In this document: positions 1-64,000 of the stretch, one piece after another | How the letters are laid out: each line of letters begins with the position of its first letter | Position numbering within the stretch: the first letter of the stretch is position 1 | Source: Planctomycetota bacterium | GTDB taxonomy: Bacteria > Planctomycetota > Planctomycetia > Pirellulales > UBA1268 | Direction of reading: 5' to 3' | NCBI GenBank assembly: GCA_014238855.1 | Contig: JABAAH010000001.1 | Span: 49,886 to 113,885 of the forward strand | DNA length: 64,000 bases | The notes under the pieces: generated by a model | What the model was told of the DNA's origin: nothing | Seen by the model: only the letters and a program-made list of their open reading frames with translations | Database searches by the model: none | Translations under genes and position numbers: made by a program

Positions 1-546
1 GTTTCCTAATGCGTTCGCATAGGGAAATAAATAATACGAGCAATACTGACTGCAAAAAGGAAACGAGCAAAAAGAAATGAATCGTCTGGTGAGCGAACCC
101 AACAGCAGCTGGTGCCGATGGAAACAAGACTGGCAATACGACAGGCAGTGGAGATAGCAGCAGACAAATGGCTGAACTCCTAGCCAACCACATCCGCCCC
201 CTTGGTGCAGTCGCCAAAAACAAAAACTCACTCAAGAACTGTTCCTACCAGTTGTCGAGTTGTCTCGATATCGTTCCACACCAACATGAGATTCACCTAG
301 AATTGAAACCGATCTACCACAGACCACGGGCTGCTGGCTTTACAACCAAAGCGAACAGAAATTATCGAAGATTGGAAGCGTGAATACGAAAACAATGCTG
401 TTTTCATCTACCGGCATGGACGAGCCATAGCGAAATAGGGTATTCTTCTGACCATCAATAATCCGAGGTTGTCGATATAACGGCCTCGTTAAAATCGTAA
501 AAAATTAGGCATATCGTTTTCTAATAAAACATAGACAAAGGTTTTC

Positions 547-741
547 ATGGTTAAGCTGACGGTCCGTGATCGCGAAAGTATTCAGGAAGCTGTCCGACGC
601 TTCCGAAAACTCGTTGAACGAAGTGGCATCAAAAAAGAGATGCGACGGCGTGAGTTTTTTGAAAAACCAAGTGAAACAAAAAGACGAGCTCGGCTCAGAG
701 CAGAGCGCCGCATGAAGAGAAACAGACTGCTGGGCGTCTAG
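547..741 (+). CDS. rpsU: 30S ribosomal protein bS21
   Basis: 64-aa very basic ORF ([28 protein letters not shown]...[13 protein letters not shown]). Length and sequence pattern are typical of bS21. Confidence 0.9.
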
Positions 742-805
742 GCCGAATAGTGATTTGCGGTGAGGTGGTTTGCACTTCGGCAGAAAATATAACTGAGGTT
801 CTGAG

Positions 806-1810
806 TCAATCCTTCTCTGAACAGAAAACCGATTCCCAATCAAGCGCGATGTCGAGCCAGGATGACGTGTGGGTTGGAACACCTGTGCTGATTCGGTCAA
901 CGCCACTTTCTGCAACTGCAGAAATATTTTTCAGGGTGACGCCCCCAGAGGCCTCAAGAATAACTTCTGGGAATTTTTCTTGCCGCAACGCAACAGACCG
1001 GCGAAGCTCATCAATGCTCATGTTATCTAGCAAAACGATGTCTGGAAGTGCCGGCAAAACATTTGCTAACTGATCTAAAGATTCAACCTCTATCTCGACA
1101 ACCATTGCATTTGCCCGATCCACTGGAAAAGTCTTTGAAATGAATTCGCGTGATTTGTAAACAGCATCTCTAGGAGATAGTCCATCTTCGCGAAGTGCCG
1201 CGAGATGATTATCTTTAATCAAAATCGCATCATAGAGTCCCATCCGATGGTTATAGCCACCACCACAACAGACTGCGTACTTATCAAGAAGCCTCCATCC
1301 GGGCACTGTCTTCCGGGTATCGTAGATCCGACACGATGTGCCTTGGACAGCATCGACCAAATGCCGGGTTGTGGTGGCAACCCCAGAAAGCCTTCCAAGT
1401 AAATTTAGAATCACTCTCTCAATTTGTAGAATTGACCTCACAGAGCCACTCAGGTAACCAACCACGGTGCCGGATTGAACGCAGTCTCCATCACATGCCA
1501 CAGGCGACCAAACAAGATTCTCTTGAAACTCGTCGACAACAACTTCTGCTGCTGAAAGACCTGCTATCACACCATCCACTCGTACAACGATAGGGAGACT
1601 TCTTTTTGCTGCCAAGGGCACCAGTGCTGTACTTGTCCAATCAGACTCCAATCCAAAATCTTCTCGAAACCACATATGTGCATTCTGCTTCACATCCGCA
1701 GCACAACGTTCATCCCAAACAACCTGCCTATGGTCCCGAAAACCAGGCAGGGGATTTCTTATGTCTAAAACCATATCACTGATTCCTAGAGAATTTGGCA
1801 CAGAGGGCAT
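806..1810 (-). CDS. nadC: Nicotinate-nucleotide pyrophosphorylase (quinolinate phosphoribosyltransferase)
   Basis: YDTRKTVPGWRLLDKYAVCCGGGYNHRMGLYDAILIKDNH and the C-terminal ASGGV...GVDRISTG are NadC hallmarks. The true start may be the internal Met at 1774. Confidence 0.9.
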   Translation of the reverse strand: MPSVPNSLGISDMVLDIRNPLPGFRDHRQVVWDERCAADVKQNAHMWFREDFGLESDWTSTALVPLAAKRSLPIVVRVDGVIAGLSAAEVVVDEFQENLVWSPVACDGDCVQSGTVVGYLSGSVRSILQIERVILNLLGRLSGVATTTRHLVDAVQGTSCRIYDTRKTVPGWRLLDKYAVCCGGGYNHRMGLYDAILIKDNHLAALREDGLSPRDAVYKSREFISKTFPVDRANAMVVEIEVESLDQLANVLPALPDIVLLDNMSIDELRRSVALRQEKFPEVILEASGGVTLKNISAVAESGVDRISTGVPTHTSSWLDIALDWESVFCSEKD

Positions 1811-1891
1811 ATCATAATGGAATGGCGATGGACAAGAGACAACGCCATCAGAGCGACTCAGTTTTGATTACCACCTTGAACGGAAGGTAAC

Positions 1892-2302
1892 ATGAATTCT
1901 TCTTGCGACACAGCCACATCTTCGCTGGCAAAATATGACCACCATTTTGAACCCCCTCCTGGAATCCGGCAACAACATGCCCTCATGAGCGTAGCGATGA
2001 TTGGATTAGTCATCCTTACGACCTGGCTCATTCTTCACAGGCAGCGATTAGTAGACTATTGCTATCCACCTGAACAAACAATCCGCTTTAGTCTCGATAT
2101 AAATAGTGCGCCTCCAAGCGAACTGTCGCTGCTCCCCGGGATTGGCACAACGATGGCAGAGCGTATTATTGAAACACGTACAAAGCACGGACCTTTCACG
2201 AATATTGATGAAATTGTCCGTGTGTCCGGCATCGGCGACGTGACACTCGAAGAAATTAGACCATTTATTCAACCGATTCTGAATCATTCTACAGAAAAGT
2301 AA
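1892..2302 (+). CDS. ComEA-like helix-hairpin-helix DNA-binding protein
   Basis: An N-terminal TM segment is followed by INSAPPSELSLLPGIGTTMAERIIETRTKHGPFTNIDEIVRVSGIGDVTLEEI, a tandem HhH pattern of ComEA type. Confidence 0.7.
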   Translation: MNSSCDTATSSLAKYDHHFEPPPGIRQQHALMSVAMIGLVILTTWLILHRQRLVDYCYPPEQTIRFSLDINSAPPSELSLLPGIGTTMAERIIETRTKHGPFTNIDEIVRVSGIGDVTLEEIRPFIQPILNHSTEK

Positions 2303-2305
2303 TTC

Positions 2306-4384
2306 ATGCTTCGCCGTAAAACTGGCACATCTGACGAAAACGTTTTCGAACTTGTGACACCTTTTGCACCAGCGGGAGATCAACCTGCAGCAATTCACTC
2401 GCTCGTTGATGGCATAAAAGATGGTGCTGCATCCCAAGTCCTGATGGGAGCAACAGGATCTGGCAAAACCTTCACCATGGCAAACGTTATCTCGCAGATC
2501 GGAAGACCCACTCTAGTACTCTCACACAACAAGACCCTTGCGGCTCAACTCTATGGTGAATTTCGTGACTTCTTTCCTCACAATGCGGTTCATTACTTCG
2601 TGAGCTACTACGATTACTATCAGCCTGAGGCATACATACCACAACGTGACATTTACATAGAGAAAGATGCAGCGATCAATAAGGAAATTGATCGCCTTCG
2701 GCTCGCAGCCACAAGCGCACTGGTAAGTCGTCGTGATGTTATTGTTGTGGCAAGTGTTTCCTGTATTTATGGCCTTGGATCACCCGAAGACTACCGCGCG
2801 ATGGTTATTCGCATTGCAACCGGAGTGCCATTATCTCGAGACGAACTCTTACGGCAATTAGTTACTGTCCAATACGAACGAAGTGACATTGCGCTCGAGC
2901 GTGGCCGATTCCGAGTAAGAGGCGACACAGTTGACATCTGGCCTCCATACGATGAACTGGCAACACGCATCGAATTCTGGGGAGACACCGTTGAGTCGAT
3001 TGCCATTACTCACCCTGTCAGTGGTGAAGTGGCAGCAAGGAAAGATGAGACATACCTCTACCCTTCAAAACATTTTGTTATGCCTGAGGATCGAATCAAG
3101 GCAGCCGTTGGTGAAATTCGTCTTGAACTTCAAGAGCGACTTGCAGAGCTCAAAAGCCAAGGGAAACTACTCGAGGCGCAGCGACTTTCCGCTCGGACAA
3201 AATTCGACCTTGAGATGCTTTTGGAGGCTGGTTTCTGCCCAGGCATTGAAAACTATTCGCGGCCACTCTCTGGCCGGCCACCAGGCAGCACGCCAGATAC
3301 ACTCTTCAGTTACTTCCCTGACGAATTTCTTTTTTTTATTGATGAGTCACATGTCACCGTCCCCCAAGTTCGTGGGATGTACGCTGGTGATCGCAGTAGA
3401 AAACTTACGCTGGTTGATCATGGGTTTCGGCTACCGTGCGCTCTCGACAATCGCCCACTGATGTTCGAGGAATTCGAGAAAAAACTACACCAGACGGTTT
3501 ACGTTTCAGCTACACCCGGCGTATGGGAACTTGGCGAGACACAAGGCGAGGTCGTCGAACAGATCATTCGGCCAACTGGACTTCTTGACCCCGTCATTGA
3601 AGTCGTTCCTGCACGGAATCAAGTTGTGCATCTCCTCGGAGAGATCAGCAAGACTGTTGAAATTGGAAACCGAGTTCTCGTTACTACGTTGACAAAAAAA
3701 CTCGCAGAGGATCTCTCAAGCTATTTCCAGAAACAGAATGTTCGCTGCAGGTGGCTCCACAGTGAACTTAATGCATTCGAAAGGGTCGAACTTCTTCGAG
3801 ACCTTCGCGCTGGTGACTTTGACGTGCTTGTTGGTGTGAATTTGCTTCGTGAAGGGATTGATCTTCCAGAAGTCTCTCTCGTAGCAATCCTTGACGCCGA
3901 CAAGGAAGGGTTTTTAAGAAGTGAAACCTCTCTCTTGCAGACGATTGGCCGATCCGCCAGAAACGTTGACGCACGAGTAATTCTTTATGCAGATCGGATT
4001 ACTGATTCGATGCAACAAGCTATGAATGAGACCCAACGCCGACGCGAAATACAAAGTGAGTACAACGACGAACATAACATCACGCCAACGACAATACGGA
4101 AGGAAATCCGCTTGGGAATTGAAGCTGAGTCCCAGGCACGGGAAAAAGCACACTCGGCTGTTGGTAACACAGAAGAATCTGCTCAGAAACAGGCTGAGTT
4201 ACTCGAACAGCTCGAAATTGACATGCTTCAGGCAGCCGCTGAACTCGACTTTGAACGTGCGGCTAATCTAAGAGATCAAATAGGTGAACTTCGTGATGGG
4301 GTACCACCGGGACGTGCCAAGAATCGTGGTCGTCAGGGAAGAAGAAAAACGAGCCGTAGCCGAATACCAAAACCAAAGCGTTAG
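2306..4384 (+). CDS. uvrB: Excinuclease ABC subunit B
   Basis: 692 aa. Walker A (GATGSGKTFT), YYDYYQPEAY, helicase motifs and a C-terminal UVR domain (LDFERAANLRDQI). Confidence 0.97.
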   Translation: MLRRKTGTSDENVFELVTPFAPAGDQPAAIHSLVDGIKDGAASQVLMGATGSGKTFTMANVISQIGRPTLVLSHNKTLAAQLYGEFRDFFPHNAVHYFVSYYDYYQPEAYIPQRDIYIEKDAAINKEIDRLRLAATSALVSRRDVIVVASVSCIYGLGSPEDYRAMVIRIATGVPLSRDELLRQLVTVQYERSDIALERGRFRVRGDTVDIWPPYDELATRIEFWGDTVESIAITHPVSGEVAARKDETYLYPSKHFVMPEDRIKAAVGEIRLELQERLAELKSQGKLLEAQRLSARTKFDLEMLLEAGFCPGIENYSRPLSGRPPGSTPDTLFSYFPDEFLFFIDESHVTVPQVRGMYAGDRSRKLTLVDHGFRLPCALDNRPLMFEEFEKKLHQTVYVSATPGVWELGETQGEVVEQIIRPTGLLDPVIEVVPARNQVVHLLGEISKTVEIGNRVLVTTLTKKLAEDLSSYFQKQNVRCRWLHSELNAFERVELLRDLRAGDFDVLVGVNLLREGIDLPEVSLVAILDADKEGFLRSETSLLQTIGRSARNVDARVILYADRITDSMQQAMNETQRRREIQSEYNDEHNITPTTIRKEIRLGIEAESQAREKAHSAVGNTEESAQKQAELLEQLEIDMLQAAAELDFERAANLRDQIGELRDGVPPGRAKNRGRQGRRKTSRSRIPKPKR

Positions 4385-4399
4385 CCCATCGTACGGAAA

Positions 4400-5074
4400 G
4401 TGCATATCATGGACACCCAGAAACTCCTCAAAAATGTTTTGGAAAAAGAGGAACACCACCGTCAGCTTATCGCATATGAAATCCATGATGGAATTGCTCA
4501 GTATCTCTCTGCAGCAATCATGCACCTCGAAGCTTACAGAGCAAATCCTTCGGACAACCCAGAGCACGACCAAAACATGACTGGGGCTCTTCGTCTTTTA
4601 CGAGAGGCCTCTCGGGAGACGCGACATCTCATTTCTGGTCTTCGCCCACCAGCTTTAGATGAACTCGGGATTATTGATTCTCTCGAAATGCTGGTTGCAG
4701 ATACTCGCCTTGAAATCAAAGACGTACACTTCCGGCACAACCTGCAAAGAAAACGATTACCTACGCCGATAGAAGTTTCTCTTTTCCGTATCTCGCAGGA
4801 GTCTCTCAACAATATTCGAAAACATTCCAAAGCAAATCAGGTGCGTGTGGAATTAACTCAAACGGAGGGGGGCACAGTCTCTCTGACCATTCAGGATGAT
4901 GGCTGTGGCTTTGACTCAACGACCCAAAGTGAAAATTGTTTTGGTCTTGAAGGCATTCGCCAAAGATCGCTCCATAATGGCGGCACCGCCAGCATTCAGA
5001 GTCTTCCAGGAAACGGTACCACTGTGCATATCGAGTTCCCAGCTTCCGTCACGCGAAGCAACAGTTCGTTGTAG
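4400..5074 (+). CDS. Cytoplasmic sensor histidine kinase (HisKA_3 + HATPase_c), no sensor domain
   Basis: H-box IAYEIHDGIAQYLSAA (NarX/DegS-type dimerisation domain), N-box ESLNNIRKHS and G-box DDGCGF...GLEGIRQR. No TM segment and no adjacent response regulator. Confidence 0.8.
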   Translation: MHIMDTQKLLKNVLEKEEHHRQLIAYEIHDGIAQYLSAAIMHLEAYRANPSDNPEHDQNMTGALRLLREASRETRHLISGLRPPALDELGIIDSLEMLVADTRLEIKDVHFRHNLQRKRLPTPIEVSLFRISQESLNNIRKHSKANQVRVELTQTEGGTVSLTIQDDGCGFDSTTQSENCFGLEGIRQRSLHNGGTASIQSLPGNGTTVHIEFPASVTRSNSSL

Positions 5075-5170
5075 CGTAGAAGGCGACAACACAAATTGAG
5101 TGAGTAGCGACATTCATATGTTTGAACAAAAGATCTGTTCCTAACCACGCCAATAAATGCAAAATAGAGT

Positions 5171-6856
5171 CTATTCGGTGACTACAGGGCGGCCCACACA
5201 GACCAGACACATGTCGTCACTCCGCACCTGCCCTGCAGCGTGTCGCTCCACGTCAACAAGCAGCCGTTGGCCAACTGCCGCTGGTGAATCCGCTGGCTCA
5301 GACAGAACTTCTTCTAACCGCTTCAGGCCATATGTTTCATTCTTATGGTCCATCGCTTCACTAATACCGTCTGTATAAAGTACAAGCGTACATCCGGCCG
5401 TGACCGTAACCTCGGCGGCCTCGTACACATATGTTGGGTCAACGCCAAGCGGTAGTCCTGCTTCTTCGAACCCTACAGACTCAACGCTTCCGTCAGACTT
5501 TCGTAAATAGGTTGGCAGATGGCCCGCGGACACAACGCTCACGGCATATGATGTCGAGTCGAGCACCACAACAACAAAAGTGGCAAATCGGTCATCCCAC
5601 CCGCTTCTCATAAAACTTGCGTTAAGAAGTGTAACGGCTTTTGCAACATCTGACTCAATCGCGAGCGTATAACGCACATCAGCGGAAAGGGCGGCCATTA
5701 CAAGCGCAGCAGATACACCCTTTCCTGAAACATCCGCCAAAACTACAGCCAAACGGTTTTCACTAAGAGGAATGTATGAAAAATAATCTCCACCAACCTG
5801 ATGGGCAGCCTCATAAAAATCAAATACCTCAAAGCCCTCAATTTCTGGAGGAACTGATGGCAGCAAACCTTGTTGCACACGATTTGCCAATTCTAAATCT
5901 CTCTTGAACTGTTCCTGAGCTACTTTTTCACCATGAGCCGTCGCCTGCTCAACAGCGTTGGCCGCCTGACCTGTAATCCCAGCAAGAACTTCGAGGTCGC
6001 CCTCACTAAAACCATTCTGAATATCACGAGAATCTACCTGGAGTACACCAAGAACCACTCCCTCTGCACTGATAAATGGCACACACATGACCGAACGAAT
6101 ATTGCAGTCAACAACACTCTCATTCAACCGAAACCGACTGTCACTCGTAGCATCCGCCGAAAGTATTGCTGTTTGCGATGATGCAACTTTATTCACCAGA
6201 GAGAGGCTCAGTTGAAGACTACCTTTCTCCTCTGCATTCTTTAACTTTTTTGCACGCAAAATCAGTCTGTTTGTCTTTACGTCATTTAGCAAAACAAACC
6301 CACGCTCGACATTGGGAAAAATATCAAAAATTCCGTCTAAGAGTCGTGGCAAAACGTCTTCAAGCGAAAGCGATGCACCAAGGGCCCGATTCAAACCGTT
6401 TACAGCCCGCAACTTCGCCTCAGCGTTTTGACTCATTCCTTCATCTGCTGATGGACCCGGAATGTCTAACTGAGAGACAATCATCGACTCTTCATCGTGT
6501 GACTGAAAGACTGCTTGTGATTCATCAGTTTCCCCACCAAGCGACACCCACTCAGAGGGAGTTGTGTCACCGACAGTAAAAACTAGCCGATCGTCACAGA
6601 CACCTATCTCATCTGAAGCCTCAAGCCTATGCTGGCCTGTGAGTGTCTCACCATTTACGATGGTACCGTTCCGGCTACCAAGATCTTCCACGCACCAACC
6701 ACCATCTTTCATCTCAATCGCTGCATGCTGGCGGCTAACAGATCCTGAATCAACAACAATATCACAGCCGGGATGGCGACCAATGATCGTTTTCTCTTTG
6801 ACAAGGCGATATCTCTCACCCGCCTTACCGCCAGTCATCAATACGAGGAACGACAC
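5171..6856 (-). CDS. FHA-GAF-PP2C (SpoIIE/RsbU-type) serine phosphatase
   Basis: N-terminal FHA (IIGRHPGCDIVVDSGSVSRQHAAI...GSRNGTIVNG), a central GAF-like region, and C-terminal GGDYF...LADVSGKGVSAAL...LYTDGISEA PP2C motifs. The annotated start is GTG. Confidence 0.85.
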   Translation of the reverse strand: MSFLVLMTGGKAGERYRLVKEKTIIGRHPGCDIVVDSGSVSRQHAAIEMKDGGWCVEDLGSRNGTIVNGETLTGQHRLEASDEIGVCDDRLVFTVGDTTPSEWVSLGGETDESQAVFQSHDEESMIVSQLDIPGPSADEGMSQNAEAKLRAVNGLNRALGASLSLEDVLPRLLDGIFDIFPNVERGFVLLNDVKTNRLILRAKKLKNAEEKGSLQLSLSLVNKVASSQTAILSADATSDSRFRLNESVVDCNIRSVMCVPFISAEGVVLGVLQVDSRDIQNGFSEGDLEVLAGITGQAANAVEQATAHGEKVAQEQFKRDLELANRVQQGLLPSVPPEIEGFEVFDFYEAAHQVGGDYFSYIPLSENRLAVVLADVSGKGVSAALVMAALSADVRYTLAIESDVAKAVTLLNASFMRSGWDDRFATFVVVVLDSTSYAVSVVSAGHLPTYLRKSDGSVESVGFEEAGLPLGVDPTYVYEAAEVTVTAGCTLVLYTDGISEAMDHKNETYGLKRLEEVLSEPADSPAAVGQRLLVDVERHAAGQVRSDDMCLVCVGRPVVTE

Positions 6857-7165
6857 GGTGTCTCCAACTTATTTTTCAATTTCATGGACCATTCAATGAG
6901 CACCTTACTGCCGACCGCCAGCATTTTTCCCTACCAAGTACCCACAGATAACCTTCAGAATAGGCTACCACAACTCCTCTGAATGCTAGTGAAGCATTTT
7001 AGTTTCAGAGAATCCTGAGCAACATCAGATAACCAGAACAACGGCATAACAGGTTGTTTTGCTGAAACTTTTAGGAGCTGCATGATTGGCACTGCACCAT
7101 TGAAAAACCTCTATGACTCCAGCACTTTACAGGATGACGATACCCAAGTGAATTAATCCGGGTAA

Positions 7166-7621
7166 TTAATCTTGCACGTTTTTACATGGCATGACCGTCT
7201 CACAATTCTCTGCTGCTACCGGTCCGTCTTTCAATTCGGCGACCTGACTATCCCACCACTTATATACGCCTGCCAGCAAGTCTTCACGTTCGAACAGAAC
7301 GAACCTTCCTCCCTGTTTTCATTTACACCAGGAAATTCAATTCACCGGCTTGCGATACCAAACCTCTGGAGAGTGTGATGGCCGAATGATCACGGCAAAT
7401 GGTTCATAACCCTCCACATCAACTTCTGGAGGTCTGTCACCGGTCGCTTCGGAAACCTCTTTTTCGACATCACTGATTATTTTCTTCGACAGAACTTCCC
7501 ATTCCTGCTTATTGTTCTATGCAATCTGGTTCTTTGCACCCATTGAAAAACTTACAACAACGGTTACGAGAACCCCAATAATAAAACTTTTACCATTAAT
7601 TGCTTGACTGATTTTGGACAT
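7166..7621 (-). pseudogene. Membrane-anchored hypothetical protein gene inactivated by three in-frame stops
   Basis: One 152-codon frame starts at ATG 7621, preceded by AAGGAGATGGC. It has an N-terminal TM helix (FIIGVLVTVVVSF) and protein-like composition. It is interrupted by TAG (7517-7519), TGA (7337-7339) and TGA (7319-7321). Confidence 0.5.
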
Positions 7622-8238
7622 GCCATCTCCTTTCTCCTCGTTGAATATAAATCGAAAAAGTATAATCGTTCTCGCACAGAACAAAGAAACTTGTCACAAA
7701 TGGGTTCATTCTCAATTTGTGTAGTTCCGAGCAGGGCAGGGCACAAACTATCAGTTGCCTCAGATTTCTTAACTTCGTATAGACTCAAAAGATGCCTGCC
7801 CAACCCCCACAAGCCATGCTCAATCATGACATTGAAAGCATGCTCAACCATGCACCAATCACATGTACAGAACCATCCGGGAATGGCAGTAAAGGCAATT
7901 TTTCCATTATGCTTTTTGCCGCACTGTCAACGTTCTTTATTTTGCTATTCAGCAACTCAGGATAATTTCACCGAAACCGCGATCAGTGACAAGCACACCC
8001 AAGACGCAAAGTTCGCTATTAAACAATGAAAACACTGATTTTATTGGCAGAGTACCTACTGCAAGGATTTCGTGCTGGTCGGATTCGAATTATCATGTTT
8101 CGGCAATCACTATTAAAACGACATGAAAATCGGCTTCAGAAACATCATGAAAGAATGATGCGGGATAACAAACAAAGTGAGACCACAGAACCGCACGAGA
8201 AAGAATGAGGCTATGCACCACAGACCAAAGTTGCGTGG

Positions 8239-8619
8239 CTAACTGGCCGACGGCCCTTGATACGTCGTGTCAGACCAAGCAAGGATTCCATAAAAAATAA
8301 ATGGCAAAAATATTAACCCCAACGTAAACCCTAAACCTTTTCCGAAACTCTTTGACACATCGTGCGTCACCACTATTGCAACAATGATATTCACAAGCGG
8401 TACTAGCAAAAGTAGTAAAAACCACCAAGGACGCCCAGCTATTTTCAGAATCAAATACATATTATAAATCGGAATGAGAGCCCCCCACCCGGGCTGACCA
8501 CTTTTCGTGAAAATCTTCCACCACGATGCAACAATTATGACAACGATAGTAAGATAAATTATTAATAGTACTGGATTCAGATCGCCCTGAGATTGTTGTG
8601 CAAGTACATGTATATTCAT
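8239..8619 (-). CDS. DUF5684-family small membrane protein
   Basis: WKIFTKSGQPGWGALIPIYNMYLILKIAGRPWWFLLLLLVP...SFGKGLGFTLGLIFLPFIFYGILAW matches the pattern I recall for DUF5684. Confidence 0.7.
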   Translation of the reverse strand: MNIHVLAQQSQGDLNPVLLIIYLTIVVIIVASWWKIFTKSGQPGWGALIPIYNMYLILKIAGRPWWFLLLLLVPLVNIIVAIVVTHDVSKSFGKGLGFTLGLIFLPFIFYGILAWSDTTYQGPSAS

Positions 8620-8687
8620 TGATAGACCCCGTACGAAAGAAAAGTGAAACCTGCCAATGATGGCATCGACTTACAAAACTAGAACCT

Positions 8688-8723
8688 TGAATTGCTTTTG
8701 TAACGAGCTCTGAAAAAAAACCA
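8688..8723 (+). repeat. Possible third, very degenerate tRNA-Gln 5'-half remnant (att-like)
   Basis: The blocks GAAT..G..TGTAACG..GCTCTGAA..CCA are collinear with tRNA-Gln positions 5-40. The match needs one 12-nt deletion and two insertions. It sits at the expected outer boundary of the array. Confidence 0.35.
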
Positions 8724-9053
8724 CCAAATCGAATAAAACCTTCAATGCTATCTTACAGACAGTGCCCAATGGCAACGACAATTCGCCAATAGTCTGCACT
8801 AATGAAAACTCGGCGTGAAAGATAACTTATTCAGCATCTATCAATTCATGCTGGTTGCCACCGCCAAACGTCATTGCCGTTTCGTGGTTAATGCTGACAT
8901 TACGACAGCATTCGGACGTGTTCCCGAACGGCACGTCTCAGGGCCTTACGCTCCTATAGAAATATTGCGGGACTTGTCGTTCTGCTCACTATGTGATCTA
9001 GGGCAAGGAAGGGGCAATCGGCTAAACGACAGCCCTTGGAACAAGATTTTATT

Positions 9054-10397
9054 TCAATCAAACCATTCCTCCGTCGATATGTATGCCCAAACATCTAATG
9101 TCATCACGTAGTGACGTCACAACGCACAGCACCACCAAACGGCTAATTGCCTGCGGTGTAATCCCGACAGGTATTTGTCTGAGTAGTGGCTTTCCTTTTT
9201 CTTATCTCCTTGCAGCCGTCACTGCAGCTTTCTTGCAAGTTGTAAAGGTCTCGGATGGTGTACTGCCTGCTTAAGATGTGCGGATCACACAGTTGGTACT
9301 TCCGTTACTGGTCGTGTCATTTCCGTTGTTCCCATGATTGTTCATATCGTACAGGTTGCGCTGCTTGAGCCTATCGTCCTGTAGGATTGCATCGAAACTA
9401 CAGGTATCTCAACATCATCACATGATACTTTTCTTGCCATCTTTTGACTAATGAACAGGCTAGGGTTTCTGTCACTCATTTATGGTCAACTCGAAGACAA
9501 CGTCTTACATAACATCTACTGTCTTTTTAAAGATATCCTTCTCTACTGATTGTTCTGGTTCAAGACTGAAACCGATTCATTACTTTTCTCTTTTGGCTCT
9601 CGAAACACCAGATCGCTTGATATACTTTGTGTATCTCTTTGACCTTATGCCTGCCGAGAAAAGGCGATTCTCCGGCAGGCTTTTTTTTACATTTCACGAA
9701 CGAGTCGTGACGCATCTGTGTCAACTTGATCACTCTGGTCGCTGTAAGTTCTCTTCTAGATGACATCCAAGTACGATTCTACCGAGAGTTCCACTCGTTA
9801 GTTTCCTTCCCTCTACGAGTGTGACTGGCAATTAAAACCCCCGATTGCAGTAATCTCTTTTGATATTCGTCGTTCTATCTTTTTGAGCACCTATGCCGGG
9901 GTAGCAAAGCGATTTGCCTTGACAGCCCATCAGCAGAAGCTCTTTCTAGCATCAACGGCTAGCTCACTGTGACCTTCTCCTTATTCTGCCAGACAATACA
10001 TTTCCAAACTTTTTCTAATTCGTAACTTATCGAGCATGGCCTGCCTCTTGTGATGATTTCAGAGTCCATTCAAAGGCATGCTTATGCGGAACATTTCTCC
10101 TAATCGCATCCGTTGCTTTTCAGCAACCAGCTTTGTGCAGAATGATGGGATACACAGCCCATCTCTTCTAAAAATAGCCAAATTCTTCTGCAACACCTTA
10201 CCCGTTACCTTGCGAGTGATGTATCAGACATCTGCAGCGATACAGTTCACGAATAACGCAAGACCACGTATTCCACTATCCATAACTACTACCCGACTAA
10301 TGTCTGGTAGATATTTCGCCTTCCGCCTGTGAAGTAGGACAACTTTTGAAGATTCTGTCTTGCAACCTATAGCGGGAAATGCGTGAAGACACCGCAT
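9054..10397 (-). pseudogene. Decayed P4-type (DUF4102 arm) tyrosine integrase, older copy
   Basis: From ATG 10397: ...VVMDSGIRGLALFVNCIAADV*YITRKVTGKVLQKNL. By hand alignment, 19 of 40 residues match the integrase remnant at 13945-14528 (EVKDGEIRGLALLVTGTGTKSWYVTRKVQGKLMRKNL). The same frame reaches a stop at 9054 but carries about 20 in-frame stops. Only the first ~130 codons or so are recognisable. Confidence 0.5.
9649..9688 (+). terminator. Rho-independent terminator-like hairpin with T8 tail
   Basis: GCCTGCCGAGAA-AAGGCGA-TTCTCCGGCAGGC followed by TTTTTTTT. GC-rich 8-bp core stem plus extension. No intact + strand CDS lies upstream. Confidence 0.6.
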
Positions 10398-10488
10398 AAA
10401 TGTGTTCTAAAAAAATTAATCACAAAAACCATCGAATGAGATTTGCTTTCAACTTGTCTTGTCGGTTCCCAGCATTACCAGCACCTTA

Positions 10489-10530
10489 CAGGGAATGTTG
10501 CAACAGCACACGACTGGGCTCTCTGAACCA
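10489..10530 (+). repeat. Degenerate copy of tRNA-Gln 5' half (positions ~1-41), att-type remnant
   Basis: Hand alignment to 14653-14693 gives 32 of 41 identities with one 3-nt deletion and three 1-2-nt insertions (GGGAATG, AAC, AGCAC, CTGG, CTCT, GAACCA blocks). Similarity ends at the 3' strand of the anticodon stem. It lies about 90 nt right of the older integrase start. Confidence 0.7.
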
Positions 10531-10874
10531 ACGCACCTTCCTCCCTCGAGCAGATACTCCAACTGAGGCAGTTGTCTTGTTCGGGTTGAATTGACGGACC
10601 AATGAAGAATCGATGCTCATCTATTTTATAAAAACGGAATCAATCAAAAAATATATAGAAAGACTTCCTTATTGAGAATCAGTATCAAATACGGTTGTTG
10701 TGGATGAAATGACACGCACTATAGGAAATAAAAACTATTCGCCGGAAGCAGCCTGCTTGCACCTTCCACCCAGCAAAGTTCGTCGTGGGTGGTGTGACTG
10801 AATTTTGGCGTTGCCTTTTCAGACAAAGTCCTCATACAGTTCTGACTGGGAACAGTTACATTCGGAGAACTACC

Positions 10875-11135
10875 ATGAGTCGAACTTGTATCGTCACGCA
10901 TCACAAAGACGAAACTCAGAGTAGCAAGCACCGACGGTGGACCAACATTGTTTCAATGCTTCCCAAACTGCTCATGTTTATTCCCGTCCTGCTTTGTGTC
11001 AGTCTCTTGTGTTTCGCTATGTCCGCTCATCCAGCGGGTGCCACTTCGAGACCAGTCTCAAAACAAGTCATTGCAGGAATTTCTTTAAAGGAAATAGCAA
11101 GACTTCAAGGGGAACTAGTTTTCACTCACCATTGA
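10875..11135 (+). CDS. Hypothetical small signal-anchored protein
   Basis: 86-aa ORF from an internal ATG with one hydrophobic helix (LLMFIPVLLCVSLLCFAMSA). No recognisable family, and it lies in decayed DNA. Confidence 0.25.
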   Translation: MSRTCIVTHHKDETQSSKHRRWTNIVSMLPKLLMFIPVLLCVSLLCFAMSAHPAGATSRPVSKQVIAGISLKEIARLQGELVFTHH

Positions 11136-11621
11136 TTCTGTCGGTATCACCAGTACGACAATGAGCGGAACCGTCGGCGAGGTAAACCCCGGCCACCTTG
11201 CCCGTGATGGTTGTATCAGCTGCTTTGGTAGCTGAGCAGCCAATGGCACTAATATTGCCTGATACATCGTCTATGCAAAAATGATTCGCAGAAAGATAAT
11301 CGACAGGATTGCAAGAACAGAAAGTCAACAAAGCAAAGCGTTCAGTGCGGATGATTGACTTATAGGAGGCGCGGTCGCAGGATTTGGTACTGGAACGGAT
11401 CTCCACGGCATCGTTTTTTAAAAAACTTGTAAACATTAGCCATAAAAGCCCGGACCCTCGCCCAATGGCGACGGCGCTCGCCATTCAGGACAGACTGATG
11501 TCATCATCGGCATCGAATTCATGGCCGTAGGATTATTAGTATCTACAAAAGCTGTGCTTGCCGACAGATTATCACGGAGGCAGCGGATCAACCACTTTGT
11601 TACGAGCGTGATGTTTGACAT
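11122..11621 (-). pseudogene. DUF1559 / H-X9-DG (prepilin-type processing-associated) family remnant, frameshifted and N-terminally truncated
   Basis: The C-terminus ...GKVAGVYLADGSAHCRTGDTD resembles the ..NVLFADGSV.. H-X9-DG end. CDRASYKSIIRTE resembles the DGTSNTI..E motif, and RCLRDNLSAS resembles QC.NNLKQ. The gene is split over two frames (11436-11621 and 11122-11484). No pilin-like hydrophobic N-terminus remains. Confidence 0.45.
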
Positions 11622-12118
11622 CTTCTTTTCTTCTGATGGTTGTCAACGCAATAAAGATTGGCCTCAACTTGGTCAGACAACTTTTCCTGTTGCGCTTTCT
11701 GGATATTTCGTGTGCTCACTGCTTTTACTGCAGCGAAACCACTGCGGTGCGTCTTTCGGACAATTCTTTTCCGGTGTGAACCAATGGTTTTTTAAGGCCG
11801 TATCGCTGGTAACTTCCGCAACTTATACCCCGTCAAGTTTTGCTCTGCCTTTCGCATACTTGACGGGGTGTTGCTTACACACACAGGAATCAGATGCAAT
11901 GGAAAAAACATTACAAGAACAAATCAAACGCGTTCAGACACTAACAGACAACCAGAAGGAAAGATTTCTCAGGATTTATTTTCATGGATGCCAGCATTTA
12001 TTTGTCGATAGCGCCGTTCGAACTGCTGATCCTGAATAACTGTCTGTCGTGTAAATGCCCATTCGTAGGTTGCTGACCAGCCTGCGGACGGGCTTTCTTA
12101 TTCAACCGAAAGAACCCG

Positions 12119-12298
12119 ATGAAACACGAAACAGTTATGACCTTTGGTAATGACGATCAGTACGAACTAATAGATACCGAATGTGCTGTTTGCCTGTGTG
12201 AATTTTCCTTAGTGCAAACAATTGGAGAGTTGTCGTTGCCATTGTGTGCTACCTGCGAGACGGCTATGGAGTTTTGTAGATACGAATTGGGAGAATAG
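12119..12298 (+). CDS. Small CxxC...CxxC zinc-ribbon-like protein (59 aa)
   Basis: MKHETVMTFGNDDQYELIDTECAVCLCEFSLVQTIGELSLPLCATCETAMEFCRYELGE. It falls just below the ORF-track cutoff and has two CxxC pairs. It has no SD, and its context is decayed. Confidence 0.3.
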   Translation: MKHETVMTFGNDDQYELIDTECAVCLCEFSLVQTIGELSLPLCATCETAMEFCRYELGE

Positions 12299-13087
12299 AG
12301 GAATTGAAATACCGATCGTTTAGGAAGAAGGAGACCGAGTTGTACGAGCCTATGTCGTTCTTGGCTGTTTTTTCGAGGCTGGTCTATTCGCGGTTGTGGC
12401 TAAGGATTATGTCACACCAATTATTCTGTCTTACCTAAAAGCGGATGGTGGCTACGCACTCGGCCTTATTGGCGTTGCCATCGTTCGCGGTATTATCGGC
12501 TTTAATGTCGATTGGCTGGCGTTCTGATAAACGGTTCGACAAGTAAGCAAGTACGACCTGGAATCGTCACAATATGAGTAGTGCCACAACAACAACCAAA
12601 AAACGTACAAAGTGCGAGAAGTTGAAGCCACGGAAAGATTTTTTAAAACAGTAACGAAAAGACATTTCCTATCGGGCTTCATTAGATAGGCCATGGTTTT
12701 ATCCCCCATACGAGTTTCCAAGCTATTGCACAGAAAGCCAGGGCGGGGAGGGGTCTTGGCTCCATCAGTGCCAAGCCGGAATAGACACCCCTATAGAAAT
12801 ATTGAAAAACCATGATGCTCATTGTGCGATTAAAGCTAAGAAACACTTTTGCACTGAATCACCCTGTCGGCTCAATATGTTTTCAAGATCATCAGCTCGG
12901 AAGCAAATACCATGTCTGCTGATGCAGACATGTTTGGGGGCCTTTGTTTCTGCTTTTTCAAGTGCGTCCGGCTTGATTCTTTCCGCCTAAGAAAGCTACC
13001 GCTTCGATGTCGACTACGATTCTCATTTGGTATCTCCGTTTGCGGTGAGCTCCAAACAGGGGCGCGCATTTGGACGCATGTAGATGA

Positions 13088-13564
13088 TTACTTTTTGCGT
13101 TCTTGTTTTAATCGTCTGCGGATGTAGTGGCCGCAAGTAGATGGCTTTATTTTGATGCCATATTCTTGAAGCATGTGCTGGCTCAAGTCCTTATATCCCG
13201 GATAGCCAAGCGTCTGGTATTCGGTCCATAGCAGTTCACGCTTCTCAATAGCTTTGCGAGTACGCTTATCTGTTGAGGCTCGCAAATGTCGATTGTTTTT
13301 CCTGTCGGTCTGAATGCAACCAGAACCAAACGCTTTTGAAAGTGCTGTATGAATTGCGGCGGCCTGTGTCTCGGAGAGCTTGCCACCAATTGCCTCTGTC
13401 AACTCTGCTGTGAATGGCTCAATCAGTTCATTAAGTGCATTCACGAGTATGACCTTCCCATTTTTTTTCGTGGTGTAGTCAATGCCAGAGTAGTGACTTG
13501 CCGCAAGTTGTTCTGGTGTCAGATCTTCGCAAGCATCCCAGAGTTCATCAAACGTCGTAAACAT
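13088..13564 (-). CDS. Hypothetical protein with basic, HTH-like C-terminus (island cargo)
   Basis: 158 aa from ATG 13564 (MFTTFDELWDAC...). The C-terminal GYPGYKDLSQHMLQEYGIKIKPSTCGHYIRRRLKQERKK looks like a resolvase/Hin-type HTH plus a basic tail. The start overlaps the upstream ORF by 17 nt. Confidence 0.55.
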   Translation of the reverse strand: MFTTFDELWDACEDLTPEQLAASHYSGIDYTTKKNGKVILVNALNELIEPFTAELTEAIGGKLSETQAAAIHTALSKAFGSGCIQTDRKNNRHLRASTDKRTRKAIEKRELLWTEYQTLGYPGYKDLSQHMLQEYGIKIKPSTCGHYIRRRLKQERKK

Positions 13565-13940
13565 TGCTGCCCCCCTTAACATCCCGCCGCTTCCACGCAA
13601 GATTCGCTTTTGCAATATCGTGGCTCACCTCACCACCAATATGCGAACAACGACCAGCAAACAGGGCGGCGGCTTCGTCGACACGGCTTGCCTGCTCTGG
13701 GTCTAGTCCGTGCAGTGACTTACGAAATACATCCCATGCGGCCAAAACTCTCTGCGTGCCGTCAGCAACGACCATGATTGCCTCATTATTATTGAGAACG
13801 AGATGTTCACCAAAGTCATCAATGACAAAACCATTCTTACCAGCCCTATGTCTTTCTATGACACCGCTGATGGCCGTACCATTCATAGCAATATGCTTGG
13901 CATGTTTTTCACGTTGCTGTGCTTCTTGACTGTCTGTCAT
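13548..13940 (-). CDS. Hypothetical protein (island cargo), first gene of an overlapping pair
   Basis: 130 aa from ATG 13940 (MTDSQEAQQREKHAKHIAMNG...). Intact frame and protein-like composition, with no family recognised. It begins immediately after the integrase remnant ends. Confidence 0.5.
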   Translation of the reverse strand: MTDSQEAQQREKHAKHIAMNGTAISGVIERHRAGKNGFVIDDFGEHLVLNNNEAIMVVADGTQRVLAAWDVFRKSLHGLDPEQASRVDEAAALFAGRCSHIGGEVSHDIAKANLAWKRRDVKGGSNVYDV

Positions 13941-13944
13941 GTAT

Positions 13945-14528
13945 TCACCTCTCCATGGAATCAATCACTTTTGTAATTGCCTGCCGTATTGGTGCCAACA
14001 ACGGTCTGGCGTATCGTCCTTTGATACCTTGATATCTGCAGCCTAATGCTACAACGATAGTAAATTCATTGGCTCCTGTATCTGCCATAAAGCTAGCCAG
14101 AGTCGTACGCCCCGAGAAAGCTTCCAGATCAGCATTGGTTTGGTTGTCGGCTTTGGCTTGCCCCACCAGACGGTACGCTCTTCATAGGCTAGGAACTCGT
14201 TCACCGCCGGTATCTTTTGGCGTTCTGGAGCTAAGTCGTCTGAGTTACTCCCTTGCAACCATGCCAGCGTGTTGTTGCGGGCCGCCCCAGGAGAGGCGAT
14301 GGGCCATTCGCCTAGATTCTTCCGCATCAACTTTCCCTGTACTTTCCGAGTGACGTACCAGGACTTTGTGCCTGTTCCAGTGACGAGTAAAGCCAAGCCG
14401 CGTATTTCACCATCCTTTACTTCAAGACACCTGCTATCTAGCGGACATTTCAGCTTTTCGATAATATTGCGGGAAAGCTTCCTTGCAGGTGCTGGTCGCT
14501 TTTTCGGTATTCTATATTTAATAGACAC
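13945..14528 (-). pseudogene. Truncated, frameshifted P4-type tyrosine integrase (arm + core-binding domains only)
   Basis: 14049-14528 encodes a DUF4102-like arm (EIRGLALLVTGTGTKSWYVTRKVQGK...LGEWP). After a frameshift, 13945-14166 encodes a SAM-like core-binding segment (...RYARPLLAPIRQAITKVID). No catalytic R..HxxR..Y domain follows. Confidence 0.75.
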
Positions 14529-14652
14529 AGGCGATTATGAGTGATGATATCCTGATGGCTCTGTATGTCGTATATCAGGCATAAATCCATCTACAAGTAA
14601 GAACAACAAAACAGTATGTAATGTAGTTATTAAAGGCGTAAAAAGCAACTTT

Positions 14653-14723
14653 TGGGGAATGGTGTAACGGTAGCACGGCTGGCTCTGAACCAGTTAGTCC
14701 AGGTTCAAATCCTGGTTCCCCAG
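14653..14723 (+). tRNA. tRNA-Gln (anticodon CTG)
   Basis: Manual cloverleaf fold: acceptor TGGGGAA/TTCCCCA, D arm GTGT/GCAC, anticodon arm GCTGG-CTCTGAA-CCAGT and T arm CCAGG-TTCAAAT-CCTGG. CCA is not encoded. Confidence 0.95.
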
Positions 14724-14822
14724 TTTGCCTGCACACGGCAAAAATCTGAACGCGGAGATGCTCATTATTTCATGTCATTTCTAATTGCGATTAAGTAGTT
14801 TTTATGCATCGTAACACTACGA

Positions 14823-16028
14823 TTGAAGGACGCCTACCAAATGACTAATGCAACACCTTCAGAAAACAGCAAATCAAACCAAGTCAACACCACGCAACCG
14901 TCTGTGGCAGCATCTTCTGTGACCGACGCCGTTGGCCGTTCGGTTGATGGCCACCGCGTGCTTTTGGTCGACGATCAACCGATGATTGGTGAGGCCGTTC
15001 GACGTCTCCTTGCTGACCAGGCGGACATCACCTTTGCATTTTGCAAAGATGCGGCCAAGGCTCTGTCGACGGCAGAAGAATTTCAACCAACCGTCATTTT
15101 ACAAGACCTCGTTATGCCAGACATTGACGGACTCGACCTTGTGAGTCAGTTCCGTTCTCATCCTGGAACCGAAAAAATTCCCGTCATTATGCTATCCGCA
15201 AACGAGGAAGCTGCTACGAAAGCCCAGTTACTCGAAGCAGGAGCCAATGACTATCTGATAAAACTTCCACATCAAATTGAGCTCATTGCCCGTATCAGAG
15301 TTCATTCCGAGGCGTATAAAAGACTCCTGGAACGTGATGCTGCTTTTGGTGCACTGGAACGTTCACTTGCAGACCTGACGCGAGAAAGAGAGAAGTCAGA
15401 ACGACTTCTTCGCAATATCCTTCCAGATACGATTGCTGAACGACTCAAAAATAATGTCTCGACCATTGCCGAAACATACTCTTCCGTGAGTGTCTTGTTT
15501 GCAGATCTCTGCGGCTTTACAACGTTTTCCGAACGTGTTGACGCAAGTCAACTTGTCGACTTGCTCGATGATATCTTCTCTGCGTTTGACCACCTTGCAA
15601 ATGCTTATGGAGTTGAAAAAATTAAGACTATTGGTGATGCCTACATGGCAGTGGCCGGCCTTCCTGAACCTCGTGATGACCACGCGGAGGCGGTCGCCGG
15701 CATGGCGCTGGGGATGCTCGAGGCGTTTCGTGGTGTCATGCGTAACAGAGGGCTCTCTATGGAAGTGCGCATCGGCATCCACTCCGGCCCTGTCGTTGCA
15801 GGAGTCATCGGCAAGCATAAATTTTCTTATGACTTATGGGGTGACACTGTAAACACTGCAAGCCGCATGGAATCCCATGGCGAACCATCTCGAGTGCACG
15901 TATCCAAAGGAACATACGCACTCCTGCAAGATCGTTACCGCTTTACGGATCGTGGTGAAATGAACGTAAAAGGCAAAGGGATGCAGCAAACATATTTTCT
16001 GCTTGGACGACACGAGGAGTCCGTGTAA
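14823..16028 (+). CDS. Response-regulator receiver fused to class III adenylate/guanylate cyclase
   Basis: Receiver domain (VLLVDDQPMIGE...LQDLVMPDIDGL...MLSA) followed by a cyclase domain (VSVLFADLCGFT...IKTIGDAYMAVAG...RIGIHSGPVVAGVIG...YDLWGDTVNTASRME). The likely true start is ATG 14841. Confidence 0.85.
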   Translation: MKDAYQMTNATPSENSKSNQVNTTQPSVAASSVTDAVGRSVDGHRVLLVDDQPMIGEAVRRLLADQADITFAFCKDAAKALSTAEEFQPTVILQDLVMPDIDGLDLVSQFRSHPGTEKIPVIMLSANEEAATKAQLLEAGANDYLIKLPHQIELIARIRVHSEAYKRLLERDAAFGALERSLADLTREREKSERLLRNILPDTIAERLKNNVSTIAETYSSVSVLFADLCGFTTFSERVDASQLVDLLDDIFSAFDHLANAYGVEKIKTIGDAYMAVAGLPEPRDDHAEAVAGMALGMLEAFRGVMRNRGLSMEVRIGIHSGPVVAGVIGKHKFSYDLWGDTVNTASRMESHGEPSRVHVSKGTYALLQDRYRFTDRGEMNVKGKGMQQTYFLLGRHEESV

Positions 16029-16115
16029 GCCGGCTTTGAGTTGCTTATTCAGTAAAGAACAAAATGTATAACGACAGGCACATTACACTATGGCAAAAAC
16101 ACTGGAGCCGTCCGA

Positions 16116-16337
16116 ATGGTGAGATCACAGACGCCTTCCATCGGTGAGGCCTTTGTTTGGGTCGGACGCATTACGGCGATAGGCTTGACTATGGTACTAC
16201 CCGGGATCGTTGGTAGTTGGCTTGATTATCGACTCAACACCGCTGTCTGTGAGCCAGTTGGCTTTATTCTTGGATTTCTCGCAGGTCTTGCATCCCTCAT
16301 CCGCCTCGCTGCCACACGTCAGCAGAAGAACCCGTGA
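16116..16337 (+). CDS. AtpZ-like small membrane protein (ATP synthase gene 1 family)
   Basis: 73 aa with two TM helices. It is the first gene of the atp operon, and the ...GIVGSWLDYRLNT..PVGFILGFLAGLA.. pattern is typical of AtpZ. Confidence 0.7.
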   Translation: MVRSQTPSIGEAFVWVGRITAIGLTMVLPGIVGSWLDYRLNTAVCEPVGFILGFLAGLASLIRLAATRQQKNP

Positions 16338-16350
16338 GAAAAGCCTCTCT

Positions 16351-16845
16351 ATGCCAACGTCCTGCACATCCCGGCGAAAGTCCATAATTATTGGCCTGAT
16401 CGTCCTCACTCTCGGTCAGATCACCACTGCCGGTGCGATGCTGTGGCGGAATGCACCTAGTTTAAGCCTTGAATCTCGAGTTGTGACTGTTGGAATTGTG
16501 AGTGTGATTGCGCTCAGTGGTGGATTTTTTTCCTGGTATATCACGTGCTGGTCGAAAACGATGGCCTCAACTCAACCGGCTTTGGGCGTCGCCGCTGCCC
16601 TCGCTGCAAATTTTACCCGCCTGATAATGCCTCTATTTGCGATTGTTTTCCTCCAGATGTTCACTGGAGAAGGGCTCTTGGGTATACCTCTGAAAAATTT
16701 TATTGAAGAAACTCTTGTTGCCTCCTACCTAGTTTTGCTTTTGCTTGATATCCTTCTCCACATGGCTGGCTATGGTAAGGATATTCACGATCCTCACAGC
16801 CTAGACAACCAAGCCGCACAGACGCAAAACACCATCTCATCCTAA
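16351..16845 (+). CDS. atpI: AtpI-like ATP synthase accessory membrane protein
   Basis: 164 aa from the internal ATG at 16351 of the 16210 ORF. It has four predicted hydrophobic helices and lies directly upstream of atpB. Confidence 0.55.
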   Translation: MPTSCTSRRKSIIIGLIVLTLGQITTAGAMLWRNAPSLSLESRVVTVGIVSVIALSGGFFSWYITCWSKTMASTQPALGVAAALAANFTRLIMPLFAIVFLQMFTGEGLLGIPLKNFIEETLVASYLVLLLLDILLHMAGYGKDIHDPHSLDNQAAQTQNTISS

Positions 16846-16862
16846 AAAATTAGTGCTATCCG

Positions 16863-17849
16863 ATGTCATCGAATCCCATATACCATCTCAAAGATGCCTA
16901 CTTTTTCGAAGTACCCAAGGGTCTTTGGAGATACGACTGGAAGTCACTGAGTGACGTTCCGTCATTTTTAACGGATGGGCATCCAGACGTCACTGACGTC
17001 AATCAATTCAATCGAGCGCTTGATGGCAAGGTGCTGATTCCACAACCATTTGCTGATCTTCACAGCCTTTATACTCCGAAATCAGGATTTGCAATCTCGA
17101 AATACATGATCCTAGAACTCGTTGTAGCCGCAATCATGGTGCTGCTGTTCACACGGGTTGCGAAGCAGTTGTCGACAGGAGATCACCCAAAAGGACGATT
17201 TGCCAATCTCTTTGAAGCCTTTCTAGTGTTTATACGCGATCAGATAGCAAGGCCAGCGATTGATGACCCACCTGGACATGGCCATGATGATCAGGCCATT
17301 CCTGTACACCGAGGGGATAGTTTTGTCCCTATGCTGTGGACTCTCTTCTTTTTCGTTCTTGGGTGCAATCTCCTCGGCATGGTGCCTTGGGCAGGCTCAC
17401 CAACGGCATCATTTTCAGTCACAATTGCCCTCGCTGCAGCAACGTTTGTGACCGGAATGTTGTCCGGTATGAAGCAATTTGGTGTTTTCGGCTTTTTCTT
17501 AAACCAAGTCCCACCAATTGACATGCCCACATACCTTCTGCCGCTGAAAATCATTATTTCATGTGGGCTTTTCTTGATTGAAATGCTTGGCTTATGCATC
17601 AAACACCTGATACTTGCCGTTCGGTTACTCGCAAATATGGTGGCAGGACATCTCGTTCTCCTCGGAATTATGGGGCTTATCACAGCGGCTGCCTCTGCTT
17701 CGACTGGCACTTGGGTGACCGTCACCGTCATTAGTGTTGTCAGTGCCACGCTTTTTAGTGTGCTGGAGTTGTTCGTGGCATTCCTACAGGCCTATATTTT
17801 CACGTTTTTATCTGCTCTTTTCATCGGTGCAGCGGTTCATCACCACTAA
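16863..17849 (+). CDS. atpB: F0F1 ATP synthase subunit a
   Basis: AVRLLANMVAGH (essential Arg motif), a multi-TM architecture and its operon position. Confidence 0.95.
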   Translation: MSSNPIYHLKDAYFFEVPKGLWRYDWKSLSDVPSFLTDGHPDVTDVNQFNRALDGKVLIPQPFADLHSLYTPKSGFAISKYMILELVVAAIMVLLFTRVAKQLSTGDHPKGRFANLFEAFLVFIRDQIARPAIDDPPGHGHDDQAIPVHRGDSFVPMLWTLFFFVLGCNLLGMVPWAGSPTASFSVTIALAAATFVTGMLSGMKQFGVFGFFLNQVPPIDMPTYLLPLKIIISCGLFLIEMLGLCIKHLILAVRLLANMVAGHLVLLGIMGLITAAASASTGTWVTVTVISVVSATLFSVLELFVAFLQAYIFTFLSALFIGAAVHHH

Positions 17850-18039
17850 TGACATCAATCACTCAAAAAAAACATTTCAGGACCCTTCAAAACCTTTCAA
17901 ATTTGCTTAGAACATGTGTTCACGGATACGGGTCGAAGACTTGTTACGTTTCGCCCAATTCCACCAAAACCGATCTCATTTTATCCCGTCCGGAAATAAC
18001 TGTTTCCAGACTCACGCTTTCAAGGAGTTCCAGCCCGTG

Positions 18040-18357
18040 ATGCTTCGCTCGTTTTTCTCGGCCCGCTCGGCCAGCACACTCGCCGTCGTTTTGCTCACGC
18101 TACTCTGCGCTGATGTCGCCAGTGCTCAAGAAGCCTCTGGTGGCGGTAGAGCACTTATCGATCTGTCCGCCGCTTTTGGTGTTGGTCTTGTAGTTATTGG
18201 TGCTGCAATGGGCATTAGTAAACTTGCCGCATCAGCATATGAGAGTATGGCGCGTCAACCTGAGGTATCAGGCAATATTCAAACGGCCATGATCATTGCT
18301 GCTGCTCTCATTGAAGGATTCACTTTTTACGCGCTTTTCATCTGCTCGGGAAAGTAA
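18040..18357 (+). CDS. atpE: F0F1 ATP synthase subunit c with N-terminal signal-like extension
   Basis: The core GAAMGISKLAASAYESMARQPE...AAALIEGFTFYALF is a c-subunit hairpin with the carboxylate Glu. The start is chosen at the internal ATG 18040. About 30 extra N-terminal residues resemble a signal peptide. Confidence 0.88.
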   Translation: MLRSFFSARSASTLAVVLLTLLCADVASAQEASGGGRALIDLSAAFGVGLVVIGAAMGISKLAASAYESMARQPEVSGNIQTAMIIAAALIEGFTFYALFICSGK

Positions 18358-18481
18358 GAGTCAGTCATTCATTGCTGAACTTCAAAAAATTAGTTTTATA
18401 AAATCTCAAAGGTTTTTTGCTTTGGTGGCCTTACATGACGACCATGATTTTGAGAAGGACAGATACATAAGTTGTTAGATG

Positions 18482-18515
18482 CCAGAAATGGGTAACAACC
18501 GTCACCCATTTCTGG
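18482..18515 (+). promoter_or_regulatory. Perfect 12-bp stem-loop in the atpE-atpF spacer
   Basis: CCAGAAATGGGT-aacaaccgtc-ACCCATTTCTGG with no T-tract following. The structure is certain. The function (mRNA stability or processing) is inferred. Confidence 0.6.
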
Positions 18516-18591
18516 TCTCTGACAACTCGCAGAAGAATTCAATCGAAATTGTTAAACCTTTCGAAGTAACACCCTCGGTAGGAAATCCATC

Positions 18592-19392
18592 ATGACCGTA
18601 AGGCATGCTGCCAAACCAGTGATCATCCGAACTGGACCACCACAAGCTACCGATGCCCCTTCCAACGAGAAGTTGCTAGACGTCTTATCGAGGCCCACTA
18701 TTTTGAATGTTCAGCAATTTTGCCGTCCGCTCGCTGTTGCGATCCTTGCAATGCTCATAGTTTCGTCCGGAATATCGTCTGCGCGAGGATCAGAAGACGG
18801 GCACGCAACTGCCGAACATCACAGTCATGGCGAAGGACACTCCGAAATTGGTGCAAACCCACCTCCGGGCGTTGATCGAGCTGATTTTGAAAGCCCTGCT
18901 GAAATCAGGGGAGACCTTGCAATTTGGTCATTCGCCGTATTCCTACTACTTATGTTTTTGCTGACCGCAGTGGCCTGGAAGCCAATTATGAACGGGCTTG
19001 ATGCCCGCGAACAAAGTATCGCTGAGATGGTCGCTGCCACGCAAACTGCCCACGATGATGCAAAAAAACAACTAGTATCTTATGAGCGACGTCTTGCTGA
19101 AGCCGCTGAAGAAGTCAAAGGCATGCTCGACGAAGCAAGACGAGATGCTGAAACCACTAGGCAATCAATTGTTTCCGAAGCACGGCAAGCAGCTGATGAG
19201 GAAAAGCACCGAGCCAAAAGAGAAATCGAACTGGCCAGAGATGACGCTATTGCCAAACTTGCTGAAAAAGCAGGAGAACTTGCAGTTGGTGTCGCTGGGA
19301 AATTCATTCAAGAAAAAATTACTGCCGAAGATCAAAGCCGTCTTGTACGTGAATCTATCGCGGGTCTTTCAACATCGCCAAGCGTCAACTAG
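18592..19392 (+). CDS. atpF: F0F1 ATP synthase subunit b with long N-terminal extension
   Basis: TM helix (LAIWSFAVFLLLMFLLTAVAW) followed by a long charged coiled coil (KKQLVSYERRLAEAAEEVKGMLDEARRDAE...). It is preceded by about 110 extra residues that include a His-rich patch. Confidence 0.85.
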   Translation: MTVRHAAKPVIIRTGPPQATDAPSNEKLLDVLSRPTILNVQQFCRPLAVAILAMLIVSSGISSARGSEDGHATAEHHSHGEGHSEIGANPPPGVDRADFESPAEIRGDLAIWSFAVFLLLMFLLTAVAWKPIMNGLDAREQSIAEMVAATQTAHDDAKKQLVSYERRLAEAAEEVKGMLDEARRDAETTRQSIVSEARQAADEEKHRAKREIELARDDAIAKLAEKAGELAVGVAGKFIQEKITAEDQSRLVRESIAGLSTSPSVN

Positions 19393-19412
19393 GGCTGCAC
19401 CACAACAATCGC

Positions 19413-20051
19413 ATGACAACAGAGAGTTCAAAACGTTCATCGTCTTTAGATGCTCCCCACGATATTGGGGCTGCGCGACTTGCCAAGGTTTATGCGCAGG
19501 CAATTGTCGAAGCCGCGGATCGGCACCAGTCGCAGGCTGAAGTCTTTGAAGAATTAACTCAGATTGTTGAGGAAGTACTTCCTCGTGTAGATAACATTGC
19601 AAGCGTTTTCGAGTCGCCTCTTATATCTACATCAGATAAAAGTGCTCTTATACGCACTACTTTTTCTGACAAAGTATCACCGATAACAATCAATGCATTA
19701 CTCGTTCTTGCCGACCATGAACGTCTTGGGCTGCTCCCAGAACTGGTAATAGCTCTCCGACGTGAGCTAGACCGGCGGGCGGGCAAGCGAGAAGCTATCC
19801 TGACGACCGCACATTCAATCACCCCCGATGAACAGACTGCAATTCTAAAGTCAGTCGAAGGATCACTTGGGGAGTCACTAACCGCTCATTTTTCTGTCAA
19901 CCCTGATCTGCTCGGCGGCCTCGTCGTTCGGATCGAAGACACCGTTTACGACCATTCCATATCCACGAGCTTAGTGTCGCTCGCGGAACGATTGAAACAG
20001 AGGAGTATCAATGAAATTCAACACCGACGAGATCGCCTCGGTTCTACGTGA
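19413..20051 (+). CDS. atpH: F0F1 ATP synthase subunit delta (OSCP)
   Basis: [16 protein letters not shown]...[17 protein letters not shown] is an OSCP-type pattern. It sits between atpF and atpA. Confidence 0.85.
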
Positions 20052-21555
20052 GGAAATTGACCGCTACCAATCTGGCATTGATGTTCGAGAAGTCGGGCAA
20101 GTGCTGGAAGTCGGTGACGGAATTGCTCGCGTGTGGGGCCTGTCCGGCGTCATGGCTGGCGAGATGGTTGAGTTCCCTGGTGGTGTCTCAGGACTAGCCT
20201 TTAACCTCGAAGAAAACTCAGTCGGTGTCATCATCCTCGGTGACTATTTAAAAGTAAATGAAGGTGATGAAGTACGCAGCACTGGAAAACTACTCAGTGT
20301 GCCAGTGGGTGATGCCGTTATTGGCCGTGTCCTCGACCCACTTGGTAATCCCCTTGATGGAAAAGGACCGATTGCCACCGACCAAGAAAGGCCCGTTGAA
20401 ACGCTCGCCCCAGGTGTCGCTGATCGGCAACCCGTCCGCGAGCCTCTTCAAACCGGAATCAAAGCGATTGATGCAATGACCCCAATCGGTCGTGGACAAC
20501 GAGAATTGATCATTGGTGACCGCAAAACTGGTAAAACTGCTATTGGCATTGATGCAATCATCAATCAGAAACACAGTGGCGTAAAATGTTTCTATGTCGC
20601 CATCGGGCAAAAAGATTCATCGGTCGCTGTGGCAATTGATGTGCTCCGTAAGCACGGGGCCATGGAGTACACCACGGTTATCGTTGCAGGAGGATCTGTA
20701 GCAGCACCTCTACAATACATTGCTCCCTATTCTGGGACGGCAATGGCTGAATATTTCATGTACAAAGGTGAACATGCCCTTATTGTTTATGATGATCTTT
20801 CAAAGCAGGCAACCGCATACCGACAACTGTCACTTCTCATGCGTCGTCCTCCAGGGCGTGAAGCATATCCCGGAGACGTGTTCTATGCCCACAGCCGACT
20901 TCTTGAAAGATCTGCAAAACTTTCAGATGAACATGGTGGTGGGTCGCTCACATCGCTACCAATTATTGAGACGCTTGAGGGCGAAGTGTCCGCCTACATT
21001 CCGACTAACGTAATCTCGATCACCGACGGCCAGATTTATCTCCAGCCCGATTTATTCTTTGCCGGGCAGCGGCCAGCGATGAACGTAGGCATCTCAGTTT
21101 CTCGAGTGGGTGGGGCTGCCCAGACAAAAGCGATGAAAAAAGTTTCCGGGGGGCTCCGATTGGACCTTGCCTCGTTCCGCGAATTAGAGGCCTTCGCTCA
21201 ACTCGGAACAGACCTTGATGCAGCAACTCAATCGAGACTCGACCGAGGCTATTGCATGGTCGAATTACTGAAGCAAGGACAATACCAACCTCTGGACATC
21301 GTTGATCAAGTACTCAGTATTTATGCAGGAACACGCGGTCACCTTGATAACGTAAAACGCAATGAAGTCGCTGCTTGGGAAGCCGGGTTTCTGACTTTCG
21401 TGCGTGACCAAGCCCCGGAAGTTCGTTCCAGGCTCGAAGAGACAAAGGCTCTCGACGATGAAACCGAACGTCTTCTTGAGGCTGCGATCGCAGAATACAA
21501 ACGTCAAATTCAAGGCTCGAAAAAACCTGAGCCCACTCTTGCCGGTACTACCTGA
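20011..21555 (+). CDS. atpA: F0F1 ATP synthase subunit alpha
   Basis: 514 aa. [10 protein letters not shown] Walker A and otherwise collinear with alpha subunits. Confidence 0.97.
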
Positions 21556-21572
21556 GAAAGAGAGGGATTTCC

Positions 21573-22460
21573 ATGGCCAATGCTCGCGCTCTCGACCGAA
21601 GACGACGTTCTGTTCGTAATATCCGAAAAATAACACGGACAATGGAACTCATTGCCACTGCACGATTCAAAAAAGCGATGGACCGGTCAGTTGCAGCACG
21701 TGACTATACTGAGCAATTGGCAAAAATCCTGAAGAACATTGCTGCCGTTGGAGGAGATCTATCACATCCTTTGCTTATAAGTCGACCGACGCAACGCAGT
21801 GCTGTGCTTGTATTAACAGGGAACCGAGGTTTATGTGGAGGTTACAATTCCAATGCTGTAAGACAAGCAGTGGGTCTGCTGGGGCAGTGGTCGAGTGACA
21901 AGACGAAAACCCATGTGACAGTGTCTGGGAAACGTGGCATAAATGCCCTTAAGTTTCGTGGTATTACAGTTGACGAAGAGCACTTCGACTTCGAGGACAA
22001 ACCGGCATTTAGTGAAGTAGCACCAATCGGTGAGTCTTATTTAAAATCATATATAGAAGGCGACATCGATCGCCTCGATGTTGTTTATACAAAATTTGTA
22101 AATATTGGGAAACAAGAAGCCGTTTCAGAAACATTACTTCCGTTACAAACCCCGACAGACGAAGATGCTTCGGTGTCACCCGTAGGCCATCTAGCGTCCG
22201 AAGAATACGATTTTTATCCTTCAGCAGAAAGCATTCTTGAGGAAATTCTTCCAGCAAGTTTTCAGTCCAGATTATTCAAGTGTTTCCTGGATTCGGCCGT
22301 TAGCGAGCAAGTAGCTCGAATGGTCGCAATGAAGGGCGCAACGGAAAACGCATCGGGAATAATCAAAGATCTTTCAAGGCGATACAACAGAGCAAGACAA
22401 TCACAGATTACTGGCGAAATCATGGAAATTCTTGGCGGCGTAGAGGCTCTCAAGAAGTAA
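21573..22460 (+). CDS. atpG: F0F1 ATP synthase subunit gamma
   Basis: The RIRSVRNIRKITRTMELIATARFKKA N-terminus and the ITGEIMEILGG C-terminus are typical of gamma subunits. Confidence 0.95.
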   Translation: MANARALDRRRRSVRNIRKITRTMELIATARFKKAMDRSVAARDYTEQLAKILKNIAAVGGDLSHPLLISRPTQRSAVLVLTGNRGLCGGYNSNAVRQAVGLLGQWSSDKTKTHVTVSGKRGINALKFRGITVDEEHFDFEDKPAFSEVAPIGESYLKSYIEGDIDRLDVVYTKFVNIGKQEAVSETLLPLQTPTDEDASVSPVGHLASEEYDFYPSAESILEEILPASFQSRLFKCFLDSAVSEQVARMVAMKGATENASGIIKDLSRRYNRARQSQITGEIMEILGGVEALKK

Positions 22461-22513
22461 TGTATTCAAATCAAAAGCCACAAGCACGGCATTCACTATT
22501 TACAAACTCTTAG

Positions 22514-24001
<1,488 letters not shown>

Positions 24002-24022
24002 GACACCCCTTCATAAAGTATC

Positions 24023-24460
24023 ATGGCAACTACATCATCCCAAAAACTTATTCGCTGCGTCATTGTCACCCCTGAACAAACGGTTTTGGATACAAAAGCA
24101 ACGGCGGTATTGCTTCCCCTAGACGATGGGAGCCGGGGCATTGCTTCCGGGCATGCACCATTTATTGGTCGCCTTGGAGCTGGTGAGGTGAAACTGCTTG
24201 GAGTTGCAGGAGGAAACGGAGGAGAAACAACCATTCGAACCTTTATCGATGGTGGGTTCACCGAGGTTGGCAATAACGAAGTAACCGTGATCACTCAGCA
24301 CGCCTCAGACTCTGGATCAATTGATCCAGTAGAAGCGAAAGCCGAGCTTGCGCAACTGTGTAAACAAAAAGCTGTTGGTGATGAGCAGATAAATGTACTT
24401 CTTAGTGCAGAATCAACCGCTCGTGCTCGACTCCGAGCCGCACAAAAAAACAAAAAATAA
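24023..24460 (+). CDS. atpC: F0F1 ATP synthase subunit epsilon
   Basis: 145 aa. It is the last gene of the operon and shows an N-terminal beta-sandwich pattern (CVIVTPEQTVLD...GHAPFIGRLGAGEV). Confidence 0.9.
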   Translation: MATTSSQKLIRCVIVTPEQTVLDTKATAVLLPLDDGSRGIASGHAPFIGRLGAGEVKLLGVAGGNGGETTIRTFIDGGFTEVGNNEVTVITQHASDSGSIDPVEAKAELAQLCKQKAVGDEQINVLLSAESTARARLRAAQKNKK

Positions 24461-24508
24461 ACTGATTCGTGTCATCAGCGTTGTACTTGTTTTGTAAAAC
24501 CCCTCCGA

Positions 24509-25510
24509 CTATATCTGATAGTCCATTTCAGAGGAGGTCGTTTCTCCACGCATTCGTAATTTCGGCTTTTCAAGACAAACGGTTGTCCGCGGTTCAATAG
24601 ACCGAGTGATCCACACGTTACTGCCAATCACTGAATCGTGTCCAATGACGGTCACACCTCCGAGAACCGTTGCATTTGCATAAATAACAACACGATCGCC
24701 TATTGTCGGGTGCCGTTTCGCACCCCGCACCAACTGCCCCTCAGCATCAGTCGGAAATGATACCGCGCCAAGTGTTACACCTTGATAAAGCTTCACATGA
24801 CTACCAATCTCACATGTTTCCCCGACAACGACACCAGTTCCATGGTCTATAAAAAAATGATCTCCAATGGTTGCACCAGGATGAAGATCAATGCCGGTTC
24901 GAGAATGAGCCCATTCAGCCATCATTCTTGGAATCAGGGGTACAGCGAGGCGCTGTAGCAAATGAGCAAGGCGATGAATGGTCACAGCCTCGAGCCCTGG
25001 ATAACAAAAGATAATTTCATCTAGTGTACGCACTGCAGGATCACCGTCATACGCTGCCTGAACATCGGTGGCAAGAATCCGTCGGAGCTCTGGAATCTGC
25101 TCGAGAAATTCGACAGCCTTCGCCTGACCCAACGCCTCGAAATCAGCCTCATCCACGCAATCCTGAACCGCATTCGGCAAAGCAGAGGTCCGACGGCCCG
25201 CAGCCTCAGCAACCTGTGTCGCTGCAAGACTATGCCGTAAGGCACGGCCAATTTGTATCGTTAATTTATCGTGTAATCCATCAATTAGATCACCAACGTG
25301 ATACGTAACATTACCGAAATGAAGATTCTCTCTTCGGCGATATCCCGGATAGAGAATCTCCTTGAGATCCTCACATACTGTGATAATTGACTCATAATTT
25401 GGCAGCGGCCAATGCCCAAGGTAATTCGTTGTTGGCACCTCTCGATAGGTGTCGACAATTCGCTGTGTCAGCTTTGGTAGCTGTTCTTTTAGCCGCAGAT
25501 CAGTTGCCAT
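24509..25510 (-). CDS. cysE: Serine O-acetyltransferase (long form)
   Basis: Left-handed beta-helix hexapeptide repeats with [29 protein letters not shown]...[20 protein letters not shown]. Confidence 0.85.
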
Positions 25511-25653
25511 GGTATTTGTCTAGCACGGTTGCTTGAACTATTCGGGTGCCCCTTCGAGAGATTCGACCCACACTTAGGTCAAAGTTGAACGGAACTTTTG
25601 GAATGCATCACACCCGGGAAACAGGGCAATTTCTGCGGGCATTGTCATCGGTT

Positions 25654-26376
25654 TTACAGTGTTTCATTTGACGCTTCAATCGCTGCAGACAGCGTTAAAC
25701 CGCCGTCATACAAGGCTCTTCCGACGATACAGCCCGCCGCACCGGTTGCTGCGATTGCTCGCAAGTCATCAGAATTTGCGACACCTCCTGATGCCACGAC
25801 CGGATGAGGAGAGGCCTGCACCATCGCTTCGAGAGCCGGTAGATTTGGTCCCTGCAGCATGCCATCCCGAGCAATATCGGTATAAACAATAGCTGCAAGC
25901 GGTAAATCAGCTGACTGAATAGCCACATCAACAGCCTGTTGCGAACTTGTTTCAACCCACCCTCGTGACGCAAGTTTCCCCTCCCGAGCATCGAGGCCAA
26001 GAACTAACGTATTCGGAAATGAATTCGCCAGCTTGTTAAAAAGATCTGGCTGCTCAATTGCAATGCTTCCAATGACAAGTCGTGATACACCAGCTTCCAA
26101 ATACAACTCTATGATTTCTTGAGAACGAATGCCTCCGCCCACCTGACAAGGCACACCAGCGGCTTTCACCATCCGTTGAATCAAATCCGCCTGCACAGCG
26201 GCACCATCTTTTGCTCCTTCAAGGTCAACAATATGAAGACGACGACTCCCTCCATCAATGAATTGGTTCACCGTCTTGACTGGATCTTCCCCGAAAACAG
26301 TTTCACGACCATAGTCCCCTTGCTGAAGACGTACACAACACCCTCCACGGAGATCGATCGCTGGCCAGAGTTCCAT
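25654..26376 (-). CDS. hisA: Phosphoribosylformimino-5-aminoimidazole carboxamide ribotide isomerase
   Basis: MELWPAIDLRGGCCVRLQQGDY...HIVDLEGA...VQVGGGIRS...ASGGV are HisA motifs. Confidence 0.9.
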   Translation of the reverse strand: MELWPAIDLRGGCCVRLQQGDYGRETVFGEDPVKTVNQFIDGGSRRLHIVDLEGAKDGAAVQADLIQRMVKAAGVPCQVGGGIRSQEIIELYLEAGVSRLVIGSIAIEQPDLFNKLANSFPNTLVLGLDAREGKLASRGWVETSSQQAVDVAIQSADLPLAAIVYTDIARDGMLQGPNLPALEAMVQASPHPVVASGGVANSDDLRAIAATGAAGCIVGRALYDGGLTLSAAIEASNETL

Positions 26377-26402
26377 TCAGCATTCCTTCACATTACAGGC
26401 TA

Positions 26403-27023
26403 TTAAACATGATCAATAAAATATTTCAGTAAACGCATACCGACTGATTGGCTTTTTTCCGGATGAAATTGTGTTGCGAGCAGTCGTCCGCGCGACACTC
26501 CAGAACAAAAAGTATCGCCATAGTTTGTTTCAGCAATAACAATGCTCGTATCTGATGGTCGAACGTAGTAAGAGTGAACGAAATAGAAAAAATGAGAGTC
26601 TTGGACACCTCTGTCAAGCGCCTCTGAAACGTGGCTACCCTCGCGCCATCTGACCTCATTCCATCCCATGTGTGGAACTTTAAGATCGTTCGAGCAATCA
26701 AATCGACATACATCGCCGGCAAACACACCTAATCCATCGTTTCGACCACCTTCCCACCCCGTTTGAAACAGGAGCTGAAGGCCCATACAAATGCCGAGAA
26801 ATGGACGATCGGCAGCAATGTGCTGCTGAATCGGTTCCACAAGACCACGATCTCGCATCGCTACCATGGCATCAGAAAAAGCACCAACCCCAGGAAGAAC
26901 AAGCCGTTCTGCCTCAGAGATACGGTTCGGATCTGAAGTAATTTCCGCAATGACACCATGTCTTTCGAAGGCTTTCTGAACACTTCGCAGATTGCCACTG
27001 CCATAATCTATAATCGTGGTCAT
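26403..27023 (-). CDS. hisH: Imidazole glycerol phosphate synthase, glutamine amidotransferase subunit
   Basis: IDYGSGNLRSVQKAFE...LPGVGAF...GICMGLQLL...FVHSY...QFHPEKS, showing the class I GATase triad. Confidence 0.93.
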   Translation of the reverse strand: MTTIIDYGSGNLRSVQKAFERHGVIAEITSDPNRISEAERLVLPGVGAFSDAMVAMRDRGLVEPIQQHIAADRPFLGICMGLQLLFQTGWEGGRNDGLGVFAGDVCRFDCSNDLKVPHMGWNEVRWREGSHVSEALDRGVQDSHFFYFVHSYYVRPSDTSIVIAETNYGDTFCSGVSRGRLLATQFHPEKSQSVGMRLLKYFIDHV

Positions 27024-27168
27024 AACTGCAGTGTAAGCGGCAGTTTCATAAGAGAAAGGGGGCGCTACTTTCCCCCCGATGGTGCTGCCGTTGATGCGAA
27101 AAACAAGCTCGAAGGTGCAGCTTGTCTCGAACCAGCAGCTTGTAAAGTGCCGCTTTCTCGTTTACTTC

Positions 27169-28017
27169 TTACTGAGAATTCTGAACTGCTGCCTGCTCTG
27201 GGTAAATGACACATTCGACCCGACGATTTCGCTTTCTACCCGCAGCCGTCGCGTTCGAGACGACCGGATGATTAGCACCATGTGCGACCAAGAACATCTG
27301 CCTGTCGCTTAATGGCGTTCGAGTCGCAAGAAAATCAAAAACTGCCGAGGACTGGGCCGTTGTCAACTGGTGCGATGATTGCCAAGATGATCCTTCAAGC
27401 GACTCAGAATCAAGATGTCCTTCGATTCCAAGAAAATGACGCGGAAAGACTCTTTCCAAATCTGCTGCTAATTGAGTCAGCAACGAAGCCCCAACAGGCA
27501 AAAGATTCGCTGTGCCAGGCTCAAACAGGCGGTCTGACGATACTTCGACACGAACAACACTTCCGTCTAAACGCACCTGATGATTCTCAAGAGACAGCTG
27601 ACCCATCGCTGATCGCATGGCTGAAATAACTTCTACCGTTGGAGGCAATACGGTAGAACCTGTCACCCGACCTGAAGTTTCTGGGCGAGCAACGACTCTG
27701 CTTGCGGCAAGTTGGGCTGTAGTACTGGCGAGTTGCTCTCGAATTGCTGAGAGCTCCTCCTGCATGAGCTGATTTTCTGTCTGACTTCGAGTCAAAGCAC
27801 CTTCCAACTGCGCATTATCGAATGAACTATACGATGGAACATCAGGCAAACTCGGTAGTACCCGAGGAAGAGTATGCGCAGGCGCAGCAACGCCAGGCGG
27901 TGGCTCGAGACTTATCATCGCCGGGGCTGCCTCAGGGCGCAAAAAATTTGATGAACAGCCTGTAAAAACTACAGCTGTCGAAAGCACCAAAGCGAGTCGA
28001 ACACAATATCTACACAT
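27169..28017 (-). CDS. OmpA/MotB-domain lipoprotein
   Basis: The start is chosen at ATG 28017, which gives the lipobox LSTAVVFTGCSS. A coiled-coil middle is followed by a C-terminal OmpA-like domain (GIEGHLDSE...TTAQSSAVFDFL...AHGANHPVVSNATAAGRKRNRRVECVIY). Confidence 0.7.
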   Translation of the reverse strand: MCRYCVRLALVLSTAVVFTGCSSNFLRPEAAPAMISLEPPPGVAAPAHTLPRVLPSLPDVPSYSSFDNAQLEGALTRSQTENQLMQEELSAIREQLASTTAQLAASRVVARPETSGRVTGSTVLPPTVEVISAMRSAMGQLSLENHQVRLDGSVVRVEVSSDRLFEPGTANLLPVGASLLTQLAADLERVFPRHFLGIEGHLDSESLEGSSWQSSHQLTTAQSSAVFDFLATRTPLSDRQMFLVAHGANHPVVSNATAAGRKRNRRVECVIYPEQAAVQNSQ

Positions 28018-28150
28018 ACTTCCAAAATCACGAGGAAGACAAGAATCTTCGGAGAATAGAGAAGACAACCATCCTGAACAAGGCCGTGATTCTGTTCTTT
28101 TCTTACAGATATTGAACATTTTGAACTGATTTGCAGCAGTTTTCTCCAAA

Positions 28151-29329
28151 TCAAGCCTCTGGCCGTATTTTCTCTCGAACCCACCGCCAGATAAAAAGAG
28201 TAACCGCAGTAAGCAGTACGACCAAGATCAGGACGGTTCCGAGTTGCACAACATCCTCGAAAACAAATGAAAACCGGTCCCACACTGACTGCCAGAAAAG
28301 AGTAATAACGACTGCTGCCAGGCAGAGGCTTGGACCGAACGGCAGTTCGTTCTCACGATGCATAAAAAGTTGTATGAGACCATGCACAAGTCCAATAAAC
28401 GTTGCAAGGAAAAAAATCAGAACAGCAGGTTGCCAGCCAAGCCAGATACCGACCATCGCCATAAGGGTAACGTCTCCCATGCCCATTGCTTCACGACCAA
28501 GTGCAGCTGAGGCACCAGCTCGAGTGATCCAAACAATGCCGGCTGAAACGACCAACCCAATCATCCCGCTCTGCGTTGCTGCTAAACGTATGCCTCCATA
28601 CAAATTCACAATCGAAAGAATAGTGATCCCAACTACAAACACTATATTGCGAGGCTCCTTCAAACATTGAATTGCTCTCTGGCCAACGCCCTGAGACATC
28701 TCGCTTTCTTGTATCGTCCAGCGAGATGTACACGCAAACCACCACAAGATAAAAACCCCCAATATCATGACTACGTGATATATACCGAAACTAGTAGCTC
28801 CCGAGGCATTGAGCGGTCCCCACGCAACCAAAGAGTCTGCTGTCAGCGACGCAGCCGCAAAAGATCGCTCCGTCACAGCAGGGACAGGAAGCAGTACTTG
28901 CGGGAAAACTGCCATAGCAAGGAGCCCACAGATTACTCCGGGTGTTGTAATGACATCAGGTATAACCCGATAACGAATATCGACCCAAGCTGCAGCAGCA
29001 AGAAACCAGAAAAAAACTAAATGCCCACCAGCCCTCAAGAATAGAGCAGAAGACGCTGTTGATGGACCAATCACATTTTGCGATAAGAGCCCCTGTGAGA
29101 TTACTTCCCACCACACAACTCCTACTGCAATGACAACGCCTAATAGCGTCACCACAAGAACATTCTGCGATCCCGAATTTCGAAGATTTTGCATATGATC
29201 GCTATGACTTATTTCTGCAATTCGAATTTCTTCGAGCAGCCAACTTATAAATCGATTCAATACAAATCCTACCAAGCCGCCGGCTGCACCCGAAAGAACA
29301 AGTACGACGACCGTCGCGAAACTATTCAT
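28151..29329 (-). CDS. A24-family prepilin peptidase
   Basis: Polytopic membrane protein with the two Asp motifs (WVDIRYRVIPD and GMGDVTLMAMVGIWLGWQ). Its ATG overlaps the aroK stop (ATGA). Confidence 0.8.
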   Translation of the reverse strand: MNSFATVVVLVLSGAAGGLVGFVLNRFISWLLEEIRIAEISHSDHMQNLRNSGSQNVLVVTLLGVVIAVGVVWWEVISQGLLSQNVIGPSTASSALFLRAGGHLVFFWFLAAAAWVDIRYRVIPDVITTPGVICGLLAMAVFPQVLLPVPAVTERSFAAASLTADSLVAWGPLNASGATSFGIYHVVMILGVFILWWFACTSRWTIQESEMSQGVGQRAIQCLKEPRNIVFVVGITILSIVNLYGGIRLAATQSGMIGLVVSAGIVWITRAGASAALGREAMGMGDVTLMAMVGIWLGWQPAVLIFFLATFIGLVHGLIQLFMHRENELPFGPSLCLAAVVITLFWQSVWDRFSFVFEDVVQLGTVLILVVLLTAVTLFIWRWVREKIRPEA

Positions 29330-29898
29330 GAGCTGGCTCCCTCAGATGGATCATCAGCCTGCGATGAGTAATTGCCGCACGCAACGAGCCACTTCACAAC
29401 CATTCCAACAATGACAGAAACAGTTTTTCCGTCCGTATCAATGCGAATACCTGCAACCTCATCGTAGTATGCTTCTCGATCCGAAATCGCTTGCGCTACT
29501 TCAGAATAGACATCTTCACCTTTGAGCGGGGGCCGGCGACTGGCTGTTGTTGCATCGAGTGCAAGACGCCGCTGAGTTTCAGCCACCGATGCCGAGACCC
29601 ATGCTACAGGTACTCTTGCATCCTGAATCATTTTCCGATTTTCTTTGCTCAAAATGACGCCACCGCCTGTCGACAGCACAACGTCTGGAACCTTTAGGAG
29701 TTCCCGTAATACCAACGTCTCCTCGTTTCGAAAGGACGGCTCACCGCGTTCCTGTATAAATGCTCCGACAGCACATGCATGCTTTTGCTCAAACACCTCA
29801 TCAGCATCTATTACAGGGCAGTCAAAATATCTTGAGACCCCCTCAGCAATAGTTGTTTTTCCAGACGCTCGATATCCCACGAGTATCAGACGAACCAC
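29326..29898 (-). CDS. aroK: Shikimate kinase
   Basis: LILVGYRASGKTTIAE Walker A, plus the FRNEETLVLREL and STGGGVI motifs. Confidence 0.85.
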   Translation of the reverse strand: MVRLILVGYRASGKTTIAEGVSRYFDCPVIDADEVFEQKHACAVGAFIQERGEPSFRNEETLVLRELLKVPDVVLSTGGGVILSKENRKMIQDARVPVAWVSASVAETQRRLALDATTASRRPPLKGEDVYSEVAQAISDREAYYDEVAGIRIDTDGKTVSVIVGMVVKWLVACGNYSSQADDPSEGASS

Positions 29899-29928
29899 GA
29901 ACTCCTCCTCTTAGCATGAGCCCATCTT

Positions 29929-31431
29929 TTATTCGATAATTCTCACGGATGATGTTGCTCGTTTCAGTGCCGATCTCATCACACCCTCTGGCGGTGCATC
30001 ACCGTGCCAAATCTTAAATTGCTCAGCAGCTTGACGAACAAACATCTCTACACCAGTCACTACCCGACAGCCAACCTCTCGCGATTCTTTGACCAACAAA
30101 GTGTTTTCTGGGTTGTACACAGTATCAAAAACTACCATGTAGGGCCGTAAATGATTCGCCTCGAACGGTGTTTCATTCACTTTGGGATGCATTCCGATTG
30201 GAGTCGCATTTACAATACAGTCATAGGGAAGTCGCTGACGAGCCGACCAGTCAACCACTTTTCCGTTAACTAATTCCGCAAGTGCGGCAGCACGTGATGT
30301 AGTACGAGAAGAAACAGTTACTTCGACACCCTGTTTCTTCAAACCAAAAGCGATTGCTCGAGCAGCACCACCGGCCCCCAAGATAAGTGCTGTCTTCAGG
30401 CCAAGACGTCCACCAAAACCAGCGTCCTGTGCCTCAAGGGCATCCTGTATCGCAGAAATAGCGGCACTTACATCAGTATTAAAAGCCGTGCTTTCTCTTG
30501 TCTCAGAGTCAAAAGATATCGTGTTGGCGGCTCCGATCTCTTCCACTAAGTCACCCTGCGAAGATACGAACTCTAATACATTTTCTTTATGGGGTATCGT
30601 CACGCTCAGACCGGAAAGCGGCCAATGGTCTGCTTTCTTCAAAAAGTCTCTCAAATGACCCTTTGGAACAAGAAACGGTAGATATACGGCATCAATACCA
30701 GCTGCTGCACAGGCTGCATTATGAACGACCGGACTGAGACTATGACCAACCGGATCTGCCACAACACCGTAAACTTTCGTTGAAGGGGTGATTGCATCAT
30801 ATTGATACATGTCACAGAGTTGATTCCAGGGAATCTGTCCTGGCGCAAGTATTTTCTCTGGATTAAATGGCGCAAAGGTAAATGCTGCACCAAATCGACC
30901 CGCAAGCACTCGGCTTGGCGTTCCAATTTCACCCATACAAAGTCCAACGGTAGGGATATCACTTGACTGGACTAATTCGAGCATCCGTAGGTTGTCATTT
31001 GGATGATTTGCGAAAGTTGCTATTTTAACGATATCTGCATCGAAGTCAGCTAAGTAAGAATGAAGACCCCGAAGATCATTGGGTGTTCTTTTAAAGTCAT
31101 GAAAACTTATAATCCGTTGCGTTTTACCAAACCGAGGTATTGATTTTGCAATGTCGTCTTCGAGGTCGACATAGTCTACACCCTCAGCGATCGCTGTACG
31201 AAGAACTGTTAATCGCTCTTCTTCCGAATGTTCCCAATGACCTCCATCCTGCTTGCGACGGCATGTTGCGATTACAGGACAAGGGCGGTCAGCGAGAAGC
31301 CGTTTAACCTGAACCTTGCGCTGAATGCAATCCAGTCGTAGCTCCACAAGGCCAACTTTCTCCTGACCAAGATGCCGCAGCTCAGTCAAAAGATATCGAT
31401 GACGACCTCTCGCGAGGCTGACGCAAATCAT
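29929..31431 (-). CDS. aroDE: Bifunctional 3-dehydroquinate dehydratase (type I) / shikimate 5-dehydrogenase
   Basis: The start is chosen at ATG 31431 (MICVSLARG...), which removes the overlap with mutL. An N-terminal DHQase-I-like half is followed by AroE motifs (VYGVVADPVGHSLSP, LSVTIPHK, ILGAGGAARAI). Confidence 0.85.
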   Translation of the reverse strand: MICVSLARGRHRYLLTELRHLGQEKVGLVELRLDCIQRKVQVKRLLADRPCPVIATCRRKQDGGHWEHSEEERLTVLRTAIAEGVDYVDLEDDIAKSIPRFGKTQRIISFHDFKRTPNDLRGLHSYLADFDADIVKIATFANHPNDNLRMLELVQSSDIPTVGLCMGEIGTPSRVLAGRFGAAFTFAPFNPEKILAPGQIPWNQLCDMYQYDAITPSTKVYGVVADPVGHSLSPVVHNAACAAAGIDAVYLPFLVPKGHLRDFLKKADHWPLSGLSVTIPHKENVLEFVSSQGDLVEEIGAANTISFDSETRESTAFNTDVSAAISAIQDALEAQDAGFGGRLGLKTALILGAGGAARAIAFGLKKQGVEVTVSSRTTSRAAALAELVNGKVVDWSARQRLPYDCIVNATPIGMHPKVNETPFEANHLRPYMVVFDTVYNPENTLLVKESREVGCRVVTGVEMFVRQAAEQFKIWHGDAPPEGVMRSALKRATSSVRIIE

Positions 31432-31522
31432 AAAAACCCAACTCTTACTTGATTCAAGGTAAAAAAAGATTTTTCGAATTAATATGAAACCATGTTTCAG
31501 GTAGCACAACAAGCAATACTTC

Positions 31523-33343
31523 TTATGTCCGCCGAAATTGTTTATCGAGCTCTTGCCTCGACAGCACAAGCGACGTCGGTCTACCATGAGGACAATGTCC
31601 CGTCCCTTGATAACGATATCGATCTGCAACAAGTGTATCGACCTCTACCTGCGACAGAGCATCTCCTGCTTTAATCGCAGCACGACACGAAAGGCTATGA
31701 AGCACCTCGTCCACTACGGCTCGATGATCACCGCCATTTGCAGCCAATACAGCGAGTCGACCAACAACCTCTTGAAGAATCTCTGACGCTGGTGTTCTCC
31801 CTACTAATGCTGGCTTCCCTCGCACAACAACAGTATTGCCACCGAATGACTCTACCTTCACGCCAGCCTCTGACAGAACATCAAGGTGATTTATAACGAC
31901 CTCAAATTCTGAAGATGCGAGTTCTACTTGCTCTGGAATTAATAGTGGCTGAACTTCAATCGCTCCGTTCGACATGCGATCACGCAGCTGTTCATAAAGT
32001 ACTCTTTCATGCAAAGCATGCTGATCAATAACTTCTATACCACCACCTGTTTCAACAACCAGATACCGTTGATGCATCTGTACTGCTCGTTCTTCAGGAA
32101 TATTATTTCCTGTGACATTTGGCAAGTTCTCTTGCGTAGCGAGACGGTCTTCCCCAGTTCTAGAAGAGTTCATTCCTGATGAATCGAAGTTTTGAACTGA
32201 TTCATCCCGGCCACCAACTACTACATGTTGAGGTTCATCTCTACTGTCTTCTTCTCTTTCAGAAAAGGACTGCTGCCGCTTCCAAATATTCTCTGCTGCC
32301 GCCAATCCGGCTGAAGCTGAGGAATGACTTTGTGGCGGCTCGAAAGCCGTGGGACCATTGACCCCAGCAATCGCGCGCCGCACTGCCAGCAAAACAAGCC
32401 TATGTAGACGACCAGGATCACGAAAACGAACTTCTGTTTTAGCTGGATGAACATTCACATCTACGTACTGCAAGGGGACCTGCAGTTGCATAAAGACAAT
32501 CGGTTGTCGCCCTGAGAGAAGACGACCGCGGTAGCCTTCTTGCACTGCATGCATGATAGAACGGTCACGAAATGGCCGACCGCTTATGAAAAAGTGCTGA
32601 AACCTTCCACTCGCCATATCATCTTCAGGCCTACCAAGAAGAGCCATGACCGATACATCGTCGTCAACTTCTTTCGCATGAAGTAAACGGCTCGCAAGCT
32701 GGCTCCCGTAAATATCAGCGATCCGTTGCCGCCAGTCACCGACTGCAGGCAAATCATGCACTCGTCTGCGATTGTGAGTGAGTGAAAATGCTATCTCCGG
32801 ATGTGCAAGTGCTGTTTTGACGAAAGCCTCTGATGCGTGGGACCACTCTGTCGCCGGTGTCTTGAGAAATGCGCGCCTCGCTGGAATCTTGGAAAATAGC
32901 TGGTGCACCTCGACTGACGTCCCAAGCCCACAGCCTTCAGGCTGAACTCCTCGATTCAAACCACTATCTATCTCAAGGCGGCTACCGGTACCTAACGCCG
33001 TTCTAGTCCGTATAACAACGCGTGCAACCTCAGCAATCGATGCAAGTGCTTCACCTCGAAACCCAAGCGTTTCGATCTCCTCAAGGTCGTCTGCGCTTCG
33101 CAACTTACTTGTAGCATGTGGTGAAACAGCAAGAGGCAAATCCTCTGTTTCGATCCCACAGCCATCATCAACAATTCGAATTAAGGCGACACCACCTTGC
33201 TCTAATTCGGCATCGATACGAGCAGGGACAGAATCGAGTGCATTTTCAAGAAGTTCTTTTACGACGCTTGCTGGCCGTTCAACTACTTCGCCAGCAGCGA
33301 TTCTATTGATCACAGAGACAGGTAATGTTTGTATCTTCCCCAT
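31523..33343 (-). CDS. mutL: DNA mismatch repair protein MutL
   Basis: IQTLPVSVINRIAAGEVVERPASVVKELLENALDS, DDGCGI and GFRGEAL motifs, plus a C-terminal dimerisation domain. Confidence 0.95.
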   Translation of the reverse strand: MGKIQTLPVSVINRIAAGEVVERPASVVKELLENALDSVPARIDAELEQGGVALIRIVDDGCGIETEDLPLAVSPHATSKLRSADDLEEIETLGFRGEALASIAEVARVVIRTRTALGTGSRLEIDSGLNRGVQPEGCGLGTSVEVHQLFSKIPARRAFLKTPATEWSHASEAFVKTALAHPEIAFSLTHNRRRVHDLPAVGDWRQRIADIYGSQLASRLLHAKEVDDDVSVMALLGRPEDDMASGRFQHFFISGRPFRDRSIMHAVQEGYRGRLLSGRQPIVFMQLQVPLQYVDVNVHPAKTEVRFRDPGRLHRLVLLAVRRAIAGVNGPTAFEPPQSHSSASAGLAAAENIWKRQQSFSEREEDSRDEPQHVVVGGRDESVQNFDSSGMNSSRTGEDRLATQENLPNVTGNNIPEERAVQMHQRYLVVETGGGIEVIDQHALHERVLYEQLRDRMSNGAIEVQPLLIPEQVELASSEFEVVINHLDVLSEAGVKVESFGGNTVVVRGKPALVGRTPASEILQEVVGRLAVLAANGGDHRAVVDEVLHSLSCRAAIKAGDALSQVEVDTLVADRYRYQGTGHCPHGRPTSLVLSRQELDKQFRRT

Positions 33344-33429
33344 ACTTTTATATCCGGTTCTCTTTCAGAATGCCGCCTCACATTACCAATAGAAACCAAC
33401 TGCGAATCATCCTTATTTGAAATGACATT

Positions 33430-34869
33430 CTAGTGAAGTTTGTATTCCTTGATCTTGCGATACAGTGTTCGTTCTCCAATACCAAGCATTTCTGCCGTCT
33501 GCTCCCGATTTCCGCCCGCAAGCTTGAGTGTTTCTCCAATAAAAATCTTTTCGATTTCATGAAGAGGGTGGCCAACAAGAGACGCAATACCGTAACTCCC
33601 TTCAGCACCTTCTGGACTGATTCCTGACGCAATTTCAGAATCTGGTTCTAACTCAAGTGGTAGGTCGTCAACATCAAGTGTCTCGTCACAGTCAACAACG
33701 ACCATACTTTCAATAACATTTCGAAGTTGACGAACATTCCCAGGCCACGGAAACGCAAGCAATTTGAGTCTTGCATTACGACTCATACTCTTAATTGTTT
33801 TCTGATGACGCCGAGACAACTGCTTCATGAAATGCTCAATGAGCAATGGAATATCGACAGATCTCTCTTGGAGACTCGGAATTACAATCGTAACAACTTT
33901 TAAACGATGATAGAGATCATTACGAAAAGAACCTCCTTCAGTCGCATCTTCGAGATTCCGATTTGTTGCAGAGAGTATCCGCACATTTACCCGAACAGGC
34001 TGATTCGAGCCGACCCTCGTAATCTCCCCTGACTCAAGAACACGAAGCAATTTGATCTGAGTCGCCATGGGCATATCTCCAACCTCATCAAGGAAGAGTG
34101 TCCCGCCGTCAGCATACTCAAACTTTCCCACACGATCCGAGGAGGCATCGGTGAACGCACCTTTAATGTGTCCAAAGAGCTCACTCTCGAGAATATTCTC
34201 GCTTAAAGCCGCACAATTGAGCGCTACAAAAGGCTTCTTCTTCCTTGGACTATTCTGGTGAATTGCTTGAGCAACAAGTTCTTTCCCCGTCCCAGTTGCA
34301 CCCTGAATGAGTACAGTCGCATCAGTCGGCGAAATACGTTTAAGCCGCTCAATGACGGCTCGCATCTGCGTGCTTGAACCAACAACTCCTTCGAATCCAA
34401 ATCGTTCATCAAGGCGACGATTGAGTTCAAGATTCTGCAGCCTTAGCCGAACTCCGGCAGATGCTTTTTCAACAGCCACCCTTAATTGTGTAAGTTCGAG
34501 TGGTTTTTGCAAATATGTGAAGGCACCTTGCTGCATCGCTTCAACTGCTGATGGCACCGTTCCGTGACCAGTGACAACAATGACTTCAGTCTCAACAGAT
34601 GACTGCTTAGCCAACTTAAGAATTTCGAGGCCACCAATGTCATTCATCATAAGATCAGTGACAACAACATCAAATGGGCCTGCATCGAGTTGCTCAGCAC
34701 CTTCATTACCACCACCAGCGACCGTCACTTTATAGCCAAGTCGCTCAAGCCCTTCACCCATTGTACGTGCATGAACAATATCATTATCCACCACAAGAAC
34801 ACGGACAGACCTCGCGATCCCATCAATACTTCCGGAAGGGCTGTTTTCAATTAAATTAGTCGACATCAT
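33430..34869 (-). CDS. Sigma-54-dependent response regulator (NtrC family)
   Basis: Receiver domain, then an AAA+ domain with [14 protein letters not shown] and ESELFGH, then a C-terminal Fis-type HTH ([20 protein letters not shown]). Confidence 0.9.
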
Positions 34870-34903
34870 TCACCAAGGACTCTATTAAGAACCACACACT
34901 TTT

Positions 34904-35713
34904 TTACGTTTTATGCCCAGCCGCTTCTGTCGGCAACCGTGGCGGAGCTGGTAACCATATCGCCAACTTCGTACCTCGACCAGGAGCACTCTCAATATCA
35001 ATTGAGCCACTGTGAGCCTCGATAATTTTTCGAGCGGTTGGGAGACCAAGGCCCGACCCTCCTTGCTTGGTTGAGTAGAACGCCTCAAATACCCGAGCAA
35101 GTGTCTCAGCTCCCATACCAGGACCCGTATCGATCAATTCAATTAAAACTCCGAGTCCAGCAGCACGCGTTCTCACCATTAACTGTCCGCCTTCTTGCAT
35201 TGCTTGAGTCGCGTTTATCAAAAGATTTAATATCGCAGACCGAAATGTTTCCCGATCAATCCGCACTGCAGGCAATTCTGGGTCGAGATATCGCACAAGC
35301 TCAACGCCTGCATCATCAGTACGCGGTTGAAAGAAATCAAGCAACTGCTCGAGCTCTACATTGAGGTTACCTGGCTCTGGGTCTATTCCTTCCTGCCTAG
35401 AAAAATCCAGGAAATCATCCAACAGCTTTTGCAAACGATCGCATTCCTGACAAACAAGATCGATTTTCGCTTTTGCTCGTCGGGCTGTCTGATTCGCTGC
35501 CGACTCATCGCCTAGCGAACCAATATCTTCTCCGAGTAATTCCATATTTAAACGGATGCTCGACAACGGGTTTCGAATCTCGTGAGCAAGCTCGCTTACG
35601 AGTTTGACTAACTCCGCATATGTATCACCCTCACCTGGAAGTTGATCCGTGAGCAGTGCTGGTTGTCCCATAATCACAGCGCCCGAAATATGCTGGACTT
35701 CTTCAGAATGCAA
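34904..35713 (-). CDS. Short cytoplasmic histidine kinase (HisKA + HATPase_c), NtrB-like partner
   Basis: H-box ELAHEIRNPLSSI, N-box ILNLLINATQA and G-boxes DTGPGM / GSGLGL. It lies immediately upstream of the NtrC-like regulator. Confidence 0.85.
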   Translation of the reverse strand: MHSEEVQHISGAVIMGQPALLTDQLPGEGDTYAELVKLVSELAHEIRNPLSSIRLNMELLGEDIGSLGDESAANQTARRAKAKIDLVCQECDRLQKLLDDFLDFSRQEGIDPEPGNLNVELEQLLDFFQPRTDDAGVELVRYLDPELPAVRIDRETFRSAILNLLINATQAMQEGGQLMVRTRAAGLGVLIELIDTGPGMGAETLARVFEAFYSTKQGGSGLGLPTARKIIEAHSGSIDIESAPGRGTKLAIWLPAPPRLPTEAAGHKT

Positions 35714-35766
35714 ACTCTCCGCAGGGCTCTCAATGAGATGGCCCTGCAGAGAGGAACAAGTTCAAA

Positions 35767-37899
35767 CTATTCAGTCTCTGAGGCTGGCTCTGCATCAGCA
35801 GTAGCAGTAGCCTCTTCCATGGCTGCCCGGCGACTCAGTTTCACGCGATCCTGTTCGTCAACAGCAATGACTTTAACTCGCATTGTGTCACCGACCCGGC
35901 ACACGTCACCAACATTCCCGACATACTCATTCGAAAGTTCGCTGATGTGACACAAGCCATCTTTTCCAGGAACAAGCTCAATAAAGGCACCAAAATCTTT
36001 GACGCTCGTTACGCGACCTTCGTAGATTCGACCAACCTGTATCGATGCCGTGAGAGCTTCAATCTTTGCTAGCGCTAATGTCGCACTTTCGGCATCGTGA
36101 CTTGCAACAGTAACGGTTCCGTCATCTTCTACTTCGACATTCGCTCCTGTTGTTTCCTGAATAGAGCGAATTGTCTTCCCACCAGGACCAATAAGAAGGC
36201 CTATTTTCTCGGGATCAATATGCGTTCGCAATAACCGGGGTGCCCACCCAGATATTTCATCGCGAGGTCTTCGTACTGCAGAAAGCATTGCACGAAGGAT
36301 TTCAAGACGGGCTTCTCGAGACTGTGCAAGCGTCGCCTTAATAATGGCAGGAGATATTCCATTAATTTTTAGGTCAAGCTGAATACCAGTGATGCCATTT
36401 TGTGAACCTGCAATCTTGAAGTCCATATCACCAAAATGATCTTCATCACCAATAATATCAGTCAGAAGGGTCCATTTATCCTCTGATTCTTTTACCAGAC
36501 CTACGGAAATACCAGCTACAGGATTCGTGATTGGCACACCCGCAGCCATTAAACCAAGGGTCGCACCACAAACCGATGCCATCGAACTGGATCCATTCGA
36601 CTCCAAGATGTCAGAGATCACACGAATCGTGTATGGAAAAACATCCGGGTCAGGAAGGACCGGCTTGACACTTCGCTCGGCAAGAGCTCCGTGGCCTATT
36701 TCTCGACGGCCAGGCCCTCGAATTGGCCGAACCTCGCCCACAGAAAACGAAGGGAAATAATAGTCAAGCATGAACTTCTTTGAGTATTCCTCAAACAGGC
36801 CATCAACTCGCTGCTCGTCTTTGCCAGTTCCGAGGGTCACCGTTACCAGTGCCTGAGTTTCCCCACGCTGGAAAAGGGCTGAACCATGCACACGGGGCAG
36901 TAAGTCAACTTCACATTCAATTGATCGTAAGGACTTGGAGTCTCGACCGTCTGGACGAGTACCACCAAGAATCAATTCTCGAATAGCATGTTCTTCAAGG
37001 CCATGCCAAACGTGTGAAAAGTCACCCTCACTTACCGCATTATCACTACCTGCAGTGTCAGCAGGACAAACTTCACTCTTCGCGCGCTCTTTAAGGGCTT
37101 TTAAAGCCTCGCCTCGCTCAAGCTTTCCTGTGATTCCTGCTGCTGCTAAAAGCTCTGAGTAGTACGCCGACTTAAGACGTTCTCTGAGCGGAGCATAATC
37201 TGGTAATTCGTATTCCTTCTTGGGCTTACCTGCCTTCGCTATAAGCTCTTCTTGCATTTCACAGATTGTGATAATAACTCGATGTGCTTCATCTAATGCT
37301 TCAAGCATTCGCTCTTCTGGCATTTCACGAGCAAAGCCCTCAATCATGAGAATTGCCGTCTTACTACCGGAAACAATGAGATCAAGATCACTCTCTTCGA
37401 GTTGGTCCTGCGTAGGAAATGGCACAAATTCTCCGTTAACATGTGCCAATCGCACATTGCCAATGGGACCTTCAAAGGGGAGAGGCGAGATACAGAGTGC
37501 AGCAGATGCACCAATCATCGCCAAAATATCTGGGTCATTTTGGCGATCACTCGAGAGTGTCTGTGCCTGAACTTGAACTTCATCATGAAATCCTTCGGGA
37601 AACATCGGCCGGATCGGACGATCGATCAGACGACTTGTAAGCGTTTCCTTCATTGTTGGCCGGCCTTCTCGCTTCAGAAAACCACCTGGAAACTTACCTG
37701 CTGCCGCAGTTCGCTCCCGATAATCACAGGTAAGTGGGAAGAAATCTATTCCTGCGCGTGGTGCTCCCGTTGCCGCGGCAACAAGAACAGTTGTTTCCCC
37801 GTAAGTGACTAAGATACTCCCAGCGGCTTGCTTTGCCAGCAAACCAGTTTCAAGTCCTAATACTTCCTGACCTACCTGCCGTTCAACACGATGTTTCAT
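35767..37899 (-). CDS. pnp: Polyribonucleotide nucleotidyltransferase (PNPase)
   Basis: 710 aa with two RNase PH domains, a KH domain and an S1 domain (GRIYEGRVTSVKDFGAFIEL). Confidence 0.97.
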   Translation of the reverse strand: MKHRVERQVGQEVLGLETGLLAKQAAGSILVTYGETTVLVAAATGAPRAGIDFFPLTCDYRERTAAAGKFPGGFLKREGRPTMKETLTSRLIDRPIRPMFPEGFHDEVQVQAQTLSSDRQNDPDILAMIGASAALCISPLPFEGPIGNVRLAHVNGEFVPFPTQDQLEESDLDLIVSGSKTAILMIEGFAREMPEERMLEALDEAHRVIITICEMQEELIAKAGKPKKEYELPDYAPLRERLKSAYYSELLAAAGITGKLERGEALKALKERAKSEVCPADTAGSDNAVSEGDFSHVWHGLEEHAIRELILGGTRPDGRDSKSLRSIECEVDLLPRVHGSALFQRGETQALVTVTLGTGKDEQRVDGLFEEYSKKFMLDYYFPSFSVGEVRPIRGPGRREIGHGALAERSVKPVLPDPDVFPYTIRVISDILESNGSSSMASVCGATLGLMAAGVPITNPVAGISVGLVKESEDKWTLLTDIIGDEDHFGDMDFKIAGSQNGITGIQLDLKINGISPAIIKATLAQSREARLEILRAMLSAVRRPRDEISGWAPRLLRTHIDPEKIGLLIGPGGKTIRSIQETTGANVEVEDDGTVTVASHDAESATLALAKIEALTASIQVGRIYEGRVTSVKDFGAFIELVPGKDGLCHISELSNEYVGNVGDVCRVGDTMRVKVIAVDEQDRVKLSRRAAMEEATATADAEPASETE

Positions 37900-38194
37900 T
37901 TCTATGAATTCCTTCCTTCTGCTTCATTTATCACTCCCGAAAGCCGATGCACCAGTTCGTTACTGATAATGACGGGCCTCAATACGAGAGCGTTCACCAA
38001 AACCGTTAAATTTTATTTCACTACATTCAAAATCATCATGAACACAATCTCTCTTTTAAAATTGCGAGAAATTGAAATTCCATCACAACGGATATAGAGA
38101 GAATCAAGCCCAGCAGGAAACAAAGATGGTAAGCATCTTGTCACCCCACCTGGAAACCGTAATCAAATCAAGAATCCACAGCGGTTTGCCCAAA

Positions 38195-38464
38195 CTACTT
38201 ACGAATACCAAGGCCTCGAATAATGTCGAGATACCTCTGCGGAGCGACACGTTTGAGATAATCGAGAAGTCGTCTACGTCGACTGACCATAAATAAAAGA
38301 CCTCGACGACTAGCAAAGTCTTTCGAATGCTTTTTAAAGTGATCAGTCAAGTGTGTGATTCGTGCGGTAAGCAGCGCAATCTGTACTTCTGCAGAACCTG
38401 TGTCTTCTTGCCCACGGCGATGGGCACCTATGAGCTCTTGCTTGCGTTCCTTAGTCAGCGTCAT
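38195..38464 (-). CDS. rpsO: 30S ribosomal protein uS15
   Basis: The 89-aa [60 protein letters not shown] is the canonical S15 pattern. It shows rpsO-pnp synteny. Confidence 0.95.
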
Positions 38465-38586
38465 CTTCGTTATTCGCCCTCCGTGGGCGATCAGTGGGTT
38501 GTTTTCTCTAAACTGTTACTAGCGAAAGTCTACCTTTCGACAGTAAAATTGCAATAAGAGCCGCGGGGGCTGCACCATACTGTCCG

Positions 38587-39657
38587 CTAGGCACTTTTGG
38601 CGGAAACCGTGACACCGCCAGATGCCACAGTTTGACCCGTACCACGTGGTGTATGAACAACATTCCAGACAAGTCCCAGTCGTTCCATGCCCAAAATGAC
38701 CCAATAGGTCATATCAAATTCCCACCATTTGTGTCCGTGTGCAGCCATCCTCTGAAATGCATGGTGGTTGTTGTGCCACCCCTCTCCAAAGGCAAGTAGC
38801 CCGACCCACCAGAGATTTCGAGAATCATCAGTCGTCTCATAGTTCCTGTAGCCCCAGATATGTGTGGCCGAGTTCACAAACCATGTCACATGAAAGACGT
38901 AGACCATTCGGACAGCAAGTCCCCACAGTAACCATGAAATTCCGATCTGAGGACCATAGATTGCCCAGCCAGTCGCCAGTAAACCACCACCAATCACAAA
39001 ATGCCAAAGCAGAAACGTTTTGTGAAAAAAAATAACGCCGGAATCTTTTGCTAGATCAGGTGCCCATCGCTTCACGTGAGCATCAACTTCAACTTTTGAA
39101 TGCTGAGGAAAGAGCCAAAGCATATGGCTCCAGAGGCCACCGTCTCGAGGACTATGCGGATCACCCTCTTGATCACTAAACGCGTGATGCTTACGGTGAT
39201 TTGCTACCCATACAATGGCGGAACCCTCACCAGAAATACCACCTACAAATGCAAAGAACCATCGGACGGGCGCCGAGGTAACAAAACTTCCATGGGTAAG
39301 TAACCGATGATATCCAAGAGTCACGCCGAGGCATCCAGTCACCCAACACAGTACAAGACAAATAGCGAGACCAGACCAAGAAAAGTAAAACGGAGCAGCC
39401 AGGGCGGCTATATGCATACCAGCAATCCAAATAAGCGTTGGCCAATCAATACCATTTTTCCCAGCATCCTTGCCATCCGCTCGTGGTTCTGCCTTCGTAG
39501 TCTCAACAGTTTCGGTCGCGGTTATCATCGCTGCGTCAGGACCATGAATCGCAGCCCGACCAAATTGGCAAGCCTCGTCTTCGAGATCGATGGCCCTGCG
39601 TGACTGATCAGTTGAAGCCGCTGGTGAAGCCGCTGGCAAAAGGGTGCTCGGAGTCAT
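38587..39657 (-). CDS. Acyl-CoA (stearoyl-CoA-type, delta-9) fatty acid desaturase
   Basis: Three His boxes (HRLLTH, HRKHHAFSD, HNNHHAF) within a membrane architecture. Confidence 0.85.
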   Translation of the reverse strand: MTPSTLLPAASPAASTDQSRRAIDLEDEACQFGRAAIHGPDAAMITATETVETTKAEPRADGKDAGKNGIDWPTLIWIAGMHIAALAAPFYFSWSGLAICLVLCWVTGCLGVTLGYHRLLTHGSFVTSAPVRWFFAFVGGISGEGSAIVWVANHRKHHAFSDQEGDPHSPRDGGLWSHMLWLFPQHSKVEVDAHVKRWAPDLAKDSGVIFFHKTFLLWHFVIGGGLLATGWAIYGPQIGISWLLWGLAVRMVYVFHVTWFVNSATHIWGYRNYETTDDSRNLWWVGLLAFGEGWHNNHHAFQRMAAHGHKWWEFDMTYWVILGMERLGLVWNVVHTPRGTGQTVASGGVTVSAKSA

Positions 39658-39873
39658 GGATTTTCCTGGGTATGCGTTGGTACTACGTTCTTCTACTCAA
39701 TGCTTATCGGAATTTTTCGGTTCGATGATTGTCGTAGATGTTAATAGTCTTACCAAATACATGATTCCGGCCATGCCACTCGGTCGAAAACCTGTTGGAG
39801 AAATGTCAAAACTACGTCAAAATTTCATTTTGTGACACTTTGTAAGACATTTTCAACGAAATAGGCCGGAACT

Positions 39874-41106
39874 TCAACGATACGCATTCGGTATTGGCAA
39901 AACAGAAAGCAGCCATGCTGTTACATCAGTTCCTGGAACAGCCGGGGGTCGTGTCCCAGAGAGAAGCCATGCAAGACGATCGAGGGTTGCCGCCTGAATC
40001 GGCTCGAGGATAACCGGCAACCCTTGAGACTCCAAAAGACAACCCGATCGCCCAGGCAAAGCCCGCAACTGCAGACCTCCCGAATCGATCACCAAACCAA
40101 AGCCGAGCCGCTGAAACGATCGTGCCTGACTACCACTAAGGTGATGGTACGCTTCATCAACTCTGCACCCCAATATTCTGACGAGACGGTCTATCCACAC
40201 TTGCTCAATCTCACCGCGATCAGCAACACACACGCAATCAACATTTTTAATACGACTTTGTGACCACAAAAGCTTATTCAAAGTAATCTCGGCTGCACCT
40301 TGAAGATGCGAAGATAACAATGACGTTGTTGTATCTAAGTCGACATGGTTTATCGTTCCGGAACATTCCGCAGTCCAATATCCGCTCACATTAGAGATAT
40401 TAATCTGCCCTGCGAAAAGTGCCCGGTCTCCAAAGTTCCAGTGCCTACCACCACTCTCTCGAAGTACTGCAAAAATCAATGGGACCGGGAGTGTCTCAGA
40501 TGTATTTACTTGTACTTCCGTAACGTATTTTTCTACAGAGTCACTACGTGGTCCATGCTTCAGCAATCGTGCGACACGAATCTCATTTTCATCATTATCT
40601 CGAAAAAAGAAACGAATGGCACGCCCAGATCCAGCAGAAACACATTCAATACGAAGTGGTCGCACTCCACTATTTTCTATTGAACCAAAGTCTTGCCATG
40701 CAAAATTCTCAATATCAATTAAATAGTCTTTATGGAACAGATAAGGCTCAGATAGCCATCGCTCTATCAAGCCGACAATAAATGGGATTACATCTTGATC
40801 TAACACAAATCCATCAACTGCCAGTCGCACTTCATGCTTCGAAATAACAACAGACACATTCGACAGAGCCTGGCCGGCAACTGTGATACCCGAAAGCTTC
40901 AAGCATCCTGGCTGAGGATACGTCATACCCTCAACCTGAACTTGCCTCCCAAGAATCTTCGAGGCCTTGTCCGCAATCTGTTGGCGATACCCTGCAGATT
41001 GACGCACGGCAGCAAAATAACACAGGCAAAGTGTCGGCAAAACGCACAAAACGATAAACCCAAGCCTGATTCGCCATATTTTTACAGCTGACTGTTCGAC
41101 GAACAT
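39874..41106 (-). CDS. Hypothetical membrane-anchored protein (410 aa)
   Basis: Long intact ORF with one N-terminal TM helix (LGFIVLCVLPTLCLCYFAAV). No motif recognised. Confidence 0.6.
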   Translation of the reverse strand: MFVEQSAVKIWRIRLGFIVLCVLPTLCLCYFAAVRQSAGYRQQIADKASKILGRQVQVEGMTYPQPGCLKLSGITVAGQALSNVSVVISKHEVRLAVDGFVLDQDVIPFIVGLIERWLSEPYLFHKDYLIDIENFAWQDFGSIENSGVRPLRIECVSAGSGRAIRFFFRDNDENEIRVARLLKHGPRSDSVEKYVTEVQVNTSETLPVPLIFAVLRESGGRHWNFGDRALFAGQINISNVSGYWTAECSGTINHVDLDTTTSLLSSHLQGAAEITLNKLLWSQSRIKNVDCVCVADRGEIEQVWIDRLVRILGCRVDEAYHHLSGSQARSFQRLGFGLVIDSGGLQLRALPGRSGCLLESQGLPVILEPIQAATLDRLAWLLSGTRPPAVPGTDVTAWLLSVLPIPNAYR

Positions 41107-41145
41107 CCTTGTTCAACTCCCGGCATGTGCAGCCGTTTTTGTAAT

Positions 41146-42285
41146 CTAGCGACTCGCTACTAACTGTTGAAAAAGCTTCCACCGGGCCTGCATCTCTTCG
41201 ATGCTGTCGCCCCCAAATTTGTCTACAAGTGCGGCTGCTATTGAAAACGCGACCACATTTTCAACAATGACACTGCATGCACTGACTGCACAGACATCAC
41301 TCCGCTCATATGCAGCCGACTCCGGCTCCTTAGTCCTCAGGTTCACTGAATCAAGTGGCTTTCGCAGTGTGCTTATTGGCTTCATCGCTGCACGAATGAC
41401 AAGCGGCTGGCCATTGGTAATTCCAGCCTCAAGACCGCCGGCGTTGTTGGTCGGACGAACAAACCCAAGCGTTGGGCCCGACCGGGCACTCTCTTCGTAA
41501 TGGATTGGGTCGTGAACTTCTGAGCCCGGGCGTCTTGCAGCCTCGAATCCCATTCCAATCTCAACACCTTTAATAGCCTGTATCGCCATGACAGCTTGTG
41601 CCAGCTGACCATCGAGTTTGCGATCCCATTGAGCATGAGTTCCAAGGCCCATCGGCAGTCCATCTACTCGCACCTCGACGACTCCGCCAAGAGTATCTCC
41701 CTCTTTACCAATCCTGTCGATAAGATTCTTAATTTCATCATCCTGCTCCGGATGAAGCGAGTAAACCTCACTCGAGTTACGAATTTTTCGCAACTCCGGA
41801 AGATCGCCATCTCGGCCACCGAGAACGGTGCCTCCCAACTCAGTCACCCAGCCTGCAACTTCTATTCCAAACAGCGTGAGTAATTGCCGTGCAAGCGCAC
41901 CAGCTGCTACGCGAACTGCCGTCTCACGAGCACTTGCCCGCTCTAGCACAGCGCGGACTCCTCCAAGATGTTTTATTGCACCAGGCAGATCGGCATGCCC
42001 GGGCCTAGGACGTTCAATATCGTCCATCCGCTCAATCTTGGCATCACGATTTATTACTTGCAACGTCAACGGACTACCGAGTGTTTTCCCCCTCCAAAGG
42101 CCAGACAAGAAGGTCACAGTATCCGTTTCTATGCGTTGACGTCCGCCGCGGCCGTAACCACCCTGACGCCGTTGTAACTCACTGTCAATAACATCACTAT
42201 CAACAGGGAGTCCCGCCGGAAAACCATCTACCAAGGCAGTTAGTGCCGGCCCATGGGATTCGCCAGCAGTCCAATATCGAAGCAT
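41146..42285 (-). CDS. aroC: Chorismate synthase
   Basis: The start is chosen at ATG 42285 (MLRYWTAGESHGPAL). RRQGGYGRGGRQ and GRSSARETA-like motifs are present. Confidence 0.95.
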   Translation of the reverse strand: MLRYWTAGESHGPALTALVDGFPAGLPVDSDVIDSELQRRQGGYGRGGRQRIETDTVTFLSGLWRGKTLGSPLTLQVINRDAKIERMDDIERPRPGHADLPGAIKHLGGVRAVLERASARETAVRVAAGALARQLLTLFGIEVAGWVTELGGTVLGGRDGDLPELRKIRNSSEVYSLHPEQDDEIKNLIDRIGKEGDTLGGVVEVRVDGLPMGLGTHAQWDRKLDGQLAQAVMAIQAIKGVEIGMGFEAARRPGSEVHDPIHYEESARSGPTLGFVRPTNNAGGLEAGITNGQPLVIRAAMKPISTLRKPLDSVNLRTKEPESAAYERSDVCAVSACSVIVENVVAFSIAAALVDKFGGDSIEEMQARWKLFQQLVASR

Positions 42286-42418
42286 GAGAAAATCTATAAT
42301 CTGAGAGGTGTAAAAAACAGAGTGCGCAACACAACATTCCGACAAGGAGAACTCAAGACTGTGCCGTTCTTATAGTCTAATCATCAGGTCCTTTTGACCA
42401 TAGAGTGTCACCTGGCCT

Positions 42419-43339
42419 CTAACAAGGCAGACTCCCTGTAAGTCTTTGGCAGACGTCGAGATACTTTTGCCGCGTACCGTCGACTATTTCTGGCGGTAGA
42501 GGAGGGGGGGGACTCGTTCGATTCCAGTCACAAGAGGCCAGCCAATCACGAACGAATTGCTTATCAAAGGACTCTGGGACCATTCCCTTTCCCACTGACC
42601 CAGACGGCCAGAACCGAGAACTGTCTGGTGTAAGCACCTCATCAACTAGCATCATTTGGCCGTTTTCATCATAGCCCCACTCAAATTTTGTATCAGCAAG
42701 AATAATGCCCTGCCTTGCCGCCACAGTTGAGGCCTTCTCGTACACTGCAATGCTTTGCTCACGCAACTCTGACGCGAGAGATTCACCGAGAGATTTCGCC
42801 ATGGTTTCAAAAGAAACATTCTCATCGTGCCCCTCAATTGCTTTAGTAGCGGGAGTAAAGATCGAGCAGGGTAGCCTATCACCTGCACGCAATTTGGTTG
42901 GGAGAGAAATACCACAGACAGTACCCGACTTCTGGTACTCAAAAAGACCCGACCCAGCAAGCCAACCGCGTACGACACATTCAAATGGAATCACATCAGC
43001 TTTTTTTACAAGCATTGAACGATCACGGAGCAGTTCTAAATCAACCGTTGAAGGAAGCCCCATCTCATCAACATTTGTCGTCACAAGATGATGTGAAACA
43101 GACTGATGTTCTGACAACCAGTCAAACCAAAATTTTGAAACAGCCGTCAAGATCTTACCTTTATCAGGTATTGGTGTCGGCAAAACCCAGTCGAAAGCAC
43201 TCACTCGATCTGTACTCACGATGAGCATGTGAGGTTTGTCTTGCAACTGCAACTGGTAACAGTCTCGGACTTTGCCACGAACCGGTGTTCCGATAGGCAA
43301 ATTAGTTTCTGTAACGGCAGAATGATTCGACGACATCAT
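42419..43339 (-). CDS. purC: Phosphoribosylaminoimidazole-succinocarboxamide synthase
   Basis: GKVRDCYQL...LIVSTDRVSAFD...ILADTKFEWG... is the long-form SAICAR synthetase pattern. Confidence 0.93.
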   Translation of the reverse strand: MMSSNHSAVTETNLPIGTPVRGKVRDCYQLQLQDKPHMLIVSTDRVSAFDWVLPTPIPDKGKILTAVSKFWFDWLSEHQSVSHHLVTTNVDEMGLPSTVDLELLRDRSMLVKKADVIPFECVVRGWLAGSGLFEYQKSGTVCGISLPTKLRAGDRLPCSIFTPATKAIEGHDENVSFETMAKSLGESLASELREQSIAVYEKASTVAARQGIILADTKFEWGYDENGQMMLVDEVLTPDSSRFWPSGSVGKGMVPESFDKQFVRDWLASCDWNRTSPPPPLPPEIVDGTRQKYLDVCQRLTGSLPC

Positions 43340-43442
43340 AGCCCGCTTTTTCTTTTATGAGACGCAACATCCGAGAGGCTATGACAATAACAAAACAATC
43401 ACCAAAAACGCCAAGGATGATTAAAAACACCTGATTGACATC

Positions 43443-46400
43443 CTAACAAAAATCTCGTGACATTCGTGGCAAACCGACGAGTGAAGACTCATCAGTATTG
43501 CTTTCATCCCAGACTGCCAGCCGTTCTGCTAAGAGATGCACCACTTCACCGCGTCGCTGAACTTGACCCTCAATCGTCAATACCGAAGCACGCCTATCTT
43601 GAGAATCACATAACTGCCAGACGGTTTTGGGAACAACAGCGTTCATGACACCTGTTTCATCTTCGAGTGTTACAAAAATTATTCCCTTTGCTGTTGCTGG
43701 ACGCTGACGTGACAAAACCACCCCTACGACTGTGACTCTACTACCTTCCGGCTGAGCACAGGCAATAGCAATCGTCACAATGCCGCACTGTACAAAATGT
43801 GAACGGATGAACTGCAGAGGATGAGCTACGAGAGACAGTCCTGATGTCCGATAATCTGACAGCACATCCTCAAGAGGTGAAGTTGTCGGTAGATCTACTA
43901 TTTCAGCAGAACCACTTTTCATTTCATTCAGACCAAGACAACCACCTGCTTCAAATAATGGCATACTCCCGGGCTCAGGATTACGCTCCATTGAGTCCCA
44001 TATTGCCTGTCTTCGATCTCCAGCGAGGCTCTTTAGAGCTCCGGCGCGTGCTAACGAAAGAAGCTGACTTTGTGTTGCATGACATCGCCTCGTAAAATCT
44101 TGAACACTCATGAATAGACCTGACTTTCTAGCCTGATCAATCCGCGAACCGATTGTTTCACCAAGTCCGTGAACTTGCTCGAAGCCAAGCCGAAGGGCAG
44201 GCAAGGATTTTCCAGAAGTCTCAAGCGTTGCATGCCATTCGCTACTCTGAACACAAACAGGTAAGACGGTCACTCCATGCTCTTGTGCATCACGAACAAG
44301 CTGGGATGGAGCATAAAACCCCATTGGCTGACTGCCTAACAGCGACGCTGTGAACGCCGCTGGATAATGCGCTTTGAGCCAAGCAGATACATAAACCAAC
44401 AATGCAAAGCTAGCAGCATGTGATTCTGGAAATCCATATTCACCAAAACCTTTCAGCTGCTGAAAGACTTGCTCTGCAAAAGTTGAGGAGAGACCCCGCG
44501 ACACCATTCCATCTACGAGACGTTGATGGAATCCATGAATTACCCCTGTTCGCCGCCAAGCCCCCATTGCTCGTCGCAGTTGATCAGCTTCGCCTGGGGT
44601 AAAGCCGGCAGCCACCACTGCAAGTCGCATCGCCTGCTCTTGAAACAGTGGTACACCAAGTGTTTTTTCAAGCACTTCTCGAATTTCCTGGCTTGGGTAG
44701 CAAACAGTTTCTTCTCCCTGACGTCGCCGAAGATATGGGTGCACCATATTTCCTTGTATTGGGCCTGGACGAACAATTGCTACCTCTATGACAAGGTCAT
44801 AGAAACAGGCTGGCTTTAGACGTGGCAGCATACTTCGCTGTGCACGACTCTCGATTTGAAATACTCCTACCGTATCTGCCTTAGAAATCATCTCGTATAC
44901 AGATGGGTCTTCAGCAGGCACTGTCGCAAGGGTCAGACGCGGACCACCAACTTGCTTGACAAGATCAAACGCACGATGAATAGCAGAAAGCATTCCTAAC
45001 GCAAGGCAGTCAACCTTTAGTATCCCGATTTCATCGAGATCGTTTTTATCCCACTGAATGACCGTACGGTTATCCATACTGGCTTGCTGAATCGGCACTA
45101 ATTCACAGAGATCACCTCGCGTCATGACCATACCACCCACATGCTGCCCAAGATGACGTGGGAAACCAATCAATTGATTCACAATCATCACGAGTCGTTG
45201 ACCTGATCCACTACGCGGATTCACGCCAGACTCTGTTAATCTTTCAGGCAATTGTTCTGCACTATCACCTACGTCAAGAATTCGTGCTAACTGATTCATT
45301 CGATCAAGTGAAAATCCGAGCACCTTGGCTACATCCCGAACAGCTGATCGCAACCGGTAACAGATCACTTCGGCAGTCATTGCCGAACGCATACGGCCAT
45401 AGGTTGCATATATATATTGCAACACCTCTTCTCGCCGATGATGCTCGAAGTCAATATCAATGTCAGGAGCCTCTTGCCGTTCACGACTCACAAACCGTTC
45501 AAAAAGAACATTCATTCGAGCAGGATCGACTGATGTAATACCGAGGCAATAACAGATAGCAGAATTTGCTGCAGAGCCTCGCCCTTGGCATAGAATGCCT
45601 CGTTGGCGAGCGAAACGAACTAAATCAAAAACGGTAAGAAAATACGCTTCATAACCGAGTTCATGAACAAGAGATAGTTCGTGCTCTAAAAGACCGGCTA
45701 CTTTTTCAGGGACTCTATTTAGATATCGCTTTCGAGCCCCTTTCCACGTCAAGTCGCTCAGATAGTCTTTTGGTGTCCGACCAGGTGGCACAACTGCATG
45801 GGGATACTCGTAATGCAATTCATCAAGTGAAAATGTACAGTGACTGGCAATCTCGAGCGTACGGTCTATAGCATCTGGCAGCATAGGAAAACGTTTGACA
45901 ATCTGATCCACACATTGCATGTGACGCTCACCATTCGACAGTAACTCTCCTTGAATCGAATCAATTGTCCTACCATGCCGAACTGCAGTAAGAACATCAT
46001 GCAGTGGCTGGCGTTCACGACAGTGATAGCGAACATCACCAGCTGCTACCAACGGCACATGAGTTTGATGAGAAAGTCTTGCATAGTTTTCGAAACGCTC
46101 TTGGTCGTCTCCTTCCATTGCAACTTCTGCCAATCCATACAATTTCTTACCAAGCCTGTCCTGCCATTCACGAATAGAAACTGCTGCTGATTCGACAGAG
46201 CCAAGCAAGCGAGCCAATGGAAGACCTGCAAGCAGACCTTCTGCATGGGTAGCCACCTCATCAGCAGTGAGAAGACACCGAGGACCATGGTTTTGTAATC
46301 CGCTCTCATTACTTCCACCGTATTCACGTGAACAACCTTGTTTCAAAAACCCTGTAGTCAACAACCTACATAGATTTGCGTACCCCTTCTTGTTTTTTAC

Positions 46401-46670
46401 CCAGAGAACAAGGGGGGCAGCGTCTATAGGCTCTACAAAAGCACCTATTATCAGATGGACTCCTGCTTCTTTAGCTGTGGCATGTGCTCGCACGACTCCT
46501 GACAGACTTGCTCGATCAGTTATCGCAATCGCTGCATATCCTAAGGCAGCCGCCTGCACGACCAGTTCTTCTGGATGTGACCCTCCTTGCAAAAATGAAA
46601 AGTTTGTTGTGCAGTGAAGTTCTGCATAGCGACCACTACGAACCTGCATGGGATTGCCTCTGTCTCTCAA
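43443..46670 (-). CDS. dnaE2: Error-prone DNA polymerase III alpha paralogue DnaE2 (ImuC)
   Basis: 1075 aa. PHP domain (YAELHCTTNFSFLQGGSHPEEL), a Pol III alpha core and an OB fold. It is the last gene of an imuA-imuB-dnaE2 arrangement. Confidence 0.93.
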   Translation of the reverse strand: MRDRGNPMQVRSGRYAELHCTTNFSFLQGGSHPEELVVQAAALGYAAIAITDRASLSGVVRAHATAKEAGVHLIIGAFVEPIDAAPLVLWVKNKKGYANLCRLLTTGFLKQGCSREYGGSNESGLQNHGPRCLLTADEVATHAEGLLAGLPLARLLGSVESAAVSIREWQDRLGKKLYGLAEVAMEGDDQERFENYARLSHQTHVPLVAAGDVRYHCRERQPLHDVLTAVRHGRTIDSIQGELLSNGERHMQCVDQIVKRFPMLPDAIDRTLEIASHCTFSLDELHYEYPHAVVPPGRTPKDYLSDLTWKGARKRYLNRVPEKVAGLLEHELSLVHELGYEAYFLTVFDLVRFARQRGILCQGRGSAANSAICYCLGITSVDPARMNVLFERFVSRERQEAPDIDIDFEHHRREEVLQYIYATYGRMRSAMTAEVICYRLRSAVRDVAKVLGFSLDRMNQLARILDVGDSAEQLPERLTESGVNPRSGSGQRLVMIVNQLIGFPRHLGQHVGGMVMTRGDLCELVPIQQASMDNRTVIQWDKNDLDEIGILKVDCLALGMLSAIHRAFDLVKQVGGPRLTLATVPAEDPSVYEMISKADTVGVFQIESRAQRSMLPRLKPACFYDLVIEVAIVRPGPIQGNMVHPYLRRRQGEETVCYPSQEIREVLEKTLGVPLFQEQAMRLAVVAAGFTPGEADQLRRAMGAWRRTGVIHGFHQRLVDGMVSRGLSSTFAEQVFQQLKGFGEYGFPESHAASFALLVYVSAWLKAHYPAAFTASLLGSQPMGFYAPSQLVRDAQEHGVTVLPVCVQSSEWHATLETSGKSLPALRLGFEQVHGLGETIGSRIDQARKSGLFMSVQDFTRRCHATQSQLLSLARAGALKSLAGDRRQAIWDSMERNPEPGSMPLFEAGGCLGLNEMKSGSAEIVDLPTTSPLEDVLSDYRTSGLSLVAHPLQFIRSHFVQCGIVTIAIACAQPEGSRVTVVGVVLSRQRPATAKGIIFVTLEDETGVMNAVVPKTVWQLCDSQDRRASVLTIEGQVQRRGEVVHLLAERLAVWDESNTDESSLVGLPRMSRDFC

Positions 46671-46723
46671 TCAATACCTTGTACGGTCAACCTCAAAGCG
46701 ACACACGGACCACTGCATTCACG

Positions 46724-48517
46724 TTATCCATATGTTCCATGAAGAAACCATGCTCGCTTTTGAAGACCACGAAACATCCAGAATCGTCCTCCACGGTTTG
46801 TCTCAAAGATGTAATAGTCTCGCCGCACAGTTGGGCCACGCCACCAAGCTGTTTCAATTCGCTCTGGTCCACGAGTACGCATCACTACATGAATCTGACC
46901 TTTCCAAAAAAAACGCACCGGGAGTCCATGGACACCGAACGAAGACACCTCAAGCAAACGAGGACGGGCAAGCAAAAAAGTTGGACGACTAGGCCCCACG
47001 ACAGACTTTGAAATCTGTGTTTTCTTTGACTCGAGCAAATGAACTGAACGACACGAACCCGCAGTACCCATCACATGAACGACTGGTGCTGCAACCCAAG
47101 ATACTTCTGGCTGGATATCAGACAACAACCGTGGTTCAACAACTGCACCACTTCCTAATCGACTTGTTAAACGATTTAGAAGTATCTCGAACTGCGACAT
47201 ATCTGATTGTGCTGGACCACGAAAAAGCGTTTGTTGTCGGCAGGGCAGGGCGCCTGCTGACAATACTTCTATCGACACTCCAGTAATTTCTCTCGGAAAA
47301 TGAGTTCTCTCGAATCGCAGCATTACAAGATCTACCAAATGACTCGCTTTTGCTGTTGGCTTATAAAGACCGACCTCAAAGACCGTTGAGCCCGGAACTC
47401 CATTTGTGTCTAGCCTTACTTGTAAATTACTTACTCCCTGATTCGTAACAACGAGCGGACGAAGGCATTGATGAACCAGACTTTCGATTAATTGACGAAA
47501 ATACTTGCCGTCAAGATCACGACCAAGAACTGGCATTTCAAATGAATGGGTCGCTCCCAAAAGATCACTCTCTTGCAATGGTGTGAGCGGGTCTGACACG
47601 TCACCGAGAAAACAAGAAATCTGCAAGGGAACAACCGATCCAAAACGCTCCTGAAGACTTACTCTCGGCAAACGTAACAATTGACCTATTAACTCAACAC
47701 CAACTTCCGCCAACGAATTAATTACATCAACTGGCAACCGTAGTGACATGATTGGCATCGAACCAAGAAATTGCTGCTGCTGGCCGGGAGGCACAAGAAC
47801 CCACCGCCGCTGACGACTCAACCAATGACCATGAGGTGAACTACGGGGGCCTTTCTTTTTCGGACAAGTAGATCCGCGAGTACTTCTGCTTATTCTTTCA
47901 CAAAAATCACCCGATGGTTGCTGACTCTTTGTAGCAATCCGACCAGCACAAAGAGCAGCCGCCCAAGAGGCTGCTGGAGTATCAGCAATGGCTGCCCGAG
48001 CATGTATTCCACGAGCTGCTAATACCCAGACCACCATACGGACAAGTGACAGCTCACCACCAAAAAATCGAGCTGTATCAGAAACATCAATCTGTAAACT
48101 ACTCGCAGAATGAGTGCTCTGTTTTTTCACCTTCCCAGGAATAACATCCGGACCAATCGCAACCACTGGAGAAAATCGATGACACCAACGACCCAATGTC
48201 TCAAGCACACGAATATCTCCAACACTATCTTCATGAAGAATACGTGCGATACGAGAAGCCCGCTCACCGTAAACTGAAGTGAGTACTGCCAACGCTTCTG
48301 ATAAAGAAAAACCCGGCTGAATAACCGGCTGAATTCCTCGACGCTTCTCAGGTGGCATAACCCAAGCCCAGGACACTACCGACAGAACACCACGGGCATT
48401 CTGTCGACAAACAAAAATGGGGAATTCTCTGAACCCTGGCTGCTGAAGTAATTGCCGCTGCACAGGCCAACGAGGCAGTACTATTGTCATGATACGCGAC
48501 GTACTTTTTCCTGACAT
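46724..48517 (-). CDS. imuB: ImuB, Y-family polymerase-like accessory protein
   Basis: It sits between the imuA-like gene and dnaE2. The N-terminus (MTIVLPRWPVQRQL...) resembles the Y-family palm without obvious catalytic acidic residues. At 597 aa it is longer than usual. Confidence 0.8.
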   Translation of the reverse strand: MSGKSTSRIMTIVLPRWPVQRQLLQQPGFREFPIFVCRQNARGVLSVVSWAWVMPPEKRRGIQPVIQPGFSLSEALAVLTSVYGERASRIARILHEDSVGDIRVLETLGRWCHRFSPVVAIGPDVIPGKVKKQSTHSASSLQIDVSDTARFFGGELSLVRMVVWVLAARGIHARAAIADTPAASWAAALCAGRIATKSQQPSGDFCERISRSTRGSTCPKKKGPRSSPHGHWLSRQRRWVLVPPGQQQQFLGSMPIMSLRLPVDVINSLAEVGVELIGQLLRLPRVSLQERFGSVVPLQISCFLGDVSDPLTPLQESDLLGATHSFEMPVLGRDLDGKYFRQLIESLVHQCLRPLVVTNQGVSNLQVRLDTNGVPGSTVFEVGLYKPTAKASHLVDLVMLRFERTHFPREITGVSIEVLSAGALPCRQQTLFRGPAQSDMSQFEILLNRLTSRLGSGAVVEPRLLSDIQPEVSWVAAPVVHVMGTAGSCRSVHLLESKKTQISKSVVGPSRPTFLLARPRLLEVSSFGVHGLPVRFFWKGQIHVVMRTRGPERIETAWWRGPTVRRDYYIFETNRGGRFWMFRGLQKRAWFLHGTYG

Positions 48518-49479
48518 TTCGACTGCTCCGTGGTCTCGTAAAAATTCATATGCGTCTCGTGAAAACCTACGTGCTCTTTACCACTGGTAAGATCAAGAAC
48601 ACACTCTACCGAGGGCTCGGATACAGCAACCATTGCATCCCATTGACCGCTAACTTGCATTAACGTGAATGCCCGAGAATGAATCCAATGACCTGATGTT
48701 GGTTGACGCATTGCTGGATCAATATTTCCACAAGATGCTGCATGCTGATATCTATTCTGAAGAGAATGAGATAATCCCACCTGAATTCGCGATTCTGCCC
48801 ATGTTGGCTCACGACGTGCATCAGATGGTCGTACAAACAAACCTACAGCACCACTCGATTTTGCAGCCAGCTGCCACCGACGCATTGCTATAGATGAAAC
48901 GCGTGCTGGCCACCCAACTACTGCTGCAATACTTGGACAACGCAACAACTGATCAATTGCCCAAAACTCATCAGCTTCATTCGCAGGGTACACAATATAA
49001 AGCAGATGTTCTTCTCTGCTGTTCACTGTATTTTTTTTACTCACGCGACTACGAACACTCGAAGAACTTTGAGGCAAAATAGATTGTGTAGATTCCAACC
49101 ACGGCATAATCGATGGTGGATAAAAACTTCTTGCACGATCTACAAGCACCACAGGACGACGTTCAGATAATTCATTTGCCGCCTGCAAATGGACAGCAAC
49201 GGCCAAAGCTAAAGTTGTTGCCCCAGAAGCCGATGCCACACCATCACCATCCGCCTCAAGCCATTCCATGAGGGTGCCTAATCGCACCCCTTTATGCCTC
49301 AAGAGACGATCAAGTGAAGGCAGCCCACTGCTTACAACTGTCGACCTGAATTCCTCATCAATATATTTTGGCAATGAAGAAGAACCTGAAACTATGCGAG
49401 AAAGCTGCTGCAAATATGCACGACCGCCCGCCTGATCAAGCTTCGAAAACAGTGGATATGTGGGAATATTTTTTGTCAC
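48487..49479 (-). CDS. imuA: ImuA-like (RecA/SulA-fold) SOS mutagenesis protein
   Basis: It is the first gene of the cassette and overlaps imuB by 31 nt. VSSGLPSLDRLLRHKGVRLGTLMEWLEADGDG resembles the ImuA/RecA-like loop region. At 330 aa it is longer than typical ImuA. Confidence 0.7.
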   Translation of the reverse strand: MTKNIPTYPLFSKLDQAGGRAYLQQLSRIVSGSSSLPKYIDEEFRSTVVSSGLPSLDRLLRHKGVRLGTLMEWLEADGDGVASASGATTLALAVAVHLQAANELSERRPVVLVDRARSFYPPSIMPWLESTQSILPQSSSSVRSRVSKKNTVNSREEHLLYIVYPANEADEFWAIDQLLRCPSIAAVVGWPARVSSIAMRRWQLAAKSSGAVGLFVRPSDARREPTWAESRIQVGLSHSLQNRYQHAASCGNIDPAMRQPTSGHWIHSRAFTLMQVSGQWDAMVAVSEPSVECVLDLTSGKEHVGFHETHMNFYETTEQSKCQEKVRRVS

Positions 49480-49525
49480 AACAGAAGACCAAAGAAAAAT
49501 GTAGTGTACCCCTGTACAGTACTTG

Positions 49526-49540
49526 TTCTCCGAGTGTTCG
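49526..49540. promoter_or_regulatory. Candidate LexA-type operator, GTTC-N7-GTTC direct repeat
   Basis: GTTCtccgagtGTTC lies 47-61 nt upstream of the imuA ATG, in the divergent intergenic region. It has the same architecture as the alphaproteobacterial SOS box. Assigning it to LexA in this lineage is an inference. Confidence 0.35.
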
Positions 49541-49644
49541 TCAAGACTTTAATTCATCATAAATTTACTATTCGTATAATAAATAATTCGTCCCCGAGCT
49601 CCACCACACGACCTCTACCATAAGACCAACCACGCCCATCTCTC

Positions 49645-50784
49645 ATGCAACACAAACACCGACTTTGTCTCCCTCTTTTACGTGTTCCCTCAATGAGACT
49701 TCTTAGCCTCATTCTCACCGGATACATCCCACTTTTTTTTGCCCTCACCTGCAACAAACTACCTGCTCAAGACTTCACCACCTTTCAACGGAATGACTCA
49801 CCGGCTGTTCGTAAAGCGCTGGGTGTCACACCAAAACATTACCGTCAACTTGAGCCATCACTCTATTACCTCTCACAGCGATATGCTGAGAACCTAAAAC
49901 CCCTTTCTCTACAAGAACGACATACTCGACTCGTAACCCTTGCACAATTTATTGATTCGAAGAGGAATGCCGTTACGGACAATCCCGTTATTGGGCCTGG
50001 CTGCAATTTGATCGGATTACTTGATCCTGACCATGGACTTGATCCAAAAGAAATTCTATCACTTGCCAAAGCCTACGGTTGCACGTCGATCATTTTCAAA
50101 AAGACTGATCCTTCAGAGACTCTGGAAACTGTTGGGGACAAATTCCTCCAGTCGGTTGCAAAAGCCGTCCAATCAAGAGACATCCCAACGACCGTCATTG
50201 TCTTAGGGCATGGTCTCCCGACAGAAATCCAGAGCTACCACATACCAGTTGACCGACTTGCAAAAACAATTCTTACAGCTGCTATACAAGCTGATAGTGA
50301 TTCTTCAATTATTAACCTAAGTCACCTTACAATAATTTGTGACGATTGTTACAGCGCTGACTTCATGATCAACCTCGCTACGATGCTAACCACTTCCTGC
50401 AGCGAACAATCTCTTGTTCTAGAACAACTGCCAACACTTATTGCTGGCACGAATCGAGACTGCGTTGGTCACGCCGACGTTGGGAAAAAGTTCGTACCCC
50501 ACTTCTGGCGCGACGTTATTGAATTGTTCTATATTCGACAGCCTCACCCAACAGCAATAACTCTGGGAGACTTTTTTGAAAAAGTTGACAATATGATGTT
50601 TGGCTACGGAAGAAGCCCAATCATTCAGGGGTCTCATGTTGTCGGATACAGACTCACGAATCCAGAAATGATCCAAGACCCAGTTGTATTCATCCCCTTG
50701 AATGATGCTGATCTCAAGGCACTCAGAGAAGCACTTGGTATGAAGAAAGAGGATATGTTGGACCTCTTTTTAGACATAGGGTAA
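49645..50784 (+). CDS. Secreted hypothetical protein, possible clan-CD (caspase/legumain/CHAT-like) cysteine peptidase fold
   Basis: Signal-like N-terminus. Hydrophobic strand + His (TTVIVLGHG), then about 60 aa later hydrophobic strand + Cys (LTIICDDCYSADF), which is the His/Cys dyad spacing typical of clan CD. The CDS is confident. The function is not. Confidence 0.6.
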   Translation: MQHKHRLCLPLLRVPSMRLLSLILTGYIPLFFALTCNKLPAQDFTTFQRNDSPAVRKALGVTPKHYRQLEPSLYYLSQRYAENLKPLSLQERHTRLVTLAQFIDSKRNAVTDNPVIGPGCNLIGLLDPDHGLDPKEILSLAKAYGCTSIIFKKTDPSETLETVGDKFLQSVAKAVQSRDIPTTVIVLGHGLPTEIQSYHIPVDRLAKTILTAAIQADSDSSIINLSHLTIICDDCYSADFMINLATMLTTSCSEQSLVLEQLPTLIAGTNRDCVGHADVGKKFVPHFWRDVIELFYIRQPHPTAITLGDFFEKVDNMMFGYGRSPIIQGSHVVGYRLTNPEMIQDPVVFIPLNDADLKALREALGMKKEDMLDLFLDIG

Positions 50785-50829
50785 ACACCCTCTGCCTCAC
50801 TCTTCTCGACAAATCATATGCTTGCTTTT

Positions 50830-53097
50830 TTAGTCTGCACTCAGACCAATTTTAAAGAGCCGATACATTGGCAGGTGACGGTATGGCACTTGGAGTGTTA
50901 GCATCGCCAAACTCGTCACGTATATCCTCCCACCCGTATTTCCATGAGGAACTCCGTCAATTCTCCAACTCCCTTTATAATCCCCACTTTTTTCCTGAGT
51001 TCGAACAAGATGCTCTCGCATACGATGATTCCAGAGATCAAAATTATTCCCTTCAAGATGATGCAGAACCTGTGTCGCATAATAATAGAAATACATGTCA
51101 CCTAAACTTGCACCTTGTTCTGGGGGCTGATTTTCCATCAAGTACTTACTGCCGGCTACGAGATCTTGCTCATCTTTTTTCCATCCAAGATACTGCTGGG
51201 TTAGCAAGCCAGCGGCTGTCATGCTGAGCTTCTCAGCACTCTCAGCAGCACCGGGCTGATAACAGTACCGGGATAACAGCAGACCCTCTGGACCAACACC
51301 ACACGAATCAACAAAACGCCGAGCGCGTTGAAGCGAGTCAGGAAGCACACTGATTCCTGTTAGCTGGGCACTGCGTATTGCTAGAAACACCCACCCAGTC
51401 GCAGAAAGATCACCCGGCTGGTTTGGCGAATAACGCCAACCCCCTCCAGCCTGGTGCTGTGCATTGAGAAGATATTTCAGGGCCAACTGTGCGTGCCCGC
51501 GAAGACGGTCATCACCCGATAATCCATATGCCTCACAAAGTGCAATTGTTGCCAGGGCATGAGCATACGTTCCACCATCGAGACGGCCGTCGTTAATGTC
51601 GTTACTACGCTGCTGACTGAGGGCAAGGAAAATTAATCCACGCTCAACAACTTGTTGATATTGTTCAAGTTCTTCTTGCCCCTGGGGCACACGGCTGTGT
51701 GCGATACCTTCGCTAAGAAAAGGAAGTAACGCGAGCGCCGTGGCACCGATTGGATTGGGGCTCGGCCCCTTTTCAACTTCACTATCTCCAGCTTCTTCGA
51801 GAGATCCATCCAACGCCCATGACCCATCACTACGCTGACAGCTTGCTAACCAGCCAAGGCCTTCGCGTATTGATTCCAAGGACTCGGGAGTAGCGCCGTA
51901 GAAATCAATGAGCGCCTGCTTACTCGCCAGTGTAAGACGCCCACCAATTGACCCTTTTCTCCGCAGAGGGGCGGCGTCAGACGGGTCTATGAAAATCTTT
52001 TTAATTGCGGAGACATTAATGATTCCGGCAGGCAACTTCTCCTCATCTTCAGCCAAAACTCGAACCACCATGAAGTTTGATGTCTGCAGATCACCACCAG
52101 ACGCCACAATCAAACTTGAACGCACTTGTGGGCGAGCAGTTGGAGATACAGAGAGCGTTACTGAAACTTCCTGATCATCTGCCACCACAGGGCTCACTAC
52201 AGCGTCGACCCCATCGGGGAGATTCTTTATTTCAACTTCCAATGGCCCTTTGTATTTTTGTCGTTGAAGAGGCAGTTGTATCACCTCAGTGGCTTTCTGC
52301 TTTAAATCAACAACCCGAAACGACTCTACCCGAAACGGATAGCGAGAAATCTCAACAGGGATTCTCCCTATCACTTTCCGTCCGTACACGGTCGTGGCCA
52401 CTTCGAGATTCACAGGGCCATCTGTTGCCGCAGTATCCGCTGACACAACTATCGTGATGTCATCATGATTTTTCTCTTCAGCCGATGGTTTTAATTTGGT
52501 TGCAAGCGAAGGCGATCCGCCAGTAATTACCAGGGGGAGCTTTCCTGCAAAACCATTCCGCTTAATCGGCAGTGATATCGTTCTACTCGAATCCGGCTGA
52601 AGCAAAACCGTCTGAACACTACCAAACTCAGGCCGGGCAACCTTGTCTACAACGACATGGAATGCCCGCAAGGCAGTCATTTCTTTTAACTTAGCATTCA
52701 CGGTAACGGATGCTTTCATCCCTTTGTCACCGAGACTCGGCAAGGCCTGTAAAACGGCTCTACCCGCCGAAGACCCTTTTTTTATTTCAAGCTGTTCAGG
52801 GTTCACCTTGAACCCATCAGGGAGACCATCAAAAGAAATCGTAACGCTTCCTTCATGACCATTCCTGACCACTTGCACCGTAAACTCGCGCGTTGCATTT
52901 GGCAGTAACGCCACATCAGCAATCTCAGTAACTTCAATTCCTTTTAGCAACTCAACGGGTTCCGGAATAGAAACAACCGGTGGCGGCGGTGGGGGTGGTT
53001 TGCTACATCCGACCATAGCAACGCAGAGTGCGATAAGCACTCTGCCACCACAGTTGAAAATCTTTTTGTGCCAGATATCACAGTATTGTCGCAACAT
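50830..53097 (-). CDS. Lipoprotein with C-terminal prenyltransferase/squalene-oxidase-like (alpha/alpha toroid) repeats
   Basis: Lipobox ALCVAMVGCSKPPPPPPP, an Ig-like repetitive middle, and C-terminal repeats (QRSDGSWALDG; GGGWRYSPNQPGDLSATGWVFLAIRSAQLTG; EKSGDYKGSW). Confidence 0.75.
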   Translation of the reverse strand: MLRQYCDIWHKKIFNCGGRVLIALCVAMVGCSKPPPPPPPVVSIPEPVELLKGIEVTEIADVALLPNATREFTVQVVRNGHEGSVTISFDGLPDGFKVNPEQLEIKKGSSAGRAVLQALPSLGDKGMKASVTVNAKLKEMTALRAFHVVVDKVARPEFGSVQTVLLQPDSSRTISLPIKRNGFAGKLPLVITGGSPSLATKLKPSAEEKNHDDITIVVSADTAATDGPVNLEVATTVYGRKVIGRIPVEISRYPFRVESFRVVDLKQKATEVIQLPLQRQKYKGPLEVEIKNLPDGVDAVVSPVVADDQEVSVTLSVSPTARPQVRSSLIVASGGDLQTSNFMVVRVLAEDEEKLPAGIINVSAIKKIFIDPSDAAPLRRKGSIGGRLTLASKQALIDFYGATPESLESIREGLGWLASCQRSDGSWALDGSLEEAGDSEVEKGPSPNPIGATALALLPFLSEGIAHSRVPQGQEELEQYQQVVERGLIFLALSQQRSNDINDGRLDGGTYAHALATIALCEAYGLSGDDRLRGHAQLALKYLLNAQHQAGGGWRYSPNQPGDLSATGWVFLAIRSAQLTGISVLPDSLQRARRFVDSCGVGPEGLLLSRYCYQPGAAESAEKLSMTAAGLLTQQYLGWKKDEQDLVAGSKYLMENQPPEQGASLGDMYFYYYATQVLHHLEGNNFDLWNHRMREHLVRTQEKSGDYKGSWRIDGVPHGNTGGRIYVTSLAMLTLQVPYRHLPMYRLFKIGLSAD

Positions 53098-53251
53098 TGA
53101 AGCCCCCCGAGATAGCTGCTGCGGCTATTTCCGCTAGCATGCCAACGCTTGTCAAGCAAGATTTTCAAACTAAGTATATACGCTGACAAGATCTCGCTAC
53201 AAACCACGTTCCATATGTCGGATCATGGGCCGCAGGCAGGTACAAACAAAT

Positions 53252-54937
53252 TCATATTTTATATTGTTCACGCTGCAAATCAGGCTTCACACCCTCTGGA
53301 GTAACATCACTTTCAATGTCAAACCATTCTTCCTTAAAGTCAACGCGAGGCTGTTCGCCTGATTTTTTTAGTGCGAGATTGCTCACGAGGGCAATTACTG
53401 CGTCAGCAAGTGCTACTTCTGGCTTGCATCGCGGCTGGTTTGCCGGATCAGGATTTCGGATACACCACGCCCAGTGCTCCATTTCTTCTGTATAGCCTCG
53501 AGAAGGCGGGGCCTTCCCTGACGCCGTTGTTGCGACGGCGGCTATGCTTCCACCACCGCCACTTTCTGTTGTATCCAGCACGGCTTCGCCACTCTTCGAC
53601 TTCGATACTGTCACGCGAGTGTCACGAGACGACCCCTTGTACAGCATCACATTCTGCTCTTGTTCAAGAAGCAAAGTGCCCGCTGTCCCCATAACGACTT
53701 CACCATACCCACCAAAACCATTTCCGTTTATTGATGAATACGTAACGACTATTTTCTTATTTGGATTCTCTACATAATCTGGCGCTGGATATTCATACAT
53801 GCAGTACACATGATCATCAACCTCACGGTCGTCTGGGAAGATACTACGATTCCCTACAGCCGTTACAGTCAATGGCTTTACTTTCTTCCCTTTCCCGTGC
53901 ATCGCGGAAATGAAAATACCCGCTGCATCGAGTTGATGGCTGCCAAGTTCTGCCATCAGCCCGCCACCGGTACGATTACAGAGCCGCCAACGAATCAACT
54001 CCTCAAGAGGTGTGCGGGGAGTGCCATCAGGCAACTGTTTCTCGGTATAGCCGAATAGCTCGGCGTCGACACCACTGTCAGCGATCTGAGCTTCTAGTTG
54101 TGCTACCCGCTTTGACCACACGTCTACTTCGGACGGCTTCGAATCTTCCAGCCTTTTTCTCCAACTCGCCATTTTTTTAAGAAGCGCCTCATCCGCAGGC
54201 AATGGTGGCTTCCAGCTGTCTTTCCCAGGTAAATTTCCACGGTGCCATTGAGCTCGAATCGAATGCACATCACCGATGAGGCGAGCATCGCCAATCGTAT
54301 GAACAGCGTTGTCATATAGCACGCTGTAATGTCGCTGATGGCCCGTAGCTAGAAGCTTCCCTGTCTCACGAGCTGTCCTGCCCATTTCCTTGCATTCATA
54401 GATCGAATGCCCCATGAGTTTTTCCGTCAACACATGCTTGCCTGCTCGCATAGCTTTTATTGCCGCCTCAGCATGCAAATGCAGTGGTAATGAAATGACA
54501 ACAGCCTCAATATTTTTATCAGCCAGCATTTCTTCATACGCAGCGTAAACCTTGACCTGTTTGCGGGCCTCATCTTCAGTTTTCCAACCGTATTTCGCCA
54601 TCAACCCCGGCCGCACCCGCTGTGCATTTGGGCTTGAAACATCACCATGAAATGCACGGAACACGTTGTACGGTCGTATGTCTGCAATCGCGACAGCTTG
54701 AAGATATTCCGGATTGTGTGCGCCTATCAGCACACTTCCTTCATCACCCGTGCCAATAAAACCAACCCTCAGTGGATTGCCGACACTCGCACCATACCCA
54801 AAGTAGATTGATCCTAAACCGGCTCCCGTTGCCAAACCTGCAGCAACCGTACCTGACAGAAAATCACGTCGCGTCACGGCAACGGCGTCATTAAAATTCT
54901 CTTTACCAACTTTTTGCTGTTCTGGAGTGAGGTTCAT
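53252..54937 (-). CDS. Gfo/Idh/MocA-family oxidoreductase with twin-arginine signal
   Basis: TAT motif TRRDFLSGTVAAGLATGAGLG. Rossmann N-terminus VGFIGTGDEG plus the Gfo/Idh/MocA EKLM motif region. Confidence 0.85.
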   Translation of the reverse strand: MNLTPEQQKVGKENFNDAVAVTRRDFLSGTVAAGLATGAGLGSIYFGYGASVGNPLRVGFIGTGDEGSVLIGAHNPEYLQAVAIADIRPYNVFRAFHGDVSSPNAQRVRPGLMAKYGWKTEDEARKQVKVYAAYEEMLADKNIEAVVISLPLHLHAEAAIKAMRAGKHVLTEKLMGHSIYECKEMGRTARETGKLLATGHQRHYSVLYDNAVHTIGDARLIGDVHSIRAQWHRGNLPGKDSWKPPLPADEALLKKMASWRKRLEDSKPSEVDVWSKRVAQLEAQIADSGVDAELFGYTEKQLPDGTPRTPLEELIRWRLCNRTGGGLMAELGSHQLDAAGIFISAMHGKGKKVKPLTVTAVGNRSIFPDDREVDDHVYCMYEYPAPDYVENPNKKIVVTYSSINGNGFGGYGEVVMGTAGTLLLEQEQNVMLYKGSSRDTRVTVSKSKSGEAVLDTTESGGGGSIAAVATTASGKAPPSRGYTEEMEHWAWCIRNPDPANQPRCKPEVALADAVIALVSNLALKKSGEQPRVDFKEEWFDIESDVTPEGVKPDLQREQYKI

Positions 54938-55010
54938 AAAAAAATTTTCTCCGCTTCACTGACGTTGTAGTAATAACTCTGTGGATCAATTCACAAAAAC
55001 AAGCACATCT

Positions 55011-56009
55011 TCATTTCTTGGAACTGCAACAGGCCTTCAATGGACAAAACTTCTTAAGTATAGGCACGAGGAACGCATCAATACCTGCCCATGCACCGAG
55101 TGGTACAGAAGCCAACACAAGAAGCCCTGCTATTTCGACCCATTGATCATAAGTCACCTGCGCTGCTGGCAGCCAAAAAGGCTGCGAAGCTACAACCGAA
55201 AGTAGGAAAAAGACACCACCAATGGCATTGAACTTTGTGAAAACTCCAATAACAAGGCAGGCACCGATAGTTGTAAGAGACCAACTTACAAAACGGTCTG
55301 CTCTCCATAGACGTGTTGGCTCAACTGCCGTGTCAGTGATTCGTCTTTCTTCAGCGGATAGAGGTTCATTCCAAGCTGACACAAGCTCTCTGCCAACGGC
55401 ATTCGCTTCCTCCATCCATCCATTCTTTTGCCCTGTTAGCTCTCGCTCTTTATCAGCGATTCGATCTCGCATAAAAGGAACATCTCGTGCCATTGCCAAT
55501 TTTTCAGTTGTTTTGAGTCGGATAACCTGCCTGCAATAATCAAGAAGACCCTCATTCGAATAATCAAGCATTGAGGCAAGTTTTTTGTCAGCAGCACGAA
55601 GTGCTGCTGAACTCATTTCAGGCCAGCCTGCTGGAGCCGCCCACCCAGACCTACTGAGGACAGTTTCACGTCGTTCGCCCAACATTTTCCACTCTTCAAT
55701 AATAGACGATCGCCAGTCATCTGCTGCATCAGCCACATCCGCAGCATCCGCACTGCGGACGCTACCCAATGTTCCTTTCCAATCTCCAGTTTCAGGGAGA
55801 TCGGTCTTCAGGAACGAGGCGAGCGGCCCAACAGCCGACTTCCGAAACCCAGCACTCGACCACGAGGGATCTCTTAAATGACTCGAGCCCTCAAGAAAAA
55901 AATGAAGACCTATGACAATTCGTAAAAAAGTAAGTGCGGCAGTCAGAACCACCGCCGTTCGCGTACAACTCATGCTACATGTGCGTCCAGAGAAAAAGAT
56001 GCGTACCAA
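55011..56009 (-). CDS. DoxX-like integral membrane protein with large soluble insert
   Basis: The N-terminal LTFLRIVIGLHFFLEGSSHL and C-terminal hydrophobic helices resemble DoxX. It lies directly next to the Gfo/Idh/MocA gene. Confidence 0.5.
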   Translation of the reverse strand: MVRIFFSGRTCSMSCTRTAVVLTAALTFLRIVIGLHFFLEGSSHLRDPSWSSAGFRKSAVGPLASFLKTDLPETGDWKGTLGSVRSADAADVADAADDWRSSIIEEWKMLGERRETVLSRSGWAAPAGWPEMSSAALRAADKKLASMLDYSNEGLLDYCRQVIRLKTTEKLAMARDVPFMRDRIADKERELTGQKNGWMEEANAVGRELVSAWNEPLSAEERRITDTAVEPTRLWRADRFVSWSLTTIGACLVIGVFTKFNAIGGVFFLLSVVASQPFWLPAAQVTYDQWVEIAGLLVLASVPLGAWAGIDAFLVPILKKFCPLKACCSSKK

Positions 56010-56209
56010 ACATATGTCATTGAATAGAAGTATATGGCTGCGCAGCTAAAAACAACATATTTAACCGCGAATAATCATTCTTCAGGTATCTCATTATTTT
56101 GCAACAAGCACATCGACTCCAACCTGCAATTTTGTTTGCGCTTCCAATAATCAGGGCAAATACACAATAATAATGTCCCTGAGTGGTTTCTGGAATTCCG
56201 CAGCACCAC

Positions 56210-56251
56210 GTGGACAGACACCCACCCACAGTGGATAGACACCCACCCACA
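56210..56251 (+). repeat. Tandem 21-bp direct repeat (2 copies, 1 mismatch)
   Basis: GTGGACAGACACCCACCCACA is followed by GTGGATAGACACCCACCCACA. The repeat ends 23 nt before the TTG start at 56274 and 44 nt before the GTG at 56295. Confidence 0.85.
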
Positions 56252-56273
56252 ACAAACCCCTTCCCAATTATCT

Positions 56274-57257
56274 TTGTGCCACGAGAAATTTTACGTGCGA
56301 ATCGTTCTCTGCTATCCAGTCGAATCTCAACATATTAAACAGATACAGAAGGCGTATCCTGAGGCAATTGTCGTTCCTGCTGGCCAAGAGCGCATTGCTG
56401 AGGAGCTGCCAAATGCTGATATTTTTTGTGGTCATGCCAAAGTACCGGTACCGTGGGAAGCGACTGTGCAGGCGCAACGCTTACGTTGGATTCAGTCTTC
56501 AGCAGCAGGGCTCGATCACTGCCTCGTTCCAAGTGTCGTTGAATCCGAGATTGTGGTTTCGAGTGCATCGGGTGTTCTTGCCGATCAAGTTGCAGAACAT
56601 TCGCTCGCCTTAGCGACAGGCTGTAGTCGCAGAATCCCCCTATTCATTCAGCAGTACCAACAAAAGGAATTTATCCGCAGGCCCACACGTGACCTCACTG
56701 AGTCAACAGTTCTTATTGTTGGCCTGGGAGGCAACGGGCAACGGCTCGCCGAAGTCCTACAACCACTGAAAACTCGTATCCTCGCAACGGATTACTTTCC
56801 TAACAGACCAGCACCACTCGTAGACCACCTCGAGGGACCGGAGGAGCTCTACAACCTACTCCCAAAAGCTGACTTTATTTTCCTTACCGCGCCACTCACA
56901 AACCAGACACGAAACATGATTGATGCATCGGCTCTTTCAGCCATGAAGCCTGGTGCTGTACTAATTAACGTCGCACGAGGAGGCCTTGTCGTTGAGCGGG
57001 CAGTTGTTGATGCACTTGAATCTGGTCATCTTGACTCTGCTGGATTTGATGTCACCCCAGAGGAGCCTCCGGCGACGGATAGCCCACTTTGGACTGCGCC
57101 TCGCCTTCTCGTTACGCCACACGTTGGTGGACAATCAAAAAAAAGAATAGACCGAATGACTGATCTATTCTGTGAAAACATCATACGATATAGAGAGGGA
57201 CGGCCTCTCATCAATGTGGTTGATAAAAAACTGGGATTTCCAAACCCTGTTTCTTAG
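56274..57257 (+). CDS. D-isomer-specific 2-hydroxyacid dehydrogenase family protein
   Basis: NAD-binding VGLGGNGQRLAE, plus NVARGGLV and TPHVGG motifs. The true start is possibly GTG 56295 (VRIVLCYP...). Confidence 0.85.
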   Translation: MCHEKFYVRIVLCYPVESQHIKQIQKAYPEAIVVPAGQERIAEELPNADIFCGHAKVPVPWEATVQAQRLRWIQSSAAGLDHCLVPSVVESEIVVSSASGVLADQVAEHSLALATGCSRRIPLFIQQYQQKEFIRRPTRDLTESTVLIVGLGGNGQRLAEVLQPLKTRILATDYFPNRPAPLVDHLEGPEELYNLLPKADFIFLTAPLTNQTRNMIDASALSAMKPGAVLINVARGGLVVERAVVDALESGHLDSAGFDVTPEEPPATDSPLWTAPRLLVTPHVGGQSKKRIDRMTDLFCENIIRYREGRPLINVVDKKLGFPNPVS

Positions 57258-57357
57258 CTGCAAGGGCTTCCCGGCCTCACGAAATACTGTATTTAATACG
57301 AGCAAAAAGTAACTCGCCTCACACAACAAACCACTTCAATCTGAAAGTTGTCATTAC

Positions 57358-58470
57358 ATGTCAACAACGATTTTTCAAGACGGCCAGCCGACATTGCCAG
57401 CAGCAGGTGTTGGGGGAGGGCGTTGCCCTGATGAACTTCTTGCTCGGTATGGTGAGGTTCTTGATGGAGGAAGGCTCAATTGGACTCAGTACCATAAACT
57501 TGGTCGCCGCCTTGGATCAGGAGGGCAGGGCGTTGTCTTCCTGACTACACGGAGAGGAACTGATGGATTTACACTACCGGTTGCTCTCAAGATTTTTTCT
57601 CCAGAGCGATACGAATCGGAGGCCAAATATAGCGCAGCTATGGAAGGCATTGCTCAGGTTTCTGCACAAGTCGCTCAAATCCAACAAGACAACCTGCTCG
57701 ACGTACAAAACTTTGTTGAACAACGGCAAATCAGAATCATGGAAATGGAATGGATCGACGGATATGACCTATCCCGACTCCTTGCACCAGATCTACTTGA
57801 AAAGACAAGAGAACGCGTCACGGCCTCACGGTGGGAATATCTGAACAATGTCATCGTGACCCCTGGATCTCGGCAATCTCGCCTCAAACCTGGAGTCGCA
57901 ATCGCAATAGTACGCGAATGCTTGGCAGCTCTGGCTGCGCTTCACAGAGTGAATATTCTCCACGGTGATATTAAAAGTTCAAACATTATGGTGAAGCGTA
58001 CCGGCAACGCAAAAATTATCGACATCGGCTCTGCAGTGACTTTGGCAACTGCGCCAGCTCAGAGAACGTGTACGCCCGCTTATGCTGCACCTGAGGTCTT
58101 AGAGGGCCGCGATCATTCGCCCAGGTCTGATCTTGCAAGCCTCGGTTACGTGCTAGTTGAAATGTTAAGTGGCCAACCTCCATTTGCTGGCCTCACCTCA
58201 TTTCACGATTTACTGGAAGCGAAACGTTCGCTCGCTCACAGGCTGCCCCAAATTCTCCCGGGCGAAGTCAGCTGCAACGAACTCCTCATGAACTTCTGCA
58301 GCGGATTGGTTGCAGCAGACCCAGACCAACGTTTTCCGAGTGCGGAAGACGCCGACTTGGAAAAGGAAGGGGCCGCAAGCTTCCATCGCCAACTCATTGT
58401 TGGTGGCCTCGCCAGTGAATACGAGAATGAAATTCGCGCCTGGCTTCAGGATATGACTGGGATTATATAG
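57358..58470 (+). CDS. Hanks-type serine/threonine protein kinase (cytoplasmic, no extra domains)
   Basis: GSGGQGVVF glycine loop, VALKIF, catalytic loop HGDIKSSNIMV, DIGSA (a DFG variant) and PAYAAPE. Confidence 0.9.
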   Translation: MSTTIFQDGQPTLPAAGVGGGRCPDELLARYGEVLDGGRLNWTQYHKLGRRLGSGGQGVVFLTTRRGTDGFTLPVALKIFSPERYESEAKYSAAMEGIAQVSAQVAQIQQDNLLDVQNFVEQRQIRIMEMEWIDGYDLSRLLAPDLLEKTRERVTASRWEYLNNVIVTPGSRQSRLKPGVAIAIVRECLAALAALHRVNILHGDIKSSNIMVKRTGNAKIIDIGSAVTLATAPAQRTCTPAYAAPEVLEGRDHSPRSDLASLGYVLVEMLSGQPPFAGLTSFHDLLEAKRSLAHRLPQILPGEVSCNELLMNFCSGLVAADPDQRFPSAEDADLEKEGAASFHRQLIVGGLASEYENEIRAWLQDMTGII

Positions 58471-58735
58471 CCGAGAAAAGATAGGCTTGCTCAATCATAG
58501 AAGCACTTAGGCCAGCGTCTTAGCCAGTTCGTTCATCCATCAACCAGTCCCTAATCCATCAATGAGGGTTCGGGCAAACCGCTGTAAACTTTTTGGCTCT
58601 TGGCTCAGTGACGGATACAAGCATCTCGTGACTCAAACTCTTTTTCTCGTTTCAGGATGAGCGAAACCTTTGTTCTATGAAAAAAATAAAGCCTGTCGAA
58701 AAATGTGAATACTATTACGTTTTCACTCGCAACAC

Positions 58736-59569
58736 TTATTCGTCAGTCTTACAGCGATGATATAGATAACTTATGAACTTATTTGTCAGTCCTGGTGCGC
58801 AACGCTTTAAAAACCAGAGCATCCGTGCCTGTCGCCCAAGTACAACATAGTGCTGACCACGAAAAGCCGCTGCCAACACGTATCGGGCTACTGACTCCGA
58901 CGTCCATACTGTTTTTGACATACGACGATCTGCCTCGCGACGCTCCATGTCTTGGGTGAAGTGCCACGAATCAAGAAGCCCAGACCGGAAAAAACCGGGG
59001 CATGCAACGGTGACGCTCGGTTGTCCTTGGGACTCGGCTGCGATGGCATCTGACAAGGCAATAATTCCTGCCTTACTAGCCGAATAGGCAGCCATTGAGG
59101 GTGGTGAAAGAAGACCTGTAATAGAAGCAATGTTTAATAATCGTGCTGGTTCCTCCTGGCTTCGCAGGCGCGGCAGAAATGTCTCGCAACCAATGGCTGT
59201 GCCAAGGAGATTTGTTTCAAGCACTCGTTGCCACTGGTGGATTGGCAATTGTCCGACCTCACCTGTTGCACCAACACCCGCAGCGTTGACAAGAAGATCT
59301 ATAGTGGGCCATTGTTTTTGAAGTTGATCAGACAGTCGACGCCAGGAATCGACATCCCGAACGTCAAAGTGGCTTGGCAGATGCTTCCCACCACAGGAGA
59401 GAATTTTATGATCGAGATCGCTCCATACCTGATCGCTCGTGTCTTTCGAATCGACAGTTGCAATCTCCCAACCGTGCCTTGCCAATTCCTGGGTAATCGC
59501 CTTGCCCAGACCACTGACCGCACCCGTAACAATTGCTCGGCCAGTGGAGGGAATAGGCATATAGAGCAA
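58736..59569 (-). CDS. Short-chain dehydrogenase/reductase (SDR)
   Basis: TGAVSGLGKAI cofactor motif, NAAG and the YSASKAG catalytic motif. Confidence 0.9.
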   Translation of the reverse strand: MLYMPIPSTGRAIVTGAVSGLGKAITQELARHGWEIATVDSKDTSDQVWSDLDHKILSCGGKHLPSHFDVRDVDSWRRLSDQLQKQWPTIDLLVNAAGVGATGEVGQLPIHQWQRVLETNLLGTAIGCETFLPRLRSQEEPARLLNIASITGLLSPPSMAAYSASKAGIIALSDAIAAESQGQPSVTVACPGFFRSGLLDSWHFTQDMERREADRRMSKTVWTSESVARYVLAAAFRGQHYVVLGRQARMLWFLKRCAPGLTNKFISYLYHRCKTDE

Positions 59570-60497
59570 CCGGAATCAAGACAACAAGGATATCTGTGAC
59601 GTTCGTTAACAGACGCGGGTGATGGAACTCACCCGTGACCTTAAGTATGACAAACACACACCGAAAAATGAAAACATGTTGTTCCCGTAGGAGAACGTCA
59701 TCAATCAAGAATATTGTATTTACGTTATTCGCAAAAGTAGTGTTTTTCAACTATTCAGCGTATTATGAATACCAGAGCTTTTCCCGTATTCCCCATACTT
59801 GGCGTCCAGGAAAAGACAAGACTAAACCTTACCACCAGCCGCAGCGACAACCACTAACTAATCAACGTCCACCCCCGCCACTACAGGATCAAAACCCTCA
59901 GGAAGGATTGCTGCGTTGGCTTAGTAATCATGTATTGCTTTCGCAATTGATGTATTGATAATGATCGACTCCCCCAGCAATTGAAACCGAGCCCGCCCGG
60001 TTTGCTCTTACTTGTCAGCCACAACGCTACCGCGTTCGGAATCCAGTACAAAACATCGTAGGCCTCGTCTTCCAAGTGAGATATTTCTCCAGCCGTCGGC
60101 GAGAGAAGCGTCGGACTCAGGACGCGTACGAACGATTTAGTAATTGACTCATCGCAGCATTGGCAACATCGCTACACCCTTATGTGACGATGATTCGCGC
60201 AACTCAGGTCGCAAAAATTCCCGAATCGCTTGCAGCCTCGTGTACAAATTGCCCACCATACGACCCACTACAAATTTTCAATCCCAAATTCCATGAACTG
60301 CCCATCGGTGAATTATGGCACCATGCGGGCGGTTACCATTTAAAATCCACGATGCAAAGTGCTTGCGGAAACGTAATCGTTCCATACGCTCATAGAACTT
60401 TGATGATGAAGATTGACTCGATGAGGACGTCGATGCCGTACTCCTGGTACGTGAAGAGTGAGCTCAATGCAGTGACGTTTTACATTCTTTACGAAAT

Positions 60498-60851
60498 TCA
60501 TGAAAATGAAAATTCTGCTTGCCTTACGGGAACCGGTGAGACTTCGACCTCGATGCGAGAATGTCGGGATTTTACAAAACGATACCCGACCGACGTAATC
60601 TGCCAGCCTTCTCGCACAACGACTCCTGTGATTGCTGCACGTATCGTTTGAGCGGTACGAACACTCGAATTCGTTTTGCCATAACAAGTAACGTCGACGT
60701 GAACAATCTCACCCGTACGAACCACACCAGCATCAAGGAACGCATCACGTATCGCTTTTTGGTATACGGCTGCAGGATGCTTTTCGTGCACCAATTTCTT
60801 AGTCGGAAATAACACGACCGGCCCATCGAGGATAATTGAGAGAGGAAACAT
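60498..60851 (-). CDS. Hypothetical protein in decayed element
   Basis: 117-aa ORF from ATG 60851, starting 8 nt after the integrase-frame stop. It looks protein-like (..YQKAIRDAFLDAGVVRTGEIVHVDV..SRIEVEVSPV), but it overlaps ORFs on the other strand. No family is assigned. Confidence 0.35.
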   Translation of the reverse strand: MFPLSIILDGPVVLFPTKKLVHEKHPAAVYQKAIRDAFLDAGVVRTGEIVHVDVTCYGKTNSSVRTAQTIRAAITGVVVREGWQITSVGYRFVKSRHSRIEVEVSPVPVRQAEFSFS

Positions 60852-60858
60852 ACGAGTA

Positions 60859-62197
60859 TTATCCCGGTGAGAATTCCGAAGTCCAATAAACGACAATCAG
60901 CCAATGCGGTGAGCAGCCTCTACGGCCTGCAATACATTGGATATTTCGGTGATTTTTTCCGGAACAATATCCCGCAATAATGTGTGCGACATTGAGGGAC
61001 GCGTGCGCACGATAGCGAGCAAGTACACCGTGCCAAATCTAACAAGGACTCCATTGATCTACGCCCGCGGCCTTACACGCCTGCGCGATGAGTTTGTATT
61101 ATGCCAGCTAGAAAAATGCTTTCTCAGTCGATTATCGTCGATGAAATTTGAGCGTTCTCGTAGTACAAGTTCGCTCAAGATTAGCGACCGCGGAAACCGA
61201 TTCTTAACCCGAGTTATTCTTCGCCCATCGTTGAACGATTTCGATTGCCCTCGATCCGAGTGGGATAATACGCTTACACGTGTCATCGGTCTTGGACACA
61301 CCAAGTCGCCATAATGCCACGGTCGCAGACAATGACGTTCTCGTTAGAAATCTCATCGAGTGCAAGCCGGCATAATTCACTTGATCGCGCTGCCGTGCAG
61401 TCCATGACAACAAACATGTCCTGAAGTACTGGCGACAAGTAATTGAGCCCAGCCTCTACGTCATCGGACGGGAAAGGGCAGCGTTTAACCGTTTCACGGC
61501 AATTTCCAAGCGGTACTTTAGTCACGGCATCGAGTGCCGTTCATCGTTCCAACCCGATGAACTCATGCGCAACTGCCTACGCGAATTTTCTGCAGATCTC
61601 CGCGAGTAGCTTCAAGCACTGCGAATGCGTTTAGCGGACAACGTGGCCGCCACGCTTTGCGACCATTGACGTATCAACTTATTCACCTGGTACCGCGATA
61701 ATCACAATTGGCCCGAGTTCGTGAGCGACAACGTTCGATCGTGACTCGGGAGCATTCGCCATTGAATAGAATACCTGCCATCAAGCAACCTTCCGCAATT
61801 CGAGCGAGAATCGCCCACGCCTCATTCGTCGAATATAAGCGAGAAGCAATTCGCAGACAGTCAATTGTAATGATGCCACAATGTCCGCGAGTTGTTCCGT
61901 TATGTGTCGAATCTGCGTCTCGCCTTTGCTGACAACGAGCCTGTTGAAATCGTCACACATTGCGTTCTCGTTCAATGCGTACACACGCAGTAGATGCGCA
62001 CATCGCTCTCGTGATTGTTGAAAGCCTGCTTTACTGAGCCAGGCAGATTCGCCTATCGATGCGAACGCGTTCGTTTCCGCTTGGCTTGTCGACTCGTACT
62101 CGTAGTACTGATCTCGCAGTACTGATGTTAACTTTCTTTGTGGAACAGTTGGCGGTCCAATTTGGAACCGTGAGCAAACAGATGGATTCAGATCCGT
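60859..62197 (-). pseudogene. Tyrosine recombinase/integrase pseudogene (multiple frameshifts and stops)
   Basis: Fragments in three frames: a SAM-like N-terminal part (61781-62197); box I (VVMDCTAARSSELCRLALDEI, then GVSKTDDTCKRIIPLGSRAIEIV); and box II (KFHRR..) followed by AGVD...IWHGVLARYRAH, which resembles LGH...RYAH and includes the catalytic Tyr. Confidence 0.65.
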
Positions 62198-62275
62198 TTA
62201 CGTTTTGATTTTGTTCCCACTGAGGCGCGACCGCTACACGCGGTCAGTAATGAAACCAAAGTTTCAATCAAGTAG

Positions 62276-62349
62276 CGAGAGTGACGAGACTCGAACTCGC
62301 GGCCTCCAGCGTGACAGGCTGGCGCTCTAACCAACTGAGCTACACCCCC
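62276..62349 (-). tRNA. tRNA-Asp (anticodon GTC)
   Basis: Manual fold of the reverse complement: GGGGGTG-TA-GCTCAGTTGGTTAGAGC-G-CCAGC-CTGTCAC-GCTGG-AGGCC-GCGAG-TTCGAGT-CTCGT-CACTCTC-G. CCA is not encoded. Confidence 0.95.
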
Positions 62350-62739
62350 TTCGGATTTCACTATAAAAAACAATAGGAAACCTAGAGCGATAATGACTCG
62401 CAACCCTTCAGAATATAACAGAAAAACTCAAGCAAAAAGAGACCACCTTCTTTTCCGAAGAAAACGTATCGAGAACTGACAGCATAACCTCCATGATGAA
62501 TGCGTCCTAGTGCCCTCGAAAGAGGAATGAGGCTGCAATACGCGATGATCTCCACATTGGCTTTGCTCGAGAGCAAACCATACCTGCCATGATCCCGCTG
62601 CCCCTCCGAGAAAGATGATACACAGCCCACACGTGCCGGATTTTGTACAAACTAAATGAATGGGAGTAATCTATGTTCAACTGGTTACACTTGGGAAACA
62701 GCTTAATAATAGTTCAAATGATGAGAGGAGGTTTCATCA

Positions 62740-63081
62740 ATGCCACTGTTTGAAATCGAAACCGAAGCCCATATTATTATTTCTTGGGCTGAAGACGAAC
62801 ATTATGCATCGGCTGTCGTTGCTGAAGCCTATCCCCAAGAAAAAATACTCCGCCTTACTCGTCGCCCGCGGGATACATGGGTGGTCTCCAAGTCCGCGTT
62901 AGGAATCATTTCTGAAAAGACCGAGACACAACCACTTTTACCAAGTAATACGGCGAGAGACTGTCTCTCTCGTGCATCTGGCGACAAACTTCATGCCATT
63001 CGCCTTTACATGAATGCAACCGGTGACGATCTGGAGCGAGCCAGAAAAGTCATTGAATCAAACATGGTTATGGGATGGTAA
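62740..63081 (+). CDS. Hypothetical protein with ribosomal L7/L12 C-terminal-like motif
   Basis: A strong SD (GAGGAGG) lies 9 nt upstream of the ATG. The C-terminal DKLHAIRLYMNATGDDLERARKVIES aligns residue for residue with the L12 CTD core [26 protein letters not shown]. Confidence 0.55.
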   Translation: MPLFEIETEAHIIISWAEDEHYASAVVAEAYPQEKILRLTRRPRDTWVVSKSALGIISEKTETQPLLPSNTARDCLSRASGDKLHAIRLYMNATGDDLERARKVIESNMVMGW

Positions 63082-63122
63082 CTGAAACTCGAAGCCGATC
63101 GATTCTGAACAATGAGTCCACA

Positions 63123-64000
63123 CTACTTATTCGTTTGAAATGGAATTTGTGGACTACCAAGCTGAGCTTCAAATGAGGCCGGAGTGATGTTCTGACCCGA
63201 TCCCGACTGCCTCTCCAAAACATCTAATCGCTGATCCGAGTCTGGTGTACGAACGATAATCGGACTAGCAGGCTGATAACTCGAAGTTCCACCTGGCCTA
63301 TACCCTGGATCAGGTCGTCGGGACGTTGGTGGAACTGGTGGAGAGTGCATTGGTGACTGCAGTGGCAAGCCGCTGGTTGGCATAACTGACGGTGACTCTT
63401 CTGCAGAAGTCGTAGCAGACAGACTCTGCTGAGTCGTCGAAGCTGTTTCCTCAAATGACGTTGCCGGCTGCCCAAGAGAGGAGTTAGGCGTATCTGAATA
63501 CCGACTTCCTCCGCCGTGAGCGGCAGCAGTTGCTGCTGGAAACGCTGGTGCCACAGGAGAACTCATTGCAGGAGGACTATTAAATCGACTACCAGCCGTA
63601 CTGGCTGAAGACGGAAGACCAGCTACCCGCTGATCACCTAAACTTGAAAAACGACCACTTGGAGCATTATTCACTATTTGTGGAGCATTGCCTGCTGGCG
63701 AACCACTAAAGCGACTTCCCGGACTTGCTGCCTGAGGACCGCTAGCGATCTGACTCGTCGATGTGTCAGATACACCAGAACCCGCTGCTGGCACCGCCTG
63801 ATAAGGTCCCACCTGGGGTTGCGGTGATGTCGATGCAACTGTGTTCGGTGAAGGAGTGATCGGCTTAGCAGCAGGAAGCGAAGAACCGTACGTCACAGGA
63901 GACTGAGAGGAAGATGCTGCAGCAACCAAAGCTGCCTCCTGCCCGGGCTGTAAAGCGTAACTCTCAGGTGTGGATGTTGTTGGATACGGCTGTGCGGTTG
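63123..64000 (-). CDS. Low-complexity Ser/Pro/Ala/Gly-rich protein, C-terminal part (gene continues beyond the window)
   Basis: The frame stays open from 63123 to the window end. The TTG start given by the ORF track is probably not real. The composition is strongly biased (SSQSPV, PAAGSG, SRFS repeats). Confidence 0.5.
   Translation of the reverse strand, partial: TAQPYPTTSTPESYALQPGQEAALVAAASSSQSPVTYGSSLPAAKPITPSPNTVASTSPQPQVGPYQAVPAAGSGVSDTSTSQIASGPQAASPGSRFSGSPAGNAPQIVNNAPSGRFSSLGDQRVAGLPSSASTAGSRFNSPPAMSSPVAPAFPAATAAAHGGGSRYSDTPNSSLGQPATSFEETASTTQQSLSATTSAEESPSVMPTSGLPLQSPMHSPPVPPTSRRPDPGYRPGGTSSYQPASPIIVRTPDSDQRLDVLERQSGSGQNITPASFEAQLGSPQIPFQTNK

Follow-up and report, generated by a model that had tools for sequence, protein, structure and literature searches.

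Background

The DNA on the 5' side of a tRNA-Gln(CTG) gene in an uncultured planctomycete contains broken integrase genes and partial copies of the same tRNA, which raises the question of whether mobile elements have repeatedly used this gene as an attachment site from its front end. The locus lies in a 64-kb stretch, hereafter the window, taken from contig JABAAH010000001.1 of the Planctomycetota bacterium assembly GCA_014238855.1 (positions 49,886-113,885, forward strand); all coordinates below are those of the window. With a probability of roughly 70%, we regard the region 7073-14651 as the remains of two or more related P4-type integrative elements for which tRNA-Gln(CTG) served, in mirrored fashion, as the attachment site. 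Replacement of the front half of a tRNA gene by mobile elements is real here and represents a rare, already catalogued mode of integration.

About 7.6-7.8 kb of DNA has been inserted on the 5' side of the tRNA. An outermost remnant of the tRNA 5' half occupies 7073-7101, an inner remnant lies at 10491-10530 with an integrase relic at 10176-10397, and what is presumably the youngest relic, consisting of a second integrase relic, ORF138 and ORF175, abuts the tRNA. These landmarks delimit units of ~4.1 kb (10531-14651) and ~3.4 kb (7102-10490), both within the 2-200 kb range of the Islander database, and the two units have in common an integrase N-terminus, an ORF59-like sequence and a tRNA 5' half. 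An earlier note on this DNA had proposed repeated insertion into the tRNA gene. Its islands 5' of the tRNA, each unit with its own integrase beside a 5'-half copy, have held up; the position that it gave for a third tRNA copy and its left boundary have not.

The tRNA gene and its 5'-half fragments

The intact tRNA-Gln(CTG) is on the plus strand, at 14652-14724 according to ARAGORN and at 14653-14723 according to Rfam (RF00005, 66.5 bits), where the earlier note had placed it. Neither ARAGORN nor Rfam (E<=1) detected a second tRNA in the locus. An element-borne complete tRNA, as in tRNA-dependent lysogeny, does not describe this arrangement, since the locus has a single tRNA-Gln, reconstituted at the junction. 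Position 27 of the gene is a fixed G in the window's species and an A in relatives and in the 10491-10530 fragment. The 5' part of the gene, to about position 43, would have been supplied by the last element to integrate.

The fragment at 10491-10530, in tRNA orientation (plus strand) and 94 nt from the start of the neighboring integrase relic, corresponds to tRNA positions 4-41 with 32 identities. Its Smith-Waterman score of 35 exceeds those of all 200 dinucleotide shuffles (21.0 +/- 2.0, maximum 29), and the next best tRNA-Gln match in the whole window scores 24; the match first reported at 10489-10530 is thus significant, with slightly refined ends. Weak similarity runs ~10 nt further upstream, and the fragment is kept in the related locus L091 and in at least 8 of 10 same-species contigs. 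A clean fragment in another related locus, L113, covers tRNA positions 4-43 (33 of 40 bases; score 41 against 17.7 +/- 2.2 for shuffles). The outermost remnant, 7073-7101 on the plus strand, is more decayed and spans about positions 15-43. It was recognized by its positional orthology with the L113 fragment in an alignment, it has a position-restricted P of 0.024, and it marks the exact end of native-flank homology, which stops at 7070-7091 in six relatives. This remnant represents the original 5' half after displacement and sets the far limit of the island complex. The third copy that had been suggested at 8688-8723 has only an 8-mer (GCTCTGAA) in common with the tRNA, falls below the mean shuffled maximum under three scoring schemes and is outscored by several other places in the region, and it is dropped.

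All three fragments end at tRNA positions 41-43, on the 3' side of the anticodon stem. In the sequences that follow them, similarity to the tRNA 3' half stays at the level of shuffles (P=0.83 for 10491-10530; 0.21 and 0.35 for the others), and Rfam finds nothing in the fragments themselves. They are true 5' halves whose similarity stops at the anticodon stem, as had been claimed for the inner one.

Two dead integrases

The tRNA-proximal relic, INT2 (13945-14528, minus strand), is a dead P4-type tyrosine integrase whose start lies 124 nt upstream of the tRNA, from which it is transcribed away. It matches Arm-DNA-bind_3 (PF13356, formerly DUF4102) at E=3e-6 and 27.7 bits, a small margin over the cut-off of 27, in line with its earlier description as a truncated DUF4102-type integrase pointing away from the tRNA. 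Comparison with the homologue P0006 shows that the arm-binding N-terminus (14163-14528) and the C-terminal tail (13945-14163) are retained, that the reading frame shifts near 14163 and that the catalytic core has been lost through an internal deletion. The catalytic domain PF00589 (R..HxxR..H..Y), deleted in the window copy, is present in P0006, the integrase of related locus L092, with the motifs ARR, HDLR, GH and RY. INT2 evolves neutrally relative to L091 (pN/pS 1.37), and its orthologues are broken differently in every related lineage examined. Domestication of the arm domain was considered, as several lineages keep the N-terminal ORF open and comparison with L093 gives a dN/dS of 0.25; it was rejected on the pN/pS of 1.37 between lineages with the same deletion and on frameshifts or stops in several lineages.

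The second relic, INT1 (~10176-10397, minus strand), is a stop-containing N-terminus paralogous to INT2, traced by tblastn, blastn and frame translations. The INT2 N-terminus matches 10286-10176 at 51% over 37 aa (tblastn, E=5e-7), all its other matches in the window having E values of ~4 or worse, and at the DNA level 10182-10322 is 67% identical to 14316-14456 (blastn, E=1e-12). The stop-riddled paralogue starting at 10397 that the sequence had first suggested is therefore confirmed. INT1 is truncated and more decayed than INT2. Each unit thus holds one integrase relic, both relics are pseudogenes that lack the catalytic domain, and no functional integrase is left in the window.

Empty sites and related loci

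In three island-free outgroup loci (L002, L003 and L005) the gene for an FHA-GAF-SpoIIE protein is the immediate neighbor of tRNA-Gln, and the cyclase gene known from the window comes next. These are the empty sites that had been sought in relatives, although they are distant (~50% nucleotide divergence in the cyclase gene). In the window the FHA-GAF-SpoIIE gene (5171-6856, minus strand) and its upstream region form the native flank, 5171-7072, and the island-free order indicates that the window's DNA was inserted on the 5' side of the tRNA. The left boundary, once put at 8688-8723 beside the DUF5684 gene, accordingly moves to about 7073-7101, beside the FHA-GAF-SpoIIE gene.

The side on which relatives of the integrase sit was determined at 12 loci, nine found with a profile of the integrase N-terminus (L111-L119) together with L091-L093. 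The integrase is on the 5' side of tRNA-Gln in 12/12; at all nine profile-found loci, and also at L091-L093, it adjoins the 5' end of tRNA-Gln(CTG) and is divergent from the tRNA. At L113 the complete signature is compressed into a 1.9-kb island, with the tRNA, an integrase relic and a 5'-half fragment abutting the FHA flank. A look-up of the exact INT2 relic protein for tandem context returned ten places, identical in context. Distant integrase homologues (35-42% identity) had no detectable adjoining tRNA; P0008, P0009, P0016, P0020 and P0025 either lack an adjacent tRNA or lie on contigs that stop ~140 nt upstream of the integrase, and are uninformative.

A fresh related element at the same place, which had also been looked for, occurs in a close relative. 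L092 has a flank 97% identical to that of the window and, at the same site, a different and larger P4-like element that encodes an integrase whose catalytic domain is intact, a protein with an excisionase-like HTH (phrog_66, E=4e-7) and a primase of the P4 family (TIGR01613, E=6e-75). Searches of the window against Pfam, PHROG and NCBIfam revealed neither a P4 alpha-type primase-helicase nor an AlpA/excisionase-like HTH. The L092 primase had no relatives in JGI metagenomes, and its integrase gave only a match of 25% identity in IMG/VR. The L092 contig ends inside the element, and neither an intact element with both ends nor an excised form was found, so that attP is inferred rather than seen.

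Other contents of the island

If the DUF5684 gene and several short ORFs are set aside, ORF138 and a non-coding segment, 'd', are all that looks maintained. ORF138 (13548-13964, minus strand; 130 aa from the ATG at 13940) is an orphan gene directly after the integrase, and its protein is intact and 77-100% identical wherever a contig extends to it. It has no match in Pfam, PHROG or NCBIfam, and its AlphaFold model is unusable (pLDDT 43). ORF175 (13088-13615, minus strand) is intact in the window and in L091 and decayed in other lineages. The distal part of the tRNA-proximal unit (10531-13087, no strand assigned) contains ORF116 (10785-11135, plus), ORF120 (11122-11484, minus), ORF172 (11521-12039, plus) and ORF59 (12119-12298, plus); the stretch up to about 12853 is missing from all relatives outside the window/L091 lineage.

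In the outer unit, segment 'd' (9134-9796, plus strand) ends in an intrinsic terminator at 9649-9688. It was found in L091 and the six farther relatives whose contigs extend to it (L111-L114, L116, L118 and L119 among them); Rfam gave no match for it, and the RNAalifold covariation signal is almost nil (-0.27). A degenerate, inverted copy of ORF59 sequence (of 12119-12290) lies at 8724-8892 on the minus strand (blastn 69% over 172 nt, E=1.7e-19). The DUF5684 gene (8239-8619, minus strand; PF18936, E=9e-28) is absent at the locus in all relatives outside the window/L091 lineage; it had been taken for the first ordinary gene on the left, and it sits inside the inserted region.

A proposed mode of integration

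The ends of the fragments at positions 41-43, with no 3' half behind them, fit an attP whose tRNA-derived block starts ~12 nt before the gene and runs to position 43, on the 3' side of the anticodon stem. We infer that strand exchange would take place in the anticodon loop, with the arms of the anticodon stem as the two inverted core-binding sites. Integration would then put the element upstream of the tRNA gene, leave its integrase beside the rebuilt tRNA and transcribed away from it, and displace the old 5' half to the far end of the island. The element would bring a new 5' half and, necessarily, a new promoter. The spacer between integrase start and tRNA (14529-14651, no strand assigned), a putative P arm, would therefore also have to hold the tRNA promoter; a promoter scan upstream of the tRNA gave no sigma-70 consensus on the plus strand. 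Its last ~11 nt (AAGCAACTTTT) are common to independent elements and similar to the native flank, and the window and L092 diverge at 14641, 11 nt short of the tRNA. What has been observed are the anatomy, the statistics, the decay and the distribution among relatives; the crossover site, the origin of the promoter and the sequence of events belong to the model.

More tentatively, the relics and the L092 element could represent a planctomycete-specific clade of P4-like integrases with an obligate mirrored anticodon-loop site, whose attP comprises tRNA-Gln ~-12 to +43 plus promoter and which recolonizes the same tRNA again and again. ORF138 and the terminator-bearing segment 'd' might then be element-derived functions that the host has kept for the whole existence of the clade. 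We consider this proposal as a whole possible and somewhat less probable than its opposite.

Origin of the inner unit

The block ~9870-12853, which contains INT1 and the inner fragment, has no counterpart in any of the three outgroup lineages of the host tree (the L112/L114/L118 clade, L116, and L113/L093), and INT1 lies in the interior of what relatives have as a single island. Given this absence, the window's two units may or may not stem from sequential integration, and simple accretion at the tRNA would need repeated or shared deletions. Under an alternative that we judge unlikely but worth weighing, the outer island, bounded by 7073-7101 and the tRNA, did arise by 5'-half integration, and the block with INT1 and the 10491-10530 fragment is a later import into the middle of the old island rather than the product of another integration at the tRNA. 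Part of an element whose attP had not recombined (integrase, P arm, tRNA 5' half, P' arm), for example, could have entered by illegitimate or homologous recombination or as an allele from another strain, and such a piece would look exactly like INT1 and its fragment. The outgroup lineages, with no part of 9870-12853 and also without DUF5684, ORF59 and ORF116, favor this course, one gain on the host tree being more parsimonious than three losses. Against it, INT1 is truncated and more decayed than INT2, as expected of the older unit of a tandem array, and it has the same orientation as INT2 relative to the tRNA at a similar spacing (94 vs 124 nt). Moreover, the ends of homology vary by lineage both on the left (~9695, ~9800, >=9870) and on the right (12854, ~13145, 13462, 13578), the pattern that independent deletions would give, and recombination mosaicism at the locus means that the host tree may not apply.

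Another alternative, an old segmental duplication that copied the integrase, the spacer and the tRNA up to nt 43 and was followed by divergence, with no action of the integrase, would account for two units of the same orientation and similar spacing with two further sequences in common. We consider it very improbable. Divergence between the duplicates far exceeds that between lineages (DNA identity is ~52% overall and reaches 67% in a single 142-nt patch), the ORF59-like copy is inverted, and the fragment ends where the anticodon stem ends, as does the independent L113 fragment, which is the signature of a recombinase core rather than of a random duplication breakpoint. A further alternative, under which the tRNA-like pieces would be chance matches or else decayed tRNA-Gln genes of full length, whether tandem or element-borne, can be virtually dismissed: a few T-loop-like letters can be picked out by eye after the L113 and 7073-7101 remnants, against which stand the shuffle-like scores of the downstream sequences, the absence of a second Rfam tRNA at E<=1, and the 10491-10530 and L113 matches above all shuffles.

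Implications and comparison with known systems

The locus clearly illustrates, in a form that is easy to follow, a minority mode of tRNA-targeted integration, in which both the 5' half of the gene and its transcription signals come from the element, in a phylum whose mobile elements are little studied. If an element of the L092 type is active, its integrase and attP would permit a direct test of how a symmetric anticodon-loop site can be used in either direction. There is also a lesson for annotation, as both the boundary of an island and its native neighbor can be misjudged from a single genome; here the DUF5684 gene is inside the island, not beside it.

Among tRNA-targeting integrases, an anticodon-loop sublocation class was reportedly distinguished by Williams in 2002 (cited in PMC4383910). 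The window resembles it in a symmetric site and an identity block bounded by the anticodon stem, but here the block reaches toward the 5' rather than the 3' end of the gene. The family of P4 elements and satellites (Arm-DNA-bind_3 integrase, AlpA-like HTH, P4 alpha-type primase) offers a second likeness, in an integrase with an N-terminal arm-binding domain that lies beside the att site and is transcribed away from it, and in the excisionase-like HTH and P4-family primase of L092. It differs in that the integrase family of the window and L092 carries the 5' part of the tRNA and sits upstream, and the window copies have neither primase nor catalytic domain.

Islands with dusA-specific integrases (Farrugia et al. 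2015, PMC4482086) likewise replace the 5' end of their target gene with the element's own copy, and transcription signals must come from the element; their target is protein-coding rather than a tRNA and their integrase belongs to another family, so the resemblance is one of working and not of membership. A close counterpart is in the Islander database, where 159 of 3919 islands have a 5' tDNA fragment and 125 tandem arrays are recorded (Hudson, Lau and Williams 2015, PMC4383910); the 5'-side arrangement, which the earlier note took for a possibly uncharacterised class, was thus already listed. The window differs in that all its integrases are pseudogenes, such that the Islander integrase filter might reject the locus, its host is an uncultured planctomycete, and its oldest fragment is detectable only through orthology. 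As in those islands, an intact tRNA is preceded by a cognate 5' end fragment in the same orientation, and between the two the window has integrase relics that lack the catalytic domain; the fragments at 10491-10530 and in L113 are of this kind and lie upstream, on the side that matches their tRNA positions (4-41 and 4-43). The anticodon-centred crossover class and tandem arrays with one integrase and one fragment per unit are also represented there, and the window is a further case of this known class of 5'-tDNA-fragment islands.

Results

The tRNA-Gln(CTG) is intact at 14652-14724 according to both ARAGORN and Rfam; an earlier note on this DNA had put it at 14653-14723. The integrase that the note had placed to its left is on the minus strand and starts 124 nt from the tRNA, where a 159-aa N-terminal ORF (14528-14049) matches Pfam Arm-DNA-bind_3 (PF13356, formerly DUF4102; E=3e-6). 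Beyond a frameshift near 14163, a 73-aa tail of this relic, INT2, ends at 13945. When INT2 is compared with P0006, a homologue with an intact catalytic domain, '...ADNQTNADL' is joined almost directly to 'RTTLASFMADT...' in the window copy, and approximately 110 residues of the catalytic core are therefore deleted. The proposed second paralogous N-terminus, INT1, was also recovered: tblastn with the INT2 N-terminus gave a single further significant hit in the 64-kb window, at 10286-10176 (51% over 37 aa, E=5e-7), and blastn aligned 10182-10322 with 14316-14456 (67%, E=1e-12). Immediately left of INT1, 9819-10128 is a within-species indel, with ~100 nt in the 99.5%-identical L084 and ~308 nt in the window.

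Aligning the tRNA locally with 8000-14600 yielded a copy of tRNA positions 4-41 at 10491-10530, with 32 identities and a score of 35. In 200 dinucleotide shuffles, scores averaged 21.0 +/- 2.0 and never exceeded 29, so the fragment noted earlier at 10489-10530 passes a proper statistic; the runner-up match across the whole window scored 24. A third copy claimed at 8688-8723 was rejected, since it shares only GCTCTGAA with the tRNA and, with each of three scoring schemes, falls short of the average of the shuffled maxima. At tRNA position 27 (window 14678), every contig of the window species has G27, which forms a G-U pair with U43; the base is A27 (an A-U pair) in all relatives and in fragment 10491-10530.

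Relatives with an empty site were sought by searching species-representative genomes with the neighboring receiver-cyclase protein. In the distant planctomycete relatives obtained, tRNA-Gln(CTG) precedes the cyclase gene, and in three of them (L002, L003 and L005) the gene immediately upstream of the tRNA is an FHA-GAF-SpoIIE gene on the other strand, providing the empty site for which the note had called. In the window this gene is located at 5171-6856; therefore, the insertion 5' of the tRNA amounts to ~7.8 kb and includes the DUF5684 gene (8239-8619), beside which the left boundary had been drawn. Closer relatives (L111-L119) were collected by scanning metagenomes with an integrase N-terminus profile, and their homology to the FHA flank stops at window 7070-7091. 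Exactly at this stop, L113 carries a clean, gapless copy of tRNA positions 4-43 (33/40 bases; score 41 versus 17.7 +/- 2.2 in shuffles, maximum 27), oriented like the tRNA and separated from it by 1.9 kb containing an integrase relic. The sequence at 7073-7101 in the window and in its sister lineage L091 is a decayed orthologue of the L113 fragment, aligning with L113 on both sides (alignment A3; P=0.024 in a test restricted to that position). The insertion's true outer boundary is thus at 7073-7101. The ~1.4 kb between the FHA-GAF-SpoIIE and DUF5684 genes (6857-8238) holds no convincing ORF. To the right of 7101 this stretch is found in the window/L091 lineage only; members of the L112 clade have an unrelated 740-880 nt in its place.

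All three fragments end at tRNA positions 41-43, in the 3' strand of the anticodon stem, and similarity to the tRNA 3' half in the 60 nt after each was no better than in shuffles (P=0.83, 0.21 and 0.35). By similarity, then, the remnants are 5' halves of the tRNA, as first read. In nine of nine integrase-profile loci, and likewise in L091, L092 and L093, the integrase adjoins the 5' end of tRNA-Gln(CTG) in divergent orientation, which answers on which side these homologues sit.

The tRNA-adjacent integrase is a pseudogene in every lineage examined, with deletions, frameshifts and stops that differ between lineages; for the window-L091 pair, whose deletion is identical, pN/pS is 1.37, indicating neutral evolution. 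Domestication of the arm domain is therefore rejected. L092, which the host tree places together with L091 (cyclase distance 0.01) and whose flank is 97% identical to the window, carries a different, larger P4-like element at the same tRNA site (L092 9221-17777), and elements of this integrase family have therefore arrived there recently. The catalytic domain of its integrase is intact and the N-terminus frameshifted; the element also encodes a 188-aa ORF, an excisionase-like HTH protein (phrog_66, E=4e-7), an 850-aa P4-family primase (TIGR01613, E=6e-75), an SNase-domain protein and further products, and it extends up to the contig end.

Two sequences within the island appear to be maintained. 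Directly after the dead integrase, ORF138 (13548-13964, minus strand, 130 aa) is intact at 77-100% protein identity in every related lineage whose contig covers it, as its neighbors decay. Its homologues were recovered from this clade only; it matched no protein family, and its AlphaFold model was unusable (pLDDT 43). The non-coding segment 9134-9796 is shared by L091 and every more distant relative with a contig extending that far (L111-L114, L116, L118 and L119), with ~70% identity and near-invariant patches, and ends in a perfect plus-strand intrinsic terminator (9649-9688; GCCTGCCGAGAAAAGGCGATTCTCCGGCAGGC followed by a T run). It matched nothing in Rfam and gave hardly any covariation signal, and may represent an element-derived small RNA or regulatory unit.

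Discussion

We consider it slightly more likely than not, at a probability of roughly 0.55-0.6, that the two units form a tandem array produced by sequential integration. Both units contain an integrase N-terminus, ORF59-like sequence (8724-8892 versus 12119-12290, inverted, E=2e-19) and a tRNA 5' half, in equal orientation and with similar spacing. INT1 is more decayed than INT2, as expected for the older, inner unit. This decay, the common orientation and the similar spacing weigh against a later import of the inner block, which we regard as rather improbable; in favor of such an import, the short form of the locus (tRNA, INT2-type relic, ORF138, remains of ORF175, a homologue of 9134-9796, then flank) retains no part of ~9870-12853, nor DUF5684, ORF59 or ORF116, in any relative bearing it. 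The cyclase-gene tree places the short form in three outgroup lineages in succession, and gain in the window/L091 lineage is therefore favored. The repeated insertion originally proposed is supported by shared sequence, orientation and INT1 decay, and is weakened by the missing block in these three outgroups. Several observations complicate the picture. Homology to the window ends at points that vary by lineage, and the integrase relics of four lineages are about equidistant from each other regardless of host distance, which suggests recurrent arrivals. In addition, either att site of a resident element can receive a second one (PMC7192596).

ORF59 itself (12119-12298) is small with a CxxC motif; its inverted copy beside the DUF5684 gene is degenerate, and no relative outside the window/L091 lineage has either copy. 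The locus is also a recombination mosaic, with strongly uneven divergence between the window and L091 over 5000-17000, suggestive of recent recombination tracts or nucleotide-level constraint. The blocks 7800-8600, 10800-11200, 11800-12200 and 13400-14000 are near-identical, including at synonymous sites, and those intervening differ by 7-10%.

Similarity among independent copies reaches ~10-12 nt upstream of the mature tRNA 5' end, at the motif AAGCAACTTTT, where the native flank has GCTGAAACTTTT; identity between the window and L092 is lost at 14641, 11 nt ahead of the tRNA. An attP/attB identity block would accordingly be placed at about -12 to +43 of the tRNA, mirroring the usual anticodon-loop class. 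Crossover would occur in the anticodon loop, and the arms of the stem would be the core sites.

The arrangement had been suggested to mark an uncharacterized class. That suggestion fails: in Islander the tDNA fragment is a 3' one in 3760 islands and a 5' one in 159, and 125 tandem arrays are recorded (PMC4383910, Table 1), and its filters explicitly permit a 5' fragment upstream of the gene (PMC4383910); the 5'-side arrangement is therefore a catalogued minority class (~4%). The window locus has the structure of this class, except that its own integrases are pseudogenes. With P4-type elements it has in common the integrase arm domain and the integrase's position relative to att, and it differs from them in lacking the catalytic domain and primase, which only the L092 relative possesses. 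We conclude that the locus is a real, decayed example of a known, uncommon integration mode.
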